From an uncultured Candidatus Bathyarchaeia archaeon (lineage in GTDB: Archaea > Thermoproteota > Bathyarchaeia > Bathyarchaeales > DTEX01): DNA of 34,326 nucleotides. The stretch lies in assembly GCA_964430035.1 (NCBI GenBank), contig CAYSEL010000077.1, forward strand, positions 1-34,326, given 5' to 3'. Shown here piece after piece: positions 1 through 34,326 of the stretch. The position numbers and the translations under genes were made by a program. Numbering within the stretch: position 1 is the stretch's first letter; every line of letters starts with the position of its first letter. Under the pieces are notes generated by a model, which saw only the letters and a program-made list of their open reading frames with translations, was not told the DNA's origin and did no database searches.

Positions 1-65
1 AAGATTATATTTTTGGAGTCATCCCCTATTATTTAAGGGTAGTGAAAAATAGTAGCCATCATAGA

Positions 66-995
66 TTAAGCGATAACCTTGGCTAGTATGGCTTTTGCTG
101 TGTGAAGTCGATTTTCAGCTTGATCCCACACTATTGATCGAGGACCATCAATCACGTCGTCTGTGACTTCCTCATTTCTATGAGCGGGCAAGCAATGCAT
201 GAATAAGGCATTTTTGGATGCTTTTTCTAGGATTTTTGAAGTTACCTGATAAGTAGGCACGAAGGCTTTCATCCTTTCTTCTCTTTCAGCCTCGTCGCCC
301 ATCGATACAAAAGTGTCTGTATAGACGATGTTAGCACCTTTGACGGCTTCAAGAGGGTCTCTTACAACCTCAACAATGGATCCACTCTTCTCAGCATTCT
401 TTCGCGCCCATTCTAAGGCTTTCGAGTTAGGTTCAAAACTGATTGGGCAAGCCACAGATATATTCAAACCCATCTTACTGCATCCTATAAGAAGAGAGTT
501 GCAAACATTGTTTCCGTCGCCAATATAGGCAAGTTTTAACCCCTTCAGAGATCCATACTTTTCCCAGATCGTGTAGAGATCAGCTACAACTTGGCATGGA
601 TGGAACAAATCCGAAAGAGCGTTTACGACGGGAACGCTAGCGAACATTGCCATTTCTTCGAGGTCTGAGTGGCTATAGACCCTTGCAACCAAACCATCCA
701 CATATCTACTTAGGACACGTGAGGTATCGGCAATAGTCTCACCTCTGCCGAGCTGCGACTCACTCCATCCAAGATAGATGGTGTGTCCACCAAGATGGTT
801 AACCGCAACCTCGAATGAGACCCGTGTACGGGTTGAAGGTTTCTGAAATAGCAATGCTATGTTTTTTCCTTCAAGCCTTCTCACTTCTTCCTTCCCTATC
901 AGTTTATGCTTAAACCTATACGTTTCTTCTAAGAGGCCCCATATCTCTTTCTCAGAATACTCCTGCAATGTCAAGAAGTCACGTTTCTTCGCCAT
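66..995 (-). CDS. argF: ornithine carbamoyltransferase
   Basis: Carbamoyl-phosphate motif PSTRTRVSFE, FHPCQ, DGNNVCNS, SMGDE and FMHCLPA (the HCLP form is typical of OTCase, not ATCase). The track ORF runs to 1091. I place the start at ATG 995 (MAKKRDFLTLQEY), which gives a ~309-aa protein of normal length. Confidence 0.85.
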   Translation of the reverse strand: MAKKRDFLTLQEYSEKEIWGLLEETYRFKHKLIGKEEVRRLEGKNIALLFQKPSTRTRVSFEVAVNHLGGHTIYLGWSESQLGRGETIADTSRVLSRYVDGLVARVYSHSDLEEMAMFASVPVVNALSDLFHPCQVVADLYTIWEKYGSLKGLKLAYIGDGNNVCNSLLIGCSKMGLNISVACPISFEPNSKALEWARKNAEKSGSIVEVVRDPLEAVKGANIVYTDTFVSMGDEAEREERMKAFVPTYQVTSKILEKASKNALFMHCLPAHRNEEVTDDVIDGPRSIVWDQAENRLHTAKAILAKVIA

Positions 996-1101
996 GTTCA
1001 ATGAATCTACCTCGCTCAGAAGTTTTATGCTAGAATAATGAAGTTCACAGATATTTATGTTTGGCCAGAGTCGAGGCAGTCTACTTTTCATTGTTTAACT
1101 T

Positions 1102-3990
1102 TTACTCAATATATATTGCAGGTCTATAGGGTTTAGCTACGGATGCCCTTCCTTTGGGATCATGCTTCTCCGGCGATTCTTCATTATAAATTGAGATTTC
1201 AGCATTGAATTCTTTTTGCAGAAAGCTGGCAGCTTCAGCGAGCACTTTTTCCTCTTCTAATTTTTCAGCTTCTTTCTTTCTCTTCTTGATATTTTCTGGA
1301 GCTGAGTTGATCTCACCTATTATTTTGGAAACAAATTCGGATACTCTCTTGGCTTTCCCCTTTAACTCTGGATCTTTTAGGAGATCGCTGATGACATCTC
1401 GAATCTCAACTTTTTGTGCGATGGACTTCTCAATTATCTTGAGATAAACTTGCCATTTCCAATCCGCTGACACATAGTAGCAGATTCTTTTAGGTCTCAC
1501 CTCCGTCGCTTTAAGAATGCTGATGGTGTCCTCGATCAAGTCTTTGATTAAACTCTCTCCTTCCTCCACTTTGACGTCAACTCTTGAACTATCATATTTA
1601 GGCCATTCTGCAGTTGAGACAAATCTTTCCTTGCCAAGAAATTGCCAGAGTTCTTCGCTTAGATAAGGTGTAAATGGAGATAAGAGGCGAACCCATATGT
1701 CCGCGACTTCCCTTAAAACTTTGGGGTTAGGTTTCTCTGTCCGTCGAAGATACCAACGGACATCATTCCATATCTCGAAAAGAGCGACTTCGGCAGCTGT
1801 TCTAGTCTTTAACATTTCAATAGCCTTGGTAATGATGTCAATCCTTTTTTGAAGCGTTGAGAGTAACCACCGATCAACATTCTTGATCTTTTCTTCACCT
1901 GGAAGGTTAATTATTTCATTGACAAACTTGTATAGGGCTCTGAGTTTTCCATCTATGCTTCTCGCGTTCTCATCTCGCCAATCCGGGTCATCCATGTCTT
2001 CAGCTCCCAAGATTAGAGTTAGCCTTGTCACGTCCGCTCCGAAACGGTCGATTGCGTTCTTCAAGGTTATAAAGTTGCCCTTAGACTTTGACATCTTATC
2101 CCCCTCAATCGTTAAGACACCGTTAACCCCTATCCCTCTTGGCCAATGCTTTCTCGGGAACAAGGCGACATGTTGGAAGATGAAGAACGAAAGATGGTTT
2201 GGAACGAGCTCCTTGGCTGAGACCCTTAAATCAACAGGGTACCAGTATTCAAATTCTTCCCTCATATCCACCAAAACTTCACGGCTTAACCCTGACTCCG
2301 CTGCAACCTTTTCTAGATCTCCATCTCCGTAGAAGATGTAGTCGAAGACTTCATTTTTTAGCTGTTCAGCTCTAATGCCGTTTTGGCGGATGTGCTTCAC
2401 AATTGTGTAAAAAGCCATATAGATGGTGGAATCGCTTAGAGTCTCAACAATCCATTCTGGGCTCCACGGGAGGGGTGTGCCTAAACCTGTTCTCCGTGCA
2501 CATGCCCAGTCTCGTAGCCAATCGATTTTGTCATGGAAATAAACCCTTGCATCTTCAGGGTAAATTTTAGCTTTCTCAATTGCTTCATGAGCTAGTTTCT
2601 TCCATTCTGGATCCGAATACCGTAAGAACCATTGATCTGAAAGAACCTTTACGATGCAAGGGGTGGTGCATCGGCATATAACCTTATCGGGCAAGTCGTA
2701 CATTATGTCAGCAATATTGGCCCTCTTAAAGTCTTCTATGAGTTCAGCTTTCACTTCTTGAACTCGTCTGCCTGCATATCTGCCCGTAATGGACTTTAGA
2801 ATGCCGGTGTGAAACTCCTTCCTGTATATGATTGATGTTGCCTCATCGACCTTCGGATCAAATTGATCCTTTATACCCATCTCCTCAACAATCTCAACGC
2901 CCGGATAGTCTCCAAACCCTTCTATGCTGATAAGTGATATTGGTTTAATCGACTTTACAACTTCAGGATCGATACCGAACCTATCTAACTGTTCAGGCTT
3001 GGCAATCAAGTCCTTTAAGGCAATCCAGTCAGCTGGCGCATGAGCGGGAACACTATAGACGATGCCTGTTGCCGAGTTCGGATCCACAAACCATCCAGGC
3101 AGTATTGGAAGCTTTCGTTGAGTGATAGGATCTTCAAAATACTTTCCAATCAATTCTGCGCCTTTAAACTCACGTATTATCTCAACCTTCTTTAACTGTT
3201 CAGAGAGTTTCACGGAGGCTTCTCTACTGATAATCCATTTCTCACCGTCAACCTTTGCTTCAAAATATGTTGCGTCAGGATTAATGAACATGTTTGTGAC
3301 GCCATAAATGGTTTCGGGTCTAAAGGTTGCTGCTGGCAGATAAGCATCATCAAACCTAAACTTCAATAAAGTATACTCTTCAGGCGAGACGCCTTCGCCT
3401 TCAAGACGATCATGGTCTCCAGTTGGACTTTCACAGTTTGGACACCAGACAACTGGATGTGTTCCTCTGGTCACGAAGTCTTTCTTGCGAAGCGTCTCAT
3501 ATTGCCATTTGATAAAACTACTATAAGTTGGCTCAAGTGAGGTTGTATGGAACTCTCTTCTCCAATCTATTGAGAAACCAATTCTTTTAACCGCTTCCCT
3601 GCTTTCACGTGTATAATACTCAGCCATATAAACTGGGTCAACAAACCTTTTCAAATCTTCTTCTTTAACGCCGTCTATTTCCCTGAGCGCTTTTATCAAT
3701 TCTTTATCGCCCTTCTGCACACGTAGTGCTGCACCTACAATCGGCTCCCCTGTCCAATGCCAAGCCCATGGCCAAAGGGTATTAAAGCCTCTCATTCGCA
3801 TGAAACGTGCATAAACATCGACACGTGTTGCGGTGAAGCCGTGTCCTATGTGAAGTGGCCCGTTCATGTAAGGATATGGAAAAGTTATGAAACATTTCTT
3901 CCGTTCAGGATCAGGATCCGCCTCAAATATCCTTGCTTTCTCCCACTCAGACCTCCATTTCTCTTCGATCTCTCTCCATTTGAACGACAT
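1102..3990 (-). CDS. leuS: leucyl-tRNA synthetase (archaeal type)
   Basis: Class I motifs PLHIGHGFT (HIGH) and DKMSKSKGN (KMSKS). The ~960-aa length and CP1 editing insertion are typical of archaeal LeuRS. Start moved to ATG 3990 (MSFKWREIEEKW) so it does not overlap the alaS stop at 3995-3997. Confidence 0.9.
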   Translation of the reverse strand: MSFKWREIEEKWRSEWEKARIFEADPDPERKKCFITFPYPYMNGPLHIGHGFTATRVDVYARFMRMRGFNTLWPWAWHWTGEPIVGAALRVQKGDKELIKALREIDGVKEEDLKRFVDPVYMAEYYTRESREAVKRIGFSIDWRREFHTTSLEPTYSSFIKWQYETLRKKDFVTRGTHPVVWCPNCESPTGDHDRLEGEGVSPEEYTLLKFRFDDAYLPAATFRPETIYGVTNMFINPDATYFEAKVDGEKWIISREASVKLSEQLKKVEIIREFKGAELIGKYFEDPITQRKLPILPGWFVDPNSATGIVYSVPAHAPADWIALKDLIAKPEQLDRFGIDPEVVKSIKPISLISIEGFGDYPGVEIVEEMGIKDQFDPKVDEATSIIYRKEFHTGILKSITGRYAGRRVQEVKAELIEDFKRANIADIMYDLPDKVICRCTTPCIVKVLSDQWFLRYSDPEWKKLAHEAIEKAKIYPEDARVYFHDKIDWLRDWACARRTGLGTPLPWSPEWIVETLSDSTIYMAFYTIVKHIRQNGIRAEQLKNEVFDYIFYGDGDLEKVAAESGLSREVLVDMREEFEYWYPVDLRVSAKELVPNHLSFFIFQHVALFPRKHWPRGIGVNGVLTIEGDKMSKSKGNFITLKNAIDRFGADVTRLTLILGAEDMDDPDWRDENARSIDGKLRALYKFVNEIINLPGEEKIKNVDRWLLSTLQKRIDIITKAIEMLKTRTAAEVALFEIWNDVRWYLRRTEKPNPKVLREVADIWVRLLSPFTPYLSEELWQFLGKERFVSTAEWPKYDSSRVDVKVEEGESLIKDLIEDTISILKATEVRPKRICYYVSADWKWQVYLKIIEKSIAQKVEIRDVISDLLKDPELKGKAKRVSEFVSKIIGEINSAPENIKKRKKEAEKLEEEKVLAEAASFLQKEFNAEISIYNEESPEKHDPKGRASVAKPYRPAIYIE

Positions 3991-3994
3991 AAAA

Positions 3995-6772
3995 TTACAC
4001 TCCAATCTTTCTCTTAATAACCATTTTCGCCCTTTCTAAGGCTTTAGGCAACCCATCAACGTTTGTCCCTCCGCCTTGAGCAAATTCTGGCCTTCCACTT
4101 CCGCCGCCTCCTATCTCAATGGATGCTTCCTTAGCAATTTCACGGGCGTCAATGCCTAATCTTCGAGCTTCCTCTCCAACCATAGCGACGAGGCGTGCAT
4201 CTTTGTTTCTTGAAACAAGGATAACAACGGTCTTCGGATCCAACTTAACTATTACATCAGAGATTTTTATTAGTAAGTCAACTTTAGCATCTTTTGCGCC
4301 CATTATTCCAGATACAATTTTCAATCCAGAGAATACTTCAGCTGTTGAAAGAAACTTCTCAGCTAAATTTTTAGCAAGACTTTCTATGAGGTGTTCCTTT
4401 TCCCGGCGCAGTTCACGCCACTCTGAAATCGTTCGTTCAAGAGTCTTAGCAATCTTCTCTCTCGGCACTTCAAGGAGCTGAGAAACTTTTGAGATTTCAG
4501 CTTCTATCTCCTGTACGGCTTTAACCGCAGATATGCCGGCGCTGAAGATTATTCGTTCTACCCCGTCCTGTATTCTTTCTGTGCGGATAATCTTAATCAG
4601 ACCAACTTCGCCGGTGGTTTTGCAATGAGTTCCTCCACAAGCCTCAACCTCCCAGTCCCCAGTCTTCACAACCCTTATTTCACGGCCCGGAACAACTCCC
4701 CCCTGATAAAGTCTGAAGCCGTAAAGTCTTTCAGCCTCCTCTCTTGGAAGCCAGAAAACCTCAACAGGCATGTTTCTCATAACGACCTCGTTGGCTAACA
4801 TCTCGATTCTATTGATTTCGCTAGCAGTCAGCCTTTTAGGATGTGAGATGTCGAGACGGCTCTTTTCCACATCCTTTTGGGCTCCTGATTGCCAAACGTG
4901 CCCGCCAAGTATCCGCCTTGCGGCACCCATAATTATATGAGTAGCAGTATGATTTCTCATGAGGTTGGATCGACGTTCCCAATCGATTATGCCCTTCACT
5001 TCTTCACCTTCGTTTGGAAGGTCATCTTCCAAGAAGTGGATTATCACGGTCCCTGCCTTCTGAACATCTAGAACGCGGGACCGCTTCCCATGAAATTCTA
5101 GGTAGCCATGATCCGCCGGTTGACCGCCTCCTTCAGGATAGAACGCTGTCTTATCCAATGCCACGGCCCTATTGTAGACACGCAAAACTCTAGCTTCAAA
5201 CTCTGAGATGTAAGCGTCCTCATAGTAAAGCTTCTGTGTTTCAGCTATGCCTGAAAATACTTTCTCTAAGTCTTCTACAACCTTTGTTGTAGTGGCCTCC
5301 GACCGTTTAGGGTTCTCCACATGCCTTTGAGCAACATAGCTATAGAAATTGTCCGGCACATTTACTTTTACTCCTTCAGCCTCAGCCATCTCAACGATTA
5401 ATTCAGGTGTGAGACCGTGAGAGTCGTAGAGTTCAATTGTCTTTTTCAAAGGGATTTCGCTGGATCCACTCGTCTTCAGTTCATTGACAACTCTCTTAAT
5501 TAGATTCTTGCCTCTCTCAATCGTCTGTTCGTATTTTTCACTCTCAACAGCAAGCATCTCGAATATCTCGTTTCGCATCTCTTCAAGGTGCGGAAAATCT
5601 CTAGACCAACGAGATATCTGCATATCAATTATCTCGGGCATCATCTTCTCAATCGATAGGTTTTTCAGGAGCCTATATGTCCTCCTAATCATGAGCCTTG
5701 CGAGATAACCTTCTTGAACGTTCGAGGGGACAACTCCCTCAGCAAGAAGAAAAGTTAAACATTTGGTATGGTCTGCCACTGCGAAGACATTAATAATTGG
5801 GTCTATCGTGCGAGCAATTTCCTCCTCATCCAAACCTATCTTGGCGGATATTTTCTTCCAATTCTCAATTCGGCTGGATGTCTTGCCAGTTTCGATGATT
5901 CCAGAGATCTTCGAAATACTTGCCAAAAGTTTTTTATCTGGGGCTTCTATTCCAGCCATCTTCATTATTTTGTCTATGAGGTTGCCGTAGACGGCTTCGA
6001 ACCCGCTTATACAACCTTTCGAGAGCCAAGTAAACCTCTCCATGCCGTAGCCTGTGTCGACAGTTCGGATTGGCAACTCGACAAACTCGCCGTTGATAAC
6101 TTTGTACCTCATGAATACTAATGTTGCAACCTCTAAGCCTTGTATGATGCTCTCGAGGTCTGGACCGGCATTTCCTCCTCCGGACCATATTCCTTCCTTA
6201 TAGATGACCTCCTCAGATTTTATGCCTAACTCTTTAGTGACAAATTCATGATGCAGCTTTACGGTCTCATCTTTCCAATAGATTTCCTTGTTGGGATAGT
6301 TGAAGGCATGGTGTCCGCCCATCTCGAAGACTGTGAGGTGACGTCCAAAGGTGAGTCCAACACTTTCAACATCTGGAAATCTAAGGCATGGCTGGCTTAT
6401 CACCAGTGGGTTGGCTGGAGGTGGGATCATCCCTTCCGTGACATAGGGTTGGAAGTCGACTATGCTGGCGTTTGTAAAGTAGAGATCATCCCTCCAGCGT
6501 GCAACAACCGGGTAGGGCTTAATTCTCTTATGTCCCCTCTTTTCGAAGAAGGACAGGAAAGTCTCACGCATTTGCTCGAGACTATAAGGCTTTCGTGTCG
6601 GCGGGTTTCTGATGAATGAGTATTCTGCACAGCCATGAACCGAGGATTCGCCACATAATTTTTGGTCAATATTCTGTGTCCAAAAATTTTCTCCGCATTT
6701 AGGGCATAGTTTTCTTACGTAGCCATACTCTTCAAAGAATGGAAGGCGATATTCCGACTCTGGGAAATGCAT
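3995..6772 (-). CDS. alaS: alanyl-tRNA synthetase
   Basis: 925 aa. Archaeal AlaRS N-terminus with a CPKCG zinc motif. Editing-domain HTATHI and GGTHC motifs, and a C-terminal DHHA1-like GGGGSG. Confidence 0.9.
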   Translation of the reverse strand: MHFPESEYRLPFFEEYGYVRKLCPKCGENFWTQNIDQKLCGESSVHGCAEYSFIRNPPTRKPYSLEQMRETFLSFFEKRGHKRIKPYPVVARWRDDLYFTNASIVDFQPYVTEGMIPPPANPLVISQPCLRFPDVESVGLTFGRHLTVFEMGGHHAFNYPNKEIYWKDETVKLHHEFVTKELGIKSEEVIYKEGIWSGGGNAGPDLESIIQGLEVATLVFMRYKVINGEFVELPIRTVDTGYGMERFTWLSKGCISGFEAVYGNLIDKIMKMAGIEAPDKKLLASISKISGIIETGKTSSRIENWKKISAKIGLDEEEIARTIDPIINVFAVADHTKCLTFLLAEGVVPSNVQEGYLARLMIRRTYRLLKNLSIEKMMPEIIDMQISRWSRDFPHLEEMRNEIFEMLAVESEKYEQTIERGKNLIKRVVNELKTSGSSEIPLKKTIELYDSHGLTPELIVEMAEAEGVKVNVPDNFYSYVAQRHVENPKRSEATTTKVVEDLEKVFSGIAETQKLYYEDAYISEFEARVLRVYNRAVALDKTAFYPEGGGQPADHGYLEFHGKRSRVLDVQKAGTVIIHFLEDDLPNEGEEVKGIIDWERRSNLMRNHTATHIIMGAARRILGGHVWQSGAQKDVEKSRLDISHPKRLTASEINRIEMLANEVVMRNMPVEVFWLPREEAERLYGFRLYQGGVVPGREIRVVKTGDWEVEACGGTHCKTTGEVGLIKIIRTERIQDGVERIIFSAGISAVKAVQEIEAEISKVSQLLEVPREKIAKTLERTISEWRELRREKEHLIESLAKNLAEKFLSTAEVFSGLKIVSGIMGAKDAKVDLLIKISDVIVKLDPKTVVILVSRNKDARLVAMVGEEARRLGIDAREIAKEASIEIGGGGSGRPEFAQGGGTNVDGLPKALERAKMVIKRKIGV

Positions 6773-6982
6773 TCTTATCCATCTCTGAGAATATCCAATG
6801 CACCTACAAGTAAGGATATCACAAATTTAAATATATTCGGATAAGGATTAAAATGCGTATTTTTAGCTTAAATCATGCATGATCTTGTTGCATTTTATCG
6901 GAGGATTCAAAGGTTAATGCGGAAAATGCAGACACGAAAACCTAGACAGTTAGAGGAATTGAATTTTTGAAAGTTTCCCTAT

Positions 6983-7294
6983 CTAGCCGAAAAGCGCTCC
7001 AAGCCCTTCTAATGCTTCTTCCTCTTTCTTTTCTTCTTTCTTCTCTTCCTTAGGCTTCTCTTCAGCTGCAGGTGCGGATGGTACAACTGAAGGCGTTATA
7101 GCTGCTGCAGGCATGAAGAAAGGTGCGGACTTGATTGCCTCTTCAATATTTACTTCTGATATTGCTGCAATTAAGGCTTTGACTCTGGACTGGTCAACAT
7201 TGACTCCGGCTGCTTGGAGAACTTTTGTGATGTTCTCTTCATCAATAGGCTTTCCAGCTTTATGTAGAAGCATAGCCGCGTAAACGTACTCCAT
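6983..7294 (-). CDS. rpl12: 50S ribosomal stalk protein P1 (L12e)
   Basis: [12 protein letters not shown]-terminal dimerisation domain, Ala/Pro hinge, and the [21 protein letters not shown] acidic/hydrophobic tail typical of archaeal P1. Confidence 0.9.
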
Positions 7295-7461
7295 ATCTCA
7301 ATCACCAAACCATGTAATACTCAAACTTTCGAACATAGAGAATCTTATACTTAAATCTGTCGGAAAATTGGATGGAAAGCACGCTTAGGAAAGAACCTCT
7401 AAATTTGCACTGAGGTTATTAACGCTGAAAATGTGAAATGAAACCACCGAATGTGATACTC

Positions 7462-7468
7462 TTATATA
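7462..7468 (+). promoter_or_regulatory. candidate TATA box for the secE-spt5-L11-L1-P0 operon
   Basis: TTATATA lies ~50 nt upstream of the secE TTG, in the divergent intergenic region shared with the P1 gene. Assigned by position and sequence only. Confidence 0.3.
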
Positions 7469-7517
7469 GAGGACACTCCTTTTTTTGTCTAAGAATTGAA
7501 AAAGAGATGAGTCGAGT

Positions 7518-7697
7518 TTGGGCCTAGGGTCCTTTATAAGGTCATGTTTAAGGTTGCTTCACCTCGCAAAAAAGCCTAGCAAAAGTGAACTCTGGCAAAC
7601 TGTCAAGGTATGCGCTTTAGGTATAGTGACGATAGGCGCTTTAGGCTACATTATCAAGCTTCTCGCATCTTTTATAACAGGCAGCATCCCAGGATAG
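7518..7697 (+). CDS. secE: preprotein translocase subunit SecE (Sec61 gamma)
   Basis: Hand-translated; not in the ORF track because it is 59 aa with a TTG start. Sequence: MGLGSFIRSCLRLLHLAKKPSKSELWQTVKVCALGIVTIGALGYIIKLLASFITGSIPG*. It shows the KKP(S/T)KxE motif followed by a single TM helix, as in archaeal SecE (compare M. jannaschii RVWLVLKKPTKDEYLAVAKVTALGISLLGIIGYII, quoted from memory). It sits in the canonical position immediately upstream of spt5. Confidence 0.8.
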   Translation: MGLGSFIRSCLRLLHLAKKPSKSELWQTVKVCALGIVTIGALGYIIKLLASFITGSIPG

Positions 7698-7708
7698 GTG
7701 GTTGTGGA

Positions 7709-8185
7709 ATGAATGTAAAAGTTTCCGGCACGATGATCTACGCTGTGCGGACAACCGTAGGGCAGGAGAGAAACGTGGCTAACCTCGTAGCTAGTAGAGT
7801 GGAAGCGAACAAGATACCGATTAAAGCGATACTAGTACCTGAAACTTTGAAAGGATATATCTTCATCGAGGCGGAAGGACCGCACATCGTCGAAGAAGCT
7901 GTTTCAGGAGTAAAACATGTAAGATCAAGGGTTCCCGGAATCGTGTCTCTCTTGGATGTCGAGAAATATGTCGTTGTTAGACCAGTTATCGATGAACTTA
8001 GCATCAACGATGTTGTAGAGGTAACAGGTGGACCTTTCAAAGGAATGAAGGCAAAGATAACCTCCATAGACAGAGCAAAGGAGGAGGTAACCATAGAATT
8101 GTTAGAGGCCACTTTCACGCTGCCCATAACTGTTCACGCTGACTACGTGAAAATCACTGAAAAGGCGAGCAAAGAAGAAAAGTGA
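7709..8185 (+). CDS. spt5: transcription elongation factor Spt5 (NusG)
   Basis: NGN domain (IYAVRTTVGQERNVA) and KOW motif (VEVTGGPFKGMKAKITSID). The track ORF begins at 7610, but its first 33 codons overlap secE in another frame. ATG 7709 follows an AGGTGG SD at 7696-7701. ATG 7733 is an alternative start. Confidence 0.85.
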   Translation: MNVKVSGTMIYAVRTTVGQERNVANLVASRVEANKIPIKAILVPETLKGYIFIEAEGPHIVEEAVSGVKHVRSRVPGIVSLLDVEKYVVVRPVIDELSINDVVEVTGGPFKGMKAKITSIDRAKEEVTIELLEATFTLPITVHADYVKITEKASKEEK

Positions 8186-8198
8186 GTGGTGAGTGTGG

Positions 8199-8690
8199 AT
8201 GCCCGAAAAAAAAGTTATTGAAGCCCTTGTCAGCGGCGGACAAGCTACAGCAGGCCCTCCTCTTGGACCAGCGTTAGGTCCTTTAGGCGTAAATGTCCTC
8301 TCTATTGTCAACAAAATAAATGAGAAGACTAAGGAGTATGCTGGCATGAAGGTGCCAGTGAAAATAATTGTTGATGTCGAAACGAAAGAGTTTGAAGTAA
8401 CCGTAGGTATACCGACAACCGCCGCTCTCATTGTAAAAGAAGCTGGAATCCAGAAGGGTTCTGGAAAACCGAATTCTGAGAAAGTGGGTAACCTATCGTT
8501 TCAACAAGTGCTCAAAATAGCCAAGATTAAAAAGCCTTCCTTACTCGCTGGAGACTTAAAGGCGGCTCTAAAGGAGATAGTAGGAACTTGTGTGAGTATG
8601 GGCATGACAATTGACCAGAAGAATCCCAAAACTATTCTTCAAGAAGTCGACCAGGGAAGATATGATGAGATGTTGGCAAAAGAAGATTAA
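8199..8690 (+). CDS. rpl11: 50S ribosomal protein L11
   Basis: GGQATAGPPLGPALGPLGVN motif. ATG 8199 is preceded by GGTGA at 8188-8192. The track begins at GTG 8193. Confidence 0.9.
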   Translation: MPEKKVIEALVSGGQATAGPPLGPALGPLGVNVLSIVNKINEKTKEYAGMKVPVKIIVDVETKEFEVTVGIPTTAALIVKEAGIQKGSGKPNSEKVGNLSFQQVLKIAKIKKPSLLAGDLKAALKEIVGTCVSMGMTIDQKNPKTILQEVDQGRYDEMLAKED

Positions 8691-8744
8691 AAGGTAATGT
8701 TTTTATTACTGGCTTTCGATTTCTTTCGACTTAGGGCGTAAGAA

Positions 8745-9395
8745 ATGTCAGTAGAGACAAAAAACATCAAAGCAGCACTCAAAGAGATGAGGGAGAAATG
8801 CTTGAAAAGAAACTTTGACCAAGCAGTAGAGCTGATTATCAACCTAAGTGACTTAGATATGAAAAAACCAGAGGGAAGGATACAGGAGACCCTTGAGCTA
8901 CCTCGACCCCTCGGCAAGAAGATTAAGGTAGGTGTTTTTGCAAGCGGGGATATGGCTCTGAGGGCGAGGAGAGCTGGCGCAGACATTGTTCTTGAAGGTC
9001 CAGATATAGAAAGTTTAGCTAACAATAAAAAGAGACAAAGAAAGATAGCGAAGGAAATAGATTCTTTCATCGCTGCCGCTCCGCTCATGCCACTTGTAGG
9101 TCGGACTTTCGGTGCCATACTTGGTCCGCGGAATAAGATGCCTACGCCTATCCTTCCAACAGCTAACATTGAAGAAGAGATTGAAAAGCATAAGAAAATT
9201 ATACAGGTCAGAGCGCGTGGTCAACCAGTTATTCAATGTAGAGTTGGTGTTGAAAGCATGTCTGACGATGACATAGCTGAGAACATACAGGCGGTGATAA
9301 ACAAGGTAAAAGGAAAATTGAAGAGGGGGCTTAAAGATATCAGAACGATCTATGTAAAAACAACAATGGGTCCTGCCGTACCAGTAAAAATTTAG
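8745..9395 (+). CDS. rpl1: 50S ribosomal protein L1
   Basis: 216 aa, follows L11, and carries typical L1 segments (FDQAVELIINL, GPRNKMPTP, VKTTMGP). Confidence 0.9.
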   Translation: MSVETKNIKAALKEMREKCLKRNFDQAVELIINLSDLDMKKPEGRIQETLELPRPLGKKIKVGVFASGDMALRARRAGADIVLEGPDIESLANNKKRQRKIAKEIDSFIAAAPLMPLVGRTFGAILGPRNKMPTPILPTANIEEEIEKHKKIIQVRARGQPVIQCRVGVESMSDDDIAENIQAVINKVKGKLKRGLKDIRTIYVKTTMGPAVPVKI

Positions 9396-9406
9396 GGGAA
9401 TATAAA

Positions 9407-10255
9407 TTGCAGCGAAGATCACTTGTAAAGAAAGCCCAAAAAATTAAAGAAGTAATAGATTTAGTGAAAAGATATCAGGTCATCGGAATATCTGCTTTAC
9501 ACAAGGTTAGGGCGTCTCAACTTCAGGAGATTAGAAAAAAACTTGCTGGAACAGCAACTCTTCAAGTTATCAAAAATTCTCTTGTTGAAAAGGCAGTTTT
9601 AGAATGCAAAGATAAGCCGAACATCGAGATGATTAAGGAGCATTTAAAGGGTTCAAACCTCTTTCTCTTTACAGATCTCAACCCATTCAAACTTACCCTT
9701 CTTCTCGAAAAAAGTAAGGTGAAAGACTTTGCAAAAGCGGGAGACATAGCTACAGAAGACATAATAGTGCCGGCGGGAAATACTGGTCTATCTCCTGGAC
9801 CAGTCATAAGTCAGCTAGGCTCAGTAGGCATCCCCACAAGGATAGAGAGCGGGAGCGTCTGGGTTAGCAGGGACACGATCGTAGCCAAGAAAGGCGAGGT
9901 AATTTCCGAGAGTCTCGCACCAATCCTGTCTAAGCTGGGAATAAAAGCAGTTGAAATGGGACTGACGATTAAGGCAGTTTACGATGGGGGTGCTATCCTA
10001 ACAGAGAACGAGTTGAAGCTGAACTTAGACGAGTATAAAGAAAAAATTGGCGAAGTGTATGCAGAGGCACTAAAACTTTCCTTAAACGCTGCGTACCCGA
10101 CCGATGAGAATATCCAAATGTTGATTCAAGTAGCATTTACTGAGGTTTACAGCCTTGCTCTTAAAGCGGGTATTCCAACTCGTGAAACCATTAGGGACTT
10201 GATAAAGAAAGCCCATTTTGAAGCTCTTGCTTTATACTCTAGAATATCTGCTTAA
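9407..10255 (+). CDS. rplP0: 50S ribosomal stalk protein P0 (L10), C-terminally short form
   Basis: TTG start. The N-terminal L10 fold (KKAQKIKEVIDLVKRYQVIGI) and the PAGNTGLSPGP insertion domain are present. Two helices resemble the P1-dimer binding spine (IQMLIQVAFTEVYSLALKAG, TRETIRDLIKKAHFEALALYSRI). The protein ends at 282 aa with no acidic tail. Confidence 0.85.
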   Translation: MQRRSLVKKAQKIKEVIDLVKRYQVIGISALHKVRASQLQEIRKKLAGTATLQVIKNSLVEKAVLECKDKPNIEMIKEHLKGSNLFLFTDLNPFKLTLLLEKSKVKDFAKAGDIATEDIIVPAGNTGLSPGPVISQLGSVGIPTRIESGSVWVSRDTIVAKKGEVISESLAPILSKLGIKAVEMGLTIKAVYDGGAILTENELKLNLDEYKEKIGEVYAEALKLSLNAAYPTDENIQMLIQVAFTEVYSLALKAGIPTRETIRDLIKKAHFEALALYSRISA

Positions 10256-10282
10256 TCGTAGAGCTCGGATGGAAATTGCATA

Positions 10283-11101
10283 TTATATCTTCTCAATCTT
10301 TAGGTTCATTTTGCTTAGTAAATTGAGAAGCTTTTCTTTGTCGTCACCTTTTATCCCTTTCCAGTCTAGGATAGCTTTTTCAACAGGTTCAACACTCCTA
10401 TTAACGCATTGTCGCAAAATTTCTTCATCTAATTCGCTGACTGCATATTTCGGAATTATGTGCCCAAAAGCAGTATCAGTCTCTAAAGCCATTCTTGTAA
10501 ATTTCATGTTATAGTGAGGCCCGCCGACGCCAATGACCGTTCGATATAGTCTCCGATTTAATGCGGCAGCTAAAGCGCCCCTTGCCACAGCTTCAGCTGC
10601 TGATTTAGACCTCCACTGTTTCGGCGAACTGCCTAACTCAACAAACATGGTCGGTATATCTAGTGATGGACCGTGATGGGTGCATTCGTAAGAGACTTCA
10701 TATTCCAACATCATCTCTTCCTGAGCTTCTTTCATAGCCTTTAAGGCTTCTTTCATAGCGCTGGCTGGAGAGACAGAGATTTTTCTGGGGAGGCCGCCCA
10801 AGGATGCCTCTCCTAGGTTTCCGGGAACATGAACGGAAAGCGTTGGCGTTCCGCTTTCACTTTTATGCCTTGATACGAATATCACGAGTTTCACTTGAGA
10901 CGGAAGGGGAAGAGCCTGCGTGTCCACTGGCTCTTGATTTGTAAAGGAAAGCCTTAAGGTTTCCCCGTTTTCAAGTTTTTTCAGGTATAAAGGATTTCCA
11001 AACAAAGGCTCAGAGATTTTTTCAAAATCATGGGTATTTATGAGGCACTTTGCAATGTTTAGAGATGCTATGTCAACTTTAGATGCAATTATAAGAATCA
11101 T
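10283..11101 (-). CDS. dtdA: D-aminoacyl-tRNA deacylase, archaeal DTD2 type
   Basis: 272 aa. MILIIASKVDIASLNIA N-terminus, then SRHKSESG, ECTHHGPS, ELGSS, GGPHY, FGHIIPKY and DWKG segments that match my recollection of Pyrococcus DTD2. Confidence 0.8.
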   Translation of the reverse strand: MILIIASKVDIASLNIAKCLINTHDFEKISEPLFGNPLYLKKLENGETLRLSFTNQEPVDTQALPLPSQVKLVIFVSRHKSESGTPTLSVHVPGNLGEASLGGLPRKISVSPASAMKEALKAMKEAQEEMMLEYEVSYECTHHGPSLDIPTMFVELGSSPKQWRSKSAAEAVARGALAAALNRRLYRTVIGVGGPHYNMKFTRMALETDTAFGHIIPKYAVSELDEEILRQCVNRSVEPVEKAILDWKGIKGDDKEKLLNLLSKMNLKIEKI

Positions 11102-11210
11102 TAGTAACTCTTTCCTTCGAGGCTAAAAAGCTTATATTTTTTCCCTTACGATGTACAAGTCACTCCGCAAATACGATTGGGCTTCCTATTTTTAATTGGA
11201 TAATCTTTAG

Positions 11211-11435
11211 TTAGGCTTCTGCCAGAGTTTCACTGCTCCTAACACCATCTACCTCGTTAATTTCGCCCGTTATCTTTCTTAGTTCTTTGTAGTCTTCAAC
11301 TTCGACAAAGACAACGATGTCGAATCTTCCATAGGAAAGATATGCTTTTCGAACCCCCTTGATTGCGCTAACCTTGCTTAGAATCGTTTCAGCCTTTGTA
11401 GGTACAATCTTCAATAATACACATGCGTTAAGCAT
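11211..11435 (-). CDS. stand-alone Lrp/AsnC-type ligand-binding (RAM) domain protein
   Basis: 74 aa with a beta-alpha-beta-beta-alpha-beta RAM-like pattern (ACVLLKIVPTKAE...IKGVRKAYLSYGRFDIVVFVEV...VDGVRSSETL). No helix-turn-helix (HTH) DNA-binding domain. Confidence 0.65.
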   Translation of the reverse strand: MLNACVLLKIVPTKAETILSKVSAIKGVRKAYLSYGRFDIVVFVEVEDYKELRKITGEINEVDGVRSSETLAEA

Positions 11436-11451
11436 AGTTTGGTTCCTCCAG

Positions 11452-11682
11452 CTATTGTTTAATTTCGACGAGGGTTTCTGTGAATACGACTCCAGCCATT
11501 TTTCCTATTCTAAGGACGGTGGATTGAAGTTCTGAAAAATCTAAATCATTGAGGTCAACGACAACATCGAATCTTCCCAAAACTGGAAATACTCTTTGAA
11601 CGCCCTTAATTTGACGAATCATCCTAACGACTTCCTCAAATTTTCCATGAGAAGTTCTTATCAGAACGCATGCTGAGACCAT
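11452..11682 (-). CDS. stand-alone Lrp/AsnC-type ligand-binding (RAM) domain protein (paralog)
   Basis: Same pattern (ACVLIRTSHGKFE...IKGVQRVFPVLGRFDVVVDL...MAGVVFTETL). Start placed at ATG 11682. The track ORF extends to 11715. Confidence 0.6.
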   Translation of the reverse strand: MVSACVLIRTSHGKFEEVVRMIRQIKGVQRVFPVLGRFDVVVDLNDLDFSELQSTVLRIGKMAGVVFTETLVEIKQ

Positions 11683-11893
11683 AAACAATTCCCTCAACAA
11701 GATAATAGATGACATGAATATTAATTAATGTTGTTATCGTTTCGCAGATTTCAAATCTTTAATCTGAAGAAGTTTCAATTTAATGGGCTCAAAAAATATC
11801 GGATGTACATAAACATTAACGATTTTATTAGCGCAAACTTTAAATAAAAACGAATGTCTTCCTTGATAGTCAATACTTTGGAAGGCTAACCTG

Positions 11894-12364
11894 ATGGCTG
11901 AAGAGTTTAAACACATCGTCCGCTTAGCAGGAAAAGATTTGGACGGAACACTAAAAGTAGCGTATGCTCTGACAAAAATTAAAGGGATAAATATTCGCCT
12001 TGCAAATGCTATAGTAAACAAGGCTGAAATCCCCTCCGAAAAACGCCTAGGCTTTCTTTTAGATACTGAAATAAAAAAATTGGAAGAAATAGTAAAAAAC
12101 GTGCAAGATTATGACTTTCCTTCTTGGCTTCTGAACTATCGCAAGAACCCCGAGACGGGTGAGGATACTCATCTCATCACTTCAGACCTTGATCTTCAAA
12201 TAAAAACTAACATTGAGAAGATGAAAGAGATCAGATCATGGCGCGGATATCGCCACGCTTATGGACTCAAGGTGAGGGGGCAGAAGACAAGAACTACTGG
12301 CAGAAAAGGAAAAGCCGTAGGTGTGAAGAAGAAAAAGGAGGTGCGTCCTGCTGGGAGATCCTAG
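11894..12364 (+). CDS. rps13: 30S ribosomal protein S13
   Basis: [19 protein letters not shown]-terminus, SWRGYRH, and a basic C-terminus. A TTTAAATA TATA-like box lies at 11839-11846. Confidence 0.9.
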
Positions 12365-12899
12365 AAGACAAAAAAAGAAATATGAGACCCCTAAATTTCC
12401 TTGGCGGTCAGATATCTTAGAGAGCGAGCTTAGGCTTCTCGGCGAGTATGGCTTAAGGAATAAAGTTGAGCTTTGGCGCCATAAGACAATGCTCTCAAAA
12501 TTTCGAGGTATAGCTAGATCTCTGTTAAGCATGCCTGCATCTGAAAGAGTAGTAGCTGAATCTACCCTTCTTATGAAACTAAAGCACCTTGGGGTTCTTC
12601 CTGAAGAAGCCACCTTGGATAATGTTCTTGATCTATCAGTGGAGGATATTCTTGAAAGAAGGCTTCAGACACTCGTACTTAGGAGGGGCTTGGCTAAAAC
12701 AATACATCAAGCCCGACAATTGATCACTCATGGCCATATTGCCATAGGCGAGAAAAGAGTTTTTTCACCCAGCTATCTCGTTCCAAAGGAAGAAGAGGAA
12801 CGTATCCAATATGCGCCAGTCAGCCCATTAACCAGAGAAGATCATCCATTAAGGCAATCTATAGAAGTTGTTGCGGGCGGAGAAAAAGGAAATGAGTAA
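12351..12899 (+). CDS. rps4: 30S ribosomal protein S4 (apparent CTG start)
   Basis: The track ORF starts at ATG 12489 (MLSKFRG...). The same frame is open from 12327 and encodes the conserved S4 N-terminus [45 protein letters not shown]. There is no ATG, GTG or TTG between the stop at 12324-12326 and the GDPRR codons. CTG 12351 occupies the position of the usual Met and lies 7 nt after a perfect GGAGGTG SD (12337-12343). Confidence 0.8.
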
Positions 12900-13290
12900 G
12901 AAAGATGAAAGATGGGGAGTAGTCCATATTTACAGTTCATATAATAATACGATAGTTCATATCACAGACCTTTCAGGAGCAGAAACGATTGCAAGGGCTT
13001 GCGGCGGCATGTTCGTCAAAGCTGATAGGTTAGAGTCGTCGCCATACGCTGCCATGAGGGCAGCAGCCCACGCTGCAAGCATAGCGAAGGATAAGGGAAT
13101 AACAGCAATTCATATAAAAGTGCGTGCACCAGGTGGTTCAGGCGCAAGGACACCAGGGCCTGGCGCTCAAGCTGCGATACGCGCTCTTGCACGTGCTGGT
13201 TTTAAGACGATAGGACGTATAGAAGAAGTCACTCCCTTGCCTCATGACGGAACGAGGCGTAAAGGTGGACGAAGAGGACGAAGAGTCTAA
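12892..13290 (+). CDS. rps11: 30S ribosomal protein S11
   Basis: [19 protein letters not shown] and RAPGGSG...[15 protein letters not shown] motifs. ATG 12892 overlaps the S4 stop by 8 nt. The track begins at 12868. Confidence 0.9.
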
Positions 13291-13412
13291 GCCTTTAAAT
13301 GAATTAAGGAAAAATTATTTTGACTTTTCAAGGGAAAAGTTGAAATAGGTCTCTCTTCTTTATGAAAAAAACCTAAATTGAGACATCGCATTCCGCTAAG
13401 AGGATTTGGGTG

Positions 13413-14252
13413 ATGAGTATTCGAATAATTGAGAAAGATGAGGATTTTATACGGTTTCGGGTGGATGGCATAACTGTTCCTTTGGCTAATACTTTACGTA
13501 GAATCATTTATGCGGAAGTTCCCATAATGGCTATTGAGGACATTGTAGTAATTGAGAATTCATCTGTTCTTCACGACGAAATCTTGGGGTTAAGGCTGGG
13601 ACTTATCCCTCTTAAGACGGATCTTGACGTTTATAATCTTCCAGAGGAATGTGTCTGTAAGAGCGAACTTGGGTGTCACCTTTGCCGGGTGGTTCTAACA
13701 TTGGATGTTCAGGCCGAAGATGAGGTTAAAATTGTGTACTCCAGAGATTTGGTGTCTGAGGATCCTAAGATAGTGCCCGTAAGTGATAAAATACCAATCG
13801 TAAAACTAGCTCCTGGTCAAAGGGTCAGAGTGGAAGCATACGCGAAGCTAGGAAAAGGAAAAGTTCATGCGAAGTGGCAACCAGTATCTGCTTGCACTTA
13901 CAGGCATGTACCTATCATCGATATAGACCAGTCTATTTGCGACCAGTGTGGAGCATGCGTTAATATTTGTTCAAGAAAAGTATTAGAAAAGGATAAAAGA
14001 GCCGTGAAAGTAGCAAATTTAATTAATTGTATCTTATGTGAGGATTGCATTAAAGCATGCCCAAAAACTCCCTCAGCGATAAATGTAAGCAAAAAAGACG
14101 ATTCCTTCATTTTCTATGTGGAGTCTACAGGAGCGCTTCCAGTTGAACGGATAATATTTGAAGCTTTTAAGATTTATGAGAAAAAGTTCTCTGAGTTTAT
14201 GAGTAGACTTGTGGAGATTGGAAATGAACCCAAAGAAGCTGAGAAGTACTAA
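13413..14252 (+). CDS. rpoD: DNA-directed RNA polymerase subunit D (Rpo3) with ferredoxin-like 2x[4Fe-4S] domain
   Basis: Dimerisation-domain N-terminus (FIRFRVDGITVPLANTLRRI) plus two complete cluster motifs, CDQCGACVNIC and CILCEDCIKACP. ATG 13413 immediately follows GTG 13410. Confidence 0.85.
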   Translation: MSIRIIEKDEDFIRFRVDGITVPLANTLRRIIYAEVPIMAIEDIVVIENSSVLHDEILGLRLGLIPLKTDLDVYNLPEECVCKSELGCHLCRVVLTLDVQAEDEVKIVYSRDLVSEDPKIVPVSDKIPIVKLAPGQRVRVEAYAKLGKGKVHAKWQPVSACTYRHVPIIDIDQSICDQCGACVNICSRKVLEKDKRAVKVANLINCILCEDCIKACPKTPSAINVSKKDDSFIFYVESTGALPVERIIFEAFKIYEKKFSEFMSRLVEIGNEPKEAEKY

Positions 14253-14592
14253 CCCTCATTTTATAAGACTAATCCGCTTGCTAAGAAAGAAGTCTAGAGA
14301 AAACAATGTGGCAATATGGAGAGATGTAGCTGAGCGGCTTTCTAAACCTAGAAGAAAACGTATAGCAGTAAATATAAGCAAACTGAACCGTTACACCAAA
14401 GAAAACGAAGAAGTGTTGGTGCCTGGAAAAGTTTTAGGCGCAGGCGGTATCGACCATCCAGTAACGGTCGCGGCACTTGACTTTTCAGATAAGGCTAGGT
14501 TAAAGATACTTACAGCTAAAGGAAAGTGCCTATCTATCCCTGAGTTGACAGAGATGAACCCTAAGGGCTCAAAAGTTAAGATAATTGGGTGA
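14224..14592 (+). CDS. rpl18e: 50S ribosomal protein L18e
   Basis: TNPHFIRLIRLL...IAVNISKLNRY...VLVPGKVLGAG pattern. ATG 14224 is chosen. TTG 14209 and 14218 are alternatives. Overlaps the rpoD 3' end. Confidence 0.85.
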   Translation: MNPKKLRSTNPHFIRLIRLLRKKSRENNVAIWRDVAERLSKPRRKRIAVNISKLNRYTKENEEVLVPGKVLGAGGIDHPVTVAALDFSDKARLKILTAKGKCLSIPELTEMNPKGSKVKIIG

Positions 14593-15035
14593 AGCATATG
14601 AGTGGGACAGGTGAAAAAGCCACAATAATTGACGCGAATAACCTCATATTAGGAAGAATGGCTAGTATAGTAGCTAAGAGATTGCTTAACGGTGAAAGAG
14701 TGGTGATTGTGAACGCTGAGAAGGCTGTCATCTCCGGAAAAAGGCTGAGTGTCATTCAACAATCGAAAAGGTTTCTTGAGGTTGGTCATTACAGGAAAGG
14801 ACCTTTACACCCAAGAAGACCAGATAACATAGTCAAAAAGGTCGTTAGGGGAATGCTTCCACGAAAGAAGCCTCATGGAATTGATGCCTTAAAAAGGTTG
14901 AAGGTCTATATTGGTATTCCAACAGAATTTGAAAATCTTGAAAAAGAAACTATCGAAGAGGCTGATGCGAAAAAACTGAGAGGTTCATATGTAACAGTCT
15001 CAGAAGTGGCGCGTAGCATAGGATGGAAAGGATAG
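14589..15035 (+). CDS. rpl13: 50S ribosomal protein L13
   Basis: IIDANNLILGRMASIVAKRLLNGERVVIVNAE is a typical L13 N-terminus. GTG 14589 overlaps the L18e stop. ATG 14598 is an alternative. Confidence 0.85.
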   Translation: MKHMSGTGEKATIIDANNLILGRMASIVAKRLLNGERVVIVNAEKAVISGKRLSVIQQSKRFLEVGHYRKGPLHPRRPDNIVKKVVRGMLPRKKPHGIDALKRLKVYIGIPTEFENLEKETIEEADAKKLRGSYVTVSEVARSIGWKG

Positions 15036-15455
15036 GTGCATGAAATGACTGATGCAAAGAAGGTCTTAGTTGTTAGCGGAAAACGCAAGACATCAATTGT
15101 AAAAGCAATAATTAAACCTGGAATTGGCAGAGTTAAGATAAATAAGATTCCATTGGAAATATTCGAGCCTCAAATAGCCCGCGAAAAGATCTATGAACCA
15201 CTTTTATTGGCTGGAGACACTTGGAAAAAGTTAGATATCGACATTAAAACGAAAGGTGGCGGCTTCATGGGTCAAGCAGAAGCCGCACGTATGGCACTTG
15301 CAAGGGGGCTGGTGAAATGGACAAAGAGTTCTCATCTGAGAACAGCACTTACGAAATATGATAGAACAATGATTGCAGGTGATCCTAGGCAGAAAGAACC
15401 AAGGAAGTTTGGTGGTCCAGGCGCAAGGGCTCGTGATCAGAAGAGTTATAGGTGA
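15036..15455 (+). CDS. rps9: 30S ribosomal protein S9
   Basis: SGKRKTSIVKAIIKPGIGRVKIN and a C-terminal PRQKEPRKFGGPGARARDQKSYR. GTG 15036 or ATG 15045. Confidence 0.85.
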   Translation: MHEMTDAKKVLVVSGKRKTSIVKAIIKPGIGRVKINKIPLEIFEPQIAREKIYEPLLLAGDTWKKLDIDIKTKGGGFMGQAEAARMALARGLVKWTKSSHLRTALTKYDRTMIAGDPRQKEPRKFGGPGARARDQKSYR

Positions 15456-15476
15456 AAATGCGAATTAGAGGCATAG

Positions 15477-15716
15477 TTGAGCGAGGGATCAAAAACGATT
15501 ATACCTGTAAGATGCTTCACTTGTGGCAAAATGATTGGTGACAAATGGGAGGAATACGTGAGGAAAGTCAAGGAAGGAGAACCACCCGGAAAGGTTCTTG
15601 ACGATTTAGGAATCAAACGTTATTGTTGCCGTCGAATGTTTCTCTCTCATGTCGAGATAATAGATGAAATAATAAAGTTTTATGAAAAAGCAAAGATAGA
15701 GAATGAAGAGGAATGA
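15477..15716 (+). CDS. rpoN: DNA-directed RNA polymerase subunit N (Rpo10)
   Basis: [11 protein letters not shown]...RYCCRRM zinc motif. TTG start, with no in-frame ATG upstream of the motif. Only 6 nt separate its stop from eno, so no rpoK sits here. Confidence 0.85.
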
Positions 15717-15722
15717 GGTGGA

Positions 15723-16976
15723 ATGTCTACTCTCATCGAGGATGTGACAGCCCGTAAGATAATAAACAGCCGAGGAGATGCCACGATTGAGGTTGATGTG
15801 ATAACGACTGAAGGATTCGGAAGGGCATCTGCTCCCAGCGGTGCAAGCACTGGAAGAGCGGAGGTTGTGCCCTTTCCAGAGGGTGGCGTTGAAGAGGCGG
15901 TAAGAAAAGTTGAGGAGCTTATCGCCCAGGAAATAATCGGATTGTATGCTGATGAGCAAGAAGAGATTGATAGGCTTCTCCATGAACTTGATGGAACGGA
16001 AAATTTCAAGAATATCGGCGGAAACACCGCGTTTGCAGTCTCGTTGGCTGTTGCTGACGCAGCGGCAGACTCCTATGGCCTTCCGTTATTCCAATACCTT
16101 GGTGGCTTCTTAGCTTCTGATCTTCCATATCCATTAGGAAATGTTCTTGGCGGTGGAAAACATGCTTTAGGAAAGGCGCCGGATATCCAAGAGTTCTTAG
16201 TTCTCCCAGTCGGCGCTGAGTCTTTTTCCAACGCGGTGGAAGCCAATGTTGCAGTCCACAAAAAATTGAAGAGTCTCTTAAAAAAGGTGGATTCAACTTT
16301 TACTGGCGGAAAAGGGGATGAAGGAGCTTGGGCGCCAAATATTTCTAACGACGAAGCTCTTGAAGTAGTTTTCACAGCCTGCAAAGAAGTCTCAGAAGAG
16401 ATCGGTTTCTCTTGCAGAGTTGGCGTAGATTTGGCTTCTTCCTCGCTCTGGGATCCAAAGAAGAGATGTTATGTCTATGCGAGGGACGATTTAACTCGAG
16501 ACACAGGTGAACAGTTAGATTATATTCTAGGACTTATAGAGAAGTATAACATTGTTTACGTTGAGGATCCCTTTCACGAAGACGATTTCGAGAGCTTTAA
16601 GGAACTAACCTCAAAAGCTCACGGATGTCTAATATGCGGCGACGACTTGTTCGTAACCAACGTGAAGAGGTTGAGGCAAGGTATAGAATGCCACGCCGGA
16701 AACGCGATCATAATCAAAATGAACCAGGTCGGAACGTTCACTGATACTTTGGAAACTACCCGTCTAGCAAAGGAGAACGGTTATGTTACAGTCGTCTCCC
16801 ACAGGTCCGGAGAAACTTCTTCTTCACATATCTCCCATTTGGCAGTTGCCCTTAACGCCCCTATTATCAAGACTGGAGTTGTCGGTGGAGAAAGAATCGC
16901 CAAACTAAATGAGCTTGTACGCATTGAGGAGATAATCGGGGAAAGAGCGCGGATGGCTAAACTTAGAATAATATGA
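15723..16976 (+). CDS. eno: enolase
   Basis: 417 aa with RGDATIEVDV, GGKHA, DDLFVTN, IKMNQVGT and SHRSGET motifs. Confidence 0.9.
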   Translation: MSTLIEDVTARKIINSRGDATIEVDVITTEGFGRASAPSGASTGRAEVVPFPEGGVEEAVRKVEELIAQEIIGLYADEQEEIDRLLHELDGTENFKNIGGNTAFAVSLAVADAAADSYGLPLFQYLGGFLASDLPYPLGNVLGGGKHALGKAPDIQEFLVLPVGAESFSNAVEANVAVHKKLKSLLKKVDSTFTGGKGDEGAWAPNISNDEALEVVFTACKEVSEEIGFSCRVGVDLASSSLWDPKKRCYVYARDDLTRDTGEQLDYILGLIEKYNIVYVEDPFHEDDFESFKELTSKAHGCLICGDDLFVTNVKRLRQGIECHAGNAIIIKMNQVGTFTDTLETTRLAKENGYVTVVSHRSGETSSSHISHLAVALNAPIIKTGVVGGERIAKLNELVRIEEIIGERARMAKLRII

Positions 16977-16990
16977 AGGTGGGAAATTAA

Positions 16991-17644
16991 GTGTCTGAGA
17001 AAGTCGAGGTAGAATCTTCTGCACCCGTAATAGAAGGTTTGTTACTCTCCCAAGACATTCTACTTTCAGCAGGGATACATATAGGAACAAAGATAAAGAC
17101 GAAAGACATGGAGCCCTTCATTTATAAAGTCAGAGGCGACGGGCTCTTCGTACTAGACGTGAAGAAAACGGATGAACGGATAAGGATAGCAGCCAAATTT
17201 TTATCACGTTTTGAGCCCTCAAAGATAGCAGCTGTCGCAGCAAGGTTGTACGCGCAAGAACCTGCAAAAAAGTTCTGTGAAGTCGTTAGAGCGGTCCCCA
17301 TAACGGGGCGATTCATTCCGGGCATGCTTCTTAATCCGATATTTCCGAACCGTGTTGAGCCAGATGTGATTCTCGTCTCCGACCCAAAAGCTGATTTTCA
17401 AGCTGTGAAGGAAGCCTCGAGTTTAGGAATTCCGGTTGTAGCTCTATGCAGTACAGATAATGACTTTACAAATATTGACCTAAGTATACCTACAAACAAT
17501 AAGGGCAGAAGAGCTTTAGCCGTGATCTACTGGCTTCTCGCAAGGCAAATTCTACGTGAGAGAGGCGAAATTTCACCTGATGGTGAAATACCACTCTCAA
17601 TCGAGGATTTCGAAGTTAAGGTAGTGGAAAAAACAGAGCAGTAA
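16991..17644 (+). CDS. rps2: 30S ribosomal protein S2
   Basis: GTG start. LLSAGIHIGTK, PDVILVSDP and IPVVALCSTDN motifs, in the canonical position after eno. Confidence 0.9.
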   Translation: MSEKVEVESSAPVIEGLLLSQDILLSAGIHIGTKIKTKDMEPFIYKVRGDGLFVLDVKKTDERIRIAAKFLSRFEPSKIAAVAARLYAQEPAKKFCEVVRAVPITGRFIPGMLLNPIFPNRVEPDVILVSDPKADFQAVKEASSLGIPVVALCSTDNDFTNIDLSIPTNNKGRRALAVIYWLLARQILRERGEISPDGEIPLSIEDFEVKVVEKTEQ

Positions 17645-17722
17645 CTTAGGCCCACGTAACTAAAGGTGTCTCTCCTCAGTTTTAGACGCATTTATATTTT
17701 TGATTAAACAAATATTCCTTGT

Positions 17723-18613
17723 TTGACTGTATTCATTTCAAAGGCAGGAGGATCTAAACTGGCAAAAAAGATAAGGTATGCCAGCGTGGCTGGAAGCTTT
17801 TACGCTGGCTCAACGGGCTCTCTAAGAAGGCAGATAGAGGAATGTTTTAGGCATAAGTTCGGACCGGGAGAGCTCCCCAAAATTAATAGGGACGGCCCAA
17901 GGAAGATCATAGGGCTAGTCTGTCCACATGCTGGATATATGTACTCAGGTCCAGTTGCTGCCAACGCCTATTATCGCCTTGCCTCTGACGGATTAATAGA
18001 TGTTGCAGTGATTTTTGGACCAAACCATACTGGCATAGGAAGCGGAGTAGCGATAATGGAGGAGGGGGTGTGGCGTACACCGTTAGGGGAGGTGGAGATA
18101 GACAGTGATCTAGCGAGGGCGGTCGTAAGCAAATCTGGAATAGTTGACCCGGACGATTCAGCTCATATTTACGAACATTCAATTGAAGTTCAGTTGCCAT
18201 TTCTGCAGTATATTTATGGCTCCTCATTCAAATTTGTGCCCATCTGCTTCTTAATGCAAGATCTCGAGACATGCAGAGAAGTTGGCGAGGCTTTGGCTGA
18301 GGCTTTGAAGAACCGAAACTTTGTGATGATAGCATCTACAGACATGACTCATTATGAACCTCAAAGAAATGCGTACGATAAAGACATGAAGGCTTTGGAC
18401 GCCGTGTTAAAACTTGATGAGAGGCTCTTCCATTCTGTGTTAAATGCTAACAGAATCTCAGCTTGCGGATACGGTCCTGTGACCACATTAATAGTAGCTG
18501 CAAAGAAGATGGGTTTGAATAGATCTGAGATGCTCTGCTATAAGACTAGTGGAGACATAACAGGCGACACTTCCTCGGTCGTTGGCTACGCATCTCTGGT
18601 CTTCGAAAAATAA
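17723..18613 (+). CDS. MEMO1-family protein (AmmeMemoRadiSam system protein B-like)
   Basis: VAGSFYAG, CPHAGYMYSGPVAA, GPNHTG, EHSIEVQLPFLQ, STDMTHY, ACGYGP and SVVGYAS motifs of the Memo/UPF0103 family. TTG start. Confidence 0.75.
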   Translation: MTVFISKAGGSKLAKKIRYASVAGSFYAGSTGSLRRQIEECFRHKFGPGELPKINRDGPRKIIGLVCPHAGYMYSGPVAANAYYRLASDGLIDVAVIFGPNHTGIGSGVAIMEEGVWRTPLGEVEIDSDLARAVVSKSGIVDPDDSAHIYEHSIEVQLPFLQYIYGSSFKFVPICFLMQDLETCREVGEALAEALKNRNFVMIASTDMTHYEPQRNAYDKDMKALDAVLKLDERLFHSVLNANRISACGYGPVTTLIVAAKKMGLNRSEMLCYKTSGDITGDTSSVVGYASLVFEK

Positions 18614-18637
18614 ACTTGGCAAGGAGACCAATTCTTT

Positions 18638-19621
18638 TTGAGACCGTCTGCCAAGGCTTCTGCACCGGGTAAGGTTATACTTTTCGGTGAACAATTCGTT
18701 GTCCATGGAAAACCAGCCTTGGTCATTGCCATAGACAAGAGGGCGATCGTTAAGGCGGAGCTTAGAAAAGACAAAAAAGCGTACATCTGCTCTAGGAATT
18801 TGAAAGCTTCAGGATATTACGTAGGCGACAAATTCCATATTCAGGAAGGTGGGGAAGAAACAAAAGAAAAGTTTGAGCCTATCTTTTCCGTTATCCGAGG
18901 CTTCCAAAATTTTGTTAGTACTAATGTGGGTGTCAACCTAGATATTAACTCATCCATACCAGTAGCAGCTGGACTGGGTTCATCCGCTGCTGTCTCTGTC
19001 GCATCTGCCGCCGCTCTAAACCATCTCTTTGAAGCTGGATTGACGGAGGATGAGATCTTTCGGATATCCTTAGAAGCCGAGAAGGTTGTTCATGTAAACC
19101 CATCTGGCGTTGACCCAGCAATATCCACCTATGGAGGTATTATTCTATACCGTAAAGGAGAAGGGATTAAACGATTAAATCTTAATACCGATCTGCCAAT
19201 TATCCTTGGAGACACAATGTTGAAACGGTCAACAGGCGGGATGGTTGCTCAAGTCATGGATTTGAAAAAACGTTATCCATCGCTTGTGGATAAAGTATTT
19301 GACGCCGGGGAAGAAATTGTGGCGCTGGGCATTAAAGCAATGAGAAAGGGAGACCTAGAAACTCTAGGCGAACTCATGAATTTCAACCATGCACTTCTCT
19401 GCGCAATGGGAGTTTCTAATTATCCACTTGAAAGGCTTGTACAAGCAGCGAGAACGGCTGGCGCTTTAGGAGCAAAGTTGACTGGTGCTGGGGGTGGTGG
19501 ATGCATAGTTGCTTTAGCAGCACCGGAAAAACTTAATGACGTAGCGAAAGCGATAGAGAAGGCTGATGGAAAAGCTTACATCACGAGAATAACAATGGAC
19601 GGAATCAGAATTGAGAAGTAA
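18638..19621 (+). CDS. mvk: mevalonate kinase
   Basis: APGKVILFGEQFVVHG N-terminus, GHMP motif IPVAAGLGSSAAVSVA, and C-terminal KLTGAGGGGC. TTG start. Confidence 0.85.
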   Translation: MRPSAKASAPGKVILFGEQFVVHGKPALVIAIDKRAIVKAELRKDKKAYICSRNLKASGYYVGDKFHIQEGGEETKEKFEPIFSVIRGFQNFVSTNVGVNLDINSSIPVAAGLGSSAAVSVASAAALNHLFEAGLTEDEIFRISLEAEKVVHVNPSGVDPAISTYGGIILYRKGEGIKRLNLNTDLPIILGDTMLKRSTGGMVAQVMDLKKRYPSLVDKVFDAGEEIVALGIKAMRKGDLETLGELMNFNHALLCAMGVSNYPLERLVQAARTAGALGAKLTGAGGGGCIVALAAPEKLNDVAKAIEKADGKAYITRITMDGIRIEK

Positions 19622-20405
19622 ACCTATAGTTTTAAAGCTCGGAGGCTCAGTCGTAACATATAAAGAGAAGGTTCTATCGCCTAACTATGAAGCGATTAAG
19701 AGGTTGGCTGAAGAGGTAGCTCGAGCTGAAGCCCAGCCTTTAATAATAGTTCACGGCGGGGGAAGCTTTGGCCATCCACTCGCAAGCGTTTACAGAATTG
19801 CAGAAGGTTTCAGTGACAATAGACAGATACTAGGTTTCTCAAAGACCCATGAGGCGATGGTCTTTCTCAATAATCTTATAGTGAAAAATCTTTTGGATCA
19901 AGATGTTCCAGCATTTAGTATGGCGCCTTCATCCTTCATCATCACAAGTAAAGGACGAATACAAACATACAACTATAAACCTTTAATAAAAGCGGTCGAC
20001 ATGCATCTTGTCCCAGTTCTTCACGGGGATGCTGTACTAGATTTTGATAAAGGCTTTGCAGTTCTTTCAGGGGACCAGATAGTAGCTCACATAGCTTTAA
20101 AGCTTAAAGCTGAAAAGATCATTATGGGCATAGATGTTGATGGTTTGTACGACTCCGACCCAAAGCTTAACCCTTCAGCGCATTTCATTCCAAATATTAA
20201 ATTGGAACAACTTGAGAAACTTAAAAACACGTTGACCAGAACAAGCCTCATAGACGTGACACATGGGATGATGGGAAAGATTTCAGAGATAATTCTGGCC
20301 ATCAGATGCGGAATTCCGACATTAATTGTGAATGCGTCTAAACCTGGCAATATAGAGATGGCTTTAAAGGGAGAGGAAGTTGTTGGGACAAAGATCGAAA
20401 GATAA
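19611..20405 (+). CDS. ipk: isopentenyl phosphate kinase
   Basis: Amino-acid-kinase fold with LKLGGSVVT, VHGGGSFGH, GDAVL, LSGDQIV and GIDVDGLY. TTG start overlaps the mvk end by 11 nt. Confidence 0.8.
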   Translation: MRSKPIVLKLGGSVVTYKEKVLSPNYEAIKRLAEEVARAEAQPLIIVHGGGSFGHPLASVYRIAEGFSDNRQILGFSKTHEAMVFLNNLIVKNLLDQDVPAFSMAPSSFIITSKGRIQTYNYKPLIKAVDMHLVPVLHGDAVLDFDKGFAVLSGDQIVAHIALKLKAEKIIMGIDVDGLYDSDPKLNPSAHFIPNIKLEQLEKLKNTLTRTSLIDVTHGMMGKISEIILAIRCGIPTLIVNASKPGNIEMALKGEEVVGTKIER

Positions 20406-21510
20406 ACCCGAAGAAGATAAAATTGAAGAAAGAAAGGATGAACACATACAAATATGTTTAGAAGAGGATGTTGAAGCCAAGAGTGTAACTACGGGCTTTG
20501 AAGAAGTCTTTCTTATCCATAGAGCTCTACCAGAAATAAGCTGGGAAGAAATAGATCTTTCAACCAATTTCCTCAACCATAAATTCTCGGCGCCTATCTT
20601 CATAGAAGCTATGACTGGAGGAACGGAAAAGGCCTTCAAGATAAATGCGTCCATAGCGGAGGCAGTTGAAGAGTTAGGTCTAGGAATGGGTGTGGGAAGC
20701 CAACGAGCGGCTTTAGAGAACCCCAGATTTGAGAGAACCTACAAAATTGCAAGGAAGAAGGCTCCTAGTGCTTTTATCGCCGCGAACATAGGTGCATCCC
20801 AAATCATATCTGAGAGGTGCATCGAAATCGCTGAAAGGGCTGTCAAAATGATAGATGCTGATGCTTTAGCAATCCATCTTAACTCGCTTCAAGAAGCTAT
20901 ACAGCCTGAAGGGGAGATTAACTATGCTCAGGTTCTTGGAAAGATAAAGGAGATCTCTGAAGTTCTCAGTGTACCAGTCATTGTGAAAGAGACAGGAGCT
21001 GGCATCGCTGCTGAAGATGCTAAAAGACTGGAAAAAGCAGGAGTCTCTGCCATAGACATTGCAGGGGCTGGCGGAACCAGCTGGGCGGCAGTTGAATACT
21101 ATAGAGCTAAGAAACGAGGGAATGAGTTCAGGCAAGAGCTTGGAAAAAACCTTTGGGATTGGGGGATACCTACCGTTTACAGTTTGGTTGAAGTTGTGCA
21201 GTCAGTGAATTTGCCAGTTATCGCGTCAGGGGGTATACGTTCTGGAGTCGACATTGCAAAATCTTTAACACTGGGAGCTTCTCTCGCTGGATTCGCATTT
21301 CCAGTACTAAACGCGGCCTTGAGAGGCAGCGAAGATGTTAAAACAAAAATTGTTTTTATCATCCATCAGTTAAGAACCGTAATGTTTCTTGTCGGAGCTA
21401 AGAAATTGGAAAAGTTAAAGTCTACCCCAGTTGTAATAACTGGTAAGACAGCTGAGTGGTTAAGAGCAAGAGGCTTCAATTTGGAGGCTTATGCGAGGAG
21501 AGGAGACTAA
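20380..21510 (+). CDS. fni: isopentenyl-diphosphate delta-isomerase, type 2 (FMN-dependent)
   Basis: RKDEHI, MTGG, GVGSQR, KETGAG, GAGGTSWAAVE and ASGGIRSG motifs of IDI-2. TTG start overlaps the ipk end. Confidence 0.85.
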   Translation: MLGQRSKDKPEEDKIEERKDEHIQICLEEDVEAKSVTTGFEEVFLIHRALPEISWEEIDLSTNFLNHKFSAPIFIEAMTGGTEKAFKINASIAEAVEELGLGMGVGSQRAALENPRFERTYKIARKKAPSAFIAANIGASQIISERCIEIAERAVKMIDADALAIHLNSLQEAIQPEGEINYAQVLGKIKEISEVLSVPVIVKETGAGIAAEDAKRLEKAGVSAIDIAGAGGTSWAAVEYYRAKKRGNEFRQELGKNLWDWGIPTVYSLVEVVQSVNLPVIASGGIRSGVDIAKSLTLGASLAGFAFPVLNAALRGSEDVKTKIVFIIHQLRTVMFLVGAKKLEKLKSTPVVITGKTAEWLRARGFNLEAYARRGD

Positions 21511-21518
21511 GGTTCACT

Positions 21519-22601
21519 ATGGAAATGAATCATAGAATAGAAAAGATTCTTGAAGAGAAAGCTAAGCTCATCGACAAGTGTATTGAGAAATATGTGCCAA
21601 GAAAGATAACTGAAGACTGGATTCTATTTAAAATAAGCCCGCCAAAGGGTGAACTGGACCTTCAAGCCTTAAATAAAACGATTTTGGAGCCTTTCTGGGA
21701 GTTCCTGGATAGAGGAGGAAAACGTTGGAGAGCTGCACTTTTCCTCCTACTATGTGAAGCTTTAGGTAGCGACCCTGATGAGTTCCTAGAGTTCGCAGCT
21801 ATTCCGGAGATTATTCATAATGGAACGCTTATCGCTGACGACATTGAAGATTCATCAAACTTTAGGCGGGGAAAACCATGTACCTATAAGCTTTACGGCC
21901 TAGATGTCGCGATTAACCTTTCAAGCTTCATGTACTTTATTCCTTTATTATCTTTAAGCGAAAATATAGGGAAACTCTCGGAAGAAAAAGCCAGAAGAAT
22001 CTATGAGATTTACGTAAATGAGATGATTAATCTCAGCCTTGGGCAAGCAATAGATATTGCTTGGCATAAGAAACTAATTCCTACCTCAAATACGTCACAA
22101 GAACAGTATCTACAGATGTGCGCCTATAAAACAGGCACTTTGGCAAGAATGGCAGCTAAAATGGCTGCCGTGATATCTGATGTTGGCAACGAAGAGGTTG
22201 AAAAAATTGGGAAGTTCGCCGAGTCCATAGGCATAGCATTCCAGATTCAAGACGACATCCTAGACATTATTGGTGAGAAATTTGCTGAGGGAAAGGGCGG
22301 ACTAGGTATGGATATAACTGAGGGGAAGCTAAGCATCATCGTCATCTATACCTTGAAAGAGGCTGAACTTGAGGATAAGGAAGAGTTGAAACGGATACTT
22401 GAGATGCATACAAAGGATGAAGCTCATAGAATGAAGGCGATCTCGATAATTAGGAAATATGGATCGATAGAATATGCTAGGAATCTTGCTGCAAGGATCT
22501 TAGAGGATGGCTGGAACGAAGTGAGCAACATTCTTCCGTCGTCAAAGGCGAAAGAAACGTTAAGGATGTTTTCCGAATACCTAATAAAGAGGCAAATATG
22601 A
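21519..22601 (+). CDS. (geranyl)geranyl diphosphate synthase, polyprenyl synthetase family
   Basis: First Asp-rich motif LIADDIEDSSNFRRGKP and second FQIQDDILD. Start placed at ATG 21519 (MEMNHRIEKI), just after the idi2 stop. The track ORF begins at 21456 inside idi2. Confidence 0.8.
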   Translation: MEMNHRIEKILEEKAKLIDKCIEKYVPRKITEDWILFKISPPKGELDLQALNKTILEPFWEFLDRGGKRWRAALFLLLCEALGSDPDEFLEFAAIPEIIHNGTLIADDIEDSSNFRRGKPCTYKLYGLDVAINLSSFMYFIPLLSLSENIGKLSEEKARRIYEIYVNEMINLSLGQAIDIAWHKKLIPTSNTSQEQYLQMCAYKTGTLARMAAKMAAVISDVGNEEVEKIGKFAESIGIAFQIQDDILDIIGEKFAEGKGGLGMDITEGKLSIIVIYTLKEAELEDKEELKRILEMHTKDEAHRMKAISIIRKYGSIEYARNLAARILEDGWNEVSNILPSSKAKETLRMFSEYLIKRQI

Positions 22602-22647
22602 CATTTCTTCCCAACTCCTTTGGCACAAGTACCAAAAAGGTGTTCGT

Positions 22648-24396
22648 TTGAACAGTTTTCAGACAGGCTCTGAGATTAGAGAAACCATACGGAAAATAGC
22701 TTTAGCGAACGCTGTAGCGTATAAAGGAAAGGCTCAAATAGGTCCAGTACTTGGAAGGCTCTTGGCTGAGAAACCTGAACTAAAGTCGAAAATACAGGAG
22801 ATCGCTACAATAGTCAAAGAGATTGTTGAAGAAGTTAACAAGATTCCACTGAAAGAACAGATTGAGGTTTTAAAGAAATTCTGGCCCAGTCTTCTTTCAA
22901 AAGAGAAGGTTGAGGAAAAGAAGGGTCTTCCACCTCTGCCAAACGTTGGAAAATATCCCCAAGTCGTGACACGTTTCGCTCCTAACCCAGACTGCGTTCT
23001 TCATCTTGGCTCTGCCCGGGCGATCATTCTCAGTCACGAATATGCGAGAATGTACAATGGCAAGTTCATCCTAAGATTTGAAGACACTGATCCTAGATTG
23101 AAGAAGTCTTCACTGAAATTCTTTGACATGATAAGAGAGGACCTTAAATGGCTTGGATGTAGATGGGATGCTGAATATATTCAAAGCGACAGGATAGAAA
23201 TCTATTACCAATACGCGGAGAAACTCTTACGAGATGGAAACGCATACATTTGTACATGTAAACGTGAGGAATTCAGAGAAAAAGTGATGAATAGTAAACC
23301 TTGCCCATGCCGGAGTCTAAGCTCAGAAGAAAATCTTGCACGTTGGAAAAATATGTTTGAGGGAAAATACGGAGAAGGAGAAGCGGTAATGAGGATTAAG
23401 ACGGATTTAGACCATCCTAACCCTGCGATCCGGGACTGGCCTGCATTCAGAATTATAGATCCGAAAAAGTATCCACATCCAAGGGTTGGCTCTAAATACT
23501 ATGTTTGGCCGCTCTTCGCCTTCGCCAATGGCATTGATGATTACCTCAACGGGATAACCCACATCATAAGAGGAAAAGAGCATCTGACAAATCAGAAAAG
23601 GCAAGAGTACTTTTATCGTTACTTAGGCTGGAAATATCCGGAAGCCATTCATTACGGTAGACTGAAGATTGCCGGGGCTTCTCTAAGTAAATCGAAGATT
23701 TTACGCGGTGTCCAAGAAGGGACATACAATGGTTGGGACGATCCTAGACTTGCAACTTTCATGTCATTGAGACGTCGAGGCATAACACCGGAAGCCATCA
23801 GACAATTAATAATAGAGATTGGTCCCCGCCCAGTTGACATAACCTTGAGCTGGCAGAACCTATACGCAATCAACCGGAAAATTATTGACCCAATCGCAAA
23901 TAGGTACTTCTTTGTTCAAGACCCCGTGAAGCTCATAGTCAAAGGTGTGCAAAAAGAGTTTGTAGCAGACGTGCCATTACATCCTGATAAGCCTGAGAGA
24001 GGAAACCGTATTCTGAAGGTCAAGCCTAGGAACGGGCAAGCTGAGATTTACCTTTCAAAAGTTGATGAACCTATACTCAAGGAAGGAGCCATAATAAGGC
24101 TAATGGAACTCTTCAACATAAAAATTGAAGAGATAAAGGAAGAAATCATCGCCGAATTCCAAAGTGAATCATATGAAGAGGCAAAGAAGGTCGGTGCACC
24201 CTTAATTCATTGGCTTCCTCCCGAACATGCGGTTCCATGCGATGTTGTTATGCCTGATGGACGTGTTCTAAGAGGTTTGGTTGAAGAATCTTTGCGAAAA
24301 GCTTCGATTGGTCAGATAATCCAGTTTGAACGTTTCGGATTTGTGAGGGTCGACAAAATCAGTGAAAACATTGTCGTTTTCTTCGCTCACAAATAA
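22648..24396 (+). CDS. gltX: glutamyl-tRNA synthetase (archaeal/eukaryotic type)
   Basis: Class I motifs HLGSARA (HIGH-like) and LSKSK (KMSKS-like), RFEDTDP, and an N-terminal ~100-aa helical appendage. 582 aa, TTG start behind a GGTG SD. Confidence 0.9.
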   Translation: MNSFQTGSEIRETIRKIALANAVAYKGKAQIGPVLGRLLAEKPELKSKIQEIATIVKEIVEEVNKIPLKEQIEVLKKFWPSLLSKEKVEEKKGLPPLPNVGKYPQVVTRFAPNPDCVLHLGSARAIILSHEYARMYNGKFILRFEDTDPRLKKSSLKFFDMIREDLKWLGCRWDAEYIQSDRIEIYYQYAEKLLRDGNAYICTCKREEFREKVMNSKPCPCRSLSSEENLARWKNMFEGKYGEGEAVMRIKTDLDHPNPAIRDWPAFRIIDPKKYPHPRVGSKYYVWPLFAFANGIDDYLNGITHIIRGKEHLTNQKRQEYFYRYLGWKYPEAIHYGRLKIAGASLSKSKILRGVQEGTYNGWDDPRLATFMSLRRRGITPEAIRQLIIEIGPRPVDITLSWQNLYAINRKIIDPIANRYFFVQDPVKLIVKGVQKEFVADVPLHPDKPERGNRILKVKPRNGQAEIYLSKVDEPILKEGAIIRLMELFNIKIEEIKEEIIAEFQSESYEEAKKVGAPLIHWLPPEHAVPCDVVMPDGRVLRGLVEESLRKASIGQIIQFERFGFVRVDKISENIVVFFAHK

Positions 24397-24502
24397 AGGA
24401 CGTTTTAAGGCTTAGCAAATTTGTGACCTTCCGGAAACGAAGATTTATATTTAAGTTTAAATAATTCCTTATAACAAAGTTATTATTTGGAGCATCTCGA
24501 GA

Positions 24503-24724
24503 TTGAGAAAAGAAGTTGAGAAAGCAATAAAAGAGATTCGACCCCATCTCAGAGCAGATGGGGGAGATATAGAACTTGTCGACGTTGATGAAGAAGGGAC
24601 GGTGAAGGTTAAACTCAAAGGTACATGCGCTGGGTGCCCAATGTCCCGAATGACTATACAGTACGGCGTAGAACGGTACTTAAAGGAGAAGGTTCCTCAA
24701 GTGAAGAGGGTACTGACAGTCTAG
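24503..24724 (+). CDS. NifU-like (Nfu) Fe-S cluster domain protein
   Basis: 73 aa with IRPHLRADGGDIELVDV...GTCAGCPMS, typical of the Nfu/NifU C-terminal domain. TTG start. Confidence 0.7.
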   Translation: MRKEVEKAIKEIRPHLRADGGDIELVDVDEEGTVKVKLKGTCAGCPMSRMTIQYGVERYLKEKVPQVKRVLTV

Positions 24725-24861
24725 TTTCTTAAAGATCTTCATTCTCTACTACTCTTAAATACTTGAACATTAGTGTAGAAGCATCATTTAAATTGTTGGG
24801 TATAGATCGTCAGTTCATGAATTTTAAATATTAATGTGTTCAATTCGTTTTTTAGATCGTC

Positions 24862-25290
24862 ATGTATATTCTATTGCAATCAGGTATATGGATATTCTCA
24901 ATCCTTTCTCTCGGAGTTTTCCTAAAAAGGAGAGGGTGCACCACACAGTTTGTCTACCTAGCATGCGCCTTTTGCGGGTATCTTCTCTTAAGTAATGTGG
25001 CGCCATTGCTACGAGAAGAAATAAACTTTTGGTATTCAATTATTTACTTTGCCTCTTCTCTGGCCGTTGTTACATATTTTGCCTATTCAAGTCTTAGGAA
25101 CACATTTAGAAGTATTTACAGAAGTTCATCTGCAAAGCATTATCAGCAAAAAAAGTTGTTATCGGTAGATCAATTCTTGAGCATAATTGATAGTGCAAGA
25201 AAGCAAGAAGGGACCGAACCATCACCAGAAGAGGATCTTATTAAGACAGCTGTCACGATACTGGAAAAGATCAGTTCTAAACCGTCCTAG
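24862..25290 (+). CDS. hypothetical membrane protein
   Basis: 142 aa with about three hydrophobic segments and a polar tail. I recognise no family. A TATA-like ATTTTAAATATT lies ~30 nt upstream, suggesting a near-leaderless transcript. Confidence 0.4.
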   Translation: MYILLQSGIWIFSILSLGVFLKRRGCTTQFVYLACAFCGYLLLSNVAPLLREEINFWYSIIYFASSLAVVTYFAYSSLRNTFRSIYRSSSAKHYQQKKLLSVDQFLSIIDSARKQEGTEPSPEEDLIKTAVTILEKISSKPS

Positions 25291-25392
25291 GCTCTATTTG
25301 TAACTCCATGCTGTTCTCCCTTTTTCTGCCATTAAATTGTAAAAAAATAAAAACATACCCCAACTTTTTAAAAAAAAGAAATTCACCGCAAC

Positions 25393-25399
25393 ATATATA
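25393..25399 (+). promoter_or_regulatory. candidate TATA box for the L7Ae-S28e-L24e operon
   Basis: ATATATA lies ~72 nt upstream of the L7Ae ATG and would give a ~45-50 nt 5' UTR. Sequence and position only. Confidence 0.3.
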
Positions 25400-25431
25400 G
25401 GGAAATTTATTATAGTTAGGGGGTTAGATGC

Positions 25432-25458
25432 AAACTGAGACGTATGTTGATGAAGTTT
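25432..25458 (+). promoter_or_regulatory. candidate K-turn/K-loop in the L7Ae 5' UTR (autoregulatory L7Ae binding site)
   Basis: The sequence is AAACUGAGACGUAUGUUGAUGAAGUUU. NC helix: 25432-25436 (AAACU) pairs with 25454-25458 (AGUUU). Tandem sheared pairs: G25437.A25453 and A25438.G25452. 3-nt bulge: GAU 25449-25451. Short C helix: 25439-25441 with 25446-25448, closed by loop GUAU. The same bases also read as a D'-box CUGA followed by a C'-box UGAUGA. The GGUGAU SD (25460-25465) begins 2 nt after the motif. Confidence 0.4.
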
Positions 25459-25470
25459 CGGTGATTTAGG

Positions 25471-25854
25471 ATGTCAAAACCATTTTATGTAAAGTTTGAG
25501 GTCCCGAATGAGGTTGCAAATGCGGCATACGAAGCGTTACAAATATCTTCAAAAACTGGAACCGTCCGGAAAGGTACAAACGAGACTACGAAGGCCGTAG
25601 AGCGTGGACAGGCAAAGATGGTGGTGATAGCAGAAGATGTGGATCCTCCAGAGGTAGTCGCTCACTTACCTATTCTCTGTGAAGAGAGAAAGATTCCATA
25701 TGTCTTCGTTCCCAGCAAGGCTAAATTAGGCGCTTCAGTAGGCATAGAGGTTAACGCTGCAGCAGCCTGCATAATAGAAGCTGGAGAGGCTTCAGACCTA
25801 ATCAAGGAAATAGCAACAAGGATAATGAAGATCAAGGAAGGATCCAGCGGATGA
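25471..25854 (+). CDS. rpl7ae: 50S ribosomal protein L7Ae
   Basis: [43 protein letters not shown] is the canonical L7Ae/L30e K-turn-binding fold sequence. Confidence 0.9.
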
Positions 25855-26069
25855 GCCGGAAAGAGAGCGAGGAGGTTCTAACACCCGCTCAAGTCATTCA
25901 GATAATAGGTAGGACTGGGACGACAGGCGAAGTTATGGTGGTGAGGGTTCGAATACTTAGTGGTCCGGAGAAGGGGCGCATATTAACGAGAAATGTAAAG
26001 GGGCCAGTTAGGTTAGATGATATACTTATGCTAAGAGAGACTGAGAGAGAGGCAAGGAAGATAAAGTGA
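25851..26069 (+). CDS. rps28e: 30S ribosomal protein S28e
   Basis: [27 protein letters not shown]...[26 protein letters not shown]. 4-nt overlap with L7Ae. Confidence 0.9.
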
Positions 26070-26127
26070 AGGTTATGAGCGCTTAGCCGAAATATACGGG
26101 TTAAGAATAAAAGGTTGGTTGATGCGA

Positions 26128-26328
26128 ATGCCTAAACATCGGCAATGTAATTTTTGCGGTCGAGAATTCTCTCCTGGGACAGGGATCATGTACGTAAGCA
26201 ATGACGCATCGATCCAGTGGTTTTGCTCAAGTAAATGTAGAAAGAATGCCTTAAAGCTGAAACGTGATCCGCGTAAACTTAAATGGACAGAATATTACAT
26301 GAAGGAAGAAAGAGCCAAAATATCATAA
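26128..26328 (+). CDS. rpl24e: 50S ribosomal protein L24e
   Basis: CNFCGREFSPGTGIMYV...FCSSKCRKN zinc-ribbon motif. ATG 26128 is chosen. TTG 26119 and ATG 26122 are alternatives. Confidence 0.85.
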   Translation: MPKHRQCNFCGREFSPGTGIMYVSNDASIQWFCSSKCRKNALKLKRDPRKLKWTEYYMKEERAKIS

Positions 26329-26345
26329 TTACGAAAGAGAATGAG

Positions 26346-26350
26346 TTTTT
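26346..26350 (+). terminator. oligo-T tract downstream of L24e
   Basis: T5 lies 18 nt after the L24e stop codon. Archaeal RNAP terminates on oligo-T. Sequence only. Confidence 0.3.
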
Positions 26351-26406
26351 ATCTTTCAGATGCTACTCGGAAAATTTGGGCATTAATTCTTCACAGACAT
26401 TTTTAT

Positions 26407-26615
26407 CGTGGGCGTCACTGTGTTCCGCGCAACTAACACCCAGCATCACAGCGGAGCGGGCACGCTCCTCTTAGCTAGGCTCTCTCTAGCGCGGAGTTTT
26501 TTACGCCCACGCCAGCCTTGTCCCGCTTCTGGGTAAACCCTTCCTCATTCATGGTAAACTTGCCATTTCTGTCGGGTCCGTTTAAGCGGGTCCTCATGAA
26601 CGAGGTTCAGGCTGG
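26407..26615. ncRNA. GC-rich two-domain structured element, candidate ncRNA of unknown class
   Basis: No ORF of 60 aa or more explains this convergent intergenic stretch. Domain 1: 9-bp helix 26407-26415/26503-26511 (cgtgggcgt/acgcccacg), 6-bp helix 26425-26430/26489-26494 (ccgcgc/gcgcgg), and hairpin 26453-26458/26463-26468 (ggagcg/cgctcc). Domain 2: 7-bp helix 26512-26518/26609-26615 (ccagcct/aggctgg), 7-bp helix 26522-26528/26584-26590 (cccgctt/aagcggg), and hairpins 26551-26554/26563-26566 and 26592-26595/26602-26605. An internal T6 (26497-26502) on the plus strand and a TAAATA box on the minus strand (26637-26642) favour minus-strand transcription, but the stems carry no G.U pairs to decide the strand. 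Confidence 0.4.
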
Positions 26616-26708
26616 ATTTGAAGCTCATATCATCGCTATTTAGGATGAAATAGGAGACTTAAGATAAATGTTGCTATTTTTCAGATTTCTTGGCAGCATT
26701 TGTTAAAA

Positions 26709-28415
26709 TCAAGGGTTTTGGCCTCTCTTTTTCAGATATACTCTCAGCTTATCAAGGTCAACTTCAAAGGCCGCAGCGGGATTTTCAAGGTTCCAGTTTC
26801 GGAGCACTTGGGGGTGAATCTCCCCTATGATGCCTATAACTTCGTCGGCGACAAGCATTTTCCCGGTTCTTCCATCAATGAAACTGTCATGATGGCACGC
26901 TTCTATGTCATAGCAAATGCCTAGATCAGTCAAGAATGCGTCCAGCATTGACTTTGCTTCTGTAAAACCAGCGTTAGAATGAATTGTCACAGCTGCAACC
27001 TTGTCTAATTCCAAGATCTTATTCTCTTGTTTTTCATCGTGAATAACACAGGAACCTATCTCAAATATTTTTTGGGGATATTCAACATGGATGTTGTGGC
27101 TTAAGAACTCCATTAGGCTTGGAAGCAGCCAATTCCTAAGACATGTCATAAAGGTATGTTTGGGATTAGCAATCTCAACAACCTTCTCAGGTTTAAGGTT
27201 CATTTTCGTGAAGAGAACGTCAGGATTAGTCATCGAGTATGTGAGAACCTCTTGAAATCCTAAGCCAATCATGATCTCTTTGGCGAGATCTCGGAACTTT
27301 GTCTTCTCCGATAAGCCTCCAACAGTCGGCAACTGAGGCCATCTTGTTTGAACCTTGTTATAATCATATGCTATGGCTACGTCTTCCACAATGTCGATCT
27401 GGTGAAGCACATCTACACGGTAGCATGGCACCTCCACGGTTAGGTATGACCTTGAAACCTTGGATATCCCATACCTAAATCTTTCTAGGAGGTCTTTGAT
27501 CTCCAATGGAGCGAGGTCTAATCCGAGAATTGACTTCACATAGTCAACCTTTATCTTAAACCTTTCAGTCTCAAGATTAGGAGTCACTTCAACACTCATA
27601 TCTTCATACGGATAATGAATTTTCGTCGAGTAAATTTTGCCGCCGCGATCAGCCAAAGCAAGAGTAACATTCTTCAATATATCAAGCACAGTTTTGTGGG
27701 ATGTCCCAGTGACCTCGACAAGTATATTAACTGTTCCTTCAGTTATCCTTCCAAGATCATTGGAGTTTATTATCGGAGGGAACGACAGCACCTTACCTGC
27801 AGAATCCATAAATATAGGCCAGACTGGATACGGCCGGACAAGGTGAGCATACTTTAAACCTTTAGGATGCCGGTCAAGAATCTCCTCAAGCGTTAATTCC
27901 TCTTCAAACTCGAGTGGGACAAAACGAGTTTTTTCTGGTTTAGACACAGCGTACTTCAATGGGGGAGTAATGAAATCAAAGTTATAGAGGCCTATAGATG
28001 TCCTCCTTCGCCCTCTTCCATAGGTTTCGTCCAGTTTGTCTTGAAAGCGCATTATTTGGCGGATCGCTGCATCTGTCAGATTAACGCCCTTCACAACTGA
28101 ACACGCAATATAGGGTCGGATTTCTTTAAGTCTCAGATCTACATGGATCTCTACTCTTGAATCGCCTACAACCTTGTAATCTTTTAATCCTTTCTCTATA
28201 TTTAAGATTCCTTTTAACGCTCTAGAGAAACCTTCAATACTCCACAAGTCAGCACGGTTACTGTCTTTGAATTCCACATGGGCCTCTTTATCATTAATCT
28301 GTTTGACCTCGCCTTTCACATATGCAAGAATCTCGTTCAGTTCATCTTCTTTCCTTGGAAGTTTAATAGTGAGTAACGATTCGAGATCTTCTAAATCAAA
28401 TTCGACTGTAGGCAT
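26709..28415 (-). CDS. pheT: phenylalanyl-tRNA synthetase beta subunit
   Basis: 568 aa with the archaeal PheT N-terminus MPTVEFDLEDLESLL and B3/4- and B5-like regions. Its start codon directly abuts the pheS stop. Confidence 0.9.
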   Translation of the reverse strand: MPTVEFDLEDLESLLTIKLPRKEDELNEILAYVKGEVKQINDKEAHVEFKDSNRADLWSIEGFSRALKGILNIEKGLKDYKVVGDSRVEIHVDLRLKEIRPYIACSVVKGVNLTDAAIRQIMRFQDKLDETYGRGRRRTSIGLYNFDFITPPLKYAVSKPEKTRFVPLEFEEELTLEEILDRHPKGLKYAHLVRPYPVWPIFMDSAGKVLSFPPIINSNDLGRITEGTVNILVEVTGTSHKTVLDILKNVTLALADRGGKIYSTKIHYPYEDMSVEVTPNLETERFKIKVDYVKSILGLDLAPLEIKDLLERFRYGISKVSRSYLTVEVPCYRVDVLHQIDIVEDVAIAYDYNKVQTRWPQLPTVGGLSEKTKFRDLAKEIMIGLGFQEVLTYSMTNPDVLFTKMNLKPEKVVEIANPKHTFMTCLRNWLLPSLMEFLSHNIHVEYPQKIFEIGSCVIHDEKQENKILELDKVAAVTIHSNAGFTEAKSMLDAFLTDLGICYDIEACHHDSFIDGRTGKMLVADEVIGIIGEIHPQVLRNWNLENPAAAFEVDLDKLRVYLKKRGQNP

Positions 28416-29927
28416 TTATGTCATCTCCGCCCGTCTTAACCAGTCTAAGTTTTGGGTGAATAAATAACGGATGTCATCAACTCCCGCTTTCATCATGAAG
28501 AGCCTGTCGACACCCAACCCCCAAGCCAAGACAGGCACCTTAACCCCTAAAGGCAACGTTACTTCTGGACGGAAAATTCCTGAACCGCCAAACTCCATCC
28601 AACCGTGACCTTTCTTGTAGGCGATGAGTTCGACGCTCGGTTCAGTGAAAGGGAAATAGTCTGGCCTATATTTGACCTTATCCGCACCTGCAACATCAAT
28701 TGCAAATTTCTCGAGTACACCAAGTAAGTCTCGAAGAGTTAAACCTTCACCTACAACTATGCCTTCAACTTGATTGAACTCTGTTAAATGGGTCTTGTCA
28801 ACTAACTCGGGTCGGTAACACCGTGCAATCGCAAAGTATTTCCCGGGAATCTCTAACTCTCTGCTTATCAATGCTCGAATGCTTACGGAAGTCGTGTGGC
28901 TACGTAAGATCAAACGGGCGGCTTCGACCACAGAGAAAGGATAGCCCCACCCTTTGGATCCTGTCTTCCATCCTCTTTCATGGGTCTCCTTTACGTTTTC
29001 TAAGAACTGCTTGTACTCCTTAAGGTTGCCATAGTTTGGTTCTTTTATAAAGTACATATCATGTACTTCTCTTGCCGGATGATCTTGAGGCATGAAAAGT
29101 GCGTCGCAATTGAAAAAGCTCAGCTCAACAATCGGTCCAGACATCTCTTTGAAACCTAAAGCAACAAGTTTCTCTTTTAACTCGTCCAAAAACCTAAGGT
29201 AAGGATGCTTCTTGCCATGCCAAACGCAAGCTACTGGGGCTTTGATATCATATTCTTTTAGTTCTACCTCTCGCCACTTCCCAGATACTATAAGCTCAGG
29301 GGTGAGTTGGCTAACCTCTTTTACGATTTCAACTTCACTCTCAACCGTTTTCCAGCCTTCTTCTGTCAACTCTAACTCTCTCAAAGTTTCTTCGCGGATG
29401 TTGAGGAGGTTTCTTCTTTTCAAAGTTTGAACAGCTTCTCTAAGTTTGCTGTCCAGATTCTCCACGACAACTATTTCTTTCTCTCTCAAATGCGATAGTA
29501 GCCTCTCATCGTCTCCTTCTGATGGCTTCTTCAATAGCTCTATCTTGCCCTCTCTAGGCTTCGCTCTTGCCCATCCTTTTCGGATAGCCCAGCCTAAAGC
29601 AATTGCGTAAAGCTCCTGCTTTAATGAAGTTGCTCTCAGTGCATCATCGATAGGGGCTTCCCCGCCTAAACCCTGTAATGCGTTTATAAGTTGCCTCTCC
29701 GGTAACCCTCTCTCTGAGTATGTTCTTCCCTCATCGTTAAGGGTGATTAGAGATCTCTTTTTCTCGTGAACCTTCAGTAAATTCCGTGATCCGAGCGACA
29801 TAACTGCACGCATAACCGCCGAGTGTGCTAAACCGCTGATTTTTTCAATTCCATCAACTGTGAAACGGCCGCCTCCATCTTTAAGTATCTGCAATATTGA
29901 GGCTTCATTTTCTCGGAGCTTAACCAT
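28416..29927 (-). CDS. pheS: phenylalanyl-tRNA synthetase alpha subunit
   Basis: 503 aa with N-terminal winged-helix repeats and class II motifs (FMPQDHPARE, RSHTTSV, YRPDYFPFTEPSVE, GLGVDRLFM). Confidence 0.9.
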   Translation of the reverse strand: MVKLRENEASILQILKDGGGRFTVDGIEKISGLAHSAVMRAVMSLGSRNLLKVHEKKRSLITLNDEGRTYSERGLPERQLINALQGLGGEAPIDDALRATSLKQELYAIALGWAIRKGWARAKPREGKIELLKKPSEGDDERLLSHLREKEIVVVENLDSKLREAVQTLKRRNLLNIREETLRELELTEEGWKTVESEVEIVKEVSQLTPELIVSGKWREVELKEYDIKAPVACVWHGKKHPYLRFLDELKEKLVALGFKEMSGPIVELSFFNCDALFMPQDHPAREVHDMYFIKEPNYGNLKEYKQFLENVKETHERGWKTGSKGWGYPFSVVEAARLILRSHTTSVSIRALISRELEIPGKYFAIARCYRPELVDKTHLTEFNQVEGIVVGEGLTLRDLLGVLEKFAIDVAGADKVKYRPDYFPFTEPSVELIAYKKGHGWMEFGGSGIFRPEVTLPLGVKVPVLAWGLGVDRLFMMKAGVDDIRYLFTQNLDWLRRAEMT

Positions 29928-30092
29928 GTTTTAAGCCTTCTAGCATCCTTTCGAACTCTACAATCTACTAACGTTTCAGTCAATGCCTTAAGGTAATAGC
30001 CAATATTTTCCTTAATAAATTTAATTTTGTGCAGAAACATTAAGTCCTATAGTCTGCTAAACGTTCTCACTTTGAACCAGCATTTTCCTATA

Positions 30093-31127
30093 CTAGGCGA
30101 ACCAAGCTTCTAAGGTTTTTTTCGCTTTAGACTTCTTCATGCCCTCAATCGCCTTCTCAATTGCCTTTTTTACACGATCTTCTGAGAAGTCCCTTTCTTT
30201 GCAGAGAAACTCTACAATAGCCTCAATGTCGGGTTCGCCCCATTCGATTTTGTATTCGTCGGTAACTTTGGGGCGCAAAAATATTTCCCTTATAAACTCT
30301 GGTTTAACGGGGAATTCGGCATCTTTCAGTTCAGAAAGAGCGTTTTCTAAAGAACCGTATTTCTTTATCAGTTTAAGCGCTGTCTTCGGACCCATGCCTT
30401 TCACGCCGTCTGGGTTAAAGTCTGTGCCTATTAGAATCCCAATGTCGATGAGCTGCTCGTGAGTGATTCCTAACTCCTCCAAAACCCTTTTCAGTTCAAT
30501 TATTTCTGGAACAACTTCGACGTAGACGTTCTTCCTCGGCAGCTTTCTTCTACCTGAAATGGTCAAATTTCTCAACAGACATGGCGCCCCGAAGAGCAAG
30601 CTGTCAAAATCTTGGCTTGCACAATAATCTGCATCCCCCTTTTTGACTATATTTGCCGCCTGAGCTTCCCCTTCCGAAGGAGCTTGCACCCAAGGAATAC
30701 CCATGCAGGAAAGGAGACGTTTCGAGTCTTCAGCCATATAATCCTTAAGGCGGGATGTCATCTGGGCATAGATCCTCGCCTCTTCAATCTTGCCTTCACT
30801 TACATATCTTTCATACTTTATTTGCGCCTCTTCTTTGACCTTTGATCTTCTCTTGATCTCGGCTTCTTTAAGTGCTGGCGGTGTCCCGTCAAACACATAG
30901 ATGACTTTTATTCCCATCTCGATAAGGTTGCATGTTCTATAGAAGAGTCCACTGAGATGACTGGTTATTCTTCCACTATGGTCTTGAAGAGGAGTGCCAT
31001 CAGGCTGTCGTATAATCGCGAGAAACTGGTACAACGCGTTATAAGCGTCAATAGCTACTTTTTTTCCGTTAAGGTTCTTTAGACCCACCGTAGTTCTAGG
31101 TACAAGATCACCCAAATCTACACCCAT
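30093..31127 (-). CDS. fen: flap endonuclease 1
   Basis: MGVDLGDLV start (ATG 31127; the track ORF begins at TTG 31163). VFDGTPP, APSEGEAQAA and GTDFN motifs, an H3TH region, and a C-terminal PIP-like TLEAWF. Confidence 0.9.
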   Translation of the reverse strand: MGVDLGDLVPRTTVGLKNLNGKKVAIDAYNALYQFLAIIRQPDGTPLQDHSGRITSHLSGLFYRTCNLIEMGIKVIYVFDGTPPALKEAEIKRRSKVKEEAQIKYERYVSEGKIEEARIYAQMTSRLKDYMAEDSKRLLSCMGIPWVQAPSEGEAQAANIVKKGDADYCASQDFDSLLFGAPCLLRNLTISGRRKLPRKNVYVEVVPEIIELKRVLEELGITHEQLIDIGILIGTDFNPDGVKGMGPKTALKLIKKYGSLENALSELKDAEFPVKPEFIREIFLRPKVTDEYKIEWGEPDIEAIVEFLCKERDFSEDRVKKAIEKAIEGMKKSKAKKTLEAWFA

Positions 31128-31289
31128 ACTATTCTCAATCCCTTCTATTTTTTGTAAGTTCAAGAATAAACAGACTGGCCGTCAAATCGTTAAGAAGTGA
31201 AAGGATATAAAGTTTTCCGGCGAATTTTATTTTGGCATATGCAAACATTAAATATGAATGTAGTTAATCCAACCTAAAGATGAGTAAGC

Positions 31290-32213
31290 ATGATGAATTA
31301 TCAATTGCGTGTCCGCGAACTAACGGTGGCAGAAATTTTAGGCAAGTCTTTCAAGATTTACTTCTCCCAATTCGAGATATTCTTAGCACCTTTCTTGCTC
31401 AGTAGCTTTGCAAACACTGCCATCAGAGAGATCATCATGACTCTTCTTCCACCCTTCAATCTTCCTGAAAGCTTGAGTGAAGGTTTCTTTCTATACTTGA
31501 TCGATTATCTTTCGATCGCGATCCCTGTTTTTAGCGCATTTCTCATGATAAGCTGGGTCATAAACACCTTATCTTCTGGGATAGCTACAGCATGCTCTTA
31601 CGATGTGATTGAAGGGAGAATACCCAATCTTAAAACCAGTTTAGCCTTTATTCTTTCGAAGATTTGGCCGCTTCTCGCAGTCGGTTTCATAACAGGCGTT
31701 CTAACAGTTATCGGTTTCATACTCCTCATTATTCCCGGCGTACTTGTCGCAATCATGTTCAGCCTATCAATCCAAATAGCGACTATTGAGCAGGTAAGCG
31801 CAACCTTGAGTCTTCAAAGAAGTAAAAAGTTAGTGGCTGATAGGTGGGGGAAAGTATTCGCAATTCTCTTGTCAACCTCTCTCATAATTGCTGTGATGTA
31901 CGTGATAGGAAGTGCTGTCGGAAAAATAATAGGAGTATCTAACACGCTTGTAAAAGGTTTGATTGAAAGCGTTTTTGTTTCTCTCGCTCAGCCACTGCAA
32001 CCATTAAGTATGACTTGTCTTTACCATTCATTGCGAATGAAAGAAATTATGTGTGCACGAAGGGAGGTAATTCCACCCGTTTCCCCACCTCAAGTCCAAA
32101 CCTATGCAGACGGCTTAATAGGTTTTCATCCTAGGTTTTGCTATAAATGTGGACAGAAGCTTACTTTTGACGCTGTTTACTGTCCACAATGTGGAGTGCG
32201 AGTACGATCTTAA
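31290..32213 (+). CDS. polytopic membrane protein with C-terminal zinc ribbon
   Basis: About 6 hydrophobic segments followed by CYKCGQKLTFDAVYCPQCG (CxxC-x10-CxxC). No family assigned. Confidence 0.45.
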   Translation: MMNYQLRVRELTVAEILGKSFKIYFSQFEIFLAPFLLSSFANTAIREIIMTLLPPFNLPESLSEGFFLYLIDYLSIAIPVFSAFLMISWVINTLSSGIATACSYDVIEGRIPNLKTSLAFILSKIWPLLAVGFITGVLTVIGFILLIIPGVLVAIMFSLSIQIATIEQVSATLSLQRSKKLVADRWGKVFAILLSTSLIIAVMYVIGSAVGKIIGVSNTLVKGLIESVFVSLAQPLQPLSMTCLYHSLRMKEIMCARREVIPPVSPPQVQTYADGLIGFHPRFCYKCGQKLTFDAVYCPQCGVRVRS

Positions 32214-32241
32214 CCGTAGGTTCCAAACTCATTATTAAGGC

Positions 32242-32247
32242 TTTTTT
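32242..32247 (+). terminator. oligo-T tract after the membrane/zinc-ribbon gene
   Basis: T6 lies 29 nt after the stop codon and ahead of the ligase promoter region. Confidence 0.3.
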
Positions 32248-32298
32248 AATCGGTCAGTTTAAAGGACGCTTAGTTTTAATATTTCTTGTAAGAAAGTT

Positions 32299-34077
32299 AT
32301 GATGGGGAAGTTCACATTGGATTATTCCTTGGTTGCGGACGCTTACGAAAGAATTGAAGATACGACGAAAAGGTTAGAGATGACTGATTACCTTGTCGAC
32401 TTTTTTAAGAAAACACCGAAAACGATAATCGACAAAGTTGTATACCTCACACAAGGAAAACTTTACCCGGACTTCACTGGGATTGAGATAGGAATAGCGG
32501 AAAAATTAGCGGTTAAAGCAGTTGCCAGAGCGACAGGAAGAAAAGAGAGCGAAATTGAAGAGGACTTAAAAAGGACTGGTGACCTTGGAGAAACAGCTCA
32601 AAAATTGTTGGAGAAAAAGCTTCAATCAACCTTCTTTACACATCCACTTACGGTAGAGCGGGTTTACCAAACCCTTGATAAAATGGCAAAAGCTTCAGGC
32701 TCAGGGTCCATGGATCAGAAGATAACCCTTCTGACTGGTTTGCTGGTTGACGCTACACCGAAAGAAGCAAAATACCTTATCAGAACGGTGACAAGCAAAC
32801 TCCGACTTGGAATAGCTGATATGACAGTCCTCGACGCGTTGGCTATAGCATATGGGGGTGGAAAAGATGCGAGACCACTACTAGAAAGGGCATACAATGT
32901 TTCTTCAGATCTCGGAAGGGTTGCGAGAGTTGTTGCGGATAAAGGTGTAGAAGGGCTAGGAGACTTCACGGTCTCTGTGGGATGCCCTGTAAGACCAATG
33001 CTTGCTGAACGTTTGAGCTCTCCCAAAGAGATTCTTGAAAAACTAGGAGGCAAATGCATAGCGGAATACAAATATGACGGAGAGAGAATACAAGCTCACA
33101 AAGACGGGGACCAGGTGATCCTATTCTCAAGGAGGCTTGAAAATATTACGGATCAGTATCCTGACGCTGTTGAATTGATTCGGGAGAAAATTGTTCCTCG
33201 AAGGGTGATAATCGAGGCTGAATGCGTTGCTGTGGACCTGGATACAGGTGAGATGAAACCATTCCAAGAGCTTATGCATCGAAGACGAAAATATGGAATT
33301 CAAGATGCGATAAAAGAATATCCTGTCTCACTCTTCGTATTTGACGTTCTTTATTTAGATGGGAAAGACCTAACGATGGAGCCATATACCATTCGACACA
33401 ACTTTCTTGAAAAGATCGTTAAAGCGGATGAACGGATCAACATAGCCAAGTACATAATAACAAGCGATATTGAGGAGCTTGAGCGTTTCTTTGAGGAAGC
33501 AATAGAGAACGGCTGCGAAGGGCTGGTATGCAAATCAATAAGCGATGAATCAGTGTACCAGGCGGGGGCGAGAGGATGGCTATGGATAAAGTATAAAAGG
33601 GATTACAAAAGCGAGATGACAGACACCGTGGAACTGGTAGTAGTAGGTGCCTTTCACGGTAGAGGAAAAAGAGCGGGTACATACGGGGCGCTTTTACTTG
33701 CTGCCTATAACCCAGAGGATGATGTCTTTGAAACTGTCTGCAAATGCGGGTCCGGCTTCACAGATGCAGACCTTGAAAAAATCCCGAGAATGATGGAGAT
33801 GCATCGTATTCCTCATCGCCATTCTAGAGTTGAGTCGAAGCTTGAAGCCGATATATGGTTTGAACCTAAAATAGTTCTCGAAATCATAGGAGCTGAAATC
33901 ACCCTAAGTCCGATACATACTTGCGCAGCGGGCATCATCAGGAAAGGAAGCGGTCTAGCTATTAGGTTTCCAAGATTTACTGGAAACTACCGAATAGATA
34001 AAGCAGCAGAGGACGCAACAACAGTAAATGAAATAATTGAAATGTATAAAAGCCAGCTAAAAACCATAGAATCATAA
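32299..34077 (+). CDS. lig: ATP-dependent DNA ligase
   Basis: 592 aa. Adenylation motif I AEYKYDGERIQ, FDVLYLDG, EGLVCK, WIKYKRDY, and an OB-fold C-terminus with RFPRF. Confidence 0.9.
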   Translation: MMGKFTLDYSLVADAYERIEDTTKRLEMTDYLVDFFKKTPKTIIDKVVYLTQGKLYPDFTGIEIGIAEKLAVKAVARATGRKESEIEEDLKRTGDLGETAQKLLEKKLQSTFFTHPLTVERVYQTLDKMAKASGSGSMDQKITLLTGLLVDATPKEAKYLIRTVTSKLRLGIADMTVLDALAIAYGGGKDARPLLERAYNVSSDLGRVARVVADKGVEGLGDFTVSVGCPVRPMLAERLSSPKEILEKLGGKCIAEYKYDGERIQAHKDGDQVILFSRRLENITDQYPDAVELIREKIVPRRVIIEAECVAVDLDTGEMKPFQELMHRRRKYGIQDAIKEYPVSLFVFDVLYLDGKDLTMEPYTIRHNFLEKIVKADERINIAKYIITSDIEELERFFEEAIENGCEGLVCKSISDESVYQAGARGWLWIKYKRDYKSEMTDTVELVVVGAFHGRGKRAGTYGALLLAAYNPEDDVFETVCKCGSGFTDADLEKIPRMMEMHRIPHRHSRVESKLEADIWFEPKIVLEIIGAEITLSPIHTCAAGIIRKGSGLAIRFPRFTGNYRIDKAAEDATTVNEIIEMYKSQLKTIES

Positions 34078-34082
34078 AGTCC

Positions 34083-34096
34083 AAAAACAAAAATAA
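34083..34096 (-). terminator. double oligo-T tract (minus strand) ending the hairpin array
   Basis: The plus strand reads AAAAACAAAAATAA, which is UUAUUUUUGUUUUU on the minus strand, ~30 nt beyond the last hairpin unit. It sits between the ligase stop and the array, so it can only terminate leftward transcription. Confidence 0.35.
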
Positions 34097-34124
34097 CCAT
34101 AAACCCAAGCTGAGTCTAAGCCTC

Positions 34125-34326
34125 AAGCGCATGACCAGCCCGGAAAGGCATTATCTTTAACGCATACTAGCCTTCAGCCGTTTCAGCTAGTATGCTCAAT
34201 GCCTTCCGCATTGCGCTTAAAGTATTGCCCGGCCCATTGAAGCAAGTCTTTATCGCGCACTAATCTTCAGCCGTTTGGATTAGCGCACTCTTGCTTCAAT
34301 GCAATACTTGAAGCATACTTCTCAGC
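34125..34326 (-). ncRNA. tandem array of ~93-nt three-stem hairpin units (2 complete, a third cut by the window edge), candidate novel structured RNA
   Basis: Unit A spans 34125-34218, unit B 34220-34309, and unit C starts at 34311. Each unit has stem 1 (7-9 bp), a 7-nt one-sided bulge (accagcc / cccggcc / tctcagc), stem 2 (11-12 bp), an asymmetric internal loop (atctttaac / tctttatc against 1-2 nt), stem 3 (10-11 bp), and an apical loop holding the identical 11-mer ttcagccgttt. Stem sequences differ between units but pairing is kept. Two A.C mismatches in unit B stem 3 on the plus strand become G.U pairs on the minus strand. Confidence 0.5.

Follow-up and report, generated by a model that had tools for sequence, protein, structure and literature searches.

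The DNA analysed here, a 34,326-nt stretch from a Bathyarchaeia archaeon that makes up a whole contig (the window), ends within an element that lies on the minus strand at positions 34105–34326. Its neighbours across the loci are a DNA ligase gene, a gene for an orphan protein and housekeeping genes, that is a chromosomal setting, and L7Ae is encoded in the same organism (window 25471–25854). The element starts 27 nt past the stop codon of the ligase gene, with which it is convergent in the window and in most relatives. The only recurrent neighbour is an orphan nuclease-fold protein of 215 aa, which is not adjacent to the RNA in four clades. Searches with this protein returned no sequence match in Pfam, NCBIfam or PDB and its high-confidence model gave weak PD-(D/E)xK-fold matches only, providing no functional link to the RNA.

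Read on the minus strand, the element has the shape of a Y. The 10-bp terminal helix P1 is followed by the almost invariant internal loop J1 and the 5-bp helix P2, from which two homologous domains of ~90 nt emerge, separated by a 1-nt linker. The full RNA measures ~229 nt, and the contig end cuts the copy in the window 4 nt short of the P1 end. P1 closes the RNA through its truncated 5' strand GCUGAG (34321–34326), which was aligned to 19 full-length relatives, and its 3' strand CUCAGCUUGG (34105–34114); 6 bp of this helix lie within the window and are predicted by the fold. The remaining P1 bases CCAA, the putative transcription start and a TATA-like box fall outside the window, past 34326. 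In J1, the 5' strand AAGUAU (34315–34320; consensus R-A-G-Y-A-N, of which the G and the second A are invariant) faces the 3' strand UUAGA (34115–34119), which the alignments place in the invariant block AGGCUUAGA. P2 joins GCUUC (34310–34314) to GAGGC (34120–34124), as seen in the alignment.

Each domain is a long hairpin composed of helix S1, a 7-nt 3' bulge, helix S2 (12–13 bp), an A-rich 1x8 hinge with the consensus G-N-Y-A-A-A-G-A, helix S3 (11 bp) and an apical loop of 12–14 nt. The 5' domain (unit B, 34220–34309), delineated by fold, alignment and a match to the one-domain model, contains the bulge GGCCGGG between S1 and S2 (34228–34234), the hinge GAUAAAGA opposite a single A (34247–34254) and the folded apical loop CAAACGGCUGAA (34266–34277). 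It is the domain that most resembles the single domain of the one-domain relatives, whose model R1 scores 87.6 bits there. In the two-domain alignment, the linker U at the three-way junction (34219) separates it from the 3' domain (unit A, 34125–34218; fold and alignment), in which the corresponding parts are the 7-nt bulge GGCUGGU between S1 and S2 (34134–34140), the hinge GUUAAAGA opposite 1–2 nt (34154–34161) and, according to the fold, the apical loop UGAAACGGCUGAAG (34172–34185). Finally, the U-rich tract UUAUUUUUGUUUUU (RNA sense; 34083–34096), a candidate oligo-U terminator, lies 9 nt downstream of the 3' end of P1.

Much of this had been recognized in the initial annotation. Units A and B are indeed long interrupted hairpins at the coordinates given above, as judged from sequence and fold, and share in plus-strand letters an apical loop containing ttcagccgttt, the one-sided tctttaNc loop and the one-sided 7-nt bulge, while their stems have diverged in sequence and retained complementarity. 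Likewise, the U5-G-U5 tract is present at 34083–34096, and direct reading turns the two plus-strand A.C mismatches in S3 of unit B into G.U pairs on the minus strand. What did not stand is the proposed third unit and the open-ended array, put at 2.2 or more units, that would continue past the edge, as the bases from 34310 onwards are closing strands: in plus-strand letters, gaagc (34310–34314) pairs with gcctc (34120–34124) and ctcagc (34321–34326) with gctgag (34109–34114), the latter helix being predicted by the minus-strand fold, and atactt (34315–34320) together with tctaa (34115–34119) forms the conserved internal loop. Thus, in place of a head-to-tail array or ladder precursor there is a closed gene with exactly two domains inside a terminal stem.

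Relatives, covariation and strand

Relatives were retrieved from metagenomes with a pattern that required TCTAAGCCT, TCTT and TTYAGCYGTTT, whereas stems and bulge were outside the pattern; the invariance of these three motifs is therefore partly imposed by the search. The scan yielded 54 loci, of which 50 are true relatives. These occur in two forms only, comprising either one domain (~133 nt) or two (~229 nt). A third unit is seen in none of them, and 30 contain a single one. The one-domain form is represented by 28 distinct aligned sequences and two found by the model, the two-domain form by 20 sequences including the window, which is thus of the duplicated type. The 19 full-length two-domain relatives can be aligned with the window over its entire element and terminate 4 nt past its last base, and at the syntenic loci L121 and L123 two units are enclosed by complementary ends without any array, illustrating how orthologous loci can clarify what looks like an array cut by a contig end. 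An earlier, looser pattern (18 specified bases, variable gap) returned 120 genome-contig loci, apparently almost all by chance; among the 33 of them searched with the model, L045 and L056 were the only true relatives. Model searches over 707 kb in total found one copy per locus at orthologous positions; the rest of the 34-kb window, the remaining loci under search and 30 control loci contained no further copy. Near-identical copies, which would have pointed to a mobile element, were thus absent from this sequence, and viral contigs gave no motif match.

The alignments reveal that the helices are maintained while their sequences change. In the 28 one-domain sequences, 96.4% of the cells are paired, as compared to 25–45% with slid partners, and 38 of 53 pairs carry compensatory changes on both sides; the observed value was reached by none of 500 shuffles on four of five measures and by one of 500 on the fifth. 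The 20 two-domain sequences behave similarly, with 91.2% of cells paired (29–38% when slid) and changes on both sides in 52 of 88 pairs. P1 stands out with compensatory changes in all 10 pairs and 98.6% of cells paired in the one-domain set (98.5% in the two-domain set), and P2, including its conserved U.G, is paired in 100% of cells of the 20 two-domain sequences. For the helices of the 3' domain, the two-domain alignment gives 82–89% paired cells, with compensatory changes at 22 of 31 pairs. The lengths of S2 (12–13 bp) and S3 (11 bp) are matched and conserved. In addition, the stretch folds better than shuffled sequences, with z-scores of -5.0 and -5.5 on the two strands and none of 200 shuffles as good. 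In the RNAalifold two-domain consensus, S1 of the first domain is wrongly joined to S2 of the second, which leaves 6 of 20 cells broken at the variable pair; the S1 pairing adopted instead shows A-U/G-C covariation (10 vs 8). Mutual information among the unpaired columns, inspected for further tertiary pairs, returned clade-level correlations only.

Conservation of the unpaired positions is equally conspicuous, as ~25 purines in J1, the hinge and the loop flanks are invariant or nearly so. All five columns of J1 UUAGA are invariant in the 28 one-domain sequences; in the two-domain set, UUAG is invariant in 20 of 20 and the final A is kept in 19, with L121 being the one that differs.

Several observations point to the minus strand as the one that is selected. 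Its minimum free energy is -92.8 kcal/mol as compared to -74.1 kcal/mol for the plus strand, a difference of 19 kcal/mol, and the aligned helices of the family contain 160 G.U against 67 A.C combinations. A U.G pair in P2 is conserved in 24 of 28 one-domain and 19 of 20 two-domain sequences, and a U.G in the loop–bulge pseudoknot described below is almost invariant. The family model scores 151 bits on the minus strand vs 26 bits on the opposite strand. A TATA-like box is located 23–26 nt upstream of P1 in every clade of relatives, also in those whose neighbours differ. Oligo-T acts as a termination signal for archaeal RNA polymerase. Most orthologous loci have T-rich sequence after P1, at variable distance; a tract directly behind P1 is not universal, the first long T run in L123 lying ~30 nt downstream. 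The RNA is therefore likely to be transcribed from its own promoter and to end at the U-rich tract; existence, termini and stability of this transcript are predictions from the sequence.

Collectively, these data make us highly confident that the window carries at 34105–34326 on its minus strand the gene of a discrete structured non-coding RNA; this assessment refers jointly to the gene, the fold, the two-form family, the strand and the gene boundaries, and does not include the mode of action. A minus-strand RNA under selection for structure had also been the reading of the initial annotation, and the co-varying stems and conserved single-stranded elements agree with it.

A pseudoknot between apical loop and bulge

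Within each domain, the apical sequence C(G/A)GCU base-pairs with GG(C/U)(C/U)G of the 7-nt bulge. In the 5' domain, the loop strand CGGCU (34269–34273) meets the bulge strand GGCCG (34230–34234), a duplex of -6.6 kcal/mol that is 100% paired and in which three of five pairs have changed on both sides. In the 3' domain, CGGCU (34176–34180) faces GGCUG (34136–34140) with -4.4 kcal/mol, 100% pairing in the 20 sequences and a compensatory U-A in L121. The pseudoknot was absent from the initial description. Taking all 40 domains of the two-domain set, 100% of its cells are paired, as it is in 27 of 28 one-domain RNAs, the one relative without the complement being L139. The G or A of the loop tracks the C or U of the bulge, and A is never opposite C. 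Double changes occur in both domains of L121 (loop UGGC with bulges GCCA and GCUA) and in domain 1 of L126 (loop CAGU with bulge ACUG). The apical loops, which had been called invariant, are indeed conserved but not simply displayed, as their core is paired with the bulge of their own unit. This weakens the case for the AAACGGCUGAA loops as free multivalent binding sites.

We favour the view that the pairing takes place within one molecule. Docking of the loop on the bulge would then fold S3 back alongside S2 at the A-rich hinge and yield a compact domain of helices lying probably side by side, as does the combination of hinge and docking in the P4-P6 domain of group I introns. There, the distal stack places its apical loop on an element at the foot of the proximal one, which brings the helices side by side. 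The present domain appears to work like P4-P6 in that an A-rich one-sided loop (here GAUAAAGA) belongs to the hinge joining the helical stacks and the distal apical loop docks; S3 (11 bp) is about as long as S2 (12–13 bp), and the loop reaches the bulge below S2. However, docking here relies on 4–5 Watson-Crick or wobble pairs instead of a GNRA tetraloop and its receptor, and there is no sequence or Rfam relationship between the two.

Alternatively, the same complementarity could act between molecules, either from loop to bulge or through the palindromic loop, giving rise to dimers, rings or filaments in which the two-domain form would be bivalent. In fact, percent pairing cannot separate the intramolecular loop–bulge, the cross-domain loop–bulge and the loop–loop kissing arrangements, all of which score 99–100%. 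The loop hexamer CAGCUG/CGGCUG, which has adenines on its flanks, is self-complementary, wobble pairs counted, in 40 of 40 two-domain loops and in 25 of 28 one-domain RNAs, and its sixth base, a conserved G, has no partner in the intramolecular pseudoknot. The dimerization site of HIV-1 likewise consists of a palindromic loop hexamer flanked by adenines. Moreover, the RNA resembles the pRNA of phage phi29 in its size, in its paired 5' and 3' ends and in a loop that is complementary to a bulge over ~4 nt and co-varies with it among relatives. The phi29 pRNA measures ~120 nt and assembles through intermolecular pairing into a ring on the viral portal, whereas the present RNA is encoded by a chromosomal archaeal gene, is without matches in viral contigs, shares no sequence similarity with pRNA and has helix lengths that allow intramolecular docking. 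The self-complementarity of the hexamer is largely a by-product, since the pseudoknot needs those same bases, and three one-domain RNAs (CGGCUA) break the palindrome. Loop–bulge pairing, unlike loop–loop pairing, accounts for the altered bulges of L121 and L126: only the co-changing bulges favour the former over the latter, and only L126 disfavours pairing across domains. Finally, the matched and conserved lengths of S2 and S3 are what an intramolecular fold-back requires. We therefore regard self-assembly as unlikely and retain the intramolecular pseudoknot as the preferred reading.

Relation to known RNAs and possible role

The structured RNA family has no match in Rfam 15, riboswitches, ribozymes and HgcC/E/F/G included, and is absent from known RNA families, in line with the earlier remark that it was not recognized as any described one. 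Scanning the whole window produced no match at gathering scores, and a search with the RNA alone using permissive filters (E<=10) gave chance-level matches with E values of 0.28–9.5, the best scores being 17.9 bits for STnc310 (cut-off 40) and 14.6 bits for a CRISPR repeat (cut-off 35). The literature, searched for the subject as well as for the motifs themselves, yielded no paper on this RNA and none carrying the motifs. SRP RNA, RNase P RNA, 5S rRNA and the twister, hammerhead and hairpin ribozymes do not fit and none is found by Rfam. A CRISPR array, already discounted earlier, does not apply either: there are never more than two units in the family, the conserved pieces are 5–14 nt long and the variable pieces are self-complementary stems. 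TIGR arrays consist of many units with variable unpaired spacers and adjoin a Tas gene encoding a Nop-domain protein; here, the variable segments are base-paired and co-varying, the units number at most two and the gene tables of L121 and L123 list no Nop-domain protein within 10 kb. A coding repeat of 93 nt, or 31 codons, was considered as well. This reading is eliminated by stops in all six frames of the element region; the best frame contains both TAG and TGA, and the genes next to it follow the standard code.

Guide RNAs were compared in the same way. In box C/D sRNAs, a short terminal stem unites the C box (RUGAUGA), situated close to the 5' end, with the D box (CUGA), situated close to the 3' end. 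UGAUGA is found nowhere in the RNA, and CUGA only within the apical loops. Archaeal box H/ACA sRNAs are similar in being stable RNAs of one to three homologous irregular hairpins whose number varies by lineage. However, the first hairpin is followed here by a single U and the second by GAGGC of P2, without an ACA/ANA box. Furthermore, the loops are one-sided (1x8, 0x7) unlike the two-sided pseudouridylation pocket, all hairpins lie inside a terminal helix, and loop and bulge form a pseudoknot. With respect to kink-turns, the binding sites of L7Ae, the 3' strand of J1 with its flanks, GGC-UUA-GA-CCC, fits a bulged strand (C-stem, 3 nt, G-A, NC-stem), but the opposite strand is R-A-G-Y-A-N, in which the G and the A are invariant and non-adjacent. 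As three extruded positions would be needed on this six-base strand, J1 is probably not a standard kink-turn. A kink-turn at the hinge loop would require a register that conflicts with the co-varying pair of columns 42 and 88. In H/ACA sRNAs, L7Ae is bound by a kink-turn or K-loop of the upper stem. The apical loop contains GA...GA without a 3-nt bulge before the first GA, which unit B lacks altogether, and does not look like a standard K-loop.

The ~25 near-invariant unpaired purines, together with the conserved tertiary fold and the modular, duplicable domains, would also suit a self-cleaving ribozyme or a trans-acting ligand aptamer, whose catalytic or binding pocket would consist of pseudoknot, hinge and invariant purines, the two-domain form being reminiscent of tandem riboswitch aptamers. 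On the other hand, no ribozyme or riboswitch model matches, the RNA is not followed by a co-oriented gene that it could regulate, the helices (11–13 bp) are far longer than those of small ribozymes, and no conserved candidate cleavage site was found. We consider such a function improbable.

Another idea concerns the translation apparatus. J1 and P2 might copy the A1067 loop of helix H43 in 23S rRNA, so that the RNA would mimic the GTPase-associated centre or dock at the tRNA elbow, binding uL11, translation GTPases or tRNA. In its H43 version, this model has the 23S loop, GGCUUAGA joined to AGCAGCC, reproduced with P1 inserted after UUAGA: GGC-UUAGA...(R)AGYA(N)-GCU in the RNA resembles GGC-UUAGA-AGCA-GCC in H43 of Escherichia coli. 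The E. coli 58-mer containing GGCUUAGAAGCAGCC is 23S rRNA, the two J1 strands fall on adjoining positions of this rRNA (GGCTTAGA at 3212 and GAAGCAG at 3218 of L186), and the J1/P2 block comprises the most conserved bases of the RNA. UUAGA also fits the T-loop pentamer, U-N-N-R-A. RNAs that dock at the tRNA elbow use T-loops (PMC4810234). Yet, 8-mer matches between the RNA and the E. coli rRNA operon occur at chance level (11 observed, 11.8 expected), and the independent information amounts to only ~4 extra bases with an estimated p of ~0.01. Helix 44, the packing partner of the 3' half of the H43 loop, has no counterpart, a 10-bp P1 inside the loop would alter its geometry, and the LSU models of Rfam give no match. 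Mimicry of this kind is in our estimation distinctly improbable.

The remaining explanations dispense with a closed, independently transcribed RNA. An open-ended tandem array of at least three hairpins, serving as a multivalent sponge or scaffold or as the source of a ~93-nt ladder, is suggested by two adjacent homologous units with a 1-nt join and by a contig that ends inside the element. It is very improbable, given that the bases after unit B pair with those before unit A as closing helices, that 19 of 19 full-length two-domain relatives stop 4 nt past the window and no unit beyond the second occurs in any of 50 relatives, 30 of which have just one, and that the loop cores are paired and not free. 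Similarly, the 27-nt spacing from the ligase stop codon and the convergent layout in the window and most relatives could be taken to mean that the element is a cis-acting part of the ligase mRNA (a plus-strand 3' UTR or terminator) or its antisense regulator. This, too, is very hard to uphold: the RNA occurs without an adjacent ligase gene in L165, L152, L135, L141/L182, L151 and L180, the strand evidence points to the minus strand, and RNA and ligase ORF are free of overlap. Least credible of all is an element acting as DNA (MITE/REP palindrome, attC-like site or replication-origin hairpin extruded as ssDNA or cruciform), for although each unit is a ~90-bp imperfect palindrome whose one-sided extrahelical bases superficially recall attC, the element is a single orthologous copy with no near-identical copies in 707 kb and no matches in viral contigs, its pairing differs between the strands, conserved G.U on one corresponding to A.C on the opposite one, the pseudoknot and the fixed-distance promoter are hard to explain in terms of DNA, and the adjoining gene tables and ORFs examined contain no integrase, transposase or Orc1/Cdc6 gene. 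An integron attC site is further contradicted by the 1-nt join, which leaves no cassette ORF between the units, and by the neighbouring ligase, orphan protein and housekeeping genes.

How might the structured RNA act? A speculative proposal, which we put forward as possible rather than probable, is that it is a stable trans-acting structural RNA working as a protein-bound particle. In this case, J1 would serve as a fixed recognition platform and the domain as a module, the doubling of which in one lineage would provide two equivalent binding or tertiary units; the ~25 invariant unpaired purines of J1, hinge and loop flanks may constitute the functional surface. Comparable in kind are orphan bacterial classes such as raiA, OLE, ROOL and GOLLD, which are likewise lineage-restricted, highly structured RNAs with many invariant unpaired purines and pseudoknots and were found comparatively. 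None of them is homologous to the present RNA, which is archaeal and, next to OLE, ROOL and GOLLD, much smaller.

To our knowledge, very few archaea-specific structured non-coding RNA classes have been described apart from guide sRNAs and universal classes, and in sediments the Bathyarchaeia rank with the most abundant archaea that are uncultivated. The present RNA is compact, its covariation support is unusually complete, and it shows a long-range pseudoknot and a clean domain duplication. Its size (133 or 229 nt) suits in vitro work, and a covariance model built from the alignments would allow its annotation across archaeal genomes. It is conceivable, though rather unlikely in its full extent, that the RNA is the founding member of an undescribed archaeal class built on a portable, pseudoknot-locked domain in one or two copies and fulfilling a role new for a cellular RNA of archaea. 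If so, this role could be self-assembly into dimers or rings, as known from phi29 pRNA and the RNA-only ROOL and GOLLD, or docking to the translation apparatus (uL11, GTPases, tRNA elbow) via an A1067-like basal loop. Constraint of this degree implies that the RNA has an important function, one not captured by current annotation.

Architecture and extent of the RNA

The initial annotation had described two long interrupted hairpins at 34083-34326 as part of an array of at least 2.2 units running off the window edge. Both hairpins are present (unit A, 34125-34218; unit B, 34220-34309; 1-base joint) and, folded separately, they follow a common plan of stem S1, a one-sided 7-nt bulge, stem S2, a one-sided 8-nt loop, stem S3 and an apical loop of 12-14 nt, with fold energies of -36.9 and -34.4 kcal/mol. 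Comparison with dinucleotide shuffles revealed much better folding of the region on both strands (z = -5.0 and -5.5), the minus strand being more stable (-92.8 vs. -74.1 kcal/mol). No open reading frame crosses the hairpin region; all six frames are closed, which effectively excludes a coding repeat.

The array itself did not hold up. The window is the complete 34,326-bp contig, this being also the length of the longest contig in the cluster that contains its exact ligase sequence, and its edge is the contig end. What had been taken for a third unit (‘unit C’, 34311 onward) represents the 5' strand of a closing structure, because complete relatives show complementary ends that enclose the units. 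Its start, gaagc, is complementary to gcctc at 34120-34124, and ctcagc pairs with gctgag at 34109-34114, a helix predicted from the window sequence alone. An open-ended array is effectively excluded, as relatives hold one or two units inside closing helices and none is longer.

These relatives were retrieved from metagenomes with a pattern of three conserved single-stranded pieces of the RNA, which yielded 54 loci, that is 50 relatives and 4 chance matches. Trimming via the complement of the 10 bases preceding TCTAAGCCT revealed two sharp length classes: one-domain forms of 132-135 nt (28 distinct) and two-domain forms of 228-230 nt (16 distinct plus L121, L126, L164 and the window), with nothing longer among the 50 relatives. 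The copy in the window can be aligned with the two-domain class over its entire length and lacks no more than the first four bases. One-domain forms are found in all more distant clades, and the two-domain form is therefore probably derived, through duplication in the window's lineage.

With a covariance model derived from the one-domain sequences, we detected one copy per locus, no further copy in the window and none in 30 unrelated control loci, which speaks against the mobile MITE-like element considered at the outset. Mobile or DNA-level palindromes are effectively excluded; in the loci searched, the element lacks the defining features of MITEs and attC sites. The model also added two members, L045 and L056, in Bathyarchaeia genome contigs that came from an earlier scan with an over-loose pattern. 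Scanning of viral contigs gave no match.

Covariation, loop-bulge pairing and strand

The suggestion that the stems differ in sequence yet remain complementary, as expected for selection on structure, was borne out by strong covariation. In the one-domain alignment (28 sequences, mean column identity 84%), the nested structure, comprising terminal helix P1, helix P2 with S1, S2 and S3, together with the pseudoknot described below, places 96.4% of cells in standard pairs, as compared to 25-45% when partners are slid by 1-3 columns. Compensatory, both-side change occurs in 38 of 53 pairs; none of 500 shuffles reached the observed value on four of five measures, and one did so on the fifth. Likewise, 91.2% of cells are paired in the two-domain alignment (20 sequences; slid controls 29-38%), with both-side change in 52 of 88 pairs. 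In addition, the window and L121 both lack one base on each S2 strand of the 5' domain (two-domain alignment columns 42 and 89; window ~34240/34291), and this shared loss of a whole base pair is independent support for the S2 helix. The retrieval motifs sit solely in unpaired regions. Thus, the stem covariation is not a search artefact, while the invariance of those three motifs is partly imposed by the search.

A further interaction had been missed initially: the apical loop core C(G/A)GCU can base-pair with GG(C/U)(C/U)G, a stretch of the 7-nt bulge in its own domain. All five pairs are possible in 40/40 domains of the two-domain set and in 27/28 one-domain RNAs. The G/A of the loop follows the C/U of the bulge, with G:C, A:U and G:U being seen and A opposite C never. 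Three double changes affect otherwise constant positions: both L121 domains combine loop UGGC with bulge GCCA or GCUA, and L126 domain 1 combines loop CAGU with bulge ACUG. In one locus (L139, 150-281, on a 1.1-kb contig) the bulge reads GGGCAAA instead of GGGCYGG, which makes the pseudoknot impossible and leaves the remaining structure intact; either an error of sequencing or assembly or a genuine loss may be behind this.

The same elements may alternatively mediate self-assembly, via loop and bulge or via palindromic loops, given that the hexamer CAGCUG/CGGCUG is a quasi-palindrome. Pairing with the own bulge, with the bulge of the other domain and by loop-loop kissing is each 99-100% satisfied, and percent pairing does not discriminate among them. 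However, the cross-domain version produces a C.A mismatch in L126, and, judged from the alignments, loop-bulge pairing is the only model accounting for bulge changes that accompany loop changes. Loop-bulge complementarity is also found in phi29 pRNA, of which this RNA is not a member. S2 (12-13 bp) and S3 (11 bp) have matching lengths, with hardly any indels family-wide, as would be required if each domain folded back on itself at the A-rich hinge G-N-Y-A-A-A-G-A, the 8-nt loop between them, in the geometry we infer. The RNA would thus work like fold-back tertiary domains of the P4-P6 type, without being a member of that group.

The proposal of a minus-strand transcript agrees with several features. 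Two plus-strand A.C mismatches in S3 of unit B become G.U on the minus strand, as already recognized, and across the family's helices the minus strand has 160 G.U vs. 67 A.C. On the plus strand, A.C would replace the U.G pair conserved in P2 (24/28 one-domain and 19/20 two-domain RNAs) and the nearly invariant one in the pseudoknot. Covariance model scores are ~151 bits on the minus strand vs. ~26 bits on the opposite one. All clades, also those in which the adjacent genes differ, have a TATA-like A/T-rich box (TTATATA, TTAAAT, ATAATATA) whose end precedes the first P1 base by 23-26 nt, which is the spacing expected of an archaeal promoter. T-rich tracts are located 3' of P1 in most loci (window 34083-34096), not always immediately. 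These features point to an RNA gene transcribed from the minus strand; a ligase 3' UTR is effectively excluded.

Neighbouring genes

The window represents an archaeal housekeeping block (AlaRS, LeuRS, uL10/P0, RpoD, enolase, GluRS, L7Ae, PheRS alpha and beta, FEN1 and ATP-dependent DNA ligase), and the nearest ligase homologues bearing source names belong to Bathyarchaeia/Bathyarchaeota MAGs. Contigs with 75-85% identical ligases are syntenic with the window and carry the element directly after the ligase gene and in convergent orientation to it. In L121, L123, L126 and L127 the element is complete with exactly two units, the sequence before unit 1 being complementary to that after unit 2; L131 has a single unit within the same closing helices. 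The distance between ligase and RNA is ~30-70 nt, except in L163, where an insertion extends it to ~1.27 kb (6637-7905).

In the ligase-keeping one- and two-domain clades, a gene for a ~215-aa orphan protein diverges from the RNA gene across a back-to-back promoter region (L131, 5126-5776; L121, 12259-12897; L123, 12383-13030; L127, 5365-6042), an arrangement seen in most relatives; the window contig ends before this position. In L165 (3458-4090) the adjacency persists though the ligase side is replaced. The protein family comprises 2,546 matches, all source-named ones being Bathyarchaeia/Bathyarchaeota ‘hypothetical proteins’, and searches of Pfam, NCBIfam and PDB sequences gave no match. Its AlphaFold model is confident (pLDDT 92), and the Foldseek PDB matches, all weak (E>=3.9e-3), are PD-(D/E)xK nuclease folds (XisH, SfsA, R2 endonuclease, Bax1, Can2, Cas4). 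Invariant residues include E56, D82, E95, E97 and K120.

In four other clades the RNA adjoins unrelated genes (MFS transporter, wHTH proteins, TrmB-like regulator, once Csa3 plus a Cas6-like protein), and thus no obligatory partner gene is evident. The Cas-related pair, in L135, consists of Csa3 (298-978; CARF-HTH; TIGR01884, E 2e-36) and a Cas6-like protein (985-1878; TIGR01877, E 2e-7, below cut-off). This adjacency is probably coincidental, because L152 carries a near-identical RNA with other neighbours.

Identity and possible action

An Rfam scan of the whole window returned zero matches at gathering scores, no Rfam 15 family matched the RNA alone even under the most permissive filters, and literature searches by topic and sequence motif found nothing on this RNA, in line with the initial annotation, which recognized no described family in it. 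The defining features of CRISPR arrays, already discounted in the initial annotation, and of TIGR arrays failed, as did those of H/ACA and C/D sRNAs.

Some 25 unpaired purines vary hardly or not at all across the family. Conservation peaks in the basal internal loop J1, with 3' strand GGC-UUAGA-CCC and 5' strand R-A-G-Y-A-N, in which the G and the second A are invariant. In a kink-turn, the 3' strand would qualify as the bulged one, whereas the opposite strand does not match the standard motif. Mimicry of the ribosomal A1067 loop may be envisaged, as J1 and P2 read across P1 spell GGCUUAGA...AGYA.GCU, i.e. the 23S rRNA helix 43 loop GGCUUAGAAGCAGCC, verified within the helix 43 58-mer in E. 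coli. The J1 strands (window 34115-34124 and 34310-34320) map to contiguous helix 43 positions in the E. coli rRNA operon (L186, 3212-3224). The rRNA loop GGCUUAGA|AGCAGCC is uninterrupted, whereas here P1 is inserted after UUAGA. The RNA and the rRNA operon share no more 8-mers than chance would give (11.8 expected, 11 observed); we therefore take the likeness as a lead, not as evidence. A ribozyme or aptamer may be a further option. The genes for uL10/P0 (window 9407-10255, within the 7610-10255 region) and L7Ae (25471-25854) lie 8-25 kb from the RNA gene, and their products are candidate binding proteins for the proposed roles.

Taken together, comparative analysis shows a single-copy RNA gene under strong structural constraint, in which a conserved basal platform bears one or two pseudoknotted domains. 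We rate it as a new RNA family without an assignable known kind. The product would be a stable trans-acting RNA, each domain forming a compact fold-back module. The mechanism we prefer, tentatively and as a real possibility rather than a probable account, is that of a protein-bound structural RNA, in which J1 would provide the fixed recognition site of the particle and the domain would act as a module that was doubled in the window's lineage.
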